NCBI GenBank assembly: GCA_050297015.1
Contig: JBNKRZ010000013.1
Location: forward strand, 3,676-67,675
Length of the DNA: 64,000 bases
Origin: Alphaproteobacteria bacterium
Lineage (GTDB): Bacteria; Pseudomonadota; Alphaproteobacteria; Micavibrionales; Micavibrionaceae
Direction: 5' to 3'
Part shown: piece by piece, positions 1 through 64,000 of the stretch
Position numbering within the stretch: position 1 is the first letter of the stretch
Layout: each line of letters starts with the position of its first letter
The notes under the pieces: model-generated
Database searches by the model: none
What the model was told of the DNA's origin: nothing
The model's input: the letters and a program-made list of their open reading frames with translations, nothing else
Translations under genes and position numbers: made by a program

Positions 1-1123
1 CCTTATCAAGGATTTTGCGCATCATCTGCGGCGTGCGGGTCATGTCGGTTGGGCGGATTGCCTCGTGCGCTTCTTGCGCGTTTTTGGCTTTGGATTTGTA
101 CATGCGCGGGGAATCGGGCAGGTACTTATCGCCGAATTCCTTCTTGATGACATCGCGGGCCTGCATGACCGCCTCCGGGGCCATGTCGATCCCGTCCGTA
201 CGCATATAGGTAATTAAACCAGCAGTTTCTCCGTCGATATTGATTCCTTCATAGAGCTTTTGTGCGGTGCGCATGGTCTGGCTGGCCGCCATGCCCAGCT
301 TGCGTGAGGCCTCCATTTGCAAGGTTGATGTGATGAAGGGCGGGTAAGGGTTTCGCCGCGCTTGTTTCTTTGTAACTTTCTGGACAGCCAGTGCCTTGTT
401 TTTGATGCGCTCAACGGCGTGGGCGGCGTCGGCTTCGCTTTTGATGTCGAGTTTGTCGAGCTTGTTCCCGGCCAGATGCGTCAGACGCGCGGTGAAAGGG
501 GCGCCGGCGGGCGTGTGGAGCTTGGCCTCAATCGACCAGTATTCATCGGCGCGGAATATCTCAATTTCTGATTCACGCTCACAAATCAGGCGCAGCGCTA
601 CGGATTGTACACGGCCCGCAGAGCGTGAACCCGGCAGCTTGCGCCACAGGATCGGGGAGAGGTTAAAGCCCACAAGGTAGTCCAGTGCTCGCCGCGCGAG
701 GTAGGCTTCGATCAAAGGCTGGTCAATTTCACGCGTATTGTTAAAGGCTTCCTGTACGGCGGCCTTGGTGATCTGGTTAAAGGTCACACGTTTGACATCC
801 TTGCCTGCGAGCAACCCGTCATCCGTCAGCAGTTCTTTGACGTGCCAGCAAATCGCTTCTCCCTCACGGTCGGGGTCTCCCGCGAGATAGAGGGTCTTGG
901 CTTTTTTAAGCGCCTTTTTGATTTCACCATAGGGTTTATCCGCCCGGTCGCCCATCTGCCATTTCATGGCAAAACCGTCATCAGGCAGGACGGAGCCGTC
1001 TTTGTTTACAAGGTCGCGCACGTGGCCGTAGGAGGCGAGAACTTCGTAGTCCGGGCCGAGATACTTGTTAATGGTCTTGGCCTTGGCGGGCGATTCAACA
1101 ATGACAATATTCTGTGCGCTCAA
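1..1123 (-). CDS. topA: DNA topoisomerase I, N-terminal part (gene runs off the window start)
   Basis: Absent from the ORF track because it is truncated. My reverse-strand translation from TTG at 1121-1123 reads LSAQNIVIVESPAKAKTINKYLG...LYLAGDPDREGEAICWHV (TOPRIM/Topo IA signature). It lies directly downstream of dprA, a common arrangement. Confidence 0.9.
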   Translation of the reverse strand, partial: MSAQNIVIVESPAKAKTINKYLGPDYEVLASYGHVRDLVNKDGSVLPDDGFAMKWQMGDRADKPYGEIKKALKKAKTLYLAGDPDREGEAICWHVKELLTDDGLLAGKDVKRVTFNQITKAAVQEAFNNTREIDQPLIEAYLARRALDYLVGFNLSPILWRKLPGSRSAGRVQSVALRLICERESEIEIFRADEYWSIEAKLHTPAGAPFTARLTHLAGNKLDKLDIKSEADAAHAVERIKNKALAVQKVTKKQARRNPYPPFITSTLQMEASRKLGMAASQTMRTAQKLYEGINIDGETAGLITYMRTDGIDMAPEAVMQARDVIKKEFGDKYLPDSPRMYKSKAKNAQEAHEAIRPTDMTRTPQMMRKILDK

Positions 1124-1185
1124 TAGTCTTTATCCCGTTTTTTGAAATAGGGTCTTTAGCCATTGCCATGAAAACGGGGTGGTCG

Positions 1186-2355
1186 TCAAGTCTCCTCAAG
1201 CAACATAATACGGTTACCGGGGAGGCGCTGGAGCTGCCCGGTGAGCTCTGCTTCAAGGAAAAGGCTTTGTGCTAACGCGGCATCGACCCCAGTCTGGCGA
1301 ATGATTTCATCCACTTGCGCAGGGGTGAATGACAGGGCGGCCAGTAAGATTTCGCGTGCTTCCTCAAGGGCGTTAGAATTTTCTTTTTCCAGCGGCGCGA
1401 AGTCTATGAATTCGGGCTGCGCGGAATCAAACAGCATTTTAGGCGCGCCGGAAAAATCATTTAAGGATTCCAGAACATCTTCAGTGCTGCGGATGAGTAC
1501 CGCGCCGTCACGGATCAGCTTGTTCGGCCCGGCGGCGCGTGGGTCGAGCGGGTGGCCCGGCACGGCCATAACATCGCGTCCCTGTTCCCCCGCCAGTCGC
1601 GCGGTAATTAGCGAGCCGGAGCGCAATGTGGCCTCCACAACGATTGTGCCGCTGGACAGGCCGGAGACGATCCGGTTGCGGCGGGGAAAGCTTTGCGCGA
1701 AGGGTTTCTGGCCCAGCGGGCTTTCGGCAACGATCAGGCCGTGTTTGACAATTTCATTATAGAGGTCTTCGTTTTCCGGTGGGTAGACGACATCAATCCC
1801 TCCGGCGACGACGGCGATCGTGCCTGTCTTGAGGGCACCTTTATGGGCGGCTGTGTCAATGCCGCGCGCGAGGCCGGAGGCGATGATCTGCCCGGCGTCC
1901 CCCAGTTCGGTTGCCAGCTTTTCGGCAAATTTCCGGCCGTTGAGGGAGGCGTTACGCGCCCCGACGATGCCGAGGCACGGCTTGTTCAGGAGGGCGGTAT
2001 CGCCGCGTACGGAGAGCACGGGGGGTGCGTCCTCCAGCGTGGCCAGTGCCAACGGATATGCAGGCTCGCAGGCGCAGATGATGTCTCCGCCCCGTTTTTT
2101 GAGCGCTCTGTATTCGGCCTCAATCGCGGATAGGGGCGGGATTTTGAGCGGCTTTTTACGGCCGCTGCGCGCGGTGAGGGTCGGAATTTGCTCAAGGGCT
2201 TTGCCAGCGCTGCCGTAATATTGCAGGAAATTGTGAAAGGTAATTGGCCCGACATTTTCCGTGCGGGAGAGTTGCAGCCACGCTAGCTTTTCCTGTTCGG
2301 AGAGGGGGGTGTCACTTTGTGTATTACGGCTATTGTTCACTAACTCTAATTGCAT
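1186..2355 (-). CDS. dprA: DNA processing protein DprA/Smf
   Basis: 389-aa ORF with the DprA core GIVGARNASLNGRKFA...ASGLARGIDTAAHKGAL...VAGGIDVVYPPEN. Shows the dprA-topA adjacency. Confidence 0.9.
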   Translation of the reverse strand: MQLELVNNSRNTQSDTPLSEQEKLAWLQLSRTENVGPITFHNFLQYYGSAGKALEQIPTLTARSGRKKPLKIPPLSAIEAEYRALKKRGGDIICACEPAYPLALATLEDAPPVLSVRGDTALLNKPCLGIVGARNASLNGRKFAEKLATELGDAGQIIASGLARGIDTAAHKGALKTGTIAVVAGGIDVVYPPENEDLYNEIVKHGLIVAESPLGQKPFAQSFPRRNRIVSGLSSGTIVVEATLRSGSLITARLAGEQGRDVMAVPGHPLDPRAAGPNKLIRDGAVLIRSTEDVLESLNDFSGAPKMLFDSAQPEFIDFAPLEKENSNALEEAREILLAALSFTPAQVDEIIRQTGVDAALAQSLFLEAELTGQLQRLPGNRIMLLEET

Positions 2356-2421
2356 TTTACATAATCCAAAATGAAAAAGGATGGCTGATGGGCGAGGGGG
2401 TGGGTATGGTTGCGGTTGACC

Positions 2422-3051
2422 TCACGCATCTTTCTTTTTCCCGATTTTCGGCTCGATGCCTTTTAACAGGCGCTTGATGTTGTCTTTGTGACGGAGGAAG
2501 CCCAGTGCGGTAATGAGCAGGCAAATCAGGGCCGCTGTTTTGCCGTACATGAACGCTGTCACGACCGGGGCGACGGCTAGTGCTATGAGGGCGGATAGGG
2601 ACGATATGCGGCTGGTGAAAGCGGTTATAAGCCATGTGGCACAGGCGGCTAACCCCGCCCACGGTGCGGCAACCAATAGCACGCCCAGCGTTGTGGCGAC
2701 GCCCTTGCCGCCTTTGAATTTTAGCCAGACCGGGAAATTATGGCCGAGGATGGCGCCGAGACCGACAATCAGGGCTATAGCGTAATGGGCTTTCATATCC
2801 ATAAAAAATTGATCCGTCATGGGAGCGGGAATTCCTGCCAGAATAATAACGGCGGCGGCACCTTTACCGCCATCGAGCAACAAAGTCAGGGCCGCGAGTT
2901 TTTTATTGCCGGTGCGCAGGACATTTGTCGCGCCGATATTGCCGGAGCCGATGGCGCGGATGTCTCCCATCCCGGCCATTTTTGTTAGGAGTAAGCCAAA
3001 GGGAATGGAGCCGATCAGGTAGGCGACAATAAAGAGAAGCGGGAGGAGCAT
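2422..3051 (-). CDS. plsY: Glycerol-3-phosphate acyltransferase PlsY
   Basis: 209 aa, polytopic. Motifs GSIPFGLLLTK, GDIRAIGSGNIGATNVLRTGNKKLA and LLLDGGKG are typical of PlsY. Confidence 0.9.
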   Translation of the reverse strand: MLLPLLFIVAYLIGSIPFGLLLTKMAGMGDIRAIGSGNIGATNVLRTGNKKLAALTLLLDGGKGAAAVIILAGIPAPMTDQFFMDMKAHYAIALIVGLGAILGHNFPVWLKFKGGKGVATTLGVLLVAAPWAGLAACATWLITAFTSRISSLSALIALAVAPVVTAFMYGKTAALICLLITALGFLRHKDNIKRLLKGIEPKIGKKKDA

Positions 3052-3055
3052 TGAT

Positions 3056-4027
3056 TTAATCCCTCAAAAGCAAATCAAGCACGGCCATGCGAACGAAGAC
3101 ACCGTTGGCGACCTGTCTTAAAATCATGCTTTGTACGGGGTCGTCAGCTACGTCGTCGGCGATTTCCACACCGCGGTTGATGGGGCCGGGGTGCAAAACA
3201 ATCGCACCGGGTTTGGCTAGCGCCAGCCGTTCCTGCGTCAGGCCGTATTGGTGGAAGTATGCCGTATCGTCGGGGATTTCGCTGTCTTCCATGCGTTCCT
3301 TTTGAACCCGTAACATCATCACGGCATCGCAGCCGGGCAGGCCGTCTTCCATGCTATCGAACATTTTGATGGTACCGTCCGGCAATTTGTTCGGGTTAAC
3401 CATGAGCGACGGCGGCGCGATCAGGTGGATAGTTGCCCCCATTTTGCTGAGCAGGTGGATGTTCGACGCGGCAACGCGGCTGTGGGATAGGTCGCCGCAA
3501 ATCGCCACGGTCAGGCCTTCTAGCGCGCCCTTGGCTTGCCGGATTGTCAGAGCGTCGAGCAGGGCTTGTGTCGGGTGGGCGCGGTGGCTGTCCCCGGCAT
3601 TGATAACCGGGCAGTCGACACGGGCGGCGACGTAATCGGGTGCGCCGTATTCACTGTGGCGGATGATGACGGCATCCGGGCCTAGGGCGTTGAGTGTGGC
3701 GATGGTGTCATCGAAGGTTTCATCCTTTTTCATGGAGCTGGTGGCAACGCTCCAGTTCACAACTTCCGCCCCCAGCCGTTTGGCGGCGATCTCGAACGAG
3801 GTGCGGGTGCGCGTTGAATTTTCAAAGAACAGGTTCAGGATGACTTTACCCTTTAAGGTCGGGGCAGGGCTTTCCTCTTCGGCTGCCATATCGACGTAAT
3901 CCTGCGCGATATCGAGAATGGCCGTTATGTCAGCGGTGCTTAAAGGCTCTATACCGGTCAGGTGCTTATGCGGGAAAGCCGCTTTTGTATCGGTCATTGG
4001 TTTTATCAATTCCATGGCTAGGGTCAT
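3056..4027 (-). CDS. pyrB: Aspartate carbamoyltransferase catalytic subunit
   Basis: 323 aa with FFENSTRTRTSFE, HPTQALLD and LHPGPINRGVEI motifs. Confidence 0.95.
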   Translation of the reverse strand: MTLAMELIKPMTDTKAAFPHKHLTGIEPLSTADITAILDIAQDYVDMAAEEESPAPTLKGKVILNLFFENSTRTRTSFEIAAKRLGAEVVNWSVATSSMKKDETFDDTIATLNALGPDAVIIRHSEYGAPDYVAARVDCPVINAGDSHRAHPTQALLDALTIRQAKGALEGLTVAICGDLSHSRVAASNIHLLSKMGATIHLIAPPSLMVNPNKLPDGTIKMFDSMEDGLPGCDAVMMLRVQKERMEDSEIPDDTAYFHQYGLTQERLALAKPGAIVLHPGPINRGVEIADDVADDPVQSMILRQVANGVFVRMAVLDLLLRD

Positions 4028-4054
4028 TGCTTTTCTATAGCGCCAAATGGGCGA

Positions 4055-4561
4055 CTAAAAAAGGGAAAAGTCACGAAATTGATAAAGAGCGGCAAGGATA
4101 ATCCCGGCGGCGAACCCCGGTCCGGCAGGAATTTGCAAGTGGGCGAAGTTAATTTGTTCTTTTGTCTTGTGGGTTTGATAGAGGCCGTATCCCAGTCCGT
4201 GAAGTAACCCGGCGAAAGCGCCGAGCGCCAAAGCCAGCATAACGCCGTCCGGCCCAAGCCATAATCCGGCGGCTCCCATTAATTTGACATCGCCCAGCCC
4301 TAACGCGTCGGTTTTATACAGGCGGTTGGCAATCAGGCGGATGAGGTAGAGTGTAGCAAATCCCGTAAGGCCTCCGGTGGCGATCCCGATCAGAGACAGG
4401 TAAGTCATTTGTGTGGCATCGTGAAAAAGGAGGCCCGTCAGAGCAAAGGGCGTAACGTACCGGTCCGGCAGCAGGCGCGTGCGCAGGTCAATGGCTGAAA
4501 GTACGATTAAAAGAGCGAGGGCAGCCGCAAGGCATAACAGGGCAATTGTAAATGGAAACAT
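4055..4561 (-). CDS. Prepilin peptidase, short A24-family form (peptidase domain only)
   Basis: 168 aa, multi-TM. Both catalytic Asp contexts are present (SAIDLRTRLLPD and GLGDVKLMGAAGLW). There is no N-terminal methyltransferase or zinc-finger extension. Confidence 0.75.
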   Translation of the reverse strand: MFPFTIALLCLAAALALLIVLSAIDLRTRLLPDRYVTPFALTGLLFHDATQMTYLSLIGIATGGLTGFATLYLIRLIANRLYKTDALGLGDVKLMGAAGLWLGPDGVMLALALGAFAGLLHGLGYGLYQTHKTKEQINFAHLQIPAGPGFAAGIILAALYQFRDFSLF

Positions 4562-4733
4562 GGCGGGCTTTCCTGAGGGAAAAACTGTGAGTATTTCGCG
4601 TAACGCTTTCAGCTTACAGTAATAAACTTATGTGGAAAAGTTTTTGTGTTTGAATTTTTTGTATTTGCCGTTAGACTAACAGAGTGATTCTATTTGCGGG
4701 AAAGTTTCTCCGTGTCTTTTTTTCGTCTGTCCC

Positions 4734-5129
4734 ATGACGGTTGAGTTGATGTCTGAAGAAAAAACAGTGTTAGTGGTCGAGGATAACGACTTTGTGCGTA
4801 TGCAAATTGTCAGTTTTCTCGGAGAGGTCGGGTACAATGTGCTTGAGGCCAGTGAGGGCGGTCAGGCGTTGGAGGCTTTTGCGGGTAATGATAATATCGC
4901 TCTGGCTATCGTTGATGTGCGGATGGAACCGGTCGGTGGTTTTGAATTTGTTAAGGCGATTCGGGGGCGTGATAACATGACCCCGGTTATTCTGGCGACG
5001 GGGGATCAAACGCCGGACTTGCTGGAGCAGGCGCAAAAATTGGGGGTGGCTGCTGTTTTGATGAAACCTGTGCAAAAGGATAGGTTGATAAAAATGGTGG
5101 AGCGTACTGTGATGAGCGGAGGAGGATGA
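4734..5129 (+). CDS. Single-domain response regulator (CheY-like receiver)
   Basis: 131 aa with receiver signature VLVVEDNDF, phospho-acceptor context AIVDVRMEP, TPVILATG and LMKPV. No output domain. The secretin gene starts 4 nt after its stop. Confidence 0.85.
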   Translation: MTVELMSEEKTVLVVEDNDFVRMQIVSFLGEVGYNVLEASEGGQALEAFAGNDNIALAIVDVRMEPVGGFEFVKAIRGRDNMTPVILATGDQTPDLLEQAQKLGVAAVLMKPVQKDRLIKMVERTVMSGGG

Positions 5130-5133
5130 TTTC

Positions 5134-6801
5134 GTGACGGGGGTTGCAAAGATCGGTACTTTAAAAAGTGGGGAGCGGAAAAATAATCGGCTGTCCGCTT
5201 CCGGTTATTTGTGTCTTTTGATGTTGCTCTTCCCTGTTTTGCCCATGCAAGGCTGTGCGCAGGCTGATTTGCCGGGTGCGCGCAATGTTTCTATCCCCAA
5301 TCCTGAATTTGCCAGTAAACGCGAAGAAGCTGTGAATGAGCGTCCGGATAGTGTGCTCTATTTGCCTTTGGGGCGGGATGTTTTGGTTCCGGAAATTAGT
5401 GCTGACGATCCTTTGCCTTCCGATAATGTGGGGCCTTTTGAACTGCGCGGGGAGACATTGGCCGGGGCGCTGCAATTAATTTTGGCCGATTATGATGTCT
5501 CTTTGGCGTTTGAGTCTGATGAAGGGCTTGATCGGCGGATTACTGTGGCGAATTTGCGTGGTCCTCTGAATCGCGTTGTGCGCCGCATTTGCGGCTTGGC
5601 GGATATGTATTGCGCTTATGAGGACGGCCTTTTGATTGTTAAGGAGACGCAGACTTTCACGGTAAAGATACCGCCGATCAGCCAGGATGCTAGCTTTATG
5701 AGTAATGTAGCCAAGGGGTTGCAGGCCGTGATTGGTACGGCACCTATTGTTGATGAATCGACGCGGACCTTGATTTATGAGGCTACGCAGCGGACGGCTG
5801 AGGTTGCTGAACGCTATTTTCAACGCATGCGTTCCAATACGGCTTTGATCGTGTTTGAAACTTATATTTGGGAAGTCGGCTTGAATAGCGGTAATTCCAC
5901 GGGGATCCAGTGGGATACGCTAGAGACGCTCGGCAAATATACGATGAATCTTGATATCAATGGTTCTGTTGGCGCGGACTTTTCAAATCCGATTAGTATA
6001 GGCCTGCCCACCACGCACGGTGCAGAGGGCGGTGTTTTCTCTCCGACGGATATTCTTGATTTTATGTCGAACTTCGGTGCGGTTAAAACGATATCTCAAC
6101 CGCAAATTACGGTGCTGTCTGGTTCTGAAGCGAAGTTGCGGGCGGCGGACACGGAAAACTATGTCTCTGAAATATCGGAAACGATTGATAACGGGCAATC
6201 GTCTACATCTGTAAGTACCAGCTCTGTTGATACCGGTTTTACGATTTCGATCGCCAGTGCTTGGGATAATGCCAGTATTTATGCCGATATTTCTATTCTT
6301 CTATCGGATGTATCGGAAATTGAAGACTTTACGTTCTCCTCGGCCGGCGGTGGGGATACAATTATTCAGTTGCCGAAAACGACGGAGCGTGAGCTTCAAA
6401 CGCAGGTGCGTATCCGCCCGGGTGATTCTTTGTTGATTGCCGGTCTTGTACGGGAAAGCGATAATTTCAGTTCTTCCGGTCCGGGGTTTGCCGAGCCGTT
6501 TTTCCCAAGCAGTCGTACGGCGACGGCGGAAAATCTGGAGCTTGTGTTCTTATTGCGGCCGCGCGTGATTGTTTACACCAGTCCTTCAGAGAGTGAGCAT
6601 TATAATGCCGTTCGTGGTGCGGCCTTTCAGCAAAAAACGAAGGGGGCCGTGCCTGTGTCTGGAGATGAAAATGGGGACGAGGAACTGGTCTTTGAATATG
6701 ATTTCGCGCCTTTGATGGTTGATGCTATGCCTGAGGAAGATGCGCATGAGGAGGAGGCCTCCGTTCCTGTTGACGTTTTGGCACCGGGAGGACGGCAATG
6801 A
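5134..6801 (+). CDS. Secretin (type IV pilus/T2SS family), possibly a lipoprotein
   Basis: 555 aa. N-terminal hydrophobic segment ending LPMQGC (atypical lipobox). C-terminal secretin core AVKTISQPQITVLSGSEAKLRAAD...IRPGDSLLIAGLVRES...LELVFLLRPRVI. Confidence 0.8.
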   Translation: MTGVAKIGTLKSGERKNNRLSASGYLCLLMLLFPVLPMQGCAQADLPGARNVSIPNPEFASKREEAVNERPDSVLYLPLGRDVLVPEISADDPLPSDNVGPFELRGETLAGALQLILADYDVSLAFESDEGLDRRITVANLRGPLNRVVRRICGLADMYCAYEDGLLIVKETQTFTVKIPPISQDASFMSNVAKGLQAVIGTAPIVDESTRTLIYEATQRTAEVAERYFQRMRSNTALIVFETYIWEVGLNSGNSTGIQWDTLETLGKYTMNLDINGSVGADFSNPISIGLPTTHGAEGGVFSPTDILDFMSNFGAVKTISQPQITVLSGSEAKLRAADTENYVSEISETIDNGQSSTSVSTSSVDTGFTISIASAWDNASIYADISILLSDVSEIEDFTFSSAGGGDTIIQLPKTTERELQTQVRIRPGDSLLIAGLVRESDNFSSSGPGFAEPFFPSSRTATAENLELVFLLRPRVIVYTSPSESEHYNAVRGAAFQQKTKGAVPVSGDENGDEELVFEYDFAPLMVDAMPEEDAHEEEASVPVDVLAPGGRQ

Positions 6802-8378
6802 GGCAAAAGGGATATGTTTTGTTGAATCTTCTGGCTTTGACGGTTTGTGCCGTGATGGCATGTGGCGCTTTTGCGCCGGCATTTGCTCAGAGTGCGTTTG
6901 ATGACCCTGCGGCGCGTTCCGCCGGGGGGAAGGCGGGGGGGAGTCTCGTTCCGGTTGCTCCTGTCGTTGATGGGGGCTCTGTTTCCGTCGGCGCTACGGC
7001 GCAGGTGGTGGTTCTCTTCCGTAACGATAGTGCACGGCCTGTTGAGACGGGCGCTATTCAGCTCTATCCTTCTTCGACGGTATCGGCAAATGTTTCTCTA
7101 AACCAGTGTGATAAGGAGCCTTTACCCGCAGGCGCATCCTGCGCGGTGGCGTTGTCTGTGAAGGGGCTTCAGGCGGGGAATTGGCGGATTGAAATGCTGA
7201 TGCGCCACAGCGGTCGCGCGCGGATTGTAACGGCGACGCTTTCGGGGGTCGTTGATGCCGGCGAAGGCGGTGGTAATGAGTTTATTAGTGATATTGAAGC
7301 CATTCCCAATGATCTTGATTTTGGCGAACTGACAACCAGCCAACCGGTTATAAAGGCGATTGTGCTGCGGAATATCACTTCGGAGACGGTTGATATTAAT
7401 GCAATTTATGTCGAGGCGGCGGAGCAAGCCGGTTATTCCTTGCGCAGCGATTGCGGAACGCTGGAGCCGGGGCAGGCCTGTATTGTGACTCTTACATGGT
7501 CGCCGGTGCTCAAGGGGCAGGCGACAGGTGTTTTGTTGATCGACCATACGGGACCTACGACCGTTACAAGTGTACCGCTGACCGGGGAGTTTAATCCTGA
7601 TAGCTCTGATGAAGCCGAAGTCTTCCCGGAGGCTGTGCCGGGCAAGGGGCTTCTGGTTGCTTCACAGAGCACGATTGATTTCGGCGCAGATATTGAAACG
7701 ACCTCGGCGATTACGGTGTCCTTGGTGAATGTCGGCGATGCGGCTCTAACACTGGGAGAAGTTGATTTGGCGGGTTCTGATAACGGCCTGAGCCTGAATA
7801 AGAAGGGCTGTGTGCCGGGAACCGTTTTGGAGCCTGTGGAGGCGTGTCCATTGACTGTTGCTTGGTCGCCGGTCCGCGAAGGCGCGATTATTGACGATAT
7901 TCAGGTTATTCATGATGGCGCGCGCGGTATTCTCGTCCTTCCTGTACGGGGCGAGTCTACGGGCGTCATTTCTCAGGATAAAAAGGCTGTGCGTCTTGGG
8001 GGCGCGACAACGGTGGGGACGCTGGCGTCTACCGGCTCCTCCGGTGGAAAGAGCGATAAGGAAGAGTTTATTGTGATCCGTGACAATGATGTTGATCCGG
8101 CCAGCGTTCTTGATGGTTTTGTGGTAACATCGCATTCTTCCAAGCGGGCAATTATCGCCGGGCCAGGCGGAAGCCGTATCGTGTTTGATGGTGAGGAGGT
8201 CGTGGTCGGCGGGTTCTTATGGTATGTTAATATACGCACCAGCGGCGTTGAATTCCGCAGCGGTCCGGACAAGGTTCTTTTGCTTTTCGACCGCTCTTTA
8301 TCTTCTGTTAACCGTGTTACGGGACAATCGAGCAGCAGTACGAGTTCTTCCACGGTGTCGAGCAGTACAAGTCAGTAA
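6798..8378 (+). CDS. Secreted pilus-cluster protein: three beta-sandwich (ASH/choice-of-anchor-D-like) repeats plus a PilP/GspC-HR-like C-terminal domain and a Ser-rich tail
   Basis: 526 aa with signal peptide ...AFAPAFAQ. Carries three repeats of the pattern (L/I)DFG...N.....(V/L)....C..L.PG..C.(V/L)...W.P...G. The C-terminal segment reads IVFDGEEVVVGGFLWYVNIRTSGVEFRSGPDKVLLLF. Start overlaps the secretin stop by 4 nt. Confidence 0.5.
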   Translation: MRQKGYVLLNLLALTVCAVMACGAFAPAFAQSAFDDPAARSAGGKAGGSLVPVAPVVDGGSVSVGATAQVVVLFRNDSARPVETGAIQLYPSSTVSANVSLNQCDKEPLPAGASCAVALSVKGLQAGNWRIEMLMRHSGRARIVTATLSGVVDAGEGGGNEFISDIEAIPNDLDFGELTTSQPVIKAIVLRNITSETVDINAIYVEAAEQAGYSLRSDCGTLEPGQACIVTLTWSPVLKGQATGVLLIDHTGPTTVTSVPLTGEFNPDSSDEAEVFPEAVPGKGLLVASQSTIDFGADIETTSAITVSLVNVGDAALTLGEVDLAGSDNGLSLNKKGCVPGTVLEPVEACPLTVAWSPVREGAIIDDIQVIHDGARGILVLPVRGESTGVISQDKKAVRLGGATTVGTLASTGSSGGKSDKEEFIVIRDNDVDPASVLDGFVVTSHSSKRAIIAGPGGSRIVFDGEEVVVGGFLWYVNIRTSGVEFRSGPDKVLLLFDRSLSSVNRVTGQSSSSTSSSTVSSSTSQ

Positions 8379-8396
8379 TTCAACCGGTTAAAGGTT

Positions 8397-10226
8397 ATGG
8401 ACGAACAGGATTTACCAGAAAAAGAAAATCAGGATGTACTGCCCGATGATGTGGTAGCCGATCGCCGTTCTTCATCTGATGCGGATCGTCGCCAAAAACC
8501 GGGGACGCCGCCCGATGGGGTTGAGCGCCGCCAGTGGAACGACCGCCGTAAACAGCGGGCGATTGAGGGCCGTGAACGCTATCTGGATATGGTGCAACGC
8601 GAGCGTTCCATTCTTTTCGATCAGGGGGTTTCCCGATCGACAGATCAGTTGCTTGATATGGCGGGCGCTGGCGCCGTTTCGGATTTAGAAGATGAAGGCA
8701 TTAAAGAGCAAGCGACCGGGGATCAGCTCCGTTCTATTTTACCTGTGCAGTCGTGGTTGCCGCTTAGTATTCACCTGATAGGTTTGCGCGACGGTGTATT
8801 ACGGATTGCTCCTCTTCACGAGATGAATGACCGCCAGATTAAGGCTCTGACCTCGACAGCACGCCGGACGGGGTTGAGCGTTGAAAAGGTTGAGGTTGAG
8901 ATTTGGGATCGGGCGGAACTGCTTGAGACGCTGCGTTCCGTTCATGATTTGTCGGCAGACCGCTGTGAAAAAACCTTGGCGCAATGGCTGGCTGATGTCG
9001 ATAACGGGCTTTTATTGAACCAATTCCAGCAAGATATGATGGCCGAAGCGCTGCAAATGCGGGCCTCTGATATTCACCTTTTGCAGGATAATAACCCCGA
9101 TTCACCGAACTGGATTCGCTACCGGATTGATGGTGATCTGGTTCCTATTCATTTGTTGCCACCTGATGCGATGGCCCGCTTGACGACTTTGTTGAAACGG
9201 GATGCGGGTTTGAACTTCGGGGATAAAACCACACCGAAGGATGGCCGTTTTGGCTTCTCGTGGCAGGGCCGAAGCATCGATGTGCGGGTGGCTGCCGGCC
9301 CGCAAGCGCAGGAAGGGGAAAAGCTGACCCTTCGTTTGTTGGACCGGGCCTCTTTGAAAAGTTTTGATGAGCTCTTTCGCCGTCACGAACATATCGGTGA
9401 TTATCTGGCGAATTTGCTCTCACCGGAGATTAAAGGGGGCGGAGGGCTGATCTTGCTTTCCGGGCCGACGGGATCGGGTAAAACGACGACGATGTATGCC
9501 TGCGTTCAGCAAATTGACCGCCGCCGCCGTCACGTTTTGACGATTGAAGATCCGATTGAATATGAACTGCGCTATGCGACCCAGTGGCAGGTGCGCCCCG
9601 GTATGGCCGGCGGGGAGTTTCCCGATTTGATTAGGGCGGCGATGCGTCATGACCCGGACTATATTATCATTGGGGAGATGAGGGATGCGGATACGGTGGA
9701 AACGTCTTTGCGGGCGGCTGAATCCGGGCACACGGTGATTTCAACCATCCACGCGGATACGGCGCTCCAGACGTTCGAGCGCTTGCGTTCGCTGATGCCG
9801 CATGAACGGGAGCGTTCTTCCAGCTATACTTTGGCGCAGCAGGTAAAAGCGGTCCTAAATCAGCGCTTGGTGCGGACTTTGTGTCAGGGCTGCGCCCATA
9901 CGGAAGTGGCCGGGCTTTATCTGGGTGAGCACGAAATCGAAGAGCTGGGGATCGACAGTGATGCGACTGTGCGCCGCCATAACCCCAGTGGCTGCGATTT
10001 GTGTAACCGGACCGGGATTGTCGGACGGACCCTGCTTTTGGATGCTTTGATGATTACATTAGGGCCGGGACAGAGAAATGATATTTACGAAGCCCTCATG
10101 AAAAACGTTAATGATATCGTTCATGAAGATGGCGTTATGGTTCATACGCGCCGTGAGGGTCTGATTGATCTTGTGTTAAGCGGACTGATTGATCCTAAAT
10201 CAGCCCTTTCTTATCTGGAAGAGTAA
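8397..10226 (+). CDS. GspE/PilB-family assembly ATPase
   Basis: 609 aa with Walker A LLSGPTGSGKTTT, IIIGEMRD, GHTVISTIHA and a tetracysteine motif CQGC...CDLC. Has a GspE_N-like domain preceded by an Arg/Asp-rich N-terminal extension. Confidence 0.9.
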   Translation: MDEQDLPEKENQDVLPDDVVADRRSSSDADRRQKPGTPPDGVERRQWNDRRKQRAIEGRERYLDMVQRERSILFDQGVSRSTDQLLDMAGAGAVSDLEDEGIKEQATGDQLRSILPVQSWLPLSIHLIGLRDGVLRIAPLHEMNDRQIKALTSTARRTGLSVEKVEVEIWDRAELLETLRSVHDLSADRCEKTLAQWLADVDNGLLLNQFQQDMMAEALQMRASDIHLLQDNNPDSPNWIRYRIDGDLVPIHLLPPDAMARLTTLLKRDAGLNFGDKTTPKDGRFGFSWQGRSIDVRVAAGPQAQEGEKLTLRLLDRASLKSFDELFRRHEHIGDYLANLLSPEIKGGGGLILLSGPTGSGKTTTMYACVQQIDRRRRHVLTIEDPIEYELRYATQWQVRPGMAGGEFPDLIRAAMRHDPDYIIIGEMRDADTVETSLRAAESGHTVISTIHADTALQTFERLRSLMPHERERSSSYTLAQQVKAVLNQRLVRTLCQGCAHTEVAGLYLGEHEIEELGIDSDATVRRHNPSGCDLCNRTGIVGRTLLLDALMITLGPGQRNDIYEALMKNVNDIVHEDGVMVHTRREGLIDLVLSGLIDPKSALSYLEE

Positions 10227-10231
10227 AGCCC

Positions 10232-11452
10232 ATGCAGCAATGGGTCGCCGAAGTTGCTTATGATACGCCCGCCGGGCCCAAACGGGTCATGGAATCGTAT
10301 TATATGCCTTCTGTTGAAGATGTACGGCGGGCTATTACCAAAAATGGCGGCTATCCTTTAAATATCCGGGCGCATGAGCGCTCGCCGCTGGAACGTTTGC
10401 TGGCCCGTTCCAACTGGTGGCAAGTTCAGCTTTTGCGGGGCATTCAGTTTCGTTCGACGGCGACATCGCCGGGGGTCGCGCTGTGGCGGATTATTGAGGC
10501 AGAAACCAACCCTATGCGCCAGAATATTCTGGCCCCGGCGCGGGAGGCTTTATCCCGTGGGCTGGGGGCCATTGATGCGTTGAAAGCTTTGCGGATTTTC
10601 GATCACGGGACGATCGCTATTCTGGCGGCTAGTGAACGGGCGAATCGCCTGCAGGACGGGATTCCCCATGCGATCCATTCTATCACCCAGAAAAAGAAAA
10701 ACACGCGGGCGATCATGGGGACGATGGCATGGTTGGTCTTTGATGTGTTCTCAATCGTGTCCTCGCTCTTTGCCGGGAAACCCATGGTGATGAACTGGTT
10801 CAGAGACAACCCGCCCAGTGATCCGGAGGAGTATGAAAGATACACGCGTGTCGTCGATAATCTAGGACTGACGTGGGATATATTGATCGCTACGGCCTTT
10901 GGTTTGGGCGGTTTTATTGCCTGGGTTGTTTTTTCTTACTGGATTAACAAGGGGAAGACCGACTGGCCGACGGCCAAGATTGTACGGAAAATCCCGTTGG
11001 TCGGTTCTTATTTGCGTGACCTTGGCTTTTCCGATTCGATGATGGCGGCGGCGCGGATGCTGCGCGGGATGGTGCCGATTGGTGATGCTTTGGCGCAATC
11101 ATCGGAGGCGACGACCGTGCCGGAGGTTTCCAAATACTGGAAAAAGGCGGCCGGAGAACTGGAACGTGGCGTTTTGTTGGGCTCGGCGCTGGATATTCCG
11201 CCTTTGACCCGTAGCGAGCGTTTGGAACTTGCAAGCTTGTCTGATCTCTCGCAAGTTGCTACAGTATTAGAGTCTATCGCCGAAATGCGTTCTGCGGCGG
11301 CAAAAACGAAACACACGATGATCGTCTGGATAGCTTTTGGTTTGACGGGCGTCTATCTGGCTCTGGCTTTCGGGAGTGCGATTTACGCGTTAACAGTTAT
11401 GAATATGAGCCTCGACAGTATGATGGGTGGCTTAATGCAAGGAGCGATGTAA
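10232..11452 (+). CDS. PilC/GspF-like inner-membrane platform protein
   Basis: 406 aa. Two helical T2SSF-like halves (e.g. ILAASERANRLQDGI; second half ...GDALAQSSEATTVPEVSKYW...), each followed by hydrophobic TM segments. Sits immediately after the ATPase. Confidence 0.6.
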   Translation: MQQWVAEVAYDTPAGPKRVMESYYMPSVEDVRRAITKNGGYPLNIRAHERSPLERLLARSNWWQVQLLRGIQFRSTATSPGVALWRIIEAETNPMRQNILAPAREALSRGLGAIDALKALRIFDHGTIAILAASERANRLQDGIPHAIHSITQKKKNTRAIMGTMAWLVFDVFSIVSSLFAGKPMVMNWFRDNPPSDPEEYERYTRVVDNLGLTWDILIATAFGLGGFIAWVVFSYWINKGKTDWPTAKIVRKIPLVGSYLRDLGFSDSMMAAARMLRGMVPIGDALAQSSEATTVPEVSKYWKKAAGELERGVLLGSALDIPPLTRSERLELASLSDLSQVATVLESIAEMRSAAAKTKHTMIVWIAFGLTGVYLALAFGSAIYALTVMNMSLDSMMGGLMQGAM

Positions 11453-12436
11453 TTGCCTGATGCTGATGAAAATAAAAAAGAAGTGAAAGCCGGAAACGCC
11501 CGCCCCGTTTCGGAAGGTGCTGTGCGTTTGAAGCCCGGGCTGGCCGATCATATCGCCGGTGAAGTTGCGGATTTTAAAGAAAATCTTTCACCTTATCTGC
11601 CTCAGGAATTGGTTGGCGGTTCGATTCCGCAAGTGCCGGGGACGGAAGATGAGGCTATATGGAATGCGGCTTCTCAGGCGTGCGGGACGGAAAGAGTACA
11701 TTACTGCTATACCGTTGAGGAAGGGCGCTGTTGGTATTTGGCGAGTCCGTCTTCTTCGCTGGCATCCAACCCGGATAGTTGGTGTCCGATTGCTGCAGCC
11801 TTGCCGGGGAATAGTGAGTATTGGGACCGGGAGACGGTTTATCTCTATGAACAAGAAGGGATGGCTTCGGCTTTGCGCTGGGATCCAGAGACGGGGCGGA
11901 TGCAGGTCTTTACCGGTGCGGCCCGGACGTTGTTGCCGCGGATTCAAAGTATGGATGCCAATTTTGTGACGATTAATCCCGATGTAGCGCAGCAGGTACC
12001 TTGGCGTAACCGCGCTTTACGAACGGAAAAACTCTCTCGCGCTACGGCACGGGCTTTGCTGGGGATAGCTCTTGTTATTAACTTGGTCGCGGCTTTGATT
12101 CTACTGTTTCAGTTTGCCTATACGAATATGGTTAAACGCGATCTGGAGAAGGTTCAGGCAAGAACGGAGGAGGCATCGCAAAAGCTTATGGCTAATGCTT
12201 ATGATGCGCTACAAAGCGATACGATTCGCCATATGGTGCGGATACAGGAGCTTTTAGATGCCTTACAGGTGATTGATGGTACGTTGCTGCGTTATGAGGT
12301 GAAGAAAAAGGATGTCGAGTGGGAGGCTTTGGTGCCGCAGGCGTTCGGGACTTGTACCGGCGCTTTAAGGGGCTGTAAGCCCGTCACGGACAGCGTTGAA
12401 AAGGACGGGCGTGTCCGTCTTATCGGTAGGAAATAA
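11453..12436 (+). CDS. Bitopic inner-membrane pilus-assembly protein (PilM/N- or GspL-like topology), family unrecognised
   Basis: 327 aa with a TTG start abutting the platform gene stop. About 200-aa cytoplasmic part, one TM (ALLGIALVINLVAALILLFQFAY) and a roughly 100-aa periplasmic coiled region. Confidence 0.45.
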   Translation: MPDADENKKEVKAGNARPVSEGAVRLKPGLADHIAGEVADFKENLSPYLPQELVGGSIPQVPGTEDEAIWNAASQACGTERVHYCYTVEEGRCWYLASPSSSLASNPDSWCPIAAALPGNSEYWDRETVYLYEQEGMASALRWDPETGRMQVFTGAARTLLPRIQSMDANFVTINPDVAQQVPWRNRALRTEKLSRATARALLGIALVINLVAALILLFQFAYTNMVKRDLEKVQARTEEASQKLMANAYDALQSDTIRHMVRIQELLDALQVIDGTLLRYEVKKKDVEWEALVPQAFGTCTGALRGCKPVTDSVEKDGRVRLIGRK

Positions 12437-12545
12437 GAATAAAGGTTTAATACTAAAGTATAGGTTAACCATTTGATTTATAAAGGATTAATCATTTAGG
12501 TTTTATTATGAAGGTAGAAAAGAGATATAAAAAGGGACAGATATC

Positions 12546-13079
12546 GTGGTTGACATGAAGTCATTTGACTGGCGCGTTTTGCAGCGTTATTTAACACCGC
12601 AAGCGTCGGACGATTTAAACCATTTTCTTGAAAAACTGCCGCAAAACGCCGGACAGACGGTTTTGATTGCGGCCGGTGCGGCGTGGGTCCTTGCCGCGGC
12701 TATGGGGCTTTACACAACCGTTCAATTACAGAATATGACGGAATTGCGTGCGGAGCTAAAGGAAACGCAAGCCTTGCAGCCCGTGGTTCCCAAGATTAAA
12801 GACGTGCCTGTTAATCCGAAAGAGGTGGAAGCGTTTGCCAAGGTTTTGGAGAAAAACTACCCGAATTTGTCTATTGATCAGAAAGGGGCCGCTATTTTTA
12901 TTTCTGCAAAATCGACAGCGCATTTCGGACAATTTCGTGAAGCGGTCGGTCATGTGCAAAACGGTGGTACGGGCTGGCGTGTTTCGGTCGAACGTTTATG
13001 TGTCGGACGTGAGTGCGATAAAAATAAACTTGGTGCCTTGTTGAAAATCAATAAAGTTTCCGTGGATAAGCCAAGTTAA
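12546..13079 (+). CDS. Small bitopic membrane protein of the pilus cluster
   Basis: 177 aa (GTG at 12546 or ATG at 12555). Single TM (TVLIAAGAAWVLAAAMGLYTTV) followed by a periplasmic domain. No family recognised. Confidence 0.45.
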   Translation: MVDMKSFDWRVLQRYLTPQASDDLNHFLEKLPQNAGQTVLIAAGAAWVLAAAMGLYTTVQLQNMTELRAELKETQALQPVVPKIKDVPVNPKEVEAFAKVLEKNYPNLSIDQKGAAIFISAKSTAHFGQFREAVGHVQNGGTGWRVSVERLCVGRECDKNKLGALLKINKVSVDKPS

Positions 13080-13160
13080 GGATGTTTTGAGTGGAAGTTT
13101 GTGATAATCTGAAAAACAGACTGTGATTGTGATCCAGTCGCGAATGGACGGAGAAAAAGG

Positions 13161-13904
13161 ATGAAATTAGCCAGTGATAACTATAGCAAGGAACGGGAAA
13201 GTGGGAACGTGTTGTTCCTTATTCTTATTGCTGTGGCCTTGTTTGCTGCTTTATCATATGCGGTCACGCAATCGACCCGGACGGGGGGCGGTAGCGGCGA
13301 TAATGAAACCTCTTTGATCTCCAGTGCGCAGTTGACGCAATATCCAGCCAGTATTCGTACCGCTGTGGTGCGTATGATTATTGGTGGCACAGATGTTGAT
13401 AATGTTGCTTTTGATCCGCCGGCGGACTTTGCCGCTTTGGCGAATACGGCCAATGCCGTTTTCCATCCATCGGGTGGTGGTGCGACATATAGCACCGCGC
13501 CGGGGGAAATGATGGAAAGTTCAACGGCGGGCACGTGGCATTTTAATGCCGAAAATCAGATTGATTTGCTGGGGACCTCTTCGGGGGATAATGATCCTGT
13601 CGCTTCGACAGCTGATGTGATCGCGTTCTTGCCAAGCATTACGTTGACGCTTTGCTCGCGGGTTAACAGTGAATTGGGGCTTTCCTCAATCCCACCAGTC
13701 GAAACAGGAATTGATGTAACAACTGACATGGATGAAGCCGTTGGTATCTGTAGTGTTTGCGCGGCCGGTGCGACGATTGGTGACGGTGCAGGGGCCGGGG
13801 CGCTTGACGGTCAGCCTTTTGGTTGTTTCCAGTTAACCGGTCTGGATGCGAATGCCGATGGTGATGATGATTATGTTTATTATCACGTTCTTGTGGAGCG
13901 CTAA
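13161..13904 (+). CDS. Pilin-like protein (type IVb-style 15-aa leader, Gly at -1, no Glu+5); candidate major subunit
   Basis: 247 aa. Leader MKLASDNYSKERESG, then NVLFLILIAVALFAALSYAVTQS (class III signal-like hydrophobic helix). Followed by a hairpin terminator at 13950-13992. Confidence 0.6.
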   Translation: MKLASDNYSKERESGNVLFLILIAVALFAALSYAVTQSTRTGGGSGDNETSLISSAQLTQYPASIRTAVVRMIIGGTDVDNVAFDPPADFAALANTANAVFHPSGGGATYSTAPGEMMESSTAGTWHFNAENQIDLLGTSSGDNDPVASTADVIAFLPSITLTLCSRVNSELGLSSIPPVETGIDVTTDMDEAVGICSVCAAGATIGDGAGAGALDGQPFGCFQLTGLDANADGDDDYVYYHVLVER

Positions 13905-13949
13905 GGCTGGATGGCATTAGTCGAGCGCCCTTTATATAAAGTTTAGAAA

Positions 13950-13992
13950 AACCCGGCTGTTTCTGCTTTATGCGTCAGCCGGGTTTGTTTTG
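13950..13992 (+). terminator. Rho-independent terminator/attenuator between the two pilin-like genes
   Basis: Stem AACCCGGCTG (13950-13959) / CAGCCGGGTT (13976-13985), followed by TGTTTTGG. Confidence 0.55.
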
Positions 13993-14008
13993 GCAAAAAG
14001 GAAGATGA

Positions 14009-14734
14009 ATGATGGAAGACAAAGGGATACGGCAACATAAAATGCAGCGTGGCAGTGCGTTGATTTATATCCTGATTGCGATTGCGCTTTTGGCGGCGCT
14101 AACGTTGTCTTTTATGGAACCTTCCAGTCAGCAAACGCAAAGCCAAAACAGTTTTAAAATTATTTCGGAAGTACAGTCTCAAACAGAATTTATCCGTTCC
14201 GCCATTCAGGGGTGCGTTTTGGGATATCCCGGCGGGGACAGCGGTGCGATTTCAGATGGAGCGCAGCTCAATAACCCTTATCCTATTATGCCTGATGATA
14301 GCTATTTTGATAACCAGTGTGGGGCCGGAGAATCTGCCGCGAATGACAATGTGTCGGGATTGCGCTGTCCGGGGAAACCGGGCGACGATCCATGCCATGA
14401 TGACGTGTTTGGTGCGTCATCGGGGAAATTCCTGCCGCCAGCGCCGCCTTTGTTTAATGATTGGCGTTATTATGCCGGGACGGATGGCGTGTTCCTGTGG
14501 CTCTCGACCGACAAAACGGATGCTTATATCCAGACGGCGTTAACCAAGCTCGACGGTGAATTTTCCGAATGTGAGGCCGATGTGATTGATGCATCGGGCG
14601 GCGCTGTGGATTTGGATAGTGCTTCAACCATTTCTTGCCCGGCGGGGAGCAGCTGTTTCCGGGTGTGGATGATTGCCAAAGCGACGGCGACTTATCAGGC
14701 CGGCGGGCCTGAAGATACGGCGGGTTGTCCGTAG
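14009..14734 (+). CDS. Pilin-like protein 2 (Cys-rich; Gly at -1, Tyr at +5)
   Basis: 241 aa. Leader MMEDKGIRQHKMQRG, then SALIYILIAIALLAALTLSF. Many Cys in the globular part. Confidence 0.55.
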   Translation: MMEDKGIRQHKMQRGSALIYILIAIALLAALTLSFMEPSSQQTQSQNSFKIISEVQSQTEFIRSAIQGCVLGYPGGDSGAISDGAQLNNPYPIMPDDSYFDNQCGAGESAANDNVSGLRCPGKPGDDPCHDDVFGASSGKFLPPAPPLFNDWRYYAGTDGVFLWLSTDKTDAYIQTALTKLDGEFSECEADVIDASGGAVDLDSASTISCPAGSSCFRVWMIAKATATYQAGGPEDTAGCP

Positions 14735-14753
14735 AGACTTTAGGGGGCTAACC

Positions 14754-16763
14754 CTAGTCAGGCTGTAAGCCTTCCAGTGCGGCTTTAACGCGCTCGAATT
14801 CATCTTTAATGTCGCTGATTTGTTTGGCACTGGCGGTGTTTCCTGATGCCGTGTCTTGCAGGGTTGCGGCGAGGCTGCCCAGAATCATGCACCCGGCGGA
14901 GCGTGCACTACCCTTCAAGCTATGGGCGGCTTCGGTCAAAGCCGGGAAATCATCATGCGCGAAAGCTTTTTCCAGATTGGTAATGACAGAGGAAACCATA
15001 CCGGGGAACATTTTGAGCATTTGTACGGTGCTCTCGTCAAGCGCGCCCATTTGTTCCCGCACCGCGTTCAGGTCAATGGCCGGGTTTTTGTCGGTTGGTT
15101 TGATAACGTTGTTTGTTTTGCCTTGAGGCATCTCTGCTTCTTCGTTTTCCTTCATCAATCCCCAGCGGATCAGAAGACGGCGGAATTGCCCCAGTGAAAC
15201 AGGTTTTAACAGGCATTCGTCAAAGCCATGACTTAAATAAACTTGCCGTTCGGCCATCTGCACATCCGCGGTCAAAACGATAACAGGAAGATTTTTATCG
15301 CTGTCTTTTTCAGCGGCCCGGATGGTCTCGACGACTTCGTATCCATCAATCTCCGGCATGTGCAGATCTGTGAAAACAATGCCGTATTTCCCGGTTTTCA
15401 CGGCGTCCAGCGCCGCGCGGCCATTATCAACAAAGTCGGCGTCGACCCCCAATTTATCAAGCTGGCGCTGCAAGACATCGCGGACGCTTTCTGTATCCTC
15501 GGCGATCAACAGGCGAGTCGGGCCGTCTATATTGATTTTGTGCGCCTTGGCGGCCGCATCCTGTACGGCTTTTCCCAATCCGGCGCGGCTGGCTGGTTTG
15601 GAAAGGTATGTGACCCCCAATGATTGCAGGGAGTGTTGCAGCCCCTTGTCATCGCGCACGGTGTACATGATGAGGCCCATAAAGGGGCGGTGCGTCATGA
15701 TTTCCTTGATAAGGTCCAGTCCCAGACCGTCGGGGAGGCCTTGGTCGATAATCCCCACATCGAACGGGCGACGTTTGATGAGTTCCAATCCTTCCCGGTA
15801 GGTCGGGCAGCTTTCAACTTTGGCACCCATCGATTCTAGCGAGCGTACGATTTCCTTGGCCCCTTGCGGGTGATCCTCAACCGAGAGAACGGATATTCCC
15901 TCCAAAGAAGGAAGATCAACGGTTGTTGTATCGGTGCTGACTTCTTCTGTTGGTATCTCAAACCAAAAGGTCGACCCTTTGCCCTCAACACTGTCAACGC
16001 CGATCTTGCCACCCATAAGCTCGACAAGCTTTTTACAGATGGAAAGCCCCAACCCCGTCCCGCCATATTTACGGGAGGTTGAATTATCAGCTTGTGTAAA
16101 GGGCTGGAACAGATTGCGGGCTGTTTCTTTTGGCATACCTATGCCGGTATCGCTGATCTCAAAACGCAGATTAATGCCGCTTTCCGGGGACGGTAATTGT
16201 TTACACTTGGTCGTGACGTGGATAATGACGGAGCCTTTCTCCGTGAATTTTATGGCGTTGCCCATCAAATTCATCAAAATCTGGCGCAAGCGTTTGGGAT
16301 CGCCGATAATCACGTAAGGGACTTTGCCCTCAATATCGCCGACGAGGTTCACATCCTTTTTACGGGTTTTGACGGCCAGCGCCTCTAAAATACCGCCGAC
16401 CAGTGTGCGGACCGGAACTTCGAACGTATCGAGTTCCATTTTGTGGGCATCCATTTTGGCAAAGTCGAGAATATCGTCGAGTATCTCCAAAAGGCCGCTA
16501 GCGGATTGCTTGGCCGTACTGACCATGCTGCGGATGCTATTCGGATCGTCTTCTGTCTCGATTAATTCCAGTAAACCGTAGACGGATTGCATAGGCGTGC
16601 GGATCTCGTGGCTCATCGTGGCCAGAAAATTGGCTTTTTGTTCGGCGGCGGCGTCGGCTTGTTCGACCGCCTTTTGAAGCTCTTTGATTGTCGGCTTTTT
16701 GCTCATGGATAGAAATTTCCACTCAGGAAGGGCTTGCTTTTTATCAGCGTTACAGTTTATCAC
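14754..16763 (-). CDS. Soluble hybrid sensor histidine kinase (HisKA-HATPase-REC-REC-HPt)
   Basis: 669 aa with H-box FLATMSHEIRTPM, G-boxes DTGIGM and GGTGLGLSICKKLVELMGG, two receiver-like regions (second with FTDLHMPEIDG) and a C-terminal HPt motif HSLKGSARSAG. No TM or obvious sensor domain. Confidence 0.85.
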   Translation of the reverse strand: MINCNADKKQALPEWKFLSMSKKPTIKELQKAVEQADAAAEQKANFLATMSHEIRTPMQSVYGLLELIETEDDPNSIRSMVSTAKQSASGLLEILDDILDFAKMDAHKMELDTFEVPVRTLVGGILEALAVKTRKKDVNLVGDIEGKVPYVIIGDPKRLRQILMNLMGNAIKFTEKGSVIIHVTTKCKQLPSPESGINLRFEISDTGIGMPKETARNLFQPFTQADNSTSRKYGGTGLGLSICKKLVELMGGKIGVDSVEGKGSTFWFEIPTEEVSTDTTTVDLPSLEGISVLSVEDHPQGAKEIVRSLESMGAKVESCPTYREGLELIKRRPFDVGIIDQGLPDGLGLDLIKEIMTHRPFMGLIMYTVRDDKGLQHSLQSLGVTYLSKPASRAGLGKAVQDAAAKAHKINIDGPTRLLIAEDTESVRDVLQRQLDKLGVDADFVDNGRAALDAVKTGKYGIVFTDLHMPEIDGYEVVETIRAAEKDSDKNLPVIVLTADVQMAERQVYLSHGFDECLLKPVSLGQFRRLLIRWGLMKENEEAEMPQGKTNNVIKPTDKNPAIDLNAVREQMGALDESTVQMLKMFPGMVSSVITNLEKAFAHDDFPALTEAAHSLKGSARSAGCMILGSLAATLQDTASGNTASAKQISDIKDEFERVKAALEGLQPD

Positions 16764-16809
16764 AAACCATGTGAGAGCAATACCCTAAGAGTATGAAGAG
16801 GTTACAAGA

Positions 16810-17820
16810 ATGGGCTATAAAGTGGCGGTGATGGGCGCGACGGGCAATGTCGGCCGGGAAATGATGAATATCGTGCATGAGCGGGGCTTCCCGGTGGATG
16901 AGATGATTCCGCTGGCCTCAAGCCGTTCGGTGGGGCGAGAGGTATCATTCGGTGATGATGACCTGAAAGTGCAAGACCTCGCGACATTTGATTTTAAGGG
17001 CATTGATCTGGTGCTTTCCTCTCCGGGTGCGAAGGTATCCGCAGAATATGCCCCGAAAGCGGCCAAGGCCGGGGCTGTGGTTATTGATAACACCAGCCAT
17101 TTCCGCACGGACCCGGATATTCCGCTGGTCGTACCGGAAGTCAACCCTCAGGCGATTGCTGATTACAAGAACAAAGGCATTATCGCGAACCCGAATTGTT
17201 CGACGATCCAGATGGTCGTGGCGCTCAAACCTCTGCACGATTTGGCGAAAATCAAGCGCGTGGTTGTCTCGACTTATCAATCGGTATCGGGGGGTGGAAA
17301 ATCCGCGATGGATGAGCTGTTTAACCAGACACGCGGTATCTATGCCAACCAACATCCTGAGCCGGAAATCTTTGCCAAACAGATAGCCTTTAATGTTATC
17401 CCCCAGATTGATGTCTTTATGGACGATCACATGACAAAGGAAGAGTGGAAGATGGTCGTGGAAACGAAGAAAATTCTCGATCCCGCCATCAAAGTGTGTG
17501 CGTCTTGCGCGCGCGTGCCGGTCTTCATCGGGCATGCCGAGTATGTGAATGTCGAATTTGAAAATGAGATCAGCGCCAAGGAGGCCAAAGCCGCGTTCCG
17601 TGATTTTGAAGGTATAACCCTGATCGACCTTGAAAGCGATATGGAATACGTCACGCAAGCCGAAATCGCCGGGGAGGACGATGTGTTTGTCTCCCGCTTG
17701 CGGGAAGACCCGACCGTTGATAGCGGTTTGAATTTCTGGTGTGTGGCGGATAACTTACGTAAAGGGGCGGCGCTTAACACTGTCCAAATTGCGGAAGTTT
17801 TGGTTAAAGATTATCTTTAG
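16810..17820 (+). CDS. asd: Aspartate-semialdehyde dehydrogenase
   Basis: 336 aa with VMGATGNVGREM NAD-binding motif and active-site context NPNCSTIQMV. Confidence 0.95.
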   Translation: MGYKVAVMGATGNVGREMMNIVHERGFPVDEMIPLASSRSVGREVSFGDDDLKVQDLATFDFKGIDLVLSSPGAKVSAEYAPKAAKAGAVVIDNTSHFRTDPDIPLVVPEVNPQAIADYKNKGIIANPNCSTIQMVVALKPLHDLAKIKRVVVSTYQSVSGGGKSAMDELFNQTRGIYANQHPEPEIFAKQIAFNVIPQIDVFMDDHMTKEEWKMVVETKKILDPAIKVCASCARVPVFIGHAEYVNVEFENEISAKEAKAAFRDFEGITLIDLESDMEYVTQAEIAGEDDVFVSRLREDPTVDSGLNFWCVADNLRKGAALNTVQIAEVLVKDYL

Positions 17821-17840
17821 TTTTCTTTCAGATCATAAGT

Positions 17841-17870
17841 AAAAAAAAGCGGCCTGATCAGCCGCTTTTT
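17841..17870. terminator. Bidirectional rho-independent terminator shared by asd (+) and the dotF-like gene (-)
   Basis: AAAAAAAAGCGGC-ctgatca-GCCGCTTTTT: a perfect stem flanked by an A-run and a T-run. Confidence 0.7.
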
Positions 17871-17895
17871 CTATATGAGATATAAAGAGGGAAGG

Positions 17896-19152
17896 TTAAG
17901 GCGTAATTTTACCTTGTGTTCCCTGAACAACCCATGTGCCTGAGGCGTTACCGATATCCGTGATTTCTCCAATGCCGGGCAGGGTATCGCCGACTTTAAC
18001 GCGCACCATGTCGCTGGAACCTTTCTGAGCGACATAGGCTTCACCCGGTTGAACAGAGCGCAATGTCCAGGATACCGTGACGGGAGAAACCGCCGGGGTC
18101 GGGGCAGAGGCTTTTATCTGTGCTTCTGGTTTAGCTGTTACGCGGGGCGTTGTAACTTTTTCCGCTTTAGGTGTTTCTTCTCGCACAGGCTTGGCGGCGG
18201 CTACTTTGGCAAGTTTCGCAGCTTGCTCTTTTTGCGCTTTATCGAGATTGTCGAAACGGGTTTCAAGCGTTTTCATGAAAGAGCGTATGGCCGTCAGGTC
18301 TTCGGAAGAGGTTGAATTTCCGGGCGCATTTTTTTGACGGGCAAGCGTGTCTATACGATTTTCCATGCTGTCGAGGCGATCTATAAGCGTAGAAAGTTTG
18401 TTTTGCAGATCGTCCATAGCCGTGTTGTTTATGGTTGCCGGTTGTACGGTTACAGGTGCCGTAGGGGCTTTTTGAGCAGGCTTGTTCATTACCGGCGTTT
18501 GCGGTGGCTGAACAGCAGCAGGGGCCTCGGCGGTCGCTGTTTCAACGGGCGCCGCAGGAGGTGGCATAGGTGTCAGCGGTTCCTTTGAAAAGGCTTCATC
18601 TTGTGTCATTTGCGCCGGCATAGGAGGAAACGTTTCTTCCTCTTCAAACTCAACATATTCGGTGGTGTCTTTTGTTTTATTTTGCGCTTGTAAGGCGGCC
18701 AAAGCATCAGGAGAATTCAGAAAACCAGATTCCATCGCCGGTGCAGGAGGAGCGGCTTGCTGTTCTTGGCGCGTAGGCTCTTGAGCCGTTTTTTGCGGCA
18801 GTGCTGTTTGTGGTCGTGCGGCTTGTTGCATTTGTCCGGGATTCGGTGCAGGGGGATTATCTCCGCCGCCCATAAGGAATAAAAGGACGATAACACCAAC
18901 AACGGCACAGCCGGCAATGACGATAACGTTTGAAATAGATTTTTTCTTTGCAGCTGGCGCGTTTTCTTCGCTTTCTCCGCTTTCGTCCCATTCGTCATCA
19001 TCGGAAAAATCATCAGATTCATCGAAAGAGGTGTCGTCAAAATCGGAATCATCGAATTCATCAGATTCCATATCAGCATCATCTAGAAAATCATCGTCTT
19101 GCAGTTCATTTTCTTCAAACTGATCTTCGGCTTTTTGTCCATCGGTCGTCAT
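17896..19152 (-). CDS. dotF: DotF/IcmG-like T4BSS protein (poly-acidic N-terminus, one TM, Pro/Ala-rich linker, small C-terminal beta domain)
   Basis: 418 aa, in the position after dotG as in Legionella icmE-icmG. The C-terminus WTLRSVQPGEAYVAQKGSSDMVRVKVGDTLPGIGEITDI resembles the IcmG C-terminal domain as I remember it. Confidence 0.55.
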   Translation of the reverse strand: MTTDGQKAEDQFEENELQDDDFLDDADMESDEFDDSDFDDTSFDESDDFSDDDEWDESGESEENAPAAKKKSISNVIVIAGCAVVGVIVLLFLMGGGDNPPAPNPGQMQQAARPQTALPQKTAQEPTRQEQQAAPPAPAMESGFLNSPDALAALQAQNKTKDTTEYVEFEEEETFPPMPAQMTQDEAFSKEPLTPMPPPAAPVETATAEAPAAVQPPQTPVMNKPAQKAPTAPVTVQPATINNTAMDDLQNKLSTLIDRLDSMENRIDTLARQKNAPGNSTSSEDLTAIRSFMKTLETRFDNLDKAQKEQAAKLAKVAAAKPVREETPKAEKVTTPRVTAKPEAQIKASAPTPAVSPVTVSWTLRSVQPGEAYVAQKGSSDMVRVKVGDTLPGIGEITDIGNASGTWVVQGTQGKITP

Positions 19153-19284
19153 AACTTCTATCCTTTAGTCAGGTTATAATGGTGACGTTTTTGAAATATA
19201 TTCGTTTCTACTTACTTCTGTAAATCGTTACTCATGTAGAGTTTCTTATGCCTCGTGCAAAAATAATCAAACGACGATAGGGGG

Positions 19285-20622
19285 CTATTCTTCTTTTAAT
19301 ACAGGTTGAAGGAATAATACGCCCATCGGTGTTCCCGCTTTTATGATAATAAGAGGTTCAATGTCTTCATTTTCCTCGTTTATAATATCAATGACGGCTC
19401 CGGATGCTTCTTCAAAACCGGCGAAGAGTTCTTCTCGTGGGTTGAGATCTTCGGTTGATTCGGTGGCTGTTTCTCCGGATACGGTAACGGTTGTGCTTCC
19501 TGCTTCCGCGATGGCCGATGTCATGCCTTCAAGGAAAGCGGCTGCGGCGGGAATAAACACACGGCGGAAGTAACGATGGTCAACATCGGTTGCCATGCCA
19601 ACATTGCTTGTTTCGGGGTCCAGGGCAATGGCATCAATGCTTTGTGAGATGCCATCAATTATAATACCTTCGAAAGAGACAACCAAGACTTCTTCTTCTA
19701 CGGAAAAGCTACCAATCAGGCGGCTACCGGCAAGCGGTCCGCTAACGAGTTGTGCCAAAACGGGCCCTTCGGCATCCGAATTTGCTTCAATTAGCAGCTG
19801 AGCATATTCAATTTCCCCTGCGGGAATAATAATTTCTTGTGCGTCTTTATCTGTATCGCTTGCTGTTGCCGTTGTTCCGGATGCCGATGAAGAAGAGGTT
19901 GCGGAGTCGCTTCCATCCTCCTCCAGAAAATCAGGAGAGGTGACCGTTAAATAGCGGGCTTCTAAAGGGGCTTGTCCTTCGAGAACGGTTTGCATTTGCG
20001 CGCCCATAGCATCGGCAAGCGCTTCTATAGCTTCGGTGTTGGCCCCCTTTGTTTCTTGTGACGTGCGCAACTTTTCCGCGGCAGCGTTACGCTGGGCTTC
20101 TTCGTCTTCTAATTGCTTTCTTTGTTCTAGTTCCTGACGTTGACGCTCGTCTTGAATGCGTCGCCAGCGTTCAAGAGGGTCTTCCTGTTTTTGTTTTTCT
20201 TCGATGTCGGGAACCGTGTCAACGGCCACTGCGAGGGGAACGGGAATAGCGCTCGTTCCTGTTGCCATGGCCTCTTCGAAACGTTTTTGGTTTTGTTCTT
20301 CTACGGCTTCACGATAGGCTTCACTAACTTCTTCCGTTCCCGGTGGTGCAGATACGTCAGACCCCGCTCTCATGACTGAGGTGTTTTCTATTACCGGCTG
20401 ATTATCGCCTCCAAACAGGACTACAGCGGCAACGATAACAAGCAAGACAGCCCCGATAGCGCCGAGTTTAACCATCGGGTTTTCATTCCACATCTCTTTG
20501 AAAGAGGAGCCGGTCTCAAACTCTTCAAAATCATCGAAATCCCCATTAGCATCGTCGTGATCGAAGTCACTATGATCCAAGGAATCATCATTATTCAGGT
20601 CATCGTTCAGATCATCATTCAT
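19285..20622 (-). CDS. dotG: DotG/IcmE (TraO/VirB10-like) T4BSS core protein
   Basis: 445 aa with an acidic N-terminus, a TM segment and a charged coiled region. C-terminal TrbI/VirB10-like domain IIIPAGEIEYAQLLIEANSDAEGPVLAQLVSGPLAGSRLIGSF...IIIKAGTPMGVLF. Start overlaps the dotH stop. Confidence 0.7.
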   Translation of the reverse strand: MNDDLNDDLNNDDSLDHSDFDHDDANGDFDDFEEFETGSSFKEMWNENPMVKLGAIGAVLLVIVAAVVLFGGDNQPVIENTSVMRAGSDVSAPPGTEEVSEAYREAVEEQNQKRFEEAMATGTSAIPVPLAVAVDTVPDIEEKQKQEDPLERWRRIQDERQRQELEQRKQLEDEEAQRNAAAEKLRTSQETKGANTEAIEALADAMGAQMQTVLEGQAPLEARYLTVTSPDFLEEDGSDSATSSSSASGTTATASDTDKDAQEIIIPAGEIEYAQLLIEANSDAEGPVLAQLVSGPLAGSRLIGSFSVEEEVLVVSFEGIIIDGISQSIDAIALDPETSNVGMATDVDHRYFRRVFIPAAAAFLEGMTSAIAEAGSTTVTVSGETATESTEDLNPREELFAGFEEASGAVIDIINEENEDIEPLIIIKAGTPMGVLFLQPVLKEE

Positions 20623-21652
20623 CAGAGCTGTTTCCTTCTTCTAGTATAGCCCGTATAATACGCCCGTTATCGGAAAGTAGAATAACAGGGGCGTTAGATA
20701 AGGCGTAGACATGCATGCCATCGGCTGATGAAACGGAACTATCCCAACCTGGTGACAGGAGTGTCAGCGGGGTTCTTACGTAAGTTTTCCCCGCGTAACT
20801 GTAGGCGCTTGTTCGCCCGTTTATACCCGATATAGAGAGCTTTTCCGCATCAGTAGGAGGGACACCGTCTAAAATCATATTAAGGAGCGAGCTTCCAGCT
20901 TTTATACTGATTCCGCCCTCGATTAACGGCGCAGAAGCCATGGGGCCGTATTCGGGGATCCGGGCATCAAAACGGTATTGTACGGTATCACGCCCTGTCT
21001 CTAGTGTGAAAATAACCGGTGTATCTAAGTCAAGAAGGCGCATGGACATGTTGCCGTGTGCAAAGTTAGAAAACGGTATTATGCGAATGATGTTACCGCC
21101 TTCTTCCGGATTTGTTATCTCAAAATTACCAGCCCAGCTCATATCCTGTATCGGCCAGGGCGAGCCTGTCACGTCCATTATGCTTACTGTTGTGACGTGA
21201 TTCGGAGCCATCTTGATAACAGGAGGGGTCGACCCCGGATCAAGCGAAACGGTTTCAACCTTAATTTCGGGGTGGGGGTACGGATAAATCGGCACTTCCA
21301 CGGCTTCCTGAACTTTATCGTATTGCTTTAGGACCTCACGGATCTCATCCGGTTCCAAAGGAAGAAGTCCTGTAACAGCCGCGTCGAAAGCCTGTTCTCG
21401 AATTTTTTTTCGTGTATTTTCTTGGGTGACGACGGCACTCTCCGGCGCCTGAGGAAGCCCGGATGTCGTTACCTGCATTTCTGGTGAACGGGGAGATACG
21501 TTTTTTGATACAGGCAATGCTGTATCTTTTAAACTAGGAGGGGCCCCTATTGTTGCACGAGAGAAACTGTCTTGTGCGAATGCATCGCTTAAGGGAAGGC
21601 CTAGAAAAGCAAAAGCCATCAGGGCAAATATTCCGGACTTTCGTGTTGTCAT
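20615..21652 (-). CDS. dotH: DotH/IcmK (TraN-like) T4BSS outer-membrane core protein
   Basis: 345 aa with a signal peptide. LDPGSTPPVIKM, DVTGSPWPI, LDGVPPTDAEKL and YVRTPLTLLSPGWDSSVSSADGMHVYAL match remembered Legionella IcmK blocks. Confidence 0.85.
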   Translation of the reverse strand: MTTRKSGIFALMAFAFLGLPLSDAFAQDSFSRATIGAPPSLKDTALPVSKNVSPRSPEMQVTTSGLPQAPESAVVTQENTRKKIREQAFDAAVTGLLPLEPDEIREVLKQYDKVQEAVEVPIYPYPHPEIKVETVSLDPGSTPPVIKMAPNHVTTVSIMDVTGSPWPIQDMSWAGNFEITNPEEGGNIIRIIPFSNFAHGNMSMRLLDLDTPVIFTLETGRDTVQYRFDARIPEYGPMASAPLIEGGISIKAGSSLLNMILDGVPPTDAEKLSISGINGRTSAYSYAGKTYVRTPLTLLSPGWDSSVSSADGMHVYALSNAPVILLSDNGRIIRAILEEGNSSDE

Positions 21653-21677
21653 GTGTTTAAGTCTCCTTGCTTATCCC

Positions 21678-22430
21678 TTAGCCGGGGGCGGCCAACCACT
21701 GTTCAATACCAATGCCGCTGGGGCTTTCCAGACGAGGGACGCGCACAACAATCATTTGGACCATTAAATTATCAGAGTTCATTTTGGGGCCGGATTGGTA
21801 TGTCACAATCATGGGGACTTGAACAACCCATTGGTAACGTCCCAGAACCAAGCCTTCTGACTGGATGACAGGTGCTCCACGTGGAGCCGCAGTTACGATT
21901 TGTTGATTCGCTTCGACTCGTTCCATCATGCGGGAAGATTGCAGGGCTGTTGTAAAGCTGTCCCAGCCCCGCTGTGTAAAGTTTCGGGATGATTCCTGTA
22001 AGCGCCGGCGGTAGTCGTTAAAGTTAAATGTCATGACTTCCGTTGCAGCTTGCGCAACCCACGACATAAGCGCCGGGGAACTTAAGTTTGGTTGAGAAAG
22101 GGGGACCATAGGGATCAGACGCCCATCTTCTGTCGTTGCAAAATAACGGTTTTCCGGTTTTTTTCCGTTCACGATAAAGAACATTATTCCGATAAGGGCT
22201 AGAACGGCGACTCCTTCAAGCAGAACAAGTTTTAAAAGTGAGCGGTATCCGTCACGGTAAAATTCGTTCCGGATCAAGACTGTACCCAAACCCTTTGTCA
22301 TATCAGAGGAGTTCCCCTCTTCTGTTTCAGCCTCTTTTTGGGGTGGCCGTGCTGCTTTCTTGGCATCCCTGATCCCAGATTTGGGCTTTGGCTGAGGGGG
22401 GGCTGTTCTCTTTTTTTGCTCTTCGGTCAT
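21678..22430 (-). CDS. dotI: DotI/IcmL (TraM-like) T4BSS inner-membrane protein
   Basis: LIRNEFYRDGYRSLLKLVLL..., YFATTEDGRLIPMVPLS and VQVPMIVTYQSG match the IcmL family. The ORF track extends to 22529; I prefer ATG at 22428-22430 (MTEEQKK...). Confidence 0.85.
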   Translation of the reverse strand: MTEEQKKRTAPPQPKPKSGIRDAKKAARPPQKEAETEEGNSSDMTKGLGTVLIRNEFYRDGYRSLLKLVLLEGVAVLALIGIMFFIVNGKKPENRYFATTEDGRLIPMVPLSQPNLSSPALMSWVAQAATEVMTFNFNDYRRRLQESSRNFTQRGWDSFTTALQSSRMMERVEANQQIVTAAPRGAPVIQSEGLVLGRYQWVVQVPMIVTYQSGPKMNSDNLMVQMIVVRVPRLESPSGIGIEQWLAAPG

Positions 22431-22602
22431 AATCTGTAGGGTCAGTTGAATTGATAAACAACGAATCTCTTTATTATGTACCAGAAAAAACCGTTCCCCT
22501 CCAAGAGCTAAAAGATAACATATCCGCAACTATCCCTGAAAAAAATGCAATGATGGGAAAAAACAGCTGGAGCCCTTTCAGGGATATGGTAGTTTTTGTG
22601 CA

Positions 22603-22649
22603 TTGTGATGTTAGAATATGTTAGAATATAAAAAGTGTATGTTAGCAAG
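22603..22649 (+). promoter_or_regulatory. Candidate promoter with tandem direct repeats upstream of the five-paralog operon
   Basis: TTGTGA (22603-22608), 18 bp, TATAAA (22627-22632). Perfect tandem GTTAGAATAT x2 (22610-22629) plus GTTAGCAAGA (22640-22649). Confidence 0.3.
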
Positions 22650-22663
22650 AGTGTTGGGAGAGC

Positions 22664-24109
22664 GTGCTCGGTGAGGGGCGCTACGGTAGGGCGTTGAAGC
22701 TTAGAATAAAAAAAGAAATATCTTGCGCGAATATTTCAGGAAGGCTGCCTGGTAAGTGGCGTTTCTGCATGTGTCTTGTTCTACTTTTGTCTTTCTTCTC
22801 TTTTTCAATGGTTCCTTTGCGGGATGTTTATGCAACAAGCTCTTCTTCCGGGGGGGGCGGCAGCGGAGGAAACCAGACGGCAGAACCCACGCATTCCAGC
22901 TCAAGCTGTAGCTCTGGCGCGCTTGCTCAGTTTTGTTTCGTGGCAGCCCTTGCCCATCTAGCAACGAGGTCAGCTATTAATAAAGCATATAGCGATACGG
23001 AAGATTATATCGCCGATGGCTTTCGTGACCATAGGCGGGATTTTATCTTGGGAGAGTTTTGGGAGAATATGGTTCTGGCCTCATTCAAGGCTATGGTCTC
23101 TGAAACGACAAGTATGTCTTTGGCCCAAGTGATGATGGCGGGCGCTTACTTTGATGCAAAACAGCAAATGAGCGTGCAACGTCTTTTTCAGACTAAAATT
23201 GCGCAGGCACATAAGGATTATTTCCCCAGTACAGGTATGTGTGTGATGGGAACCATGGCGCAAGGTCTTGCGGCGGCTAGCCGTAATGCTGAAAATACGG
23301 CATTTGTCATGAGTGAAAGGGCGCTGGAGCGTAATCTAAATAACGCTTCATCCAATGCGGCGCTGGGGGAGGGGGATGATAAATCTTCCCGGTTTTCACT
23401 TTTTAAAAGTAGGCACTGCGATCCCAGACATGGTGATGGACAATTTGTTGCGCTTTGCGGATCGACCCCCCCGGAAGGTTTTGATCGTGATGTAGATTAT
23501 ACCGCGACATTCGAGTATCCCTATACCCTTGATATAAATCTTTTTGATGCAAGTGTAACGGGGGCTGAAATGGATCTATGGGGGTTTGCTAACAATCTTT
23601 ATGGTCATGAGGTCTTTACGCCGATTCCTCCTTCTTATTTTTCTTTGGGCGATAATCAGCGGGAATATTTGAATTTGCGTTCCGTTGTTGCTAAGCGGAG
23701 TGTTGCTGAAAATTCATTTAACGCCCTTGTTTCAATGAAGGTGGCTGGGCCTCCTACGCCGTCAGGTGAAAACTATGTGCATGCTGTTTTGACGCAACTT
23801 GGTTTGTCGACGGATGAGGCTATGCATATTGTTGGTGAACGTCCGAGCTATTATGCGGCGATGGAGGTGTTAAGTAAAAAAATATACCAGGATCCCGAAT
23901 TTTACACGGATCTTTATGATAAACCTGTAAATGTTGATCGCAAGATTGCGGCGATGCGGTCTATCGGTTTGATGCAAGATATGGATATCTTTGAAAGCAA
24001 GCTGCGAAATGAAATGTTGCTTTCCATGATTCTTGAAGCGCGGCTCGATGATGCGCAGCAGGATTTGCAGGGAAGACTTGATGTCTTGCCGTCAGGAGGT
24101 AAACGTTAG
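22664..24109 (+). CDS. Paralog 1 of 5: signal-bearing protein of an unrecognised family (T4BSS-adjacent)
   Basis: 481 aa from GTG 22664 (alternative ATG 22769). N-terminal hydrophobic segment and a Ser/Gly-rich stretch. Family blocks YFDAKQQMSVQRLF, AHKDYFPSTGMCVMGT, KRSVAENSFN and GERPSYYAAMEVLSKKIYQDPEFYTDLYDKPVNVDRK. Confidence 0.8.
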   Translation: MLGEGRYGRALKLRIKKEISCANISGRLPGKWRFCMCLVLLLSFFSFSMVPLRDVYATSSSSGGGGSGGNQTAEPTHSSSSCSSGALAQFCFVAALAHLATRSAINKAYSDTEDYIADGFRDHRRDFILGEFWENMVLASFKAMVSETTSMSLAQVMMAGAYFDAKQQMSVQRLFQTKIAQAHKDYFPSTGMCVMGTMAQGLAAASRNAENTAFVMSERALERNLNNASSNAALGEGDDKSSRFSLFKSRHCDPRHGDGQFVALCGSTPPEGFDRDVDYTATFEYPYTLDINLFDASVTGAEMDLWGFANNLYGHEVFTPIPPSYFSLGDNQREYLNLRSVVAKRSVAENSFNALVSMKVAGPPTPSGENYVHAVLTQLGLSTDEAMHIVGERPSYYAAMEVLSKKIYQDPEFYTDLYDKPVNVDRKIAAMRSIGLMQDMDIFESKLRNEMLLSMILEARLDDAQQDLQGRLDVLPSGGKR

Positions 24110-25434
24110 TGCTGGGGCGTATTTTAAAGCCAGAGCTGGGAATAGATAAGAAGAGAAGCTTTGATAGGCTTGTCTTTTTCTCTCTTTTTATTTTTCTTTC
24201 TACGGTTTCTTACAGCCGTCCGGGTTATTCTTGTACGACATGCAGTATGATTTATTGTGAAGCCTCTAATACGGCAGATTTTGTCACTGAAGAACACAAT
24301 TATATTCGTGAGTATATGGGACCGGAATTTAATGACCTTGAGACCTTTATTCAGGATATTCTTGTCGAGAGATATATTTTACCGATGATTGATGCGCTTG
24401 CGACCCCTTCCCCCGCGTTATCGGCTTATTCTATGGGGATTATCGGGACGTTTTTTGATGCGAAAAACCAGTTGGAAGTCGAACGTATGTTTCAAGAGCT
24501 TTCTGCTGAAGCGCATAAAGATTATTTGCCCAGTGTCGGTGTTTGTAAGGTCGGAACCCTTATCCGCTCTTTGGCTGCCGCGGAGCAGACGGGGGGGGAG
24601 ACCGTTTCGATTTTAGCTAAACGTTCTCTGGATCGTCATTTGGGACGCGTGAATAGTGCCGCTTCTGAAGGGGTGAAAGAGGACGTGGAGTCCCGTTTTG
24701 AGCAGTTTCGAAATATTTACTGTAAGGGCAGTGATTTTGGCGCGGATTTCGCGCCCTTATGTTTAGGGACAAATCCTGCGCGCTATAATCGTGATGTTGA
24801 TTATGGTTTAACGGTTGATGATGCCATGACGTTGAATATTGCTTTTGGGGATTCAACCCTTAACGATACGGAAGAAGATATTTGGGCTTTATCTAACAAC
24901 CTTTATGGTTCCCGTGTTTTGCAGCGTATACCGGAAGTGTTCTTCCTGGATGAGGATAAGCAGCAAGCTATTTTGGATCAGCGTTCTGTTATTGCCAAGC
25001 GTAGTGTTGCGGAGAATTCATTTAATACGATTGTTGGTATGAAGACGCCGGGGTCGCTTGAGAGTGCTGATGCTTCCGGGGTTAATACGACAGGTTATAT
25101 GAATGTGGTGTTGGAGCAATTGGGAATTGCGGCGGATGAGGCCACTCACATATATGGTGAGCGCCCCAGTTATTATGCCCAGATGGATTTTTTGACGAAA
25201 AAAGTTTATCAGGACCCGAATTTCTATACGAACTTATATGATACGCCTGTGAATATTGATCGGAAACGGGTGACACTTCAGGCCATTGGTTTGATGCAGG
25301 ATTTTGATACGTTGGAGAGTTATTTGAGGACGGAAGCCATGCTTTCTGTTCTTTTGGAGTTGGAAGTGAATAAGTTGCAACGGAATGTGCAGGGAGATCT
25401 TTCAACGTGGACGACATCGGGGAAAAGGAATTAG
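24109..25434 (+). CDS. Paralog 2 of 5, same family
   Basis: 441 aa. GTG start overlaps the stop of paralog 1 by 1 nt. Blocks FFDAKNQLEVERMF, AHKDYLPSVGVCKVGT, KRSVAENSFN and GERPSYYAQMDFLTKKVYQDPNFYTNLYDTPVNIDRK. Confidence 0.85.
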   Translation: MLGRILKPELGIDKKRSFDRLVFFSLFIFLSTVSYSRPGYSCTTCSMIYCEASNTADFVTEEHNYIREYMGPEFNDLETFIQDILVERYILPMIDALATPSPALSAYSMGIIGTFFDAKNQLEVERMFQELSAEAHKDYLPSVGVCKVGTLIRSLAAAEQTGGETVSILAKRSLDRHLGRVNSAASEGVKEDVESRFEQFRNIYCKGSDFGADFAPLCLGTNPARYNRDVDYGLTVDDAMTLNIAFGDSTLNDTEEDIWALSNNLYGSRVLQRIPEVFFLDEDKQQAILDQRSVIAKRSVAENSFNTIVGMKTPGSLESADASGVNTTGYMNVVLEQLGIAADEATHIYGERPSYYAQMDFLTKKVYQDPNFYTNLYDTPVNIDRKRVTLQAIGLMQDFDTLESYLRTEAMLSVLLELEVNKLQRNVQGDLSTWTTSGKRN

Positions 25435-25453
25435 AAAAAGGAATTCTGTGCGG

Positions 25454-26767
25454 ATGATGCGATTTTGTCTGAAACATAAAAGTAAAAATATCTGTCGGGC
25501 TTTTGGGGCTTTGATGATGTTTGTTCTTTTGTGTGTCGTTTTGTCATCTGCGGCGAAAGCTGATTGTTCTTCCAGTAGGTGGGATGATCGCCAGGATCAG
25601 ATTAAAGATAATCGCGAAGATTTAATTGACTTTATTATCGCGCAATTTCGTCAGCACGAAATATGGTGGGTCGGTAATGATGGTGACCCGGGTAGAGAAG
25701 ATTTTTGGAATGATCATATATATCCGGCGTTGCACGACATTCCGCGCCATCTTTTTATGGTTGGTGAATATCAGGTTTTGGGCGTTGGTATGTTGTTTGA
25801 CGGCAAGCATCAAGTTGAAAGCGAGATGATATTTTCAAATATGGCGGCTGAGGCTCAAAAGGAATATCAGCCGAGCATGGGGATGTGTGCCATCGGTACG
25901 AATACACGTTCTCTTGCTGAAACGGAACGAAAGGCCCGTTATGTGACGGCTGTTCTGGGAAAGCGGGCTATGGATCGTCATTTGGGGAATGTAAATGTTA
26001 ACGCCGCAGCAGGAGCAAAAGAAGATAGCAATGGGCGGTTGGCTTTGTTCAAGGCTCGTTATTGTGATCTAGGGGATAATAATAACGGTTTGTCTGTTTT
26101 GTGCGATGGTGCGGCCGCGCCCGCGGCAACTCAAAACAAAGATGTTAGTTATTTTCAAACAATGGAAATGCCGAGAACACTGGAGCTTGATTTTGCTGCC
26201 AGTGAAACGGGTGACGAAATAGATGTTATCGCTCTGGAGAATAACCTTTACGGTCATGATGTGTTTACACGCCCTTCCCGTTATATTCTGGATGTGAAAG
26301 CCAATCAGGACGAGTACATGGATTTGCGCGCTCTTTTGGCTAAACGCAGCGTAGCAGAGTATTCCTTTAATAAGATCGCAGGGATGAAAGCCGCAGGATC
26401 GGAAATCGGGCAGCAAACGGGGGTTTTCGCACGTAATGCTCTTAAGCAACTGGCCGGAATAAATGATGATGAGGCCGTTACGATACTTGGTGAGCGCCCC
26501 AGTTATTATGCCCAGATGGAAATATTGGCGCAGAAGCTTTATCAAGACCCTGAATTTTATACGAGTCTCTATGATAAACCGGCAAATGTTTTGCGAAAAG
26601 ATGTCGCAATGCAGGCCATTAATTTGATGTTGGATCGTGATACTTACAACAGTGAATTGCGTTACGAGGCGATGTTAGCGGTTTTGCTCGAAATGGATGT
26701 AGAAAGACGTCAGAAGAAAAAAGAGAGCCGCCGCACGGCAATATCATCTCAAGGGAAAGGGCACTAA
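25454..26767 (+). CDS. Paralog 3 of 5, same family
   Basis: The ORF track starts at 25385, overlapping paralog 2. I prefer ATG 25454 (MMRFCLKHK..., followed by a signal peptide ending AAKA). Blocks LFDGKHQVESEMIF, AQKEYQPSMGMCAIGT, KRSVAEYSFN and GERPSYYAQMEILAQKLYQDPEFYTSLYDKPANVLRK. Confidence 0.8.
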   Translation: MMRFCLKHKSKNICRAFGALMMFVLLCVVLSSAAKADCSSSRWDDRQDQIKDNREDLIDFIIAQFRQHEIWWVGNDGDPGREDFWNDHIYPALHDIPRHLFMVGEYQVLGVGMLFDGKHQVESEMIFSNMAAEAQKEYQPSMGMCAIGTNTRSLAETERKARYVTAVLGKRAMDRHLGNVNVNAAAGAKEDSNGRLALFKARYCDLGDNNNGLSVLCDGAAAPAATQNKDVSYFQTMEMPRTLELDFAASETGDEIDVIALENNLYGHDVFTRPSRYILDVKANQDEYMDLRALLAKRSVAEYSFNKIAGMKAAGSEIGQQTGVFARNALKQLAGINDDEAVTILGERPSYYAQMEILAQKLYQDPEFYTSLYDKPANVLRKDVAMQAINLMLDRDTYNSELRYEAMLAVLLEMDVERRQKKKESRRTAISSQGKGH

Positions 26768-26768
26768 G

Positions 26769-28151
26769 TTGACGACGGGGCGTTCAAAAAGCTTTGATAG
26801 CAAGAAAAGAGGGGGCTTTAAAGGGCGTCTTTTGCGCGCGCTTTTGATCATTGGGCTTGTGATGAGTTTGATGTTCGGAGGCTGGGCTGTGCAGAAAAAA
26901 GCAGAGGCATGGTCTATTTGTCCCTGTGACTGTAATTTTGCGTGTTCACCGGTTGCGCACGGGATATTTGTTCTTTATATGCTGGCACAGCATGCGGCGA
27001 CACGTCTCTATTTTGATGTTTTAATGACATGGCATGAGTGGTGGCTCGAATACTATGTTTTTGATCTGCTTATTAGTCCCCCTCTTCATCATTTCCAAAC
27101 TCAGATTACCACATTGATGGCGAACCAGATGTTTATTTTGGGGGGCTTTTTCGATGCCAGCAATCAATTGGAAACGCAACAACTCTTCGCCCGTTTAACG
27201 GCTAAGGCCCATAAGGATTATCGTGTCAGTGTTGAAATGTGTACCTTTGGCACAAACGTACGGGCTTTGGCGGCGACGGATCGTAATGTGCGTTCATGGG
27301 CGCTCTTTTTTAGCAAGTACAATGTCAAACGTCAGACGGGGGCGTTGAACAATAACGCAGCTCAAGGGCCTAAAGAGGATCGGGAAGGTCGTTTGGCGCT
27401 CTTTAAACAAGATTTTTGTGATAAAGATGATAATAACCGGGTGTATGTTGGTGATGCGGATACCGGGTTTGCTACGATTTGTGCGGATGCAGATTTTTCT
27501 ACGCGGAACAAAGATGTTGATTTTACAAATACCGTAGCTTTGCCTAAGACGCTTGATGCGGTTCTTCTTGATGTGGATATTGATGATGGTTTGCATGATG
27601 ATGAGCGTAATATTTTGGCTTTGCAAAGTCATCTTTACGGTCACGATGTGTTTACGCGGCCGACCCGTTATATTATGGAGATTGAAAAAAATCAGGGGCG
27701 CTATATGGATTTGCGGTCGGTTCTTGCAAAACGCAGTGTTGCTCAGAATTCATTTGATGCGCTTGTCGCGATGAAAGCGCGCGGACCATTGGCAAGTGAG
27801 GATACCGCAGGGTATATGGGGGGTATCCTGCAGGAACTGGGGCTTTCTACATCGGAAGTTGATGCGATTATTGGTGAGCGGCCGAGTTATCTCGCGCAAA
27901 TGGAAGTATTAGCCAAAAAGATATATCAAAATCCTGAATTTTATGTGGGGCTTTATGATTCTCCGGTGAATGTTCGCCGAAAAAGTGCGGCAATGCAGGC
28001 GATTAAAATGATGCTGGATCGTGACATATATGAAAGTTATATGCGCAGCGAAGCGATTATGTCCGTCTTGTTGGAAACAAGACTTTTGGGCAAGCATGAT
28101 GAAGTGGAAAATCGGTTGCAAAACATGGAAGTGGGGGCGCTCGCACCATGA
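26769..28151 (+). CDS. Paralog 4 of 5, same family
   Basis: 460 aa with a TTG start 1 nt after the paralog 3 stop. Blocks FFDASNQLETQQLF, AHKDYRVSVEMCTFGT, KRSVAQNSFD and GERPSYLAQMEVLAKKIYQNPEFYVGLYDSPVNVRRK. Confidence 0.8.
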   Translation: MTTGRSKSFDSKKRGGFKGRLLRALLIIGLVMSLMFGGWAVQKKAEAWSICPCDCNFACSPVAHGIFVLYMLAQHAATRLYFDVLMTWHEWWLEYYVFDLLISPPLHHFQTQITTLMANQMFILGGFFDASNQLETQQLFARLTAKAHKDYRVSVEMCTFGTNVRALAATDRNVRSWALFFSKYNVKRQTGALNNNAAQGPKEDREGRLALFKQDFCDKDDNNRVYVGDADTGFATICADADFSTRNKDVDFTNTVALPKTLDAVLLDVDIDDGLHDDERNILALQSHLYGHDVFTRPTRYIMEIEKNQGRYMDLRSVLAKRSVAQNSFDALVAMKARGPLASEDTAGYMGGILQELGLSTSEVDAIIGERPSYLAQMEVLAKKIYQNPEFYVGLYDSPVNVRRKSAAMQAIKMMLDRDIYESYMRSEAIMSVLLETRLLGKHDEVENRLQNMEVGALAP

Positions 28152-30169
28152 TAATAAAGGGGATTAGTAAATATTTAGAAGAGGCCAGAGCTATTCAAAG
28201 GCTTGTGCTTTTTTGTGTGGGCTTTTTCTTTCTCTCATTAATTACTCGTCCGGCCGAGGCGCAACTGTTTCAGGCAAGTATTGATGGGATGGATCAGAAA
28301 CAGGCTGCGATGTTGGCGGCGGCTAACGATATGCAAGCCGCACTTGCCGCCATGGGAACCAGTTTTATTGCGTGGCCTGACCCGTCGGATCCTACTCATA
28401 ACCCTCCGATTGTTTCAGAGTTTTCTGGGGCTTTGTTGTCTCAATTGTTAACGGCCCTTGGTACGGCAGCTGATTATGATGCGCGTTTGCAAGCGATAGA
28501 GGATCGTCTGGTTAATATTTGCAGCGCTACGAATGTTGGATCCGCATCTATGGCTTTAGGCGAAGATTTTTCTGAGATTCTTGCTGATTATAATGAGTTT
28601 GCTGAAAACATGGCGCCGAATATATCTCACGGTAGTAGCGGACCGGCAACAAGAACAAGCTATTCTCTTGCGTACTTGATAACGGAGATTTATGCGGATG
28701 CTAATGGGTTTATTGCTGATATTCACTCTCACCACATATCGGAAGATGCGAGCTATTATAGAGTGTATGTCAGTGCCTTTTCACTCTCACCTTCTTTCAC
28801 CCATAACATTCCAAAGACCGCGATGAACGATTTTTCTGTGGCGGTGGAGGCGCTAATGACGGCGAAGAATTCATTTTCGACTATTCTGGCGGATTTGGAC
28901 ACGGCATTTCATGATGAATTATCAGCTCAATATGCGGCTTGTTTGACCCCCGGCATTATTGATGATTCTGGGGTTGCAGATACGCCGGGCGGCGATGGTT
29001 TTGGTGGGGGGGCGGCGGATGCTGACGGCGATGGCGTTCCGGATTGGGAAAGCGATCATTTGGGCGGTGATGGGGGCGAAGATCATTATAATGCGATGAT
29101 TGCGTATCTTGATGCGAATTGGCTGCCAGTTATTCCCCTTATGATTCATGATTTTGCTGTCTCCGTCATGACTCAGATGGGGGCGATCGGGATGCTTTTC
29201 GATGCCAAGCATCAATTGGAAACGCAACGGTTGTTTAATATAAAAACGCTAGAGGCTCATCATGATTACCAGCCGGATCTACAAATGTGCCGGATGGGAA
29301 CGAATATTCGCTCTTTGGCTGCTTCCGAGGAAATTGCCGATCATCATGTGCGTTTGATTGACCGTGTGCTGACGGTTCGGGAACATGGAGAGAAAAATTC
29401 TGTTGCGGGCGGTGGAACGGCTGATGATATAGCCGACCGTTTAGAGCGCTTTAAAACGACCTATTGCGATGTTGATGATAATAATGGTGAGTTGGTTGAT
29501 ATGTGCACCGGAAGCGCACCGGCGGATCGTATCAATAAGGATATAGATTATGCCCGCACTTTGGGGGATGCTTATACGCTGGATTTGGATCTCCTTGAAA
29601 CAAGCGCTACGATGTCGGCTGATGAACAGGATATGGTGGCCTTGGCGCGGAATCTTTTTGCGCATCAATTACCGGAACGTTTTCTTGAAACTTTTATAAC
29701 AAAGGCCGAAGCAAAAGACGATATTATGGATGTTCGCTCGTTGCAGGCCGTGCGCAGTGTTGCCCGTAATAGCTATGCTCATTTGGCGGCGATGAAAGCG
29801 GAAGGAAGCGGTGACGTTGATGACTTTATGGAGCATCTAATTCGTAATTTGGGCGTTTCTTCAACAGATGAAATTGAAACATTGGTCGGTGAGAACCCGA
29901 GTTATTATGCGCAGATGGAAGTTTTGACCAAGAAGATATATCAAGACCCTGCTTTTTATACGAATTTGTACACTTCGACAGAGAACGTGAAACGGATCGG
30001 CGCGGCTTTGAATGCGATTCAATTGATGCAAGATCGCGATCGTTTTGAAGCGTCTTTGCGCCGAGAGGTTCTGATTTCTTTGATTTTAGAAATGAACTTG
30101 CGCGATGAACAGGACTATGTCGATGGTGAAATTTTCCGTGACTTGGCACGTGACATAGGCAGCCAATAA
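28148..30169 (+). CDS. Paralog 5 of 5, with a roughly 235-aa extra N-terminal region including an Asp/Gly-rich motif
   Basis: 673 aa with an ATGA start/stop overlap with paralog 4. Blocks LFDAKHQLETQRLF, AHHDYQPDLQMCRMGT, VRSVARNSYAH and GENPSYYAQMEVLTKKIYQDPAFYTNLY. Extra segment contains GGDGFGGGAADADGDGVPDWESDHLGGDGGED. Confidence 0.85.
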   Translation: MIIKGISKYLEEARAIQRLVLFCVGFFFLSLITRPAEAQLFQASIDGMDQKQAAMLAAANDMQAALAAMGTSFIAWPDPSDPTHNPPIVSEFSGALLSQLLTALGTAADYDARLQAIEDRLVNICSATNVGSASMALGEDFSEILADYNEFAENMAPNISHGSSGPATRTSYSLAYLITEIYADANGFIADIHSHHISEDASYYRVYVSAFSLSPSFTHNIPKTAMNDFSVAVEALMTAKNSFSTILADLDTAFHDELSAQYAACLTPGIIDDSGVADTPGGDGFGGGAADADGDGVPDWESDHLGGDGGEDHYNAMIAYLDANWLPVIPLMIHDFAVSVMTQMGAIGMLFDAKHQLETQRLFNIKTLEAHHDYQPDLQMCRMGTNIRSLAASEEIADHHVRLIDRVLTVREHGEKNSVAGGGTADDIADRLERFKTTYCDVDDNNGELVDMCTGSAPADRINKDIDYARTLGDAYTLDLDLLETSATMSADEQDMVALARNLFAHQLPERFLETFITKAEAKDDIMDVRSLQAVRSVARNSYAHLAAMKAEGSGDVDDFMEHLIRNLGVSSTDEIETLVGENPSYYAQMEVLTKKIYQDPAFYTNLYTSTENVKRIGAALNAIQLMQDRDRFEASLRREVLISLILEMNLRDEQDYVDGEIFRDLARDIGSQ

Positions 30170-30196
30170 TCTTTCCTTAGATACCGTATTCTGATC

Positions 30197-30212
30197 TGGC
30201 ATTTCTCTTGCA
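30197..30212 (+). promoter_or_regulatory. Sigma-54 (-24/-12) promoter upstream of flgK
   Basis: TGGCAT-TTCTC-TTGCA matches TGGCAC-N5-TTGCW. It lies about 55 nt upstream of the flgK ATG. Confidence 0.6.
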
Positions 30213-30266
30213 TGGAAGAAAGAGAGAAAATGAATTTGTGATGATTGTCATGTAAGGAATGAAGGT

Positions 30267-32624
30267 ATGTCGTTAAGCGGTCTGGAAACAGCTTTGTCAG
30301 GATTACGCGTTTCGCAACAACAGCTTAACGTGATTTCCAGCAATATATCGAATGTAAGTACAGAAGGGTATAGCCGGAAAATTTTGCCGCAATCAACGGT
30401 CGTTGTTGAGGGCGCTTCCGTTGGGGTGCGCGGCGATGCCATCATTCGTAAAGTTGATATGAACCTGGAGCGGGATCTATGGACGCAAGTCAGTAGTGTA
30501 GCCAGTCTTGATACAACAGCCGCTTATTTGAACCGTATTCAGGAATTTCACGGATCACCTGAATTGGAGATTTCAATCGCTGCAGAAATTGCCGATTTGC
30601 GGGATACTTTTTCCGCCCTGTCTGATAGCCCGGAAGATACATTTTTACAGCGCAGTGTTGTCGATCAGGCTGATCTTGTTGCGAACAAGATTAATGATTT
30701 TTCATCACTCATTACCGAGATGCGTAATGATGCTCAAGATGAAATGGACGTATCTGTTAACAGAATTAATGATTTGTTGGGGCAAATTGCAGAATATAAT
30801 CAGGAAATAAAATTTAACCAAGCGGTTAACAAAACAACGGCGGCGCTTGAAGATAAGCGTGATGAGCTGGTCAAGTCTTTGTCTTCCGAAATAGAGGTTA
30901 GTTCTTTTATTCGCGGGGATGGTGTTTTGGTTGTACAAACGGCGCGTGGCGTCCAGTTGGCGGATGAAAATGCTGAGATTGTTCACTTTGATTATTCTGT
31001 TTTGGGATCCTTAAGTGCTTATCCGTCTTCTGCCAGCGGCGTGTATGTTGGCGGTGATCCGGCTACGAATCCAAGTGCCATTGAAATAACACAAACGGGT
31101 GTAAGTGGTCGTTTGGGGGCTTTGATAGATTTGCGTGACAGTACGTTACCGCGCCAAATGGCCGAGCTTGATGAACTGGCTCATAAAATGGCACTACGTT
31201 TTGAGGCGCAAGGATTACGTTTGTTTACAGATTCTTCCGGGCAGATTCCTGCGGACACAGCCCCGATTCCCGATCCGCCGGGGCCGTTGACGCCTGTGCC
31301 TTACATAGGATTTTCAACGGAAATACAGGTGAATAGTCTGGTTGTGGCTGATAATACGTTGGTTCAGACAGGGACGGTGAACACGGATTTGACGGTGCAG
31401 AGTGGTTCAAATGAAGTTATTCGCCGAATTCTTGAGTATAGCTTCGGCGATGTCGAGTATCAGGAAGCCGTCGGCGATGTTGATGTGCGCGCTAATGCGA
31501 CGGGCGCCGTCACGCTACAGGAATGGTTGGGGCTGTATTCAGAAAATGCCGTTTCGGGAACGACGGATCTGAGTGCCTATACGGATGTTAATGCTTTAAT
31601 TGCGGCGGCAGGTGATGTTTTCTCGCCTCCTTCTGCGCCGCCCCTTCTTGATGAATTTCAAATTACGTTTGAGGAGCCGCGTCTAGGGTTAGGGCCGGAG
31701 ACAATTACTGTTAATTTAACTGATGCTGCGGCTTTGGCCGGTACCGATGCGCTTGACCAGATTATTTCTGAAATTAATAACGAGATTGCGGGGCTGCCTG
31801 TTGATCCGGCATTTAGTGCCGTTGCCAGCCGTAGTCCTTATGGTCAGCTCATAATTACGACAACAGGGAATGTAACGATTGATGCCACTTCCTTTGGTGC
31901 GACAGCGATGGGTACGGACGGCCTTGAGTATCTTGGACTTAGTGAAGATACGTTTGTGACAACCGATCCTTATTTTGATGTGCAGGTTGGGAACGATCTT
32001 TCCGTTCGAGTGACGATAGAACCCGGCGACATGGAGACGGAACTTCTCGACAAACTGGAATATGATAGCGCTACGCAGGTCGGCGTGCCGGGGCTGTATG
32101 CTGATATTGATGCCGCCACGGGCTTTTTGACAATACGGCCGGGGAATGATGATAGTAATGGCGGGCCGGTATTTGGCGGTGATATTTCCTTGCTGGGTGG
32201 TGCTTTTGAATCGGATGGTACGGGAGGAAGCGGCGTGGCTTTAGGGGCCACGATTTTGGAATCCCTATTTGGCGCGAATGATCCGGTGAGTGATGTTTTG
32301 TATAGCGCGAATAATCCCTTTCGCACGAGCAATCTGGGGCCGGGTGCAGATATCGAAACGGGCAGCATAAGTACAACGAACCTGATTGATTATGCGCAAA
32401 AAATGGTCAATCGGCAAACCGAGGAAATTAACCTGACCGAGGCCAAACGTGAGGATGAAGAAACGTTCCGTCAGTTGTTGCAAACGCGTCTGACGGATGA
32501 ATCCGGCGTGAATATCGATGAAGAGCTTTCCAACATGATTGTTGTTCAGACGGCTTATGCTGCGGCGGCGCGGACGGTTACGGCCATTGATGAAATGTTC
32601 CAAACACTCATAAGCATGATTTAA
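30267..32624 (+). CDS. flgK: Flagellar hook-associated protein 1 (FlgK)
   Basis: 785 aa. N-terminus MSLSGLETALSGLRVSQQQLNVISSNISNVSTEGYSRK and C-terminus ...MIVVQTAYAAAARTVTAIDEMFQTL are typical of FlgK. Confidence 0.9.
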   Translation: MSLSGLETALSGLRVSQQQLNVISSNISNVSTEGYSRKILPQSTVVVEGASVGVRGDAIIRKVDMNLERDLWTQVSSVASLDTTAAYLNRIQEFHGSPELEISIAAEIADLRDTFSALSDSPEDTFLQRSVVDQADLVANKINDFSSLITEMRNDAQDEMDVSVNRINDLLGQIAEYNQEIKFNQAVNKTTAALEDKRDELVKSLSSEIEVSSFIRGDGVLVVQTARGVQLADENAEIVHFDYSVLGSLSAYPSSASGVYVGGDPATNPSAIEITQTGVSGRLGALIDLRDSTLPRQMAELDELAHKMALRFEAQGLRLFTDSSGQIPADTAPIPDPPGPLTPVPYIGFSTEIQVNSLVVADNTLVQTGTVNTDLTVQSGSNEVIRRILEYSFGDVEYQEAVGDVDVRANATGAVTLQEWLGLYSENAVSGTTDLSAYTDVNALIAAAGDVFSPPSAPPLLDEFQITFEEPRLGLGPETITVNLTDAAALAGTDALDQIISEINNEIAGLPVDPAFSAVASRSPYGQLIITTTGNVTIDATSFGATAMGTDGLEYLGLSEDTFVTTDPYFDVQVGNDLSVRVTIEPGDMETELLDKLEYDSATQVGVPGLYADIDAATGFLTIRPGNDDSNGGPVFGGDISLLGGAFESDGTGGSGVALGATILESLFGANDPVSDVLYSANNPFRTSNLGPGADIETGSISTTNLIDYAQKMVNRQTEEINLTEAKREDEETFRQLLQTRLTDESGVNIDEELSNMIVVQTAYAAAARTVTAIDEMFQTLISMI

Positions 32625-32658
32625 CGTGAAAACATAGGATAAACAAAGAGATAAGAAA

Positions 32659-33741
32659 ATGACCAATATATCAACAATAGCCCAGTCTCTTAATCAGATT
32701 GAACGTTTCAAAACGATGCAAGCGGATTTAGCAACATTACAATATCAATTGAGCTCCGGCAAAAAAGCGCGCTTATTTAGTGAGTTAGGAGGTGACGTTA
32801 CAAAGTCGGAAAGGGCGCGGGCGAATTTTCAGTCGCTCGAAACATATATCAATAATATTGATGTTGCGGCGCGCCGTAGCAAAATGATGACTAATGCTAT
32901 TCAGGAAACGCAAGCGCAAGCTGAAAACATTCTTAATGCCTTGGTTGTTCAAACTCAGGAGGGGGAAATTGAGCTGGCTTCAATTAATAAGCTGGCGGGG
33001 GATATACAGAATTATTTGATTACGCTTTATAATCAGAATGATGGGGATCGTTATTTGTTCGGCGGTGCGGAAACGCAAGATCTCCCTTTGAATGATACAG
33101 GCGCGTTGGATACCTATCTCCAGACGAACATCAGTAATTGGGTGAATACCGGCCCGATGACAGTGACAAGCGATCAACTCATCAGCAGTTATCGCGACAC
33201 AACGCAGCTGAACGATACCATTGTGGGCTATTCGGCAAAATTAAGTAGCGGTTCAACGCGCGGTGTTTATGTTCGGGTCGATGAAAGGGCCGAAATGGAA
33301 TACACCGTCCGGGCCAATGAAGCGAATTTCCGTGACGTTCTTGTGTCCGTCTCCATGATTAAAAATCTGACGGGGGGGATTGATGAGGTGACGCTCGAAA
33401 GCACCGATGCTACGGGCACGGTTACAGCACCGGGGGCCGATAGAAGCGAGCAGAGTGACAATTTTTACGCCGTTTTTAATGATTTGGCCGAGATGCTGAC
33501 AACGGCGATTGATGGGCTCGATCAGTCGCATTATGATCTTAGTCAGATGCAGGCGCGTATGTCTCAGATCCGTGACAACCATGAGCAGGATAAAAACGTT
33601 CAGGCCAGCATTATCAGTGACGTAGAAGATGCTGATATGAACGATACAGCTGTAAAGCTTAATTTGCTTCAAGTGCAAATGGAGGCGGCGTACCGCGTTA
33701 CCGCCAGCATTAGCGATCTGACATTGGTGAATTTTATATAG
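32659..33741 (+). CDS. flgL: Flagellar hook-associated protein 3 (FlgL)
   Basis: 360 aa with flagellin-like N- and C-terminal helices (…LATLQYQLSSGKK…; …LNLLQVQMEAAYRVTASISDLTLVNF). Located directly downstream of flgK. Confidence 0.75.
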   Translation: MTNISTIAQSLNQIERFKTMQADLATLQYQLSSGKKARLFSELGGDVTKSERARANFQSLETYINNIDVAARRSKMMTNAIQETQAQAENILNALVVQTQEGEIELASINKLAGDIQNYLITLYNQNDGDRYLFGGAETQDLPLNDTGALDTYLQTNISNWVNTGPMTVTSDQLISSYRDTTQLNDTIVGYSAKLSSGSTRGVYVRVDERAEMEYTVRANEANFRDVLVSVSMIKNLTGGIDEVTLESTDATGTVTAPGADRSEQSDNFYAVFNDLAEMLTTAIDGLDQSHYDLSQMQARMSQIRDNHEQDKNVQASIISDVEDADMNDTAVKLNLLQVQMEAAYRVTASISDLTLVNFI

Positions 33742-33749
33742 TGATTTAA

Positions 33750-35162
33750 TTAATGTCCGGCTTGTTCGATAACCAGAACAGCAGGTTGTTTTCGTGTGTT
33801 CGGGTACAGACGGCCTACGGGGCGGTTATCACTATCGTCAAAGGAGTTAAGAATTTCCTGAAGAGCGTTGGAATAAGAGCCCTGTACTTGAATATCTTCA
33901 AGCAAAAGATAGTCTTGAGGCGCATACCATAGAACTTGCGCACCGATAATGTTGGACCAGTTGGTTAGGACTTGGCGTAGGCTGGCACCTTTTTCTGCCT
34001 TCCAAGGGTATTTTTCTTCTTGCGTCGTCCCTGTTATCTCTTTTGTGGAAATAAGCGTTTTGGGTTGACGTGTTGCTGCCGTTTCTGTCGGAAGGGCCGG
34101 TGGTATTATATGGCTTTCTTTCTCTGCGCTCTCGGGCTTAGCCGGAGCAGCTTTCATTGCCAGAGCCATTTTGTTTTGCCGGTGCGGCTGCGTAGGGGGC
34201 AGACCATCATTTTGTACATGCCTTATATAATCTGTCTCGTTTTGCTCCAGATCGGCGGCGTTCTCATATTTTTCTAAATTGAGGGTCTGATCGGAAACAG
34301 GCGCGATTTTTTCTTCCGGCGTTACGGATAGAGGCTCAGATTTTTTTTTTGAAATATGTACGATGTTGTTATGAATTTTTATTTGTAAATCATAAGCAGC
34401 CAAGGCATCCGAAAGAACGTATTGCCAGCTTTGTCCGCCGTTCCAGTCAACGCGTTGTCCTTGATTAATGCCGGGCGCGAAAGCGAAGGCATAGCTGGGG
34501 GGCACGATTTGACGCAGAGCCAGAACAAGGGGAATGTCACGGCCAAATCCCGCAATCATATCGGAGGGCAAAGCCTCAGTTTTTGCCTCTGCGGTTTTAG
34601 ACGGAGAGGTTTCAACGGTCGTCACAGGCGCCATAGGTGCGGGAGATTCTATTTCAGGTGTGGCAACAATTTCCGTTTTATTCTCATGAGAGATGGGAGC
34701 TGTTGAAGCGCTTTGTTTATGAACGGTGCGTGGCGGGATTGTTTCCAAAGAGGCCGGTGTTTCTTCCGGCGCAGAAATAATCCGGCGCGCCGGCGCTTGT
34801 TCTTCCAGCGGCATAGGCTGTATTTCCTGTGAAAGAACCGGTGCGCTTTGTTCTACAGATTCGCCTTGCAATGCTGTCGGGGCGATCGGCGGGGGCATTT
34901 GAGCCGCAGGCGTGGAGGCTGTGTTTTCATCAAGATCGGCGACAGCCGGAACATCCGGTGTGAGAGGCGGCATAAATATCTGTTGCTGGGGGGCCGGTTG
35001 CGGCGGCGGTGTCCAGTCAAATCCCGCTTGCGCCGGCGCGGTCGCCAGAAAAAATGTGCCGACCGACAATGTCAAAAGACAGGCCGAAGCAGAAGAACGG
35101 GGAGCCAAAAGAGAAACAGGGTGATTTTTTTTCATTGCATGCATCTTCTTAAATTTATTCAC
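33750..35162 (-). CDS. Secreted Pro-rich protein with two TcpQ/PilL-like domains
   Basis: 470 aa with signal peptide ...APAQA. Middle domain GRDIPLVLALRQIVPPSYAF...VDWNGGQSWQYVL. C-terminal domain WKAEKGASLRQVLTNWSNIIGAQVLWYAPQDYLL...GSYSNALQEILNSF resembles the TcpQ/PilL family as remembered. Confidence 0.5.
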   Translation of the reverse strand: MNKFKKMHAMKKNHPVSLLAPRSSASACLLTLSVGTFFLATAPAQAGFDWTPPPQPAPQQQIFMPPLTPDVPAVADLDENTASTPAAQMPPPIAPTALQGESVEQSAPVLSQEIQPMPLEEQAPARRIISAPEETPASLETIPPRTVHKQSASTAPISHENKTEIVATPEIESPAPMAPVTTVETSPSKTAEAKTEALPSDMIAGFGRDIPLVLALRQIVPPSYAFAFAPGINQGQRVDWNGGQSWQYVLSDALAAYDLQIKIHNNIVHISKKKSEPLSVTPEEKIAPVSDQTLNLEKYENAADLEQNETDYIRHVQNDGLPPTQPHRQNKMALAMKAAPAKPESAEKESHIIPPALPTETAATRQPKTLISTKEITGTTQEEKYPWKAEKGASLRQVLTNWSNIIGAQVLWYAPQDYLLLEDIQVQGSYSNALQEILNSFDDSDNRPVGRLYPNTRKQPAVLVIEQAGH

Positions 35163-35286
35163 AATAGCAAAGTGCTACGCCTCCCCACCTTTGTGACGTG
35201 ATTTGAGAGGAAATTCAAGAGGGTGTGATTAAAATAAAGGGCTTATCCGCAGATGCAAAGCATGATGCCTTGCTTTTGGAGGGGGG

Positions 35287-35577
35287 CTAGCCATAATCAT
35301 CTAGTTTTCTGCGGTGAAGCGAAACATAACCTGGGCGGTTTACACCAATAATCCAAACGCGTAAGGCGCGCATTGCGGCCGAAAAAGTAAGGCCTCTTTT
35401 TTCTAGAAAACGAAAAATCAACACTGTGATAATGGCAAAGGCAATGGTGATCGGGCGAAAGTAAACCAAAAGGATGCAAAAGGGCAAGGCCGCCCGCGCA
35501 TCCATGTTGAAAAAACGCGCTGGCCGCATGGTGTCACGCCAATGCCATACGAGACCTTCTTCTTCTTCTTCGCTCAT
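35287..35577 (-). CDS. icmT: IcmT/TraK-like T4BSS inner-membrane protein
   Basis: 96 aa. HWRDTMRPARFFNMDARAALPFCILLVYF...LTFSAAMRALRVWIIG matches the IcmT family pattern. Confidence 0.8.
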   Translation of the reverse strand: MSEEEEEGLVWHWRDTMRPARFFNMDARAALPFCILLVYFRPITIAFAIITVLIFRFLEKRGLTFSAAMRALRVWIIGVNRPGYVSLHRRKLDDYG

Positions 35578-35654
35578 GAAAAATATAACCTCTTAAAGTG
35601 TTTCTTCGCGAGTTCCCTAATATACAACTGTTACGCAAAAAGGTGAATAAAGTC

Positions 35655-35932
35655 TTTAGATACTGTAGTCACATGTTATGTACATTTCTGCGCAAGCAGG
35701 TTTTTGATGAATGTGCGCGAAAAATGCGCAGAGCATAGCCATAGCTACGGTTAAGCATTTTGAGCGAACAGACGCAAAAAGATACCGCGCCCTTCGGGTT
35801 CATTTTTCAGATAAAGTTATCATCGTTTTTGCTCCTTGAATATGCTTTGGCATGTCCTGCGGACCAAAAACTTGATCCTTTTATCTGAAAAACGAACAGA
35901 AATAGGCATAACATGTGACTACAGTATCTAAA
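35655..35932. repeat. 278-bp element bounded by perfect 26-bp inverted repeats, with nested internal hairpins
   Basis: TTTAGATACTGTAGTCACATGTTATG (35655-35680) is the exact reverse complement of 35907-35932. There is an inner 13-bp IR TTTTTCAGATAAA (35803-35815) / TTTATCTGAAAAA (35880-35892), plus CTGCGCA/TGCGCAG near 35688-35730. Confidence 0.85.
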
Positions 35933-35949
35933 TAGAGAGCAGATAAGAA

Positions 35950-37104
35950 TTATTCGCCGCCTGAAGCCAGAAGCAGATACCAGCGCCGTTCGATTGTGCC
36001 TTGTTCAAATTCGATTCGGGCGGCTTCCGCCATTGTTCGGCCATAGGCAGGGACCAGGCGTTGAATGTTGGATTGCCACTCTGTAAAGTCCATGTCGAGG
36101 AGTTTTTCTCGTACCTCATCAGGGAAAATCATGAATTCACGAATCCCGCACCGTCCACCGCCGACACGGGGGACCAGCGCTTGTGTTACGATCAGACGTA
36201 GCGTTTCCATCATCGCATAGGCCCGCTCGGCGCGTTCATTCGGATCGAAGGACGAAATCATCCGCTGAACGGTGGCCGCAACGCCAGTGGTGTGTGTCGT
36301 TGTGTAAACGGCATGCCCTGTTTGCGCCGCTTCAATGGCGGCGGATATTGTTTCCCTATCACGCGCCTCCCCGACGAGGATCACTTCCGGTTTGCGGCGT
36401 AAGGCATTCCGAACGCCGTGAGCAAAGTTGGGGAGGTGCCGGGGAATTTCTGTTTGAGACACGAGTGAGCGCGGGCTTTTTATCGCATCGTACACATATT
36501 CAATAGGCGCTTCGTAGGTAAGCATTTTTCCGCAGCCGTGTGGCCGTTCCAGTAGCATACGATTCCCGGCGGCCAGAAGGGTACTTTTCCCGGAACCCGT
36601 GGGACCGGTGATAACAACAAGTCCTTGCCGAGGGGACCAGTTCGCCCGGATTTCTTCTTCGATTCCCAAATCATCCATACTGGGGGGGACGTTGGGAAGA
36701 ACCCGCATGGTAATCTGTGCGCCGTCGCGGCCTTGCGAGAGGATAGCTGTGATATTTACACGAAAACGAATTCTTGTGTAGCGGTCGGGACGGATTTCGT
36801 AGGACATATCAAGATCCTTACCGCTGGCAAGACGGGCTTGCGCTTCCGGGCCGTAAATGGTGTTTAGAATGATCGCCATATCTGCGGCATCTAGAGGGCG
36901 GAAGGTTGCCGGGTATAAAACACCGCCGACTTCATGATAAATGGGCCGATCGGATTGAAATGTAATATCGGATGAATCTTGTTTCACAGACCAAAGCAGG
37001 AAGGGGTCTATGTCCTCTTCCCGTAGGCGCGACGGCTCATCAGGCCATGTGCGTCCTTTGGTATCCGATGCTTTTATAAGGGTTATCGGTTCGCGGGGTG
37101 CCAT
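35950..37104 (-). CDS. dotB: DotB (TraJ/PilT-like) T4BSS ATPase
   Basis: 384 aa with Walker A VITGPTGSGKSTLLAA, ILVGEARD and GHAVYTTTHT. Located directly downstream of dotC. Confidence 0.9.
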   Translation of the reverse strand: MAPREPITLIKASDTKGRTWPDEPSRLREEDIDPFLLWSVKQDSSDITFQSDRPIYHEVGGVLYPATFRPLDAADMAIILNTIYGPEAQARLASGKDLDMSYEIRPDRYTRIRFRVNITAILSQGRDGAQITMRVLPNVPPSMDDLGIEEEIRANWSPRQGLVVITGPTGSGKSTLLAAGNRMLLERPHGCGKMLTYEAPIEYVYDAIKSPRSLVSQTEIPRHLPNFAHGVRNALRRKPEVILVGEARDRETISAAIEAAQTGHAVYTTTHTTGVAATVQRMISSFDPNERAERAYAMMETLRLIVTQALVPRVGGGRCGIREFMIFPDEVREKLLDMDFTEWQSNIQRLVPAYGRTMAEAARIEFEQGTIERRWYLLLASGGE

Positions 37105-37931
37105 GTTTCCGCTCCGGGTACAAAGGAGGGCATGCCCGTGAGCTGTATAGCACGGTCCCCAATTCTCAAAGTTGTTGCGCTGCCCGTTACACCACGGTCA
37201 ACTTGCAGGGTATAAGGGGGAGAGACCATGCCTTGCGCAAGAAGCATACGGTAACGGACCATGCCGCGATAGTCGGCTGTCAGGCGGTTTAGATCTTGTT
37301 CAAAGATTTCATTGGCTTGCTTTACGCCCTCGTTCCAACCTTGTCGGATCCACTTGACCCATTTTTTGCGTTCCTCTTTGTCGTTAGGGCGCAATATATC
37401 CGGTGGAGGCTCGACATTTCCCCAAGCCCGTTCCATATAGTTCCGCCAAGAACGGGGAGCTGTAACAATTCTGGCATTTTCACTGAAATTATAAATACGG
37501 TCAGCAACGGCAGCTTCACTGCCCGTGGTGTTGACAATCATGGCATTTATATCTTCTGAAATAATAGGAGGTTCAACGAGAAGGCCCGATGGTGCAGGAA
37601 TTAGAAGGTTTCTAAAATCAAACACACGATCCATGTAGCTCATATTTTGATTCATTTCCTGACGGATATAATAGGTTCGCCAAGCTAATCCTCCTCTGGC
37701 ACCGTATGAGAGTGCCGCCTCTTTTAAGGCTTCCCCACGAATATTAATCGGAAGGGCTAGATTTGAATTTTCGTCTATAATGTTTATTTTGGGAATGCTT
37801 TCCAGATCGGATAATTCCGGCGGTGGTGTGAATTCAGAGTCAAGATTCTCACCAGCATAAACGCCGCCGCCGACAAAAAGGAAAGATGTTAAAATGAGCG
37901 CAAAAAACAGTTTATGATGGAAAATAGGCAC
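37083..37931 (-). CDS. dotC: DotC (TraI-like) T4BSS outer-membrane lipoprotein
   Basis: 282 aa. LKEAALSYGARGGLAWRTYYI, YRMLLAQGMVSPPY and RGVTG match remembered Legionella DotC blocks. Confidence 0.85.
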   Translation of the reverse strand: MPIFHHKLFFALILTSFLFVGGGVYAGENLDSEFTPPPELSDLESIPKINIIDENSNLALPINIRGEALKEAALSYGARGGLAWRTYYIRQEMNQNMSYMDRVFDFRNLLIPAPSGLLVEPPIISEDINAMIVNTTGSEAAVADRIYNFSENARIVTAPRSWRNYMERAWGNVEPPPDILRPNDKEERKKWVKWIRQGWNEGVKQANEIFEQDLNRLTADYRGMVRYRMLLAQGMVSPPYTLQVDRGVTGSATTLRIGDRAIQLTGMPSFVPGAETWHPANR

Positions 37932-37937
37932 GGATTT

Positions 37938-38450
37938 TTATCCCCCTATACCAGTGTTAGGTGCATAGTGAACCTCAACCATTTTCCGGGCTGCATCAAC
38001 TTTGATATCGGCGCGCATGCCCAGTTGAAGTCCGATGCTGCGTAAAATATCTATAACCGGTTTATTCTCAGCATCGACGGAAACGACCAGAGGGATAGGG
38101 GGAGGATTTCCTAGAATTTGAAAGGTGTAACCGGCGCGGTCTGAAAGCTGTTTGGTTATCGGTTCAACGGGTCCCACCCAATTAACCGTAACGGCACGGT
38201 TTAACTCTGGTGGGACATCGGTTGCCGGACCCACAGCTATGCCGGGCGCGCGTGCTTGTTCAACGGCGGCCAGAGTTTCAAGCGCTGTTGATGCTTTATC
38301 GGCAGCTTCCGCCAGCATAAGAGAGACACTGTCCGGCGTCGCGACCAATTGTGGCGGATCAACTCTTTTGGATGAACAGCCGGAAACCAAAAGCGCGACG
38401 GGCATCAAAAGTGTCAAAGAAAACCGTGAAAGCTTAGATAACATACGCAA
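37938..38450 (-). CDS. dotD: DotD (TraH-like) T4BSS lipoprotein
   Basis: 170 aa with lipobox LVSGCSS. MLAEAADKASTALETLAAVE, VTVNWVGPVEPITKQL, IPLVVSVDAENKPVIDILRSIG and MVEVHYA parallel Legionella DotD. Confidence 0.8.
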   Translation of the reverse strand: MRMLSKLSRFSLTLLMPVALLVSGCSSKRVDPPQLVATPDSVSLMLAEAADKASTALETLAAVEQARAPGIAVGPATDVPPELNRAVTVNWVGPVEPITKQLSDRAGYTFQILGNPPPIPLVVSVDAENKPVIDILRSIGLQLGMRADIKVDAARKMVEVHYAPNTGIGG

Positions 38451-38593
38451 AACCCCAAAACGATATAAAACAGGACTAGCCTATCATTCAAAACAGAAGA
38501 CTATAATGTCTTTCGAATCTATCCTTTCATAAGAAAGAGGACAAGAGATCAATGCCGCTTATAAAAAAATATCAACAGGAACGCTGTGGATTA

Positions 38594-38998
38594 TTACTCA
38601 ATCAGACCGTGATTTTCCATTGAGGCCACAACACGTTCCTCATAAGCGTCGCCATAAAGCGGCGTGCGGGAATGATAATGGGATATGGCTTGAGATAAAT
38701 CCTGTGTCTCATCAAGGTGCGTTCGCAAAATCCAGGCCGCCACACCAATGTTTGTGCACGGATCATCTCTCACCCAGCGACGGGCTGTTTCATAATTAAC
38801 GCCCCAGTTTTTGGCGAGTTCCGGAACCCATAATGTGTTGATTTGCATCGGTCCCAGATCGTAGGAACCGTTTTTATTGGGGCCGACTTCTTGACCGACT
38901 CGTCCTGATTCAACCTGATAAATTCCCAGTAAGACAGCCGGAGGAAGGGCGTAAGTTTGTGAAGCTAGTAGCAGACAAGCCGCGATAACTTTTCCCAT
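38594..38998 (-). CDS. Lytic transglycosylase (SLT domain)
   Basis: 134 aa with a signal peptide. LLGIYQVESGRVGQEVGPNKNGSYDLGPMQIN carries the catalytic Glu and SLT motifs. Confidence 0.8.
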   Translation of the reverse strand: MGKVIAACLLLASQTYALPPAVLLGIYQVESGRVGQEVGPNKNGSYDLGPMQINTLWVPELAKNWGVNYETARRWVRDDPCTNIGVAAWILRTHLDETQDLSQAISHYHSRTPLYGDAYEERVVASMENHGLIE

Positions 38999-39001
38999 GG
39001 T

Positions 39002-39994
39002 TTAGTTTCCTTCCTCTTGTGTGCCGTCAGATTCTTTCGCGGGTTTGAAGAAAGACATCGGATTATAGGGGGCTTCTCCCTGTACGGGTTGTGCAGGTGT
39101 CTCAGGCTGTACGGGTTGTGTGGGTGTTTCGGGGGGCACCGGCTGCGCAGGCGCTTCAGACGGCAGCGGCTTTTCCTGAATCGCGACAGGTTGTGTAACC
39201 GTGCTTGAAGATATAGGAATGCTGCTTTGCGCGAGTACTTCCAGCATTTTTGCTCTGATATCAAAGGCTTTCCAAACGCTGTCGAGAGAAGGGGGCGTTT
39301 CTTCCCGGTTGTTTGTCGTGCTCAGGCGCGTTGTTTCGGCTTGATGGCAAGAGGCGTAAATGGTGCAGAGTGTATTGAACAGTGCCAGCTCAGCGCGCTT
39401 GGTTTGTTGCGCTGTGTTTGTGGGGATATCCATATCGGCCAGCATTGTCTTTGCTTTTTGTGTTAAGCGTCCGGCTACATCCTGCGCCAGTTTTTGCTCC
39501 GGCAGGCCGAAAGAGAATGTGGCGATGCTGTTTATAACGGGAATAAGAGCATGGACGTATTGGATCGCTATCTGCGCATTGTCGCCGGGGGTGCCGGGGG
39601 TCATGTTTTCCAAGCGAATCGTGTTGTCCGCCGCCGGATCGAAATTGTCGGAAAAGGCCAGCGCAGCGTCAAGCGTTTGTGCAATAGCTTGTATATCTGA
39701 ATCGTCTGGTGTTTTGTTCCCGGTTTTATATTTGTGCGCGATTAGTGGTGAGACGAGTGCAGCAAGCGCCAGACGTAAAGCGTCCGTTTGCCCTTGTGCA
39801 TCGTTAATATCCATCTTGCTGGTTATTGATACACTGAGTTCCACCGCTTTTGTTAGAAGGAGCGCCATTTGTCGGGCTTCTTGCCCCGTTGTTTCATTGG
39901 TGCCGTCTTGAGGTGTGACTTCTATGACGGCGGACGAAAGGGGTGCGCCGAGTCTCTCAAGAAATTGCAGTATAAAGTCTGAACGTTGATCCAT
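39002..39994 (-). CDS. Hypothetical protein with C-terminal PETP(A/T)QPVQ repeats
   Basis: 330-aa ORF between the DsbC-like and SLT genes. No family recognised. Its C-terminal 9-aa repeats are encoded by 27-bp tandem repeats at 39080-39160. Confidence 0.5.
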   Translation of the reverse strand: MDQRSDFILQFLERLGAPLSSAVIEVTPQDGTNETTGQEARQMALLLTKAVELSVSITSKMDINDAQGQTDALRLALAALVSPLIAHKYKTGNKTPDDSDIQAIAQTLDAALAFSDNFDPAADNTIRLENMTPGTPGDNAQIAIQYVHALIPVINSIATFSFGLPEQKLAQDVAGRLTQKAKTMLADMDIPTNTAQQTKRAELALFNTLCTIYASCHQAETTRLSTTNNREETPPSLDSVWKAFDIRAKMLEVLAQSSIPISSSTVTQPVAIQEKPLPSEAPAQPVPPETPTQPVQPETPAQPVQGEAPYNPMSFFKPAKESDGTQEEGN

Positions 39995-40101
39995 GATTAA
40001 AGAATAAATAATTCGTGACGATACTATATAATTGTTAAAGCACTACCATTTCTGTCTACATACACCAACTGTGTCCCGGAAGACAAGGACGGTAGTCCCA
40101 T

Positions 40102-40995
40102 TTACTTGATTGTGGCGGTTTGTGCCGTGGCAGGCAAGTCCGCAATCAGGTCATCCACGTTTTTTGGAGGGCCGGGCATGATTTTTACCAAGCCGTCTTT
40201 CCCCCGGTAAATGGAAAGGGGGGTTGAATCGAATTTCCATGATTGCATGATAGAAAGGTTGCGCTCGACTCCTTGTGTGTTGATGGTGTTGCTGATGGGG
40301 AGGGCGTCCTTATCGCCGTCCACATGCGCCCACCAACGTTCTTGCGGGTCCGGGATGGCAAGAAGGAATGCCGCTTGTGATTTTGTATCCGGACGCCCGC
40401 CCACCGGGATGATGCGCATTTGTAGTTTGCCCGTTTCTATGTAGTCATGCCGTACTTTTTGGATGAAGGCGTGGCAATGCGGGCATTGCGGATCGATGAA
40501 AGTATAAATAATAGGTGCATTTTTATCGCCGAGAGGAATCCAGTTGCTGGCCTCGATATTACTGAAAAGCTGTTCTGCCGGTGTTTTAAAAGCTTTTTGT
40601 GTTTTTGTTGTCTTTGCGTCGTCTGGGGCGTCCAAACGCGAGGTGGCAAAGAAATCTATCGCGGCATCTTCATCTTTTTGGAGAGCGGCAATTTGATCTA
40701 GCGTAACCATTTTTCCATTTTTATCGAACAGGACACCGGATAATATGGCTTGCCTGTCAGCTGTGACATAGAAATATTGCTCTTGTCCGCCCTTAATGGC
40801 GAGCCAGCCGTCCAGCCCGTGCTCTCGTCCCAGATAACGCATTTGTGTGCCTTCAGCCGCAAGGTTTTTTAGCACTTCCGGCATAGGGGGTGTTTCACCT
40901 GTTTGCGCAAGAGCCGCCGTTGTCAGAAAAATGCAGGCGGCTCCCAAGGTTACGGAGCGGGCGATGGAGTGCAGGGAAAATAAGGTGAACGTCAT
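40102..40995 (-). CDS. Periplasmic thiol:disulfide oxidoreductase, DsbC/DsbG-like two-domain architecture (CPHC active site)
   Basis: 297 aa with a signal peptide, an N-terminal dimerisation-like domain and a thioredoxin fold with FIDPQCPHCHAF. Confidence 0.7.
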   Translation of the reverse strand: MTFTLFSLHSIARSVTLGAACIFLTTAALAQTGETPPMPEVLKNLAAEGTQMRYLGREHGLDGWLAIKGGQEQYFYVTADRQAILSGVLFDKNGKMVTLDQIAALQKDEDAAIDFFATSRLDAPDDAKTTKTQKAFKTPAEQLFSNIEASNWIPLGDKNAPIIYTFIDPQCPHCHAFIQKVRHDYIETGKLQMRIIPVGGRPDTKSQAAFLLAIPDPQERWWAHVDGDKDALPISNTINTQGVERNLSIMQSWKFDSTPLSIYRGKDGLVKIMPGPPKNVDDLIADLPATAQTATIK

Positions 40996-41053
40996 AAGAT
41001 AAAACCGTTGTTTCGTTTTTTTTCAAATTAAAATTTCAGGACAACCCCGTAAT

Positions 41054-42268
41054 TTACAAGAACAATATCAGGATTCCCGTATGGTCGTATAGATGTTGAT
41101 TGGAAATTTCACTATGGGCATAAAAGCCGGCAAGGGGGATTTCGCCGATAATTTCTCGAATTAACGCCAGTTCATTGTTGTGCATATCTTTGTCATTGTC
41201 GATCTGACGGGCGATGCATGAAATATATAGCCCGCCTTTGGGGGCAAAAATGCCGCCGTTTTCGGATTGTATGCGCCGGCGTAATACTGTCAGTTTGTGG
41301 GATAAATCTCCCTGTAGTGTTGTTTTGTCACGATGAACGAACATAACCTGTTCACCGTTATGGATTGTTTGCTCAAGGCTGATTAGCCCTTTATCGGGAT
41401 CAAGTCCTGTGATTCGGCGGACGATATAATCGCGGTTATCTGTGCCCGGCACGGGAAGGGCCGCATGTACTTCACCGTGCAGTGTGCTTTCCGGTGGCTG
41501 TATGGCTTTTTCATCTATGAAGTCCTGGATGTCTTTGCCGAGAATTTCGAAGATGGGACGATTATCAAGAGCTTTTATGTAGGGGCCTTCCTTTTCGGTT
41601 AGGGTATGAAAGGGGCCAATGGGGGCGCAGCCTTGTGAGATAGTTGTTGCGACAGGGAGTGCTGTGGAAAAGGCAGCGCCGGATAAACCGTTTTTGTTAA
41701 TGTCGTGAGCAAAATGTATGTTTTCTGCGCGTGAGGAGGCCATCCCTCCCACAATGAAACCTCCTGCCAAATCCCCCAATTGATTAAGGCGAAGAGCTGT
41801 CGGTTGGGTGTCGTTTGATGTGCCGTGCGTCAGAACCAGAAGGGCTTCATGCGTATTCAGCCAGAGTTTTAGAGAGGTGTTGTTTTCGATGGGGGCTGTG
41901 TCTGTGTTTTGAAATAGACAAAATTCTTCCTGTGGCAGGCGGCCAATCATAGCAACAATAGCGGGGCGGTCGGTATAATTCTCGTCGCAAGTGCAGACGC
42001 CGATTCCTGTCGCGCCAATCCAGTGTTCAATTTTGGTAACAGAGCGAAACAATGTCAGGATACTGGCGACGTCATCTGTCAGTTGATCGGTGATGTAGAG
42101 AAAGCCGATCGAAAAACCATCATTTTCCGTGCGGATTGATTCGAGCTGTTCGAGTACGGCACGCGCTGCATCGCGCCAGTCTGTCCCGGCGGCGGAGGCG
42201 CTTGCGAATTTTTCCGAAGTAAAAAGACTCATATTTCGACTATATAGCCGGAAGGAGTTGGAGGGCAA
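41054..42268 (-). CDS. FIST-domain-like sensory protein
   Basis: 404 aa, soluble. The overall pattern (…GFLYITDQL…WIGATGIGVC…; C-terminal …GFYAHSEIS) resembles FIST_N/FIST_C proteins from memory only. Confidence 0.45.
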   Translation of the reverse strand: MPSNSFRLYSRNMSLFTSEKFASASAAGTDWRDAARAVLEQLESIRTENDGFSIGFLYITDQLTDDVASILTLFRSVTKIEHWIGATGIGVCTCDENYTDRPAIVAMIGRLPQEEFCLFQNTDTAPIENNTSLKLWLNTHEALLVLTHGTSNDTQPTALRLNQLGDLAGGFIVGGMASSRAENIHFAHDINKNGLSGAAFSTALPVATTISQGCAPIGPFHTLTEKEGPYIKALDNRPIFEILGKDIQDFIDEKAIQPPESTLHGEVHAALPVPGTDNRDYIVRRITGLDPDKGLISLEQTIHNGEQVMFVHRDKTTLQGDLSHKLTVLRRRIQSENGGIFAPKGGLYISCIARQIDNDKDMHNNELALIREIIGEIPLAGFYAHSEISNQHLYDHTGILILFL

Positions 42269-42322
42269 GGCAAAGGCTGTTACAATCTTTAACGGTTTTT
42301 ATGAAAGAGAAGGAATGCTTAA

Positions 42323-42889
42323 ATGGATGCTGGAACAATCGTTTTAATTGTTATTCTCGGACTCGCAGGGCTTGCGATTGTACTTTACAACCGCCTCGTC
42401 GCGTTGCGCCAGACCCGCAATAACGCTTTCTCTGATATTGATGTTCAGCTCAAGCAGCGCTACAACCTCGTGCCGCAACTGGTTGAAACGGTTAAGGGCT
42501 ATGCCGGGCATGAAAAAGAAATATTTGAAAACGTGACCGAGGCACGGGCGCAGGTCGGCCGGGCTAGTGGTAGTGGCGCTGAGCGTGTGAAGGCTGAAGG
42601 GCTTTTGGGGGGCGCGATGATGAACCTGTTGGCTGTGGCGGAAAACTATCCCGACCTTAAGGCCGATCAGAATTTTCAAAAACTCATGGCGGAGCTGTCC
42701 GATATTGAGAACAAGATCGCCGCTGCGCGTCGTTTCTTTAATAATGCAACGAGTGAATATAACACATCCGTTCAGCAATTCCCCGCGAACCTTTTGGCCA
42801 ATATGTTTGGCTTTAAAGCGGAAACGTTCTTTGAGTTGGATGACGGTATGGAAGAAGTCGTACGTACGGCGCCGGAAGTGAAATTCTAA
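42323..42889 (+). CDS. lemA: LemA family protein
   Basis: 188 aa with an N-terminal TM and YNRLVALRQTRNNAFSDIDVQLKQRYNLVPQLVETVKGYAGHEKEIFENVTEAR. Confidence 0.9.
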   Translation: MDAGTIVLIVILGLAGLAIVLYNRLVALRQTRNNAFSDIDVQLKQRYNLVPQLVETVKGYAGHEKEIFENVTEARAQVGRASGSGAERVKAEGLLGGAMMNLLAVAENYPDLKADQNFQKLMAELSDIENKIAAARRFFNNATSEYNTSVQQFPANLLANMFGFKAETFFELDDGMEEVVRTAPEVKF

Positions 42890-42904
42890 ATGTAAGGAAT
42901 ATCC

Positions 42905-43927
42905 ATGCCTTTGGGCACGGTCGGACTTAGTACTCATATATGGAACAATAACGCGCGATCGGTGATGCTGATCGCGTTTTATCCCTTTGTCATTCTGGCG
43001 ATGCTCTGGGCTGTGGGGGCATTGATAGGCTATTTCTGGGAGGCGGGAATGACTGCTGATGTTGGTGCGCGCACGGTTGCATTTCGCATGGGGAATGGTT
43101 TTGTAATATCTTATTGGCCGGCGGTGTTCACGATTGTCGCTATCTGGTTCATGGTGGCTTATTTCTTTCAGGCAAAAATGGTGCGGGCGTTGTCTCACGC
43201 GCGGCCTGTAGAGCGAAAGGAAGAGCCGGAAATCTATAATCTGGTGGAGAATTTGTGCATTTCTCAAGGTGTTCCCATGCCGCGGCTGGAGATCATAGAA
43301 ACGGATGCTCGCAATGCTTTTGCCAGCGGCATTGATAATAGAAGCTATTGTATTACTGTGACGCGTGGGTTGTTGCGCGCTTTGGAAAAGGATGAGCTGG
43401 AGGCCGTTTTGGCTCATGAGCTAACTCATATTATTAACCGTGATGTGCGTTTGTTGATCGTGTCTGTGATCTTTACGGGGATGGTCGGTTTTCTGGCACA
43501 GCTGATGTGGAGCAATTTTCGCTACGGTCTCTATATGCGGAGCAGAGGGCGAAGAGATGGGCGCATAGTGATCTTTATGATGGCGGTGATGCTCATTTTA
43601 TGGATCGGTTATATGGTGACGGTGTTTACGCGCTTTGCGCTGTCGCGCCGGCGGGAATATATGGCCGATGCCGGTTCTGTTGCCATGACTAAAAACCCGG
43701 AGGCTATGATGCGCGCGCTTTTGCGGATTGCACAAAATGACCGCATACCAGAGGCTACAGGTGATATTGCGTTGATGTGTACGGCGAATTCCCGGCGTTT
43801 TTTAGGGCTGTTTACCACGCACCCGCCGATTGAAGAGCGCGTGCAAGCTATTGCGGCGGTTACCGGTACGCCTGTTCCCGTATTGGCGGCGGAGATTGAA
43901 GTGCCGCACAATCCGTGGCAGAGATGA
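42905..43927 (+). CDS. M48-family (HtpX-like) zinc metalloprotease
   Basis: 340 aa, multi-TM, with HExxH motif HELTHIINRD. Paired with lemA. Confidence 0.85.
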   Translation: MPLGTVGLSTHIWNNNARSVMLIAFYPFVILAMLWAVGALIGYFWEAGMTADVGARTVAFRMGNGFVISYWPAVFTIVAIWFMVAYFFQAKMVRALSHARPVERKEEPEIYNLVENLCISQGVPMPRLEIIETDARNAFASGIDNRSYCITVTRGLLRALEKDELEAVLAHELTHIINRDVRLLIVSVIFTGMVGFLAQLMWSNFRYGLYMRSRGRRDGRIVIFMMAVMLILWIGYMVTVFTRFALSRRREYMADAGSVAMTKNPEAMMRALLRIAQNDRIPEATGDIALMCTANSRRFLGLFTTHPPIEERVQAIAAVTGTPVPVLAAEIEVPHNPWQR

Positions 43928-44026
43928 GGGGTGATTTTGATCTACCCTTTGAAATAATCGTATAATGTACTATATAGGTTTTTAAATTAAGGTTTATCTG
44001 TAACGTTTTTTAAGGAGAAAAAACAA

Positions 44027-44734
44027 ATGCAACCTGAGAGATTTCAAACGCAGACGCAACAAACGCAGACGCGTACCTATGATGTAGGGCTGCGTGCTCA
44101 TATGCAGAGCGTTTATAATCGTATGACGTTGGGCGTTTTGGTTACGGCGCTCACGTCCTTTTTTGTGGCGTCCAGCCCGGCTTTATTGCAATTCTTTTTC
44201 AGCGGGCCGCAAATGTATATCGTTATGTTCGCGCCGTTGGCCGTTTTGTGGTTTGGCTTTAACCCGATGACTATGCCGGCCAGCAAGCTGCGGATCGGCT
44301 TTTTTGCGATTTGTGTGCTCTACGGTATCAGCTTTGCGGCAATCTTTGTTGCTTTCACGGGTGAGAGCATCGCACGGGCGTTCTTTATCGCGGCAGGTAT
44401 GTTCGCAGGATTGTCGATCTTTGGCTACACCACCAAGAAAAATCTCGATGGGCTCATGACGTTTGCTGTGATGGGGATTTGGGGCGTATTCTTGATGAGT
44501 ATTATCAACCTGTTTATCCGCAATGAAGGTATGTTTGATTTGATCTCCGGCGTTGGGATTATTGCTTTTGCCGGTATGACGGCATGGCAAACGCAGGCGG
44601 TGAAGGAAATGTATTCTCCGGCCAATGGTGGGGAGGCTAATTCCCGCATGGCTTGGGCGGCTGCACTAAATCTCTACATCAGCTTCATTGCGATGTTCCA
44701 GTACATCCTGCACTTTGTCGGGCAGAACCGCTAA
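44027..44734 (+). CDS. Bax inhibitor-1/YccA family membrane protein
   Basis: 235 aa with about 7 TM segments. Its length and hydrophobic pattern are typical of BI-1/YccA. Confidence 0.75.
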   Translation: MQPERFQTQTQQTQTRTYDVGLRAHMQSVYNRMTLGVLVTALTSFFVASSPALLQFFFSGPQMYIVMFAPLAVLWFGFNPMTMPASKLRIGFFAICVLYGISFAAIFVAFTGESIARAFFIAAGMFAGLSIFGYTTKKNLDGLMTFAVMGIWGVFLMSIINLFIRNEGMFDLISGVGIIAFAGMTAWQTQAVKEMYSPANGGEANSRMAWAAALNLYISFIAMFQYILHFVGQNR

Positions 44735-44760
44735 GGGTGGCATTGTTTTAAGTTTCAAGG

Positions 44761-44788
44761 GGCCGGGCGCGATTGTCCGGCCTTTTTT
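44761..44788 (+). terminator. Rho-independent terminator after the BI-1 gene
   Basis: GGCCGG-gcgcgattgt-CCGGCC followed by TTTTTT. Confidence 0.7.
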
Positions 44789-44849
44789 GTTTTTTATGCT
44801 GGACAGCGTGCGGGAAAGTTTTTATGTTCCTTTCACCTTTCTTTTGGAG

Positions 44850-44925
44850 GGGCCCGTAGCTCAGTTGGTAGAGCGCTACAATGGCATTGTAGAGGTCGTC
44901 AGTTCGATCCTGATCGGGTCCACCA
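44850..44925 (+). tRNA. tRNA-Ala (anticodon GGC), CCA encoded
   Basis: Folded by hand: acceptor GGGCCCG/CGGGTCC with the G3:U70 alanine identity pair, D arm GCTC/GAGC, anticodon stem CTACA/TGTAG with loop ATGGCAT, T arm GTCAG-TTCGATC-CTGAT, 3' ACCA. Confidence 0.95.
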
Positions 44926-44951
44926 TTCTTTTCAAAACAATCAGAGGCAAG

Positions 44952-44986
44952 AAAAACGCCCGCCCCAAACAAAGCAGGGCAGGCGC
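44952..44986 (-). terminator. Rho-independent terminator downstream of the chemoreceptor gene
   Basis: On the minus strand: GCGCCTGCCC-tgctttgttt-GGGGCGGGCG followed by TTTTT (one mismatch in the stem). Confidence 0.55.
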
Positions 44987-45013
44987 TAAAACGGTAGAAA
45001 AATATTTGCGCCT

Positions 45014-46357
45014 TTATGCGAGGAGTTGATCCAGAAGGCGCAGAACATCAACAGAGGCTGCCTCTGCCTGTTTAACTTCATCAATGGCCCCTTGTAAATT
45101 ACCATCTCTGTATAGGCGGGCAGCTTCAATGCCGTGTTTGTGGACCAATTCATGCGGCCCTTCAAGCTCTCTATAGGCGGGCTTGCTCGTGTATTTTTCA
45201 TCTTGAATGGCGTAGTACCATTTACCTAAACGACAGGTGTGATGGTCGGCCAGTTCATCCGGGTTGAGTGACTCCCTTCCGACGAGCATGTTGGCCAGAC
45301 GTTTTTTCCAAATCACATGGTCTGACTTTGCCAAATGAACAGTCAGGTCAGGAATGTCGCGCCCGACGAAATGCTGGAGTTCTTCGAGAAGGATTTTTTC
45401 AGCAAGGTCCATGGCATCGAGTGTCTTTTCGACTTGTTCAAGGTTGAGATCCGCCATTTGTGAGATTTTGACGACTCCTTCTGCGATCTCCGTTGAGGCT
45501 GTTTTTTGTTCGGCCAGAATGTCGGCAACGTTACGGGTCTGATCGGTAACGGTCATGACCAATGATGAGATGTTTTTCATTTCATCGTTGGAGTTGTTCA
45601 AAGCCGTTTCCCCTTTTTCTACAATTTCGGGAACTTGTTGGATCATTTTCGTGATTTCGTCGGTTTCATCGGTCAGGAATTTGATCTTCTCGGCGATTTC
45701 TTTGGTGGATTCGTTTGTTTTGTTTGCCAGTTCTTTCACCTCACCGGCAACAACGGCAAAGCCCTTGCCGGCCTCGCCTGCGCGTGCTGCCTCAATCGTG
45801 GCATTCAGCGCTAAAAGGTTTGTCTGGTCGGCAATGTCGCTAATAAAACCAAGAACGCCGTTGATCTTTTGGGCGGCTTGAGAAAGAGTTATTATTTTCT
45901 CAACGGCATCGGACGTGATGGTCGAAATTTCAGACATGGTCTGTAGAGCATGCTCTGACGCTGTCATGCCGCGTTGTGAAATTTCTGACATCTTGGCCGT
46001 TTCATTGGCAACGGTTTCCGTATTTTCGGCAATATTTTCAACGGAGGCCGTTAGCTCTTGAATGGCGGCGGCCATGCCATTGCTTTGGTGGTTTATATCT
46101 TTGGCCCCTTGATTCATTTCTGCGCCGGCTGTTACCGCTTCGTTGATGGCAATCGAAAGGTCTACGGTCTGGTGAAGACTTTTTGCTTCATCTGCGAGTA
46201 ATTTGCCCTTTATTTGATCTAGAAGCTCTTTGTGTAAAGGTGTTTCCGGTTCTTTAGAGTAGTGGCCCTCTACGATCTCAAGCAGTTCTCTTTTCAGGAT
46301 TTCCAGAGATTCTTCACAGGTTAATTGTTCTTCTTGGGGGGAGGGGACTTCTGTCAT
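45014..46357 (-). CDS. Soluble methyl-accepting chemotaxis protein with C-terminal CZB (zinc-binding) domain
   Basis: MCP signalling hairpin [37 protein letters not shown]-terminal [14 protein letters not shown]...[11 protein letters not shown]. No TM. The ORF track begins at GTG 46399; I prefer ATG 46357. Confidence 0.85.
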
Positions 46358-46592
46358 TTTTTTTCCTTGTTCTCCAGGAGTGAAACGCAACAACGGCACT
46401 TCATAATAAGAAAGCTGTGTGTGGGTACTTAAGAATTCTTCTTACGATCCGTATGGATTATAAATAACACAAAACAGGCTCTCATAAAAGGATGGTCTTG
46501 TGTTTATTGATAAAAGAATAGATTGTTCAATGCTATTGAATTTATGTTGCCGTGCCTTATGATGGGAACAGATTTATTGAGGATATGATTCT

Positions 46593-46982
46593 ATGAGTGA
46601 TACGAAAAAGATTGAACGGCCCTTGTCGCCGCATTTGCAGGTATATAAACCGCAACTCAATACCTTTGCTTCTATTTTGCACCGGGTGACGGGCTATGCT
46701 CTTGTTCTTGGGACGATTATGGTGCTGTGGCTTCTTGTCGCAGCGTCATACGGGGCGGAGGCTTATAATGGTTTTATGGGCTTTGCGTCTACGCCTGTCG
46801 GTATGTTGATGTGGTTTGGGTGGACTGTGGCGCTGTTCTACCACATGTGCAATGGTGTGCGGCATTTGTTTTGGGACTCAGGCCGGCTTCTTGAGATGAA
46901 GCATGCCACTATGGCCGGAATAGCCGTTTTTGTGGCAACGGCCCTGCTGACAGGTTTTGTCTGGTGCAGCGTATTATTTTAA
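46593..46982 (+). CDS. sdhC: Succinate dehydrogenase cytochrome b556 subunit
   Basis: 129 aa with RPLSPHLQVYKPQLNTFASILHRVTG and 3 TM segments. First gene of sdhCDAB. Confidence 0.9.
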   Translation: MSDTKKIERPLSPHLQVYKPQLNTFASILHRVTGYALVLGTIMVLWLLVAASYGAEAYNGFMGFASTPVGMLMWFGWTVALFYHMCNGVRHLFWDSGRLLEMKHATMAGIAVFVATALLTGFVWCSVLF

Positions 46983-47390
46983 GTGAAGGAAAAAAGAGCC
47001 ATGGAAAAACATCAAACGCCGCTTAAAAAAGCCGAAGGTTTGGGGAGTGCTCATGAAGGGGCTACGCATTGGTGGCACCAACGGATCACGGCTTTTGCTG
47101 CCGTCCCTTTGATTTTCTGGTTGGTTTGCAGTGTGGCAAGTCATGTGATTGGTGCATCTTATGAAGCGTTTACAGTGTGGCTGTCTGCACCGCACAATGC
47201 TGTCTTAATGATTTTGTCTATTCTTATGCTTTTTTACCATGCGGCGCTGGGGACGCAGGTTATTATTGAAGATTATCTGCATAATATGAATCTGAGGATT
47301 GCCAAGCTGATTTTGACCAAATTGTTTTTTATGGTCGCGGCCGTGGTTTGTGTTTTTGCGGTTTTGAAAATCGCATTTATGCCGCAGTAA
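46983..47390 (+). CDS. sdhD: Succinate dehydrogenase membrane anchor subunit
   Basis: 135 aa (GTG 46983; alternative ATG 47001) with 3 TM segments. Lies between sdhC and sdhA. Confidence 0.8.
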   Translation: MKEKRAMEKHQTPLKKAEGLGSAHEGATHWWHQRITAFAAVPLIFWLVCSVASHVIGASYEAFTVWLSAPHNAVLMILSILMLFYHAALGTQVIIEDYLHNMNLRIAKLILTKLFFMVAAVVCVFAVLKIAFMPQ

Positions 47391-47462
47391 AAATTGTACG
47401 GTGAGGGGGGATACCTCTCGCTGCGGATGGACGTTTAATTGTAAAGAAAAATGTGAAAAGAT

Positions 47463-49253
47463 ATGACCCAATCTTACGAAATTATTGATCATGAATATGA
47501 TGTTGTTGTTGTCGGTGCTGGCGGTGCGGGATTGCGCGCCGGGTTTGGCTGTGCAGAGAAGGGGCTGAAAACGGCGCTGATTTCCAAGGTCTTTCCGACG
47601 CGCTCACACACAGTGGCGGCACAGGGCGGGATTTCTGCGGCGCTCGGTAATATGGGTGAAGATGATTGGCGCTTTCATATGTATGATACGATCAAGGGCT
47701 CTGACTGGCTCGGCGATCAGGATGCTATTGAGTATATGTGCCGGGAGGCGATTCCCGCGATTATCGAGTTGGAGCATTATGGTGTGCCGTTTTCCCGCAC
47801 GCCGGAGGGCAAGATTTACCAGCGTGCCTTTGGCGGTATGACTACCCACTATGGTAAGGGTACGGCGCAGCGGACGTGTGCGGCGGCCGACCGGACGGGG
47901 CATGCGATTTTGCACACGCTCTATACGCAGGCGCTCAAGCACAAGGCTGAATTCTTTATCGAATATTTTGCTCTCGATCTGATTATGGATGAGGACGGCG
48001 CATGCGTCGGGGTGATGGCCCTGAACATGGAGGACGGCACAATCCACCGTTTCCGCGGGCATCAGACTATTTTGGCGACCGGTGGTTATGGCCGAACGTT
48101 CTTTTCCTGCACCTCGGCTCATACATGCACCGGTGACGGGAATGCGATGGTACTGCGTGCCGGCCTTGCGTTGCAGGATATGGAATTTATTCAGTTCCAC
48201 CCGACCGGAATTTACGGTGCGGGCTGCCTGATTACCGAAGGTGTGCGCGGGGAAGGCGGTTATCTAACAAACTCTGAGGGTGAACGCTTTATGGAGCGTT
48301 ATGCACCGAGCGCGAAGGATCTTGCGTCCCGTGATGTGGTGTCCCGTTCCATGACTGTTGAAATTCGTGAAGGGCGCGGTGTCGGGCCGGAGAAAGATCA
48401 TATTCATTTGCACCTTGAGCATCTTGATCCTGATATTATCCATTCTCGCTTGCCGGGGATCGCCGAAACGGCGCGCGTGTTCGCCGGTGTGGATGTGACG
48501 AAAGAACCGATTCCCGTGATTCCTACTGCTCACTACAATATGGGCGGCGTCCCGACTAACTTTAAAACGGAAGTTATCAACCCGACGAAGAAAGATAAAA
48601 ATGCTGTCGTGCCGGGCTTGATGGCAATTGGAGAGGCCGCGTGTGTTTCCGTACATGGCGCGAACCGTTTGGGTTCCAACTCTTTGCTTGATTTGGTGGT
48701 GTTTGGACGGGCAGCGGCCAATCGTTGCGCCGAACTTGTGAAACCACACAGCGCCCATAAAGCCCTAAAGGGTGATGGTGGACAAAAATCCATCGAACGT
48801 CTGGATCGTTTCCGCAACGCGAGCGGCCACACATCGACAGCGGATTTGCGTGACCGTATGCAGCGCACGATGCAAAGCCACGCGCCCGTATTCCGGACGG
48901 GCGATGTTCTGGCCGAGGGCATTACAAAAATTGATGCGGCTTTTCAGGCCAAAACCGATCTGGGGATTACCGACCGTTCCTTGATCTTTAATACCGATCT
49001 GATCGAAACGTTGGAGCTGGATAACCTGCTCTCACAAGCCGTTGTTGCTATGCATGCCGCGGCCAATCGTGAAGAGTCCCGTGGGGCGCAAGCGCGTGAG
49101 GATTTCCCTGATCGTGACGATAAAAAATGGATGAAGCATACGGTGATCTGGTGTGATGATAAGGGCAAAGTTACGATCGATTACCGTCCCGTCATTATGA
49201 CGACCTTGACCGATGAGGTTGAGCCGGTGCCGCCGAAGGCGCGTGTTTACTAG
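47463..49253 (+). CDS. sdhA: Succinate dehydrogenase flavoprotein subunit
   Basis: 596 aa with [16 protein letters not shown]-binding motif, SHTVAAQGG (covalent FAD His) and a conserved C-terminus. Confidence 0.95.
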
Positions 49254-49401
49254 GTGTTTCTTGATATTTTTCTTGTTGCGTTGCAATAAAGCTCTTGACG
49301 TAACGTAGGGTTTCCCCTATTCTTAATCCTTTCCATGCGGCGGAAAAAGGGGAGAGGTGTGTGTATGATGAAACACGCAAACCCTTTTGGATGCGCCGGT
49401 T

Positions 49402-49899
49402 ATGATAAAATTTATTGTCGAAGCATACTCGGAAGAGAGCTATGAAGATGCCATGGTGCAAGCCTTGGGCAAGGCTTCGGCGCATATGGCGCGTGATAAT
49501 GATGTTCACATTGATCTCGTCGATATGTCGTATGACGAGGAAACCGGTTATCATATTGCGCTGGAAGTTACGGTCGTTCCTATGGGGGATAAGGACTCTT
49601 TCAAAATTAAGCGTGATGAAGAGCTGAACAAGCGCATGGCTGTCGAAATTTTTCGCAAGCTGCGCACGAATGAGGGTGAGCGGCTCAAGAATATGATTTC
49701 CGATCATTTTCGCCGTCGGGGGCATTGTCCGGATATTCCGGCGCTTAATCAGTCTTGGATTAATGAAACTCACATCGCTAATGATATTGTGGAGCGGCAA
49801 TTCCTGCACGCCGTTCATGATGTTGAAATTCCCACCAGCAGCCCTAATGTGCCCGATATTCACAAAATATTGGGGCGTCCGACTTTTGATTTGGGGTGA
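49402..49899 (+). CDS. Hypothetical protein with a dodecin-like N-terminal domain, inserted between sdhA and sdhB
   Basis: MIKFIVEAYSEESYEDAMVQALGKASAHMARDNDVHIDLVDMSYDEETGYHIALEVTVVP resembles the dodecin pattern (SxxSxEDA...A). The ORF track start is TTG 49387. Confidence 0.4.
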   Translation: MIKFIVEAYSEESYEDAMVQALGKASAHMARDNDVHIDLVDMSYDEETGYHIALEVTVVPMGDKDSFKIKRDEELNKRMAVEIFRKLRTNEGERLKNMISDHFRRRGHCPDIPALNQSWINETHIANDIVERQFLHAVHDVEIPTSSPNVPDIHKILGRPTFDLG

Positions 49900-49998
49900 G
49901 TTTTTTCGATGTTCGTGATTTTTCTTTAAAAGGCGCTTCACAGCGAGGGTTAAAGTCTTTATTTTAGAGACGGATATTTACCCAACAGGTAAGGGATC

Positions 49999-50793
49999 AT
50001 GGCAGAGTTTACACTTCCTCGGAATTCAAAGGTTGGCAAAGGTCGGACGCATAAGGCTCCTGAAGGTGCTGTGCGTACGAAAACGTTTCAGGTTTATCGC
50101 TGGGATCCGGAGGATTCCGAAAATCCCCGTTGGGATGAGTACGAAATCGATCTGGATCAATGCGGCCCGATGGTCCTTGATGCGCTTTTATACATCAAGA
50201 ACAATGTCGATTCGACGCTGACACTGCGCCGGTCATGCCGTGAAGGGATTTGCGGCTCTTGTGCCATGAATATTGATGGCACCAATACGCTGGCATGTTT
50301 GAAGGGCATTGATGAGGTTAAGGGCGATGTTAAGGTTTCACCATTGCCGCACATGCCTGTGGTTAAAGATCTGGTGCCGGACCTGAACCATGCCTATGCG
50401 CAATATGCGTTGATTGAGCCGTGGTTGAAAACAGATTCGCCGGAGCCCTCCCGCGAGCGCTTGCAAAGCGCTGAGGATGCTGATGTGCTGAACGGTCATG
50501 ACGGGCACGGGCCGGCCATGTGTATTTTGTGTTTTTGCTGTTCTACGGCGTGCCCTAGTTACTGGTGGAATGGCGACCGGTTTATCGGACCGGCTGTGTT
50601 GCAACAGGCTTATCGCTGGATTGCCGATTCTCGTGATGAGGCAACGGGTGAGCGGCTTGACCAGCTGGAAGATCCTTTCCGTTTGTATCGTTGTCATACG
50701 ATTATGAATTGCACGAACACGTGCCCGAAAGACTTGAATCCTGCCAAGGCCATTGCTGAGATTAAAAAACTGATGGTTGCCCGTCAGGCTTAA
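49999..50793 (+). CDS. sdhB: Succinate dehydrogenase iron-sulfur subunit
   Basis: 264 aa with Cys clusters [23 protein letters not shown] and [12 protein letters not shown]. Confidence 0.95.
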
Positions 50794-51395
50794 AAATCAT
50801 AATCATCCAGCTCTTTTCCACCAAACGGGTCGAAGATGATTTCCGTTGAACACACGGCTTTGACAAGCTGGATCATGTTTTGTGATGAAAGACGAAGGTT
50901 TTGCTCGCAATGCGATGAACCTTTTACGGGGATGGATTTTTCCGATCCGTCCTCTGCCGGTAAGTGAAGCGTTCCTTTATCTTTGCTGAGTGTTTGTATT
51001 GTGGCGCTTTGGCCCCGGTGTTTGATTTCTATATTTTCGATCGTGATTTGTGTTTCGAATCCGGATGTTTCTTCTGTGATATTACGGTATGAATCGGACA
51101 AACTCTCTTTGTCTAGCTTGATCTCGTTGTTCTGGGCGGGGTAGCCGGGAATGTCGTAGGTGATTGTGCTCGTATAGCGCCCCTTTTCATGAAGGTGATC
51201 GTCGAGATAAGTCTCCAGATCTGGTGGTGATAAATTATGGTGGCCCATGGCGACCTGGTTCATTTCTTCAATGAAGGCGGTGATGTTTTCCTCACTCAAT
51301 TGAGATGCTTTTTGTTTTAAGGTGACGGCCTGTGCGGGGTCGGGGGTGAAAAAAGCGTAGGAAATTAAGGCTAATGCTGCGTGTTTAGAGATCAT
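50790..51395 (-). CDS. Secreted hypothetical protein (tandem paralog A)
   Basis: 201 aa with a signal peptide. Shares NITAFIEEM.., [10 protein letters not shown] and VKAVCSTE blocks with the upstream paralog. Confidence 0.55.
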
Positions 51396-51984
51396 CTTGA
51401 ATCTCCATATAGGTTGTACAAGAGGCGTCTTTCATCTGTATGACCTTTTTTTCCTGACTTAAAACGAGTGTTTGCTCGCAGTAAGACGTGCCAATGACGG
51501 GCACGGTGTTTTCATCGCCGAAGTCGTCAATAATCGGCATCAGGCCGCGCTCGCGTGTTGTGCTGATGACGCGGGCGCGCCGGGCGTCGTCCGTGATCTT
51601 GATGTAGTCGATATCAACGCGGCTTTCATGATGGCTCATCACCGTTTGGTCTTGCAAAATATGAGCGATAAAATCTTTTTTATTCAGCGCCATTTCTTCT
51701 TCTTTTTCATCGTCTCCGATTCGGTATTTCAGGGTGGTGGAGAATTGGCCGTCATCGTTAATGTGTTCGACGAAGAATTTTGTGATATCAAAAGCGTCAG
51801 TGTTTTCTTGTTTGGCGCTCGCCATAGAGGATACTTGTTCGACAAAGGCGGTGACGTTGCCTTCTGTGAGCTGTGTGATTTGCATGGCGGGGTCGGCGTC
51901 CTTGATGAAGGCTGTAAATAAAATTACAACCAACATAACATTGAAGGCAGCCATGCCCAGTAATTCAAGGCTTTTCCCCATCAC
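51385..51984 (-). CDS. Membrane-anchored/secreted hypothetical protein (tandem paralog B)
   Basis: 199 aa with an N-terminal hydrophobic segment and NVTAFVEQV.., SYCEQTLVLS and KDASCTTY blocks. Confidence 0.55.
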   Translation of the reverse strand: MMGKSLELLGMAAFNVMLVVILFTAFIKDADPAMQITQLTEGNVTAFVEQVSSMASAKQENTDAFDITKFFVEHINDDGQFSTTLKYRIGDDEKEEEMALNKKDFIAHILQDQTVMSHHESRVDIDYIKITDDARRARVISTTRERGLMPIIDDFGDENTVPVIGTSYCEQTLVLSQEKKVIQMKDASCTTYMEIQDDL

Positions 51985-52090
51985 CGCTATCCGTTTATAA
52001 AGCTATCCGTTTTTAAAATCACGTGTGCTGTGAGTTTTCTCCCTATCCTTAAGGGTACCCCGAAAAGGTAAAAATAGAGTATAAAAGTTT

Positions 52091-52375
52091 TCAGATTTTT
52101 TGTAGCTCTGCCCATTTTTCGGCGGGGAGTGCCGTGATTTTGACGGTTTTCAGGCGGTCGGTTTCGCCGCGGGTGATTTCAATGGTATTTTGGGCTATTC
52201 CCAGTTCTTTTGAAAGAAGTCCTATTAGTGCCTTGTTTGCTTTTCCTTTTTCGGGTGCGGCAGTAACGGATATTTTCAGGATTGTTTTGGGGCCTTCGGG
52301 GCCGTTATCCCAGCCGCGGATTTTGTTGCTGGGGCCGCTGGGGATTAATTTTATTATGATCGTTCGATCAGTCAC
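52091..52375 (-). CDS. DUF167/YggU family protein
   Basis: 94 aa. [46 protein letters not shown] is the typical YggU pattern. Confidence 0.8.
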
Positions 52376-53211
52376 TTGATGTCTAAACCTAAGTCCATAA
52401 CCGGGGCGCTGTGGGTTAGGGCGCCGATGGATATCAGGTCAACTCCACATTCAGATACGGATCGAACCGTATTTATGTTCACGCCGCCACTAGCTTCCGT
52501 TTTCAGGTTTCCGTCAACTAATTTAACGGCCTGCGTGAGGGTGTTCGGTGTCATGTTGTCGAGTAGGACAATATCGGCGCCGGGTTCAAGTTCAAGTAAT
52601 TCTTTAAGCTGGTCGAGTGTGTCAACTTCGACTTCGATCTTAATCATGTGTCCGGCAAGGGCGCGGGCTTTTTCGACGGCTTGTTTTATGCTCCCGGCGA
52701 CGGCGATATGGTTGTCCTTGATCAGGATCGCATCATCAAGGCCGTAGCGGTGATTGCTGCCGCCGCCACATTTGACCGCATATTTTTCCAGTGCGCGCAG
52801 GCCCGGCGTGGTTTTGCGGGTACAGCAAATTTGCGCATTTGTGCCCTCGACTTCTTTAACGAATGTGGCCGTCATTGTGGCGATACCTGACAGGTGGCCG
52901 AGGAAATTAAGCGCCGTGCGTTCGGCGGTCAAGATATCCCGCGCTGAACCGTTGATGGTGGCGATATCCTGTCCGGCTTTGACGGCGGTGCCGTCCTCAA
53001 TATGTTTTTCTAAATTGAGCGCCGGGTTGATTAACTCAAAAGCCAGCAGCGCCACATCCAGTCCGGCAATCACGCCATCGGTGCGGGCACGAATTGTGGC
53101 GTTGGTTTGTGCGTTTGCGGGAATCGTCGCTTCGCTTGTGATGTCGCCGCGGCGCCCTAAATCCTCTTGCAGGGCGGCTTTGACGGCGTCCGTGTAAAGC
53201 AGACGGTTCAT
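52372..53211 (-). CDS. nadC: Nicotinate-nucleotide pyrophosphorylase (quinolinate phosphoribosyltransferase)
   Basis: 279 aa with [54 protein letters not shown]. Confidence 0.95.
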
Positions 53212-54221
53212 CAGCTTAGCTCCAGCATGCGTTCGATTGGTTTGCGGGCGCGGGCGGCAATTTCAGGATCAATAGAAACTTCCCCGGTCATATCGCGCAG
53301 GCATGTGAGGATTTTCGGCAGGGAAATCATCTTCATGTACGGGCACATCTGACATGATCCGATCATTTCTATGCCGGGGTTTTCAGCGGCGATGTTATCA
53401 CTCATTGAACATTCGGTCATAAGAACCGCGCGGGCGGGTTGATGGGCTTTAATCCATGTGTCCATTTGCGAGGTTGAGCCGGCGTAGTCGGAGACTTTCA
53501 GCACCTCTGGCGGGCATTCCGGGTGGGCAAGCACGGCGATATCGTCGTAGCGTTCGCGGAATCGTTCGACTTGTTTGGCGGTGAATTGCTCGTGAACCAC
53601 GCAGGCGCCGTCCCAGTACAGGACTTTGATTTTTGTTTGGGCGGCAACGTTTTGCGCAAGGTATTTGTCCGGCGTCATGAAGACCGTATCGTGTCCTTCG
53701 CGGCCCAGCGCTTCGACAATTTGCAGCGCGTTGGCCGAGGTGCAGCACACATCGCTTTCCGCTTTGACCTCGGCGGAGGTGTTGACGTAAGTGATAACCG
53801 GCACGCCGGGGTGTTCGGCCTTGATCTTGCGTACGTCCTCGGCAGTGATCGCGTCAGCCAGTGTGCAGCCCGCTTTGGGATCGGGGATCAGGACGGTTTT
53901 GTCCGGGCAGATGATCTTGGCGGTCTCGGCCATGAAATGCACCCCGCACTGTACGATGATGTCAGCATCGGTCTTGGCGGCTTCACGGGCGAGCTGTAGG
54001 GAGTCGCCTGTAATATCGCCGACGCCGAAAAAGACATCCGGTGTCATGTAATTATGCGCGAGGATAACCGCGTTCTTTTCGCGTTTCAGGCGGTTAATTT
54101 CGTGGATGTAGGGGGCCAGCTTTTCCCAGTGTTCCGGTTTGTATTGGTGGGACAGCTTGTCAAGAAGTGGGGCCGTGTCCCGTGCTACTTTATCCGTATA
54201 GGTCAGCGTTTTTGCGCTCAT
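53211..54221 (-). CDS. nadA: Quinolinate synthase A
   Basis: [12 protein letters not shown]...[10 protein letters not shown]...[14 protein letters not shown]...AGCTLA. The ORF track extends to 54290; I prefer ATG at 54219-54221 (MSAKTLTY...). Confidence 0.9.
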
Positions 54222-54296
54222 GGTTTTTAGTCGTTCTTTACCGTTGCCGTTGAAAGGTCTATCTTTCCCAAAATGAAAGGGAAAGGTCAATGCTTT

Positions 54297-54794
54297 ATGC
54301 CGTTTGAAATTAAAAAACTTCCGTCACCCAATTTCGGGGAGCGTCGCGACGGGGCGCGGCCGTCGATTATTGTGATACATTCTACGGGCATGAAAACGGC
54401 GCAAGAGGCGCTGGAGCGTATGTGTGATCCGGCGGCGGAAGTGAGCGCTCATTACTGCATTGATGAGGATGGCACGGTTTATGAGTTGGTTGATGAAACT
54501 ATGCGCGCTTGGCATGCAGGGGTTTCGGAATGGCGGGGGATTACGGATGTAAACAGTCATTCGATTGGGATTGAACTGGTCAACCCGGGGCATGAGTGGG
54601 GCTATCGTGAATTCCCGCCTGAGCAGATGGAGAGCCTTGTTGATCTGTGTAAATCCATCATGGCGCGGCACGAGATTAAATGGGTGCTGGGGCATTCCGA
54701 CATCGCACCGGGGCGCAGACGGGATCCCGGTGAATTGTTCGATTGGCAGTGGATGGCAGATGCGGGAGTGCCGAATATTCACGAAAAAGCTTGA
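54297..54794 (+). CDS. ampD: N-acetylmuramoyl-L-alanine amidase, AmpD-like (amidase_2)
   Basis: SPNFGERRDGARPSIIVIHSTGM, HYCIDEDGTVYELVDETMRAWHAGVSEW and SIGIELVNPGH. The alternative start is 54273. Confidence 0.85.
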   Translation: MPFEIKKLPSPNFGERRDGARPSIIVIHSTGMKTAQEALERMCDPAAEVSAHYCIDEDGTVYELVDETMRAWHAGVSEWRGITDVNSHSIGIELVNPGHEWGYREFPPEQMESLVDLCKSIMARHEIKWVLGHSDIAPGRRRDPGELFDWQWMADAGVPNIHEKA

Positions 54795-54829
54795 AAGTTT
54801 TAGCGTTATCAACCATATAAATCTTTATC

Positions 54830-55186
54830 AGAAGGCTGGATGGCTGCTTCGTTTTGGCGGAGAGGAAAGTCCGGGCTTCACGAAAACACGGCGCCGGCTA
54901 ACGGCCGGGCAGGGCGACCTGACGGAAAGTGCTGCAGAGATTTAAACCGCCGATGGCTGGCTGCTTTCGAGACGCTGGCACAGGCAAGGCTGAGAAGGTG
55001 CGGTAAGAGCGCACCGCGTTTCTGGCAACAGGAACGGCAAGGTAAACCCCGCCGGAAGCAAGACCAAATAGGCGTCTCATATGGTGAGTTTTCGCACCGG
55101 GATGCGGGTAGGTTGCTTGAGGTTTACGGTAACGTAAATCCCAGATGAATAGCCATTCTCGACAGAACCCGGCTTACAGGCTTTCT
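54830..55186 (+). ncRNA. rnpB: RNase P RNA (bacterial type A)
   Basis: Universal GAGGAAAGTCCGGGC block at about 54861-54875. 3' ACAGAACCCGGCTTAC block at about 55162-55177. P1 pairing is AGAAGGCTGG (5') with CAGGCTTTCT (3'). Terminator follows immediately. Confidence 0.9.
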
Positions 55187-55193
55187 GATGAAA

Positions 55194-55236
55194 AAGCCGC
55201 CTTTGGAGATTATCCCCGAAGGCGGCTTCTTTTTTG
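55194..55236 (+). terminator. Rho-independent terminator of rnpB
   Basis: AAGCCGCCTT-(loop)-AAGGCGGCTT followed by CTTTTTT. Confidence 0.75.
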
Positions 55237-55252
55237 AGGGATATGGCCCGTT

Positions 55253-55399
55253 TTAGGGGAACAAGGCCATGTCCCACATTTTTGTTGTAAGGCTACGCAG
55301 TTCGTCCATGCGGGCGGAATTATAGGCCGTGTACAAAATTGTGCCGGCAAATAATCCGCCGTTTATAGCGAGCGCGAGCATCAGTAGTATTACCAACAT
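55253..55399 (-). CDS. Small (48 aa) hydrophobic protein, unlisted in the ORF track
   Basis: Hand translation gives MLVILLMLALAINGGLFAGTILYTAYNSARMDELRSLTTKMWDMALFP. It is preceded by GGAGAAATAAA-ATG (good SD spacing) and has a single predicted TM. Confidence 0.35.
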   Translation of the reverse strand: MLVILLMLALAINGGLFAGTILYTAYNSARMDELRSLTTKMWDMALFP

Positions 55400-55914
55400 T
55401 TTATTTCTCCCCACACATTTGGTTTTCGTTGGTCTTTGTTGTGTTGTTCATTTGCAGTGAACGCCTATTCTTTAGCACTATATTCTGGAAAATACAAGAA
55501 AATTTTCCAATCTTTTCAATGCGATAGCAATCAGCGGTTGTATATTTTTCGTAACATAAGGAAATCATAAGTTTATGTTATGTAATATAAAATTTCACGG
55601 TTTTGACCAGCAATAAAATTTTATTAGGGAAAATCGTTAGCGATGGGTAGGGCATGGTGGGGGAGGTCTAAGTTTTTGAAAAATCCTGTGGTTATCTTTC
55701 GTGTTGGTCGGTTGCTAAATTGACGGGCCATAAAAACCCATGCTATCCCATAGATATCCATATGGTTCCATAAGGGGGCCGTATTTTCTGGAAATTTGTT
55801 TTTCTGGCCTGTAGTCGTTTCGTTTTTCTTTTTGACGGGGCGCAAGCGACGAAGCGTAGAAGACCTACGTGATGAGCGGGGAAACAAGATCAAAAAGGAA
55901 ATGGGAACGACTAA

Positions 55915-56370
55915 GTGGCGCTGTTTTTATCGACATATGTGAACAAGGTGGACAAGAAGGGGCGTGTCTCTGTGCCGGCGCCTTTTCGTGCGGCTTTGTC
56001 CGGGCAAGCGTTTCAAGGGATTGTTCTCTTCCGTTCGCATACGCATGCGTGTCTGGAAGGGTTCGGTATGGACACAATGGAAGAACTTTCCTCCCGTCTC
56101 GATCATTTTGATTTGTTTTCCGCCGAGCAAGACGATATGGCGACGACGATCTTTGGGGATGCTGTCCAGCTTCCTTTCGATGGTGATGGGCGGGTGATTC
56201 TGTCGGCAGAGTTGATGGAGGCGGCGCGGATTGTAGGGGCTGCGGCGTTCGTTGGCATGGGAAGCAAATTTCAGATATGGAGCCCGGAAGGTTTTGAGGC
56301 GCGCCGGGTCGAGGCGCGTGAAGAGATTCGTGTCACGGGGCTGACGCTGCCCAAAGGCGGTGAGAAATGA
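55915..56370 (+). CDS. mraZ: Transcriptional regulator MraZ
   Basis: 151 aa with a GTG start. Two SpoVT/AbrB-like halves: KVDKKGRVSVPAPFR and FDGDGRVILSAELM. Confidence 0.9.
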   Translation: MALFLSTYVNKVDKKGRVSVPAPFRAALSGQAFQGIVLFRSHTHACLEGFGMDTMEELSSRLDHFDLFSAEQDDMATTIFGDAVQLPFDGDGRVILSAELMEAARIVGAAAFVGMGSKFQIWSPEGFEARRVEAREEIRVTGLTLPKGGEK

Positions 56371-57329
56371 GTAATCGTCCTCACATTCCCGTGATGCTTG
56401 ACGAAGTGCTGGCAGCTTTGCAGCCGGCGGACGGCGAAGTCTATGTTGACGGGACGTTTGGCGCAGGGGGGTATACGGCTGCGCTTTTGGATGCGGCGGA
56501 TTGTGCGGTGATTGCGATAGATCGGGACAGCAGTGCGCGGGCGCGGGCGGAGGAGCTTAAGGAAAAATACGGTGAGCGCTTACAATTTGTCCATGGCTGT
56601 TTTGGTGATGCTGAGGCGCTGGTGCACACCGTTGGTTACGATAAAGTTGATGGTATTGTTGTTGATCTTGGTGTTTCTTCGATGCAGTTGGATCAAGCCG
56701 CGCGCGGGTTTTCATTCCGCTTTGACGGGCCGCTCGATATGCGAATGGATCAAGATGGTGACGGTGAGACGGCGGCAGATGTTGTGAATAATTATTCCGA
56801 GAAAAATCTGGCCGATATTATTTACCGGTACGGCGAAGAGCGCAAATCCCGCCGTATTGCGAAGGCCGTTGTCGCGGCGCGCGGCAAGCAGAAAATTGAA
56901 ACGACGTTTGCGCTGGCCGATATCGTGCGCAGCGTTGTGCCCCGTTCGCCTAAGGATCAAAGCGACCCGTCAACCCGGACGTTTCAGGCGCTTCGTATCT
57001 ATGTGAACCGTGAGATGGAAGAGCTGGAAAAGCTTTTGCAGGCTGCGGTGCCTCTTTTGAAAATTGGCGGCCGTTTGGTTGTCGTTTCTTTCCATTCCCT
57101 CGAAGATGGGATTGCCAAACGGTTTATGCGTCAGCATGCCGGAATGGGCGAATCTGTCTCTCGTCATATGCCGGTTCCTGCCGGTGCGCCGTCTCAGGCG
57201 TATTTCAGTCTGCCCTCCCGCAAGGCTGTTTTCCCCTCCGAACATGAAATTTCCCAAAATCCCCGTTCTCGTTCCGCACGTTTGCGTGTAGCTGTTCGCA
57301 CCGATCAATCGCAGGAGGCCGCCGCATGA
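56367..57329 (+). CDS. rsmH: 16S rRNA (cytosine1402-N4)-methyltransferase
   Basis: 320 aa with HIPVMLDEVL, DGTFGAGGYT, DLGVSSMQLD and SFHSLEDGIAK. Confidence 0.95.
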   Translation: MSNRPHIPVMLDEVLAALQPADGEVYVDGTFGAGGYTAALLDAADCAVIAIDRDSSARARAEELKEKYGERLQFVHGCFGDAEALVHTVGYDKVDGIVVDLGVSSMQLDQAARGFSFRFDGPLDMRMDQDGDGETAADVVNNYSEKNLADIIYRYGEERKSRRIAKAVVAARGKQKIETTFALADIVRSVVPRSPKDQSDPSTRTFQALRIYVNREMEELEKLLQAAVPLLKIGGRLVVVSFHSLEDGIAKRFMRQHAGMGESVSRHMPVPAGAPSQAYFSLPSRKAVFPSEHEISQNPRSRSARLRVAVRTDQSQEAAA

Positions 57330-57790
57330 GCTTCTTCCGTGTTTCGACATTGTTGGCGTTGAGCGCTGCGATCTTCTCGGGGGGAGGGTTGTTCTGGACC
57401 TCTCAGAATGTTCAGCATGCCGAAGAGCAATTACGTGATTTGCGCCATGCTTCGCAAAAAGAGGCACAAGCCTTGCGTGTTTTGCATGCGGAGTGGGACT
57501 ATCTCAACCGTCCTGACCGTCTTGAGGTGTTGGCGCAAGATTATCTGGGGTACGCGCCGCTGGCGGTTGAAAATGTTATGGATGACGCGGCACGCCTGCC
57601 GGAATTTTCTATTCCTGCATTACCGCCTCATAAACCTTCTCTGGCGCCGCGTTCCGCGGTGTATAAAGCGCCTGCCGCAAAGGTGCGGCCTCCTGTTAAT
57701 GCGGTGCCTCAGACTGAAACTCTTTCTGCGGACCGGCGCTTTCAAACACTCCTTGATGAGCTGAATCAAACGCAAGGGGGAGAAGAATGA
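57326..57790 (+). CDS. ftsL: Cell division protein FtsL-like
   Basis: 154 aa with a single N-terminal TM and a coiled region. Sits in the canonical slot between rsmH and ftsI. Confidence 0.65.
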   Translation: MSFFRVSTLLALSAAIFSGGGLFWTSQNVQHAEEQLRDLRHASQKEAQALRVLHAEWDYLNRPDRLEVLAQDYLGYAPLAVENVMDDAARLPEFSIPALPPHKPSLAPRSAVYKAPAAKVRPPVNAVPQTETLSADRRFQTLLDELNQTQGGEE

Positions 57791-59532
57791 TGAGATATTC
57801 ATTTTCTTTTGCGCAGAAAGCTATGAAGATGATTGGCGCCCGGCGTTCGGCGCTTGATATGGCGCATGGGCGCCTTGTTTTGGTAAGCGCATTTTTTGCG
57901 TTGCTGTTTATGATGGTAGGGGCGCGGGCCTTTGACCTTTCTTTGATTCAGGGGGAGTGGCTTTCTTCCTCGCTCTCCGGGAACGGTCATGCGCGTTCTG
58001 ATGTTGTTTTGGCTGCGCCGCCGCGGGGTGATATTCTCGATCGTAATGGTGTGCTGCTGGCTACATCTTTGGAGACCCCCTCTTTATATGCCGATCCCTC
58101 TTTGGTTTTGGAACCGGAAAAGGTTGCGCGGGCGTTGGTTGATGTTTTGCCCTCTTTGTCTTATGGCACCGTTTTGCAAAAGCTTCAGCGTAAGGGGCGC
58201 TTTGTCTGGATTGCCCGAAATCTGACTCCGAATGAGCAATATGAGGTTTTGAAAATCGGTTCGCCGGGACTGGATTTTAAAACCGAATACCGCCGTATCT
58301 ATCCACAGGGGGGAATGGCGCCGCACATGATCGGTTACACCGATGTGGACGGGCATGGCCTGGCGGGGATAGAGCGCAGCTTTGATAAATTGCTGAATGC
58401 AGGAGAGGCGCCCTTGACATTGGCGCTGGATATGAGACTCCAGCATATCTTGCGGCGCGAAGTGCGCAAGGCGGCACAAACCTTTACCGGTGAAGGGGGC
58501 GCGGGGCTGATTATGGATGTCAGCAACGGTGAGATTCTTGCGGCTTATTCATGGCCGGACTTTGATCCTCACAATCCTGGCGCGGCGAAGGACAGGGCGC
58601 TTTTTAACCGCTTGACTTTGGGTGTTTATGAACTGGGTTCAACCTTTAAGATCTTTTCAACGGCGGCCTTGCTGGAAACGAAAAAGGTTGCGTTGTCTCA
58701 TGGTTTTGATGCGCGTAAACCTTTGAAGCGCGGGCGTTATACGATTACCGATTATCACCCGGAAAAACGTATTTTAACGGTGCCGGAAGTCTTTATGTAT
58801 TCCTCCAATATCGGTTCGGCTTTGATGGGGGAAATGGTTGGCAGTACGGCGCTTCAGGATTTTTACCGCGATTTGGGTTTGTTAACGCCTGTGGCTTTGG
58901 AAATCAATGAGGTTGGACGACCTCTGGTGCCGGAGCCATGGCGGGATATTAATACTCTGACGGCTTCTTATGGGCATGGGCTGGCGGTTACACCTTTGCA
59001 AATGGTTGCGGCGGCCAGTTCTATTGTCGGGGGCGGAACGGTCATTCGTCCGAGGCTGGTTCTGGATCATGAGAAAGATAACGCGCGCGTGCAAACCGAT
59101 GTGCGGGTTGTCTCTCCGCAGACAGCGCATCGCATGCGTCAGCTAATGCGGCTAGTGGTGACAGACGGTACGGGAAAGATGGCCGATGTGCCGGGCTACC
59201 GCGTCGGCGGTAAGACGGGTACGGCCGAAAAGCCGGGGCCGGGTGGTTATAGCCACAAGCGTTTAATCTCGTCCTTTATGGGCTTTTTTCCGATGGAAGA
59301 GCCGCGCTACGCCGTCTTTATCATGGTTGATGAGCCGCACGGCACAAAAGAAAGCTTTGGTTACGCCACGGCGGGTTGGGTGGCGGCTCCGGCTGTGGGG
59401 CGGGTAATTGCCGCGATGGGAGCTTTGTTGGGTGTGCATCCGGAGGAAGATACCAACGGGATGCACGATGTGCTGGCCGCTTCGTTGAAACAATATGTTC
59501 ATGACAGGAGTAAACATCATGATTTTGAGTGA
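57787..59532 (+). CDS. ftsI: Peptidoglycan D,D-transpeptidase FtsI (PBP3)
   Basis: 581 aa with active-site motifs GSTFK (ELGSTFKIF), SSN (YSSNIG) and KTG (GGKTGTAEK). Confidence 0.9.
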   Translation: MMRYSFSFAQKAMKMIGARRSALDMAHGRLVLVSAFFALLFMMVGARAFDLSLIQGEWLSSSLSGNGHARSDVVLAAPPRGDILDRNGVLLATSLETPSLYADPSLVLEPEKVARALVDVLPSLSYGTVLQKLQRKGRFVWIARNLTPNEQYEVLKIGSPGLDFKTEYRRIYPQGGMAPHMIGYTDVDGHGLAGIERSFDKLLNAGEAPLTLALDMRLQHILRREVRKAAQTFTGEGGAGLIMDVSNGEILAAYSWPDFDPHNPGAAKDRALFNRLTLGVYELGSTFKIFSTAALLETKKVALSHGFDARKPLKRGRYTITDYHPEKRILTVPEVFMYSSNIGSALMGEMVGSTALQDFYRDLGLLTPVALEINEVGRPLVPEPWRDINTLTASYGHGLAVTPLQMVAAASSIVGGGTVIRPRLVLDHEKDNARVQTDVRVVSPQTAHRMRQLMRLVVTDGTGKMADVPGYRVGGKTGTAEKPGPGGYSHKRLISSFMGFFPMEEPRYAVFIMVDEPHGTKESFGYATAGWVAAPAVGRVIAAMGALLGVHPEEDTNGMHDVLAASLKQYVHDRSKHHDFE

Positions 59533-60970
59533 GTTGAGTCCTGAAAAAAACGCAGGGCAAGAAATTGAGATTAAAGGGATAACGCAGGATAGTCGGGCGG
59601 TGCGCTCTGGATGGCTGTTTGCGGCTCTGCCGGGCCGAAAATATGACGGCCGCGATTTTATAGGCGATGCTGTGCGTAATGGTGCGGTTGCTGTGCTAGC
59701 GCCCACAGGGGCGATGTTGCCGGACGATGCGGCGGCGGGTGGTGTGGTTTTGATAACGGATGATGATCCGCGCCGTTTGCTTTCTCTGATGGCTGCGCGG
59801 TTTTATGGGGCGCAGCCGGAGCAAATTTCCGCGGTGACGGGCACGAATGGCAAGACCTCCGTTGTGCATTTCACCCAACAGCTTTGCCAAATGGTCGGAA
59901 AGACGAGCGCGTCGTTGGGTACTTTGGGGGTGCGCGGCGCGGGGATGACACGGCCCGGCGCTCTGACAACACCGGAGCCGGTAGCGCTTCACGCGATGAT
60001 CGCCGATCTCGCCGCGGCGGGGGTGACAAATTTAGCGATGGAGGCTTCCAGCATCGGGATTGAACAACGCCGTCTTGACGGGGTGCGGGTGACGGCTGCG
60101 GCTTTCACAAATTTAAGCCGCGACCACCTTGATTATCATGAAACGATGGAGGCTTATTTTGCCGCCAAGGCCCGGCTGTTTGATGCGATTTTGGTTGATG
60201 ATGGTGCGGCTGTTCTGAATGCGGATGTGACGGAATACGACGCTTTGCACGAAATTGTAACGGCGCGGGGTTTGAAAGAAATCTCCTACGGTTATCAAGC
60301 ATCGGAGTTGAAGCTGTTAAAGGCTGCGCCATGTCCGGACGGGCAGGATGTTGAATTGGAAATCGCCGGGGAGACTTACAGCGTGTTCTTGCCGCTTGTC
60401 GGTGAATTTCAGGTTATGAATGTACTGTGCGCGCTGGGGCTGGCCTCTGTTTTATGTAGCCTTCCGGCGGCGGAGTTTGTGCCGCTTTTGCCGGACTTGA
60501 AACGGGCGCCGGGGCGGTTGGCGCTCATACCCGGTCACCCGAAGGGCGCGGTTTATGTCGATTATGCTCATACGCCCGATGCGCTGGAGATGATTTTGAA
60601 AACGTTGCGTCCTCACACAAAAGGAAAACTTTTTTGCCTGATTGGCTGTGGCGGTGATCGTGACCGGGGCAAGCGTCCGGTTATGGGGAAAATAGCGGCG
60701 GACTTTGCCGATGTAGCGATTATTACCGACGATAATCCGCGCGGCGAAGATCCCGCGGCTATCCGTGCTGCGATGATGGAAGGTGCCGGGGAAAAGGCTA
60801 AGGAAATCGGCGACCGCCGCGAAGCGATCCGTTGGGCGGTTGATGCATTGCAAGAGGGTGATGTGCTGGTGTTGGCCGGCAAGGGGCACGAACAAGGACA
60901 GATTATCGGCGACCGTGTGGAGCCGTTCGATGATGGGGAAGAAGCAAGCAAAGCAATGGGGGAATTGTAA
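59519..60970 (+). CDS. murE: UDP-N-acetylmuramoyl-L-alanyl-D-glutamate--2,6-diaminopimelate ligase
   Basis: P-loop AVTGTNGKTS and DAP-specific TDDNPRGEDP motif. The ORF track start is 59495; I prefer ATG 59519 (MILSEL...). Confidence 0.9.
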   Translation: MILSELSPEKNAGQEIEIKGITQDSRAVRSGWLFAALPGRKYDGRDFIGDAVRNGAVAVLAPTGAMLPDDAAAGGVVLITDDDPRRLLSLMAARFYGAQPEQISAVTGTNGKTSVVHFTQQLCQMVGKTSASLGTLGVRGAGMTRPGALTTPEPVALHAMIADLAAAGVTNLAMEASSIGIEQRRLDGVRVTAAAFTNLSRDHLDYHETMEAYFAAKARLFDAILVDDGAAVLNADVTEYDALHEIVTARGLKEISYGYQASELKLLKAAPCPDGQDVELEIAGETYSVFLPLVGEFQVMNVLCALGLASVLCSLPAAEFVPLLPDLKRAPGRLALIPGHPKGAVYVDYAHTPDALEMILKTLRPHTKGKLFCLIGCGGDRDRGKRPVMGKIAADFADVAIITDDNPRGEDPAAIRAAMMEGAGEKAKEIGDRREAIRWAVDALQEGDVLVLAGKGHEQGQIIGDRVEPFDDGEEASKAMGEL

Positions 60971-60973
60971 GCT

Positions 60974-62077
60974 ATGACGTTATGGTCTTCGAAAGAGGCG
61001 GAAGCCGCCGTTAAAGGGGTGTCGACACAAAGTTGGTGCGCGCATGGAATTGCCGTGATTCCGGCTGAAGTTCAGCCCGGCGATTTATTTGTTCCGGTGA
61101 GCAATGCCGCACAGGATGGCGTGAAGGAAGCTTTTGAGCGCGGCGCTGTGGCGGCTGTTGTCAATATTTGGCCGGAAGGGATGGAGCAAACACATCCGCT
61201 TTTGATCGTTGACGATCCGCTGGCCGCGCTTCATCGTTTGGCTGAAGCGGCTCTTAAACGTTGTGGTGCTAAGCGCATTGTGCTGGATAGTTGCCGGGCC
61301 TGTGCGGGATTCCCGGAGATGGTCGAAACGGCGCTTTCTGCTATTGCTGATGTTCATGTCGTATCGACGAATGACGGTTTGATGCGTGATTTGGCGGCGC
61401 TTCATGCCGGGGCAGATTACATCCTGTTTGCCAAGGAGGCGTCATCAATGCTCGAAATTGAAGCCGATATGGTGATGGTGGAGCCTGCGGATACAGAAGA
61501 TCTTGCTGCGGTGGAATTACAGGTCTATATGGAGGCGGCAAACGGCACGCGTCTGCGGGCTGCGATCGGTGGTGAGGAAATTGCTCTTACAGTACCGCAA
61601 CCGGGACGAGCTGTGGCTATGCAGGCTTTGGCAGCGCTGGTTGTCGTTGAGCGCTGTGGCGGCGATTTATCGAAAGCGGCCCGCGCGTTGGAAAATACGC
61701 GGCAGCTTGCCGGGCGAAGAGATGATGAGGCAAGCAATGTAACATTAATGGAGGATACTTTTAATGTATCTTGCGCGCTGAAAAATCAGGCGTTTAAGGT
61801 GTTGGCCTTGGTTGATCCGGGCCGCGGTCGCAAACGGATTGCGATTCTGAGCCATATGCAAAGCCAGCCGCAACAGGATTGGCGTTTGCCCGCTCAGACA
61901 GGCGATGTGCAGCTGATTTACACGCGGGCATCGTTGCCGGGGCATGAAACAACCCACATGGGATTGCAACAAATTGTACCCGACGTGCTGGCTCCCGGTG
62001 ACGTTCTTATGCTAAAAGGGGCCAATGAACCGGGCCGCGGCGTTGTTGTTGAAGCGCTCCGTACCCCGCAAGGATAA
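60974..62077 (+). CDS. MurF homologue with degenerate catalytic motifs (shortened, P-loop lost); possible pseudoenzyme
   Basis: 367 aa in the murF slot. The N-terminal domain is MurF-like (VQPGDLFVPV...ERGAVAAVV...LLIVDDPLAALHRLA). Where MurF has TGSxGKT(S/T), this ORF reads LDSCRACAGF. The DxxYNAN block reads MEDTFNVS. Confidence 0.7.
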   Translation: MTLWSSKEAEAAVKGVSTQSWCAHGIAVIPAEVQPGDLFVPVSNAAQDGVKEAFERGAVAAVVNIWPEGMEQTHPLLIVDDPLAALHRLAEAALKRCGAKRIVLDSCRACAGFPEMVETALSAIADVHVVSTNDGLMRDLAALHAGADYILFAKEASSMLEIEADMVMVEPADTEDLAAVELQVYMEAANGTRLRAAIGGEEIALTVPQPGRAVAMQALAALVVVERCGGDLSKAARALENTRQLAGRRDDEASNVTLMEDTFNVSCALKNQAFKVLALVDPGRGRKRIAILSHMQSQPQQDWRLPAQTGDVQLIYTRASLPGHETTHMGLQQIVPDVLAPGDVLMLKGANEPGRGVVVEALRTPQG

Positions 62078-62089
62078 ATATTAAGCCGC

Positions 62090-62170
62090 CATTGCGAGGA
62101 GGGTGATAACCCGCGCGGCAATCCAGAATTGTTCTTGTCGGCTCTGGATTGCTTCGCTACGCTCGCAATG
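62090..62170. repeat. REP-like compound palindrome
   Basis: Outer arms CATTGCGAG (62090-62098) / CTCGCAATG (62162-62170). Inner arms GCAATCCAGA (62118-62127) / TCTGGATTGC (62143-62152). Confidence 0.8.
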
Positions 62171-62188
62171 ACGATTGAAGGAAAAGTT

Positions 62189-62926
62189 ATGCGTGAAGAA
62201 AAATGGACGATCCCGACCGGTGACGGCCACCTGATTTACGGGGTGACGAACTACGCCTACCCCGATAAGCCGTCCGATAAATGTATCGTGATTGTTCATG
62301 GTTTGGGCGGGCATATGGATGTTTATATTCATGGCCGGGCCGCGCGTTCTTTTCCAAAGAAAGGATATGATGTTATCCGTTTCAACCTTTATACGTGGGA
62401 AGAAAAAGCGCGGCATCTACAGGATTGTACGCTTCAAATCCATGCGGCAGATTTCAACGCTGTTTTGAAAGAGCGGGCAAAAAATTATGCCAAAATTTTC
62501 GCTGTAGGGCATAGTTACGGCGGCGTTACAATTATGATAGCTCAGCCATCGGAAGTGGGGGCTGTTTCTTTATGGGATCCAACCTTTCATGCGCCGATTG
62601 CATGGGATGATGCTTTTATCAAAAGGCGGGAAGGGATGTTGTTTCGTAATGGCGGTGCAGAAACCTTGGCGTCAGAAGAGATGTACGAAGAAGCTTTCCA
62701 ATACAAAAAAGAGGAATGTCTGAGCTTATCGGAGAGACTCAATAAGCCGATACAGGTTATTACAGCTGGAGACGGTATTTTTGTAACCGAAGAGCAATCC
62801 TTCCACTCCGCCGGGCACTCTTTGAATGAGCGGAAAATTGTGGACGGCGCGGATCATTGCTTTAACAACGGCGATACGTGCGATACGCTGCTCGAATATA
62901 CGTATGAATGGTTTGAAAGGTTTTAA
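62189..62926 (+). CDS. Alpha/beta hydrolase
   Basis: Oxyanion region VIVHGLGGH and nucleophile elbow GHSYGG. The ORF track start at 62129 runs through the palindrome; I prefer ATG 62189, preceded by GAAGGA. Confidence 0.75.
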   Translation: MREEKWTIPTGDGHLIYGVTNYAYPDKPSDKCIVIVHGLGGHMDVYIHGRAARSFPKKGYDVIRFNLYTWEEKARHLQDCTLQIHAADFNAVLKERAKNYAKIFAVGHSYGGVTIMIAQPSEVGAVSLWDPTFHAPIAWDDAFIKRREGMLFRNGGAETLASEEMYEEAFQYKKEECLSLSERLNKPIQVITAGDGIFVTEEQSFHSAGHSLNERKIVDGADHCFNNGDTCDTLLEYTYEWFERF

Positions 62927-64000
62927 ATGCTCTATAACCTGCTCGCGCCGTTGGGCGATGACATTATCTTTTTTAACTTGTTTCGCTACCTGACGTTCCG
63001 GGGCGGGGCGGCTGTGATGACGGCGCTTATTATCAGCTTTCTGATCGGCCCGGCGATGATCCGTTGGCTGAAGAGCTTGCAAGCCGGGGCCAGTAATGTG
63101 CGTGAATTTCTCGAAGACGCGCACGGCCATAAATCCGGAACGCCGAGTATGGGCGGACTGATGATCCTGATTTCCGTTACGATATCGACGCTGCTCTGGT
63201 CGGACCTGACGAATCCGCTGGTATGGTACGTGGTTTTGGTCATGGTCGGGTATGGCGCGCTGGGGTTTGCTGACGATTACCTGAAGATAACAAAGAAGAA
63301 TTCCAAAGGCTTGCCGGGGAAAGTTAAACTTCTGGGACAGTTTTTGATCGGCGCTGTGGCGACTGTCGGGATTACGGGCGCGCTACCGGACTCGTTAAGC
63401 ACGGCCGTTGCGATCCCGTTTTTCAAAGATTTGTTTATCAATCTTGGTTGGTTTTTCATTCCGTGGGCGCTTCTGGTCATGGTCGGGGCGAGCAATGCCG
63501 TGAATTTGACAGACGGTCTTGACGGCCTGGCGATTGTGCCTGTCGCGATTGCCGCGGCCTGTTTCGGCCTCATTGCTTATCTTGCAGGGCACGTGGTTTA
63601 TGCGGGCTACCTTCATATCCCTTACGTTCCCGGCAGCGGTGAATTGGCGATTTTATGTGGCGCGCTGGTCGGCGGCGCGATGGGGTTCCTGTGGTTTAAT
63701 GCCCCGCCCGCGATGGTTTTTATGGGCGATACGGGATCGCTGGCCATGGGCGGGGTGCTCGGCGCGATTGCCGTGGCGACCAAGCATGAAATCGTGCTGG
63801 CCATTATCGGCGGGCTGTTCGTGATGGAGACGGTCTCCGTGATCGTACAGGTTGCCTCGTTTAAGTTGACCGGCAAGCGCGTGTTTGCGATGGCGCCCGT
63901 TCACCACCATTTTGAGAAAAAAGGCTGGTCCGAGCCGCAGATCGTGATACGCTTTTGGATTATAGCTGTAATTTTGGCGCTTGTAGGATTGGCAACATTG
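62927..64000 (+). CDS. mraY: Phospho-N-acetylmuramoyl-pentapeptide transferase (runs off the window end)
   Basis: Absent from the ORF track because it is truncated. Hand translation gives [27 protein letters not shown]...[14 protein letters not shown]...[11 protein letters not shown]...[15 protein letters not shown]. Confidence 0.9.

What the first reader, a model, noticed from the sequence alone, without database searches (positions are those of the whole stretch)
60974..62077. MurF homologue in the dcw cluster has lost its ATP-binding P-loop and about 85 residues but remains an open frame
Seen in sequence: the ORF occupies the canonical murF slot after murE and aligns by eye with MurF end to end.
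- N-domain: PGDLFVPV..., LLIVDDPLAALHRLA
- Central region: LTVPQPGRAVAMQALAAL, against the MurF block LPLPGRHNIANALAA
- C-terminus: VLMLKGANE...VVEAL

Where Mur ligases have the essential TGSxGKT(S/T) loop, this ORF reads LDSCRACAGF (about 61280-61310). The DxSYNAN block reads EDTFNVS, and the protein is 367 aa against roughly 450 aa for typical MurF (established knowledge).

The neighbours MurE (AVTGTNGKTS, DNPR), FtsI (STFK/SSN/KTG) and MraY look intact.

Inference: there are three possibilities. It may be a pseudoenzyme retained for a structural or regulatory role. It may be a recently inactivated gene with a functional murF elsewhere. Or it may point to an altered peptidoglycan precursor pathway, which would be interesting for a possibly host-associated bacterium.
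Basis: partly seen in the sequence, partly recalled or inferred. Interest (0 to 1): 0.6.

Follow-up and report, generated by a model that had tools for sequence, protein, structure and literature searches.

The report
Dead MurF relic kept under selection
The gene in the usual murF position of this bacterium's cell-wall cluster is a catalytically dead but evolutionarily conserved remnant of MurF, while the real MurF job is done by a horizontally acquired, membrane-anchored MurF cassette elsewhere in the genome.

Summary
ORF 60974-62077 (367 aa) sits between murE and mraY and is a true MurF homologue. It has lost the P-loop (GSVGKT becomes DSCRAC), the Mg-Glu, the TNxxxH and carbamyl-Lys block (about 75 aa deleted), DxSYNASP and GDMxELG.

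It is neither an assembly error nor a fresh pseudogene. Five species carry the same architecture, and it is under purifying selection (pN 0.29-0.42 against saturated pS 0.59-0.77; 105 invariant residues).

No canonical murF or ddl was found in this 99%-complete assembly. Contig C22 instead carries a cassette: a Ddl-like ligase, a VanX-like dipeptidase, an EstV-like hydrolase and a MurF-type ligase with all catalytic motifs intact, whose N-domain is replaced by a polytopic membrane domain.

Across 61 relatives, this membrane MurF and canonical MurF are almost mutually exclusive. Only one genome has both. Cassette genomes hold slot relics of about 508, about 420, about 375 and about 150 aa, or nothing.

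Sister species keep the same relic beside a second canonical murF-ddl pair, so the relic most likely predates this genome's cassette.

Best reading: a displaced MurF kept as a non-catalytic protein, possibly a scaffold (inferred). The peptidoglycan pathway looks intact. Interest is moderate.

The parts
59495..60970 (+). murE, intact UDP-MurNAc-dipeptide:meso-DAP ligase, immediately upstream of the relic
   Evidence: NF001124 601.5 bits (cut-off 476). All three Mur_ligase Pfam domains detected.
60974..62077 (+). psMurF: catalytically dead MurF relic, 367 aa, in the canonical murF slot
   Evidence: - Scores 81 bits against PRK14093 and 70 bits against TIGR01143, both far below cut-off.
- Best Foldseek matches are MurF structures, E about 1e-15.
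- Orthologues are 45-58% identical in four other species.
60974..61267 (+). N-terminal domain of the relic (about residues 1-98), the best conserved part
   Evidence: - pLDDT is mostly above 90.
- Raw pN/pS is 0.40.
- 18 of 31 canonical-conserved columns are kept. The S-I-D-x-R-T and D-G-H positions, conserved in at least 90% of 50 canonical MurFs, are lost.
61283..61312 (+). Degenerate P-loop, LDSCRACAGF, in place of (V)TGSVGKTGT
   Evidence: Alignments; coordinates. All five relic orthologues lack G-K-T/S.
61268..61708 (+). Reduced central domain (about residues 99-245) with a deletion of about 75 aa near residues 165-177
   Evidence: - Only 11 of 66 canonical-conserved columns are kept; the TTxxxH, AKAEI and LNxD blocks are absent.
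- It is still modelled confidently as a small alpha/beta domain plus beta-sheet.
61709..62074 (+). C-terminal domain remnant. EDTFNVSC lies at 61751-61774, SHMQSQ at 61850-61867 and IVPDVLAPGDV at 61973-62005.
   Evidence: - 17 of 48 canonical-conserved columns are kept.
- Relic-specific invariant Cys267, Ser293 and His294 replace Pro, Gly and Asp of the canonical motifs.
- The AlphaFold model is of low confidence here.
62189..62926 (+). Inserted alpha/beta-hydrolase gene (ABH_dcw, about 245 aa, G+C 0.45-0.48) between the relic and mraY. It is context, not part of the relic.
   Evidence: - Pfam Abhydrolase_1 match; low G+C.
- Present in G001, G002 and P0003 but not in P0005.
- Unrelated to the cassette hydrolase.
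62927..64000 (+). mraY (runs off the window), intact
   Evidence: 94% identical to the G002 MraY over 361 aa.

Best explanation
**Origin (shown).** ORF 60974-62077 descends from the vertically inherited murF that sits between murE and mraY in this family of Micavibrio-like Alphaproteobacteria. The label comes from the record titles of related loci.

**Loss of activity (shown).** It lost every motif needed for ATP binding and ligation after another gene took over the MurF function.

**What displaced it.**
- In the two sister species, the working enzyme is a second, canonical murF placed directly upstream of ddl, between an aldo-keto-reductase-like gene and ftsQ.
- In this genome that murF-ddl pair is missing. 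An aldo-keto-reductase-like gene abuts ftsQ on contig C31.
- The D-Ala-D-Ala branch here is supplied by a separately acquired cassette on contig C22. It holds a Ddl-family ligase, a VanX/DdpX-like dipeptidase, an EstV-like alpha/beta hydrolase and a MurF-type ligase. That ligase has intact catalytic motifs, but its UDP-binding N-domain is replaced by four to five membrane helices.

**Retention (shown).** The relic is not decaying neutrally. It is translated in frame behind murE and has been kept under purifying selection across at least five species.

**Function (inferred).**
- It persists as a non-catalytic protein.
- The most likely role is structural, as a docking piece in the transient Mur-ligase/MraY assembly. 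Its best conserved part is the N-terminal region, which in real MurF contacts the C-terminus of MurE.
- This specific scaffold role carries roughly one-in-three odds.
For: **Homology and dead motifs.**

**No other canonical murF found in the assembly.**
- No hit exceeds the TIGR01143 cut-off in a 98.98%-complete genome.
- The only other strong hit is C22:60989-62584 (197 bits). Its motifs are intact: GITGSFGKTS, EMGA, AIGAAHYERY, AKFEL, HHGQN, DDAFNSNP and ELGD. It aligns to A. baumannii MurF 4ziy.
- That protein has four to five N-terminal hydrophobic helices.

**Displacement across 61 relatives.**
- 21 genomes have the membrane MurF and 38 have a canonical MurF. One has both. Three, all incomplete, have neither.
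- Every cassette genome also carries a divergent Ddl adjacent to the cassette. All but two of them lack a canonical ddl.

**Slot relics in cassette genomes.** They come in five states: about 508 aa, 414-430 aa, 375 aa, 149-160 aa, or absent.

**Sister species.**
- G002 has the relic plus murF2 (381 bits) and ddl before ftsQ.
- G001 has the relic plus the tail of a murF followed by a ddl that is 81% identical to the G002 ddl.
- G000 lacks that pair at the syntenic site.

**Separate acquisition of the cassette.** The G000 membrane MurF groups with a Hyphomicrobiaceae, Dichotomicrobium and Bdellovibrionales clade (98*), not with the clade of its family relatives (99*).

**Selection on the relic.**
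- pN is 0.29-0.42 against pS 0.59-0.77, only about 1.4-1.6 times the pN of MurE and FtsI.
- All three domains are constrained and 105 of 367 residues are invariant.
- The relic clade is monophyletic (100*) inside the family's canonical MurFs.

**Basis for the scaffold idea.**
- The MurE C-terminus docks on the MurF N-terminal hydrophobic patch.
- The first two MurF domains mediate binding of MurC and MurD (PMC10214165).
- The model also matches the MurE-MurF chimera 8f5d and the non-catalytic plastid MurE-like PAP11.
Against: **No direct evidence of expression or interaction.**
- There are no expression or protein data.
- No interaction could be computed.

**Limits of the selection estimate.** Synonymous sites are saturated, so omega is only bounded (below about 0.4-0.6 raw), not measured.

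**Signs that relics are dispensable or heterogeneous.**
- The relic is lost outright in G029, G040, G046 and G057, so such relics can be dispensable.
- Other lineages keep only the C-terminal domain as 150-aa stubs. No single retained surface is common to all relic classes.
- The C-terminal domain of this relic is modelled with low confidence.

**Residual uncertainty about gene content and history.**
- The genome is a 45-contig assembly, so a canonical murF hidden in a gap cannot be formally excluded.
- The order of events (murF2 first, cassette later) rests on parsimony over three genomes and on a quick tree.
Confidence: 0.72

Rival explanations
1. Slowly decaying pseudogene. On this view the frame stays open only because the dcw operon needs continuous translation between murE and downstream genes (polarity, translational coupling). 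The protein itself would have no function.
For: - The slot shows a size series ending in complete loss.
- Most relics overlap the mraY start by 11 nt.
- pN is higher than in MurE and FtsI.
Against: - Amino-acid sequence, not just frame, is conserved. pN is far below pS in all three domains, and 105 residues are invariant across species whose MurE proteins are 55-70% identical.
- Relic-specific invariant substitutions exist: A32, A98, L102, C349 and S375-H376 in P0007 numbering.
- In this genus the relic no longer abuts mraY, because a hydrolase gene is inserted between them. It is conserved all the same.
Confidence: 0.13
2. Ligand-binding regulator. The relic would still bind UDP-MurNAc-peptide or D-Ala-D-Ala without ligating. 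It would tune MurE, the neighbouring hydrolase or the membrane MurF, much as the MurF' domain modulates alanine racemase in Bacteroidota.
For: - The N and C domains are the better conserved parts.
- A published precedent exists: a MurF-like domain acts as a modulator (PMC13726279).
- Conserved Cys267 and His294 replace two substrate-site residues.
Against: - In the N-domain, the S-I-D-x-R-T and D-G-H positions conserved in at least 90% of canonical MurFs are not kept in the relics. The DxSYNASP, GDMxELG and RGxRE motifs are also lost.
- No binding could be tested.
Confidence: 0.1
3. Still an active ligase that uses an unconventional nucleotide site, so the genome would have two MurF activities.
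For: The fold and the gene position are those of MurF.
Against: - The P-loop Lys/Thr, the Mg-Glu, the His motif, the carbamylated Lys and the whole strand block are all absent.
- Scores lie far below family cut-offs.
Confidence: 0.02
4. Sequencing or assembly artefact, such as frameshifts or a chimeric contig.
For: None found.
Against: - The same architecture and the same indels occur in five species and at least eight independent contigs.
- G+C and skew are continuous with the neighbouring genes.
Confidence: 0.01

Closest known systems
Canonical MurF (UDP-MurNAc-tripeptide:D-Ala-D-Ala ligase; TIGR01143, PRK14093; PDB 4cvm, 4qf5, 1gg4)
   Same: - Common ancestry.
- The same slot between murE and mraY.
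- The same N-terminal domain fold, the end of the central domain and parts of the C-domain.
   Different: - All ATP, Mg and substrate motifs are lost.
- About 75 plus 14 residues are deleted.
- It scores 70-81 bits against cut-offs of 288-544.
- It is not a member in the functional sense.
PAP11 / plastid MurE-like protein (PDB 8r6s_Q, 8qma_O)
   Same: A Mur-ligase fold kept as a non-catalytic structural subunit. It is picked up by both the sequence search and the fold search.
   Different: - It derives from MurE in plants and is recruited to the plastid RNA polymerase.
- The relic here is bacterial, derives from MurF and still sits in the dcw cluster. Its partner is unknown.
MurF' domain of MurF'-Alr chimeras in Bacteroidota and Chloroflexota (PMC13726279)
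   Same: A MurF-derived module reported to act as a modulator rather than as the MurF ligase.
   Different: - It is fused to alanine racemase and coexists with a separate MurF.
- The relic here is free-standing and much more eroded.
Membrane-anchored MurF cassette (Ddl, EstV-like hydrolase and MurF with a membrane N-domain). Earlier scan notes equate it with the Helicobacter and Campylobacter type (HP0738-HP0740).
   Same: This is the system that supplies MurF function in the window's genome. It shows the same three-gene core as in 20 relatives and in many Hyphomicrobiaceae, Bdellovibrionales and Acidobacteriaceae genomes.
   Different: - It is not the finding itself but its replacement.
- The G000 copy carries an extra VanX/DdpX-like dipeptidase gene and lies away from the dcw cluster.
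- I did not verify the Helicobacter equivalence. I have only an EstV-family hit of 107 bits (cut-off 300) and a full-length match to H. pylori Ddl 2pvp.
MurE-MurF chimera and Mur-ligase complex (Bordetella pertussis, PDB 8f5d; PMC10214165)
   Same: It shows that the MurF N-terminal patch binds the MurE C-terminus, and that the first two MurF domains recruit MurC and MurD. These are the parts best preserved in the relic.
   Different: In that system both halves are active enzymes. A scaffold role for a dead MurF is my inference.

Membership tests
MurF ligase (TIGR01143 / PRK14093) | Profile score above the curated cut-off | tested here: not met
   70 bits against 288.6, and 81 bits against 544. 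No Pfam Mur_ligase_M or Mur_ligase_C hit.
MurF ligase (TIGR01143 / PRK14093) | ATP-binding P-loop GxxGK(T/S) | tested here: not met
   It reads DSCRACAG. All five orthologues lack the Lys-Thr/Ser pair.
MurF ligase (TIGR01143 / PRK14093) | Mg-binding Glu, TNxxxH block, carbamylated Lys, GxHNxxN | tested here: not met
   The Glu is replaced. About 75 residues holding the His and Lys blocks are deleted. GRHxxxN reads GRAVAMQ.
MurF ligase (TIGR01143 / PRK14093) | C-domain motifs DxSYNANP and GDMxELG | tested here: not met
   They read EDTFNVSC and SHMQSQP.
MurF ligase (TIGR01143 / PRK14093) | Three-domain Mur-ligase fold and descent from MurF | tested here: met
   - Best Foldseek hits are MurF structures, E about 1e-15.
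- The relic clade nests within the family's canonical MurFs.
- The C-domain model is of low confidence.
MurF ligase (TIGR01143 / PRK14093) | Position between murE and mraY in the dcw cluster | tested here: met
   In this genus one hydrolase gene is inserted before mraY.
MurF ligase (TIGR01143 / PRK14093) | D-Ala-D-Ala-adding activity | not testable with these tools
   This needs an enzyme assay or complementation of a murF(ts) laboratory strain.
Pseudoenzyme (dead homologue maintained by selection) | Catalytic residues lost while the fold and open frame are retained | tested here: met
Pseudoenzyme (dead homologue maintained by selection) | Purifying selection on the protein sequence | tested here: met
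   - pN is 0.29-0.42 against pS 0.59-0.77 over ten pairs.
- All three domains are constrained, and 105 residues are invariant.
- Omega is not precisely estimable because synonymous sites are saturated.
Pseudoenzyme (dead homologue maintained by selection) | A demonstrated non-catalytic function or partner | not testable with these tools
   There is no complex prediction and there are no expression data.
Unitary pseudogene | Frameshifts or stops, or neutral evolution | tested here: not met
   There are no stops in five species, and pN is far below pS.
Membrane-anchored MurF cassette (for the replacement gene on C22) | MurF catalytic motifs intact, N-domain replaced by membrane helices, adjacent alpha/beta hydrolase and Ddl-family gene | tested here: met
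Membrane-anchored MurF cassette (for the replacement gene on C22) | Stands in for canonical MurF (mutual exclusion in complete genomes) | tested here: met
   21 genomes have the cassette and 38 have a canonical MurF. One has both. Three, all incomplete, have neither.

The most novel reading that the evidence does not exclude
MurF has a second, ligase-independent structural job in the cytoplasmic and membrane peptidoglycan-precursor machinery. It would dock MurE, MurC and MurD through its first two domains, and MraY or MurG through its C-domain.

The dead slot copies would then be natural separation-of-function alleles that keep only that job. They arose at least three to four times after MurF catalysis moved to another gene, and they are still under purifying selection. 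That would explain why even 150-aa C-terminal stubs are conserved as proteins.
Probability: 0.3. Interest if true: 0.75.

Novelty: new variant of a known kind. Interest (0 to 1): 0.58.

Why it matters
**MurF as a target.** MurF is an essential, single-copy antibiotic target and is usually thought of only as an enzyme.

**What this case shows.**
- Its catalysis can be handed to a differently built, membrane-embedded paralogue or to a relocated copy.
- The emptied gene then tends to persist for long periods as a conserved, non-catalytic protein.

**If the relics have a structural role.** They would give direct, natural evidence for the long-proposed Mur-ligase complex. They would also point to which MurF surfaces matter for assembly.

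**Practical point for annotation.** Pipelines call these relics "hypothetical protein" and may report murF as missing. That can wrongly suggest an incomplete cell-wall pathway in Micavibrio-like predatory or host-associated bacteria.

Tried and rejected
**1. Split-enzyme idea.** I considered that the relic's N-domain might supply the UDP-binding domain that the membrane MurF lacks. I rejected it for three reasons:
- The same relic coexists with a complete canonical MurF2 in G002 and G001.
- Several cassette genomes keep only a C-terminal stub, or nothing, in the slot.
- The relic's own S-I-D-x-R-T and D-G-H positions are lost.

**2. A link between the two alpha/beta hydrolases.** The hydrolase beside the relic and the one in the cassette share only the nucleophile elbow.

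**3. Other Mur ligases as hidden MurF.**
- The C44 protein is a MurC-like (possibly Mpl-type) paralogue (299 bits to the murC model). Similar-scoring, similarly sized loci occur in relatives with either system, although I did not characterise those.
- The C23 hit is weak (22 bits).

**4. Searches that gave nothing.**
- Pfam and PHROGs gave nothing useful for the relic.
- Literature searches found no paper on a dead bacterial MurF, or on MurF in Micavibrio.

**5. Sources that were unavailable.**
- The paper by Blair et al. 2018 on H. pylori MurF is not held, so the Helicobacter link remains a lead.

**6. Precise dN/dS.** Synonymous sites are saturated (dS is not computable for several pairs). 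Only pN against pS is reported.
Full report
**1. What is in the window**

The ORF at 60974-62077 (+) encodes 367 aa. It starts 3 nt after the stop of an intact murE (59495-60970; 601 bits against NF001124, cut-off 476) and is preceded by a GGGGA ribosome-binding site. Downstream lie an inverted-repeat spacer, an alpha/beta-hydrolase gene of lower G+C (about 62189-62926) and mraY (62927 onwards). The cluster order upstream is mraZ, rsmH, ftsL, ftsI, murE. On the same contig, downstream, follow murD, ftsW, murG, murC and murB.

**2. It is a MurF homologue with every catalytic element gone**

- Pfam finds no Mur-ligase domain.
- NCBIfam gives only 81 bits against the alphaproteobacterial MurF model (cut-off 544) and 70 bits against TIGR01143 (cut-off 288.6).
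- An AlphaFold model has mean pLDDT 73. The N-domain and a shrunken central domain are confident; residues 246-367 are poor. Its best matches are MurF crystal structures 4cvm, 4qf5 and 1gg4 at E about 1e-15.

Alignment with 50 canonical relatives shows these changes:

| Canonical element | State in the relic |
|---|---|
| VTGSVGKTGTKEM (P-loop) | VLDSCRACAGFPEM |
| Mg-binding Glu | Replaced |
| TTxxxVH, the AKAEI lysine, LNxD | Deleted (about 75 residues) |
| GRHxxxN | GRAVAMQ |
| DESYNASP | EDTFNVSC |
| GDMxELG | SHMQSQP |
| C-domain | About 14 further residues missing |

Only 46 of 145 strongly conserved MurF columns survive: 18 of 31 in the N-domain, 11 of 66 in the middle domain and 17 of 48 in the C-domain. 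The shortfall against the nearest canonical proteins (470-490 aa) is about 105-115 aa rather than 85.

**3. Not an artefact and not a fresh pseudogene**

The same architecture, with the same indels, occurs in four other species:
- two of the same genus (G002 = P0002, 58% identity; G001 = P0004, 54%);
- two metagenomic species (P0003, 52%, on three contigs from three runs; P0005, 45%, on two contigs).

All sit directly after murE. In a MurF tree these five form one clade (support 100). It sits on a long stem inside the canonical slot MurFs of the family.

Pairwise codon comparison gives pN 0.29-0.42 against pS 0.59-0.77 (saturated). The same pairs give pN 0.19-0.32 for MurE and FtsI. All three domains are constrained, with raw pN/pS of 0.40, 0.57 and 0.46, and 105 residues are invariant. 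There are relic-specific invariant substitutions. For example, Cys replaces the Pro of NASP, and Ser-His replaces Gly-Asp of GDM. This is the signature of a protein maintained by selection, not of neutral decay.

**4. Where MurF activity comes from in this genome**

A whole-genome search (98.98% complete, 45 contigs) finds no murF above cut-off. The best remaining hit is on contig C22, at 60989-62584. It is a 531-aa protein with Mur_ligase_M and Mur_ligase_C domains and 197 bits against the murF model. Every catalytic motif is present: GITGSFGKTS, EMGA, AIGAAHYERY, AKFEL, HHGQN, DDAFNSNP and ELGD. It aligns to A. baumannii MurF 4ziy. Its first 165 or so residues replace the UDP-binding N-domain with four to five hydrophobic helices.

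Its neighbours on C22 are:
- an overlapping EstV-like alpha/beta hydrolase upstream;
- a VanX/DdpX-like M15 D-Ala-D-Ala dipeptidase;
- divergently, a Ddl-family ligase of 412 aa (225 bits, just under the 245.65 cut-off).

Alanine racemase is present. A further Mur ligase on C44 is a MurC-like (possibly Mpl-type) paralogue. Similar-scoring loci appear in relatives of both types, although I did not characterise them.

**5. Comparative evidence for displacement**

- Among 61 genomes of the same family and order, 21 have the membrane MurF (E below 1e-120) and 38 have a canonical MurF above cut-off.
- Only G031 has both. Its canonical copy is a very long branch at a contig end.
- The three genomes with neither are 84-90% complete.
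- Every cassette genome also has the divergent Ddl next to the hydrolase and membrane-MurF pair, usually wedged just after murB. All but two of them lack a canonical ddl.

The cassette therefore substitutes for both ddl and murF. The family is large, with at least 4,900 proteins at E of 1e-20 or lower. It occurs in Hyphomicrobiaceae, Micavibrio, Marivibrio, Labrys, Bdellovibrionales and Acidobacteriaceae. Earlier notes of this scan equate it with the Helicobacter and Campylobacter MurF, EstV and Ddl trio. I could only partly check that, through an EstV-family hit and a match to H. pylori Ddl 2pvp.

**6. The slot keeps relics of many sizes**

| Slot state between murE and mraY | Genomes |
|---|---|
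| About 508 aa, P-loop still GKS or GKT, 136-168 bits | G045, G039 |
| 414-430 aa, P-loop lost | G003, G004, G016, G018 |
| 375 aa | G027 |
| 149-160 aa stubs: about 20 N-terminal residues fused to the C-domain | G009, G011, G013, G017, G034 |
| Nothing | G029, G040, G046, G057 |

- The relic classes fall in separate places of the MurF tree. A further P-loop-less form (P0048 and P0049, about 445 aa, also in the slot) sits among canonical sequences.
- Inactivation therefore happened at least three or four times.
- All classes show pN well below pS. Stub pairs evolve about as slowly as MurE.
- A profile search of 1.84 billion representatives finds only two clusters of the window's relic type. 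Among the best 150 hits, however, 29 MurF-like proteins lack GxxGK[ST], and most of these are 400-450 aa.

**7. History in this genus**

- G002 carries the relic after murE and also a canonical murF (381 bits) fused in an operon with canonical ddl, just upstream of ftsQ, ftsA and ftsZ.
- G001 has the relic and, on a small contig, the tail of a canonical murF followed by a ddl 81% identical to that of G002.
- In the window's genome, the gene preceding that pair in G002 (an aldo-keto-reductase-like ORF) lies directly against ftsQ on C31. The murF-ddl pair is therefore cleanly absent.
- The window's membrane MurF groups with Hyphomicrobiaceae, Dichotomicrobium and Bdellovibrionales sequences (98). 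It does not group with the clade formed by its family relatives' cassettes (99).

The most parsimonious order is as follows. The slot murF became redundant and died after a second murF arose next to ddl. The G002 copy branches outside the family's clade, though with weak support. Later this lineage acquired the cassette horizontally and lost murF2-ddl. So the relic most likely predates the cassette here, and it coexists with either replacement.

**8. What the relic does (inference)**

It cannot bind ATP or ligate. It is translationally linked to murE and conserved across its length, most strongly in the N-domain.

[quoted passage not shown] A Mur-ligase fold kept purely as a structural subunit has precedent in plastid PAP11, and as a modulator in MurF'-Alr. 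I therefore favour a non-catalytic structural or scaffold role.

Rivals:
- an ORF kept only for operon translation, which is disfavoured by sequence-level constraint and by the loss of mraY adjacency in this genus;
- a ligand-sensing regulator, which is disfavoured by the loss of the S-I-D-x-R-T, D-G-H and DxSYNASP positions;
- residual catalysis, which is very unlikely;
- an artefact, which is excluded.

The complete loss of the slot gene in four relatives shows that such relics are not universally required.

**9. Verdict**

The cell-wall precursor pathway is complete but rewired. The thing itself is a new variant of a known kind, a Mur-ligase-derived pseudoenzyme. The searches run here found no paper describing it, although earlier agents of this scan noted it in a related genome.

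Noticed in passing
window 62078-62926: - An alpha/beta-hydrolase gene (GHSYGG nucleophile elbow, G+C 0.45-0.48 against 0.55 around it) and an inverted-repeat spacer (cattgcgag ... ctcgcaatg) are inserted between the relic and mraY.
- The insertion is conserved in G001, G002 and P0003 but absent in P0005.
- The hydrolase is unrelated to the cassette hydrolase.
   Followed up: partly
G000 contig C22:59420-60220 (L091:4420-5220): - A VanX/DdpX-like M15 D-Ala-D-Ala dipeptidase gene lies inside this genome's cassette, between the Ddl-like gene and the hydrolase.
- It is absent at that place in the 17 relatives' cassettes inspected.
- It could mean that the cassette controls, or changes, the dipeptide pool.
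   Followed up: partly
L061:15745-19213 (G002:C2) and L092 (G001:C268): Sister species carry a canonical murF directly fused in an operon with ddl upstream of ftsQ. This is an unusual position for murF. That copy branches outside the family's own MurF clade.
   Followed up: partly
L086:8752-11358, L087:10282-11475, L089:9504-11024 (family f5 genomes G040, G046, G057): In the family that has lost the murF slot gene entirely, the MurD homologue is very divergent (29-31% identity). In G040 it lies in an 868-aa ORF, possibly a fusion.
   Followed up: no
L066:8121-9647 and L067:4468-5991 (G045, G039): - Slot MurF homologues of about 508 aa keep a P-loop (GSVGKS, GVLGKT) and many motifs. They score only 136-168 bits and coexist with the membrane MurF.
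- They may be at an early stage of decay or may be ligases with a changed substrate.
   Followed up: no
G031:C6:578-1897 (L021): This is the only genome with both a membrane MurF and a canonical-scoring MurF. The canonical copy is a very long branch at a contig end, so contamination or recent transfer is possible.
   Followed up: no
G000 contig C44:1367-2755 (L003:1222-2610): A second MurC-like ligase (462 aa, 299.5 bits against a cut-off of 335). It is probably an Mpl-type recycling ligase. Similar-scoring loci appear in relatives but were not characterised.
   Followed up: partly
G000 contig C5:259525-260550: A second, divergent alanine-racemase-like gene (143 bits, below cut-off) exists besides the canonical alr at C5:208988-210040.
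   Followed up: no
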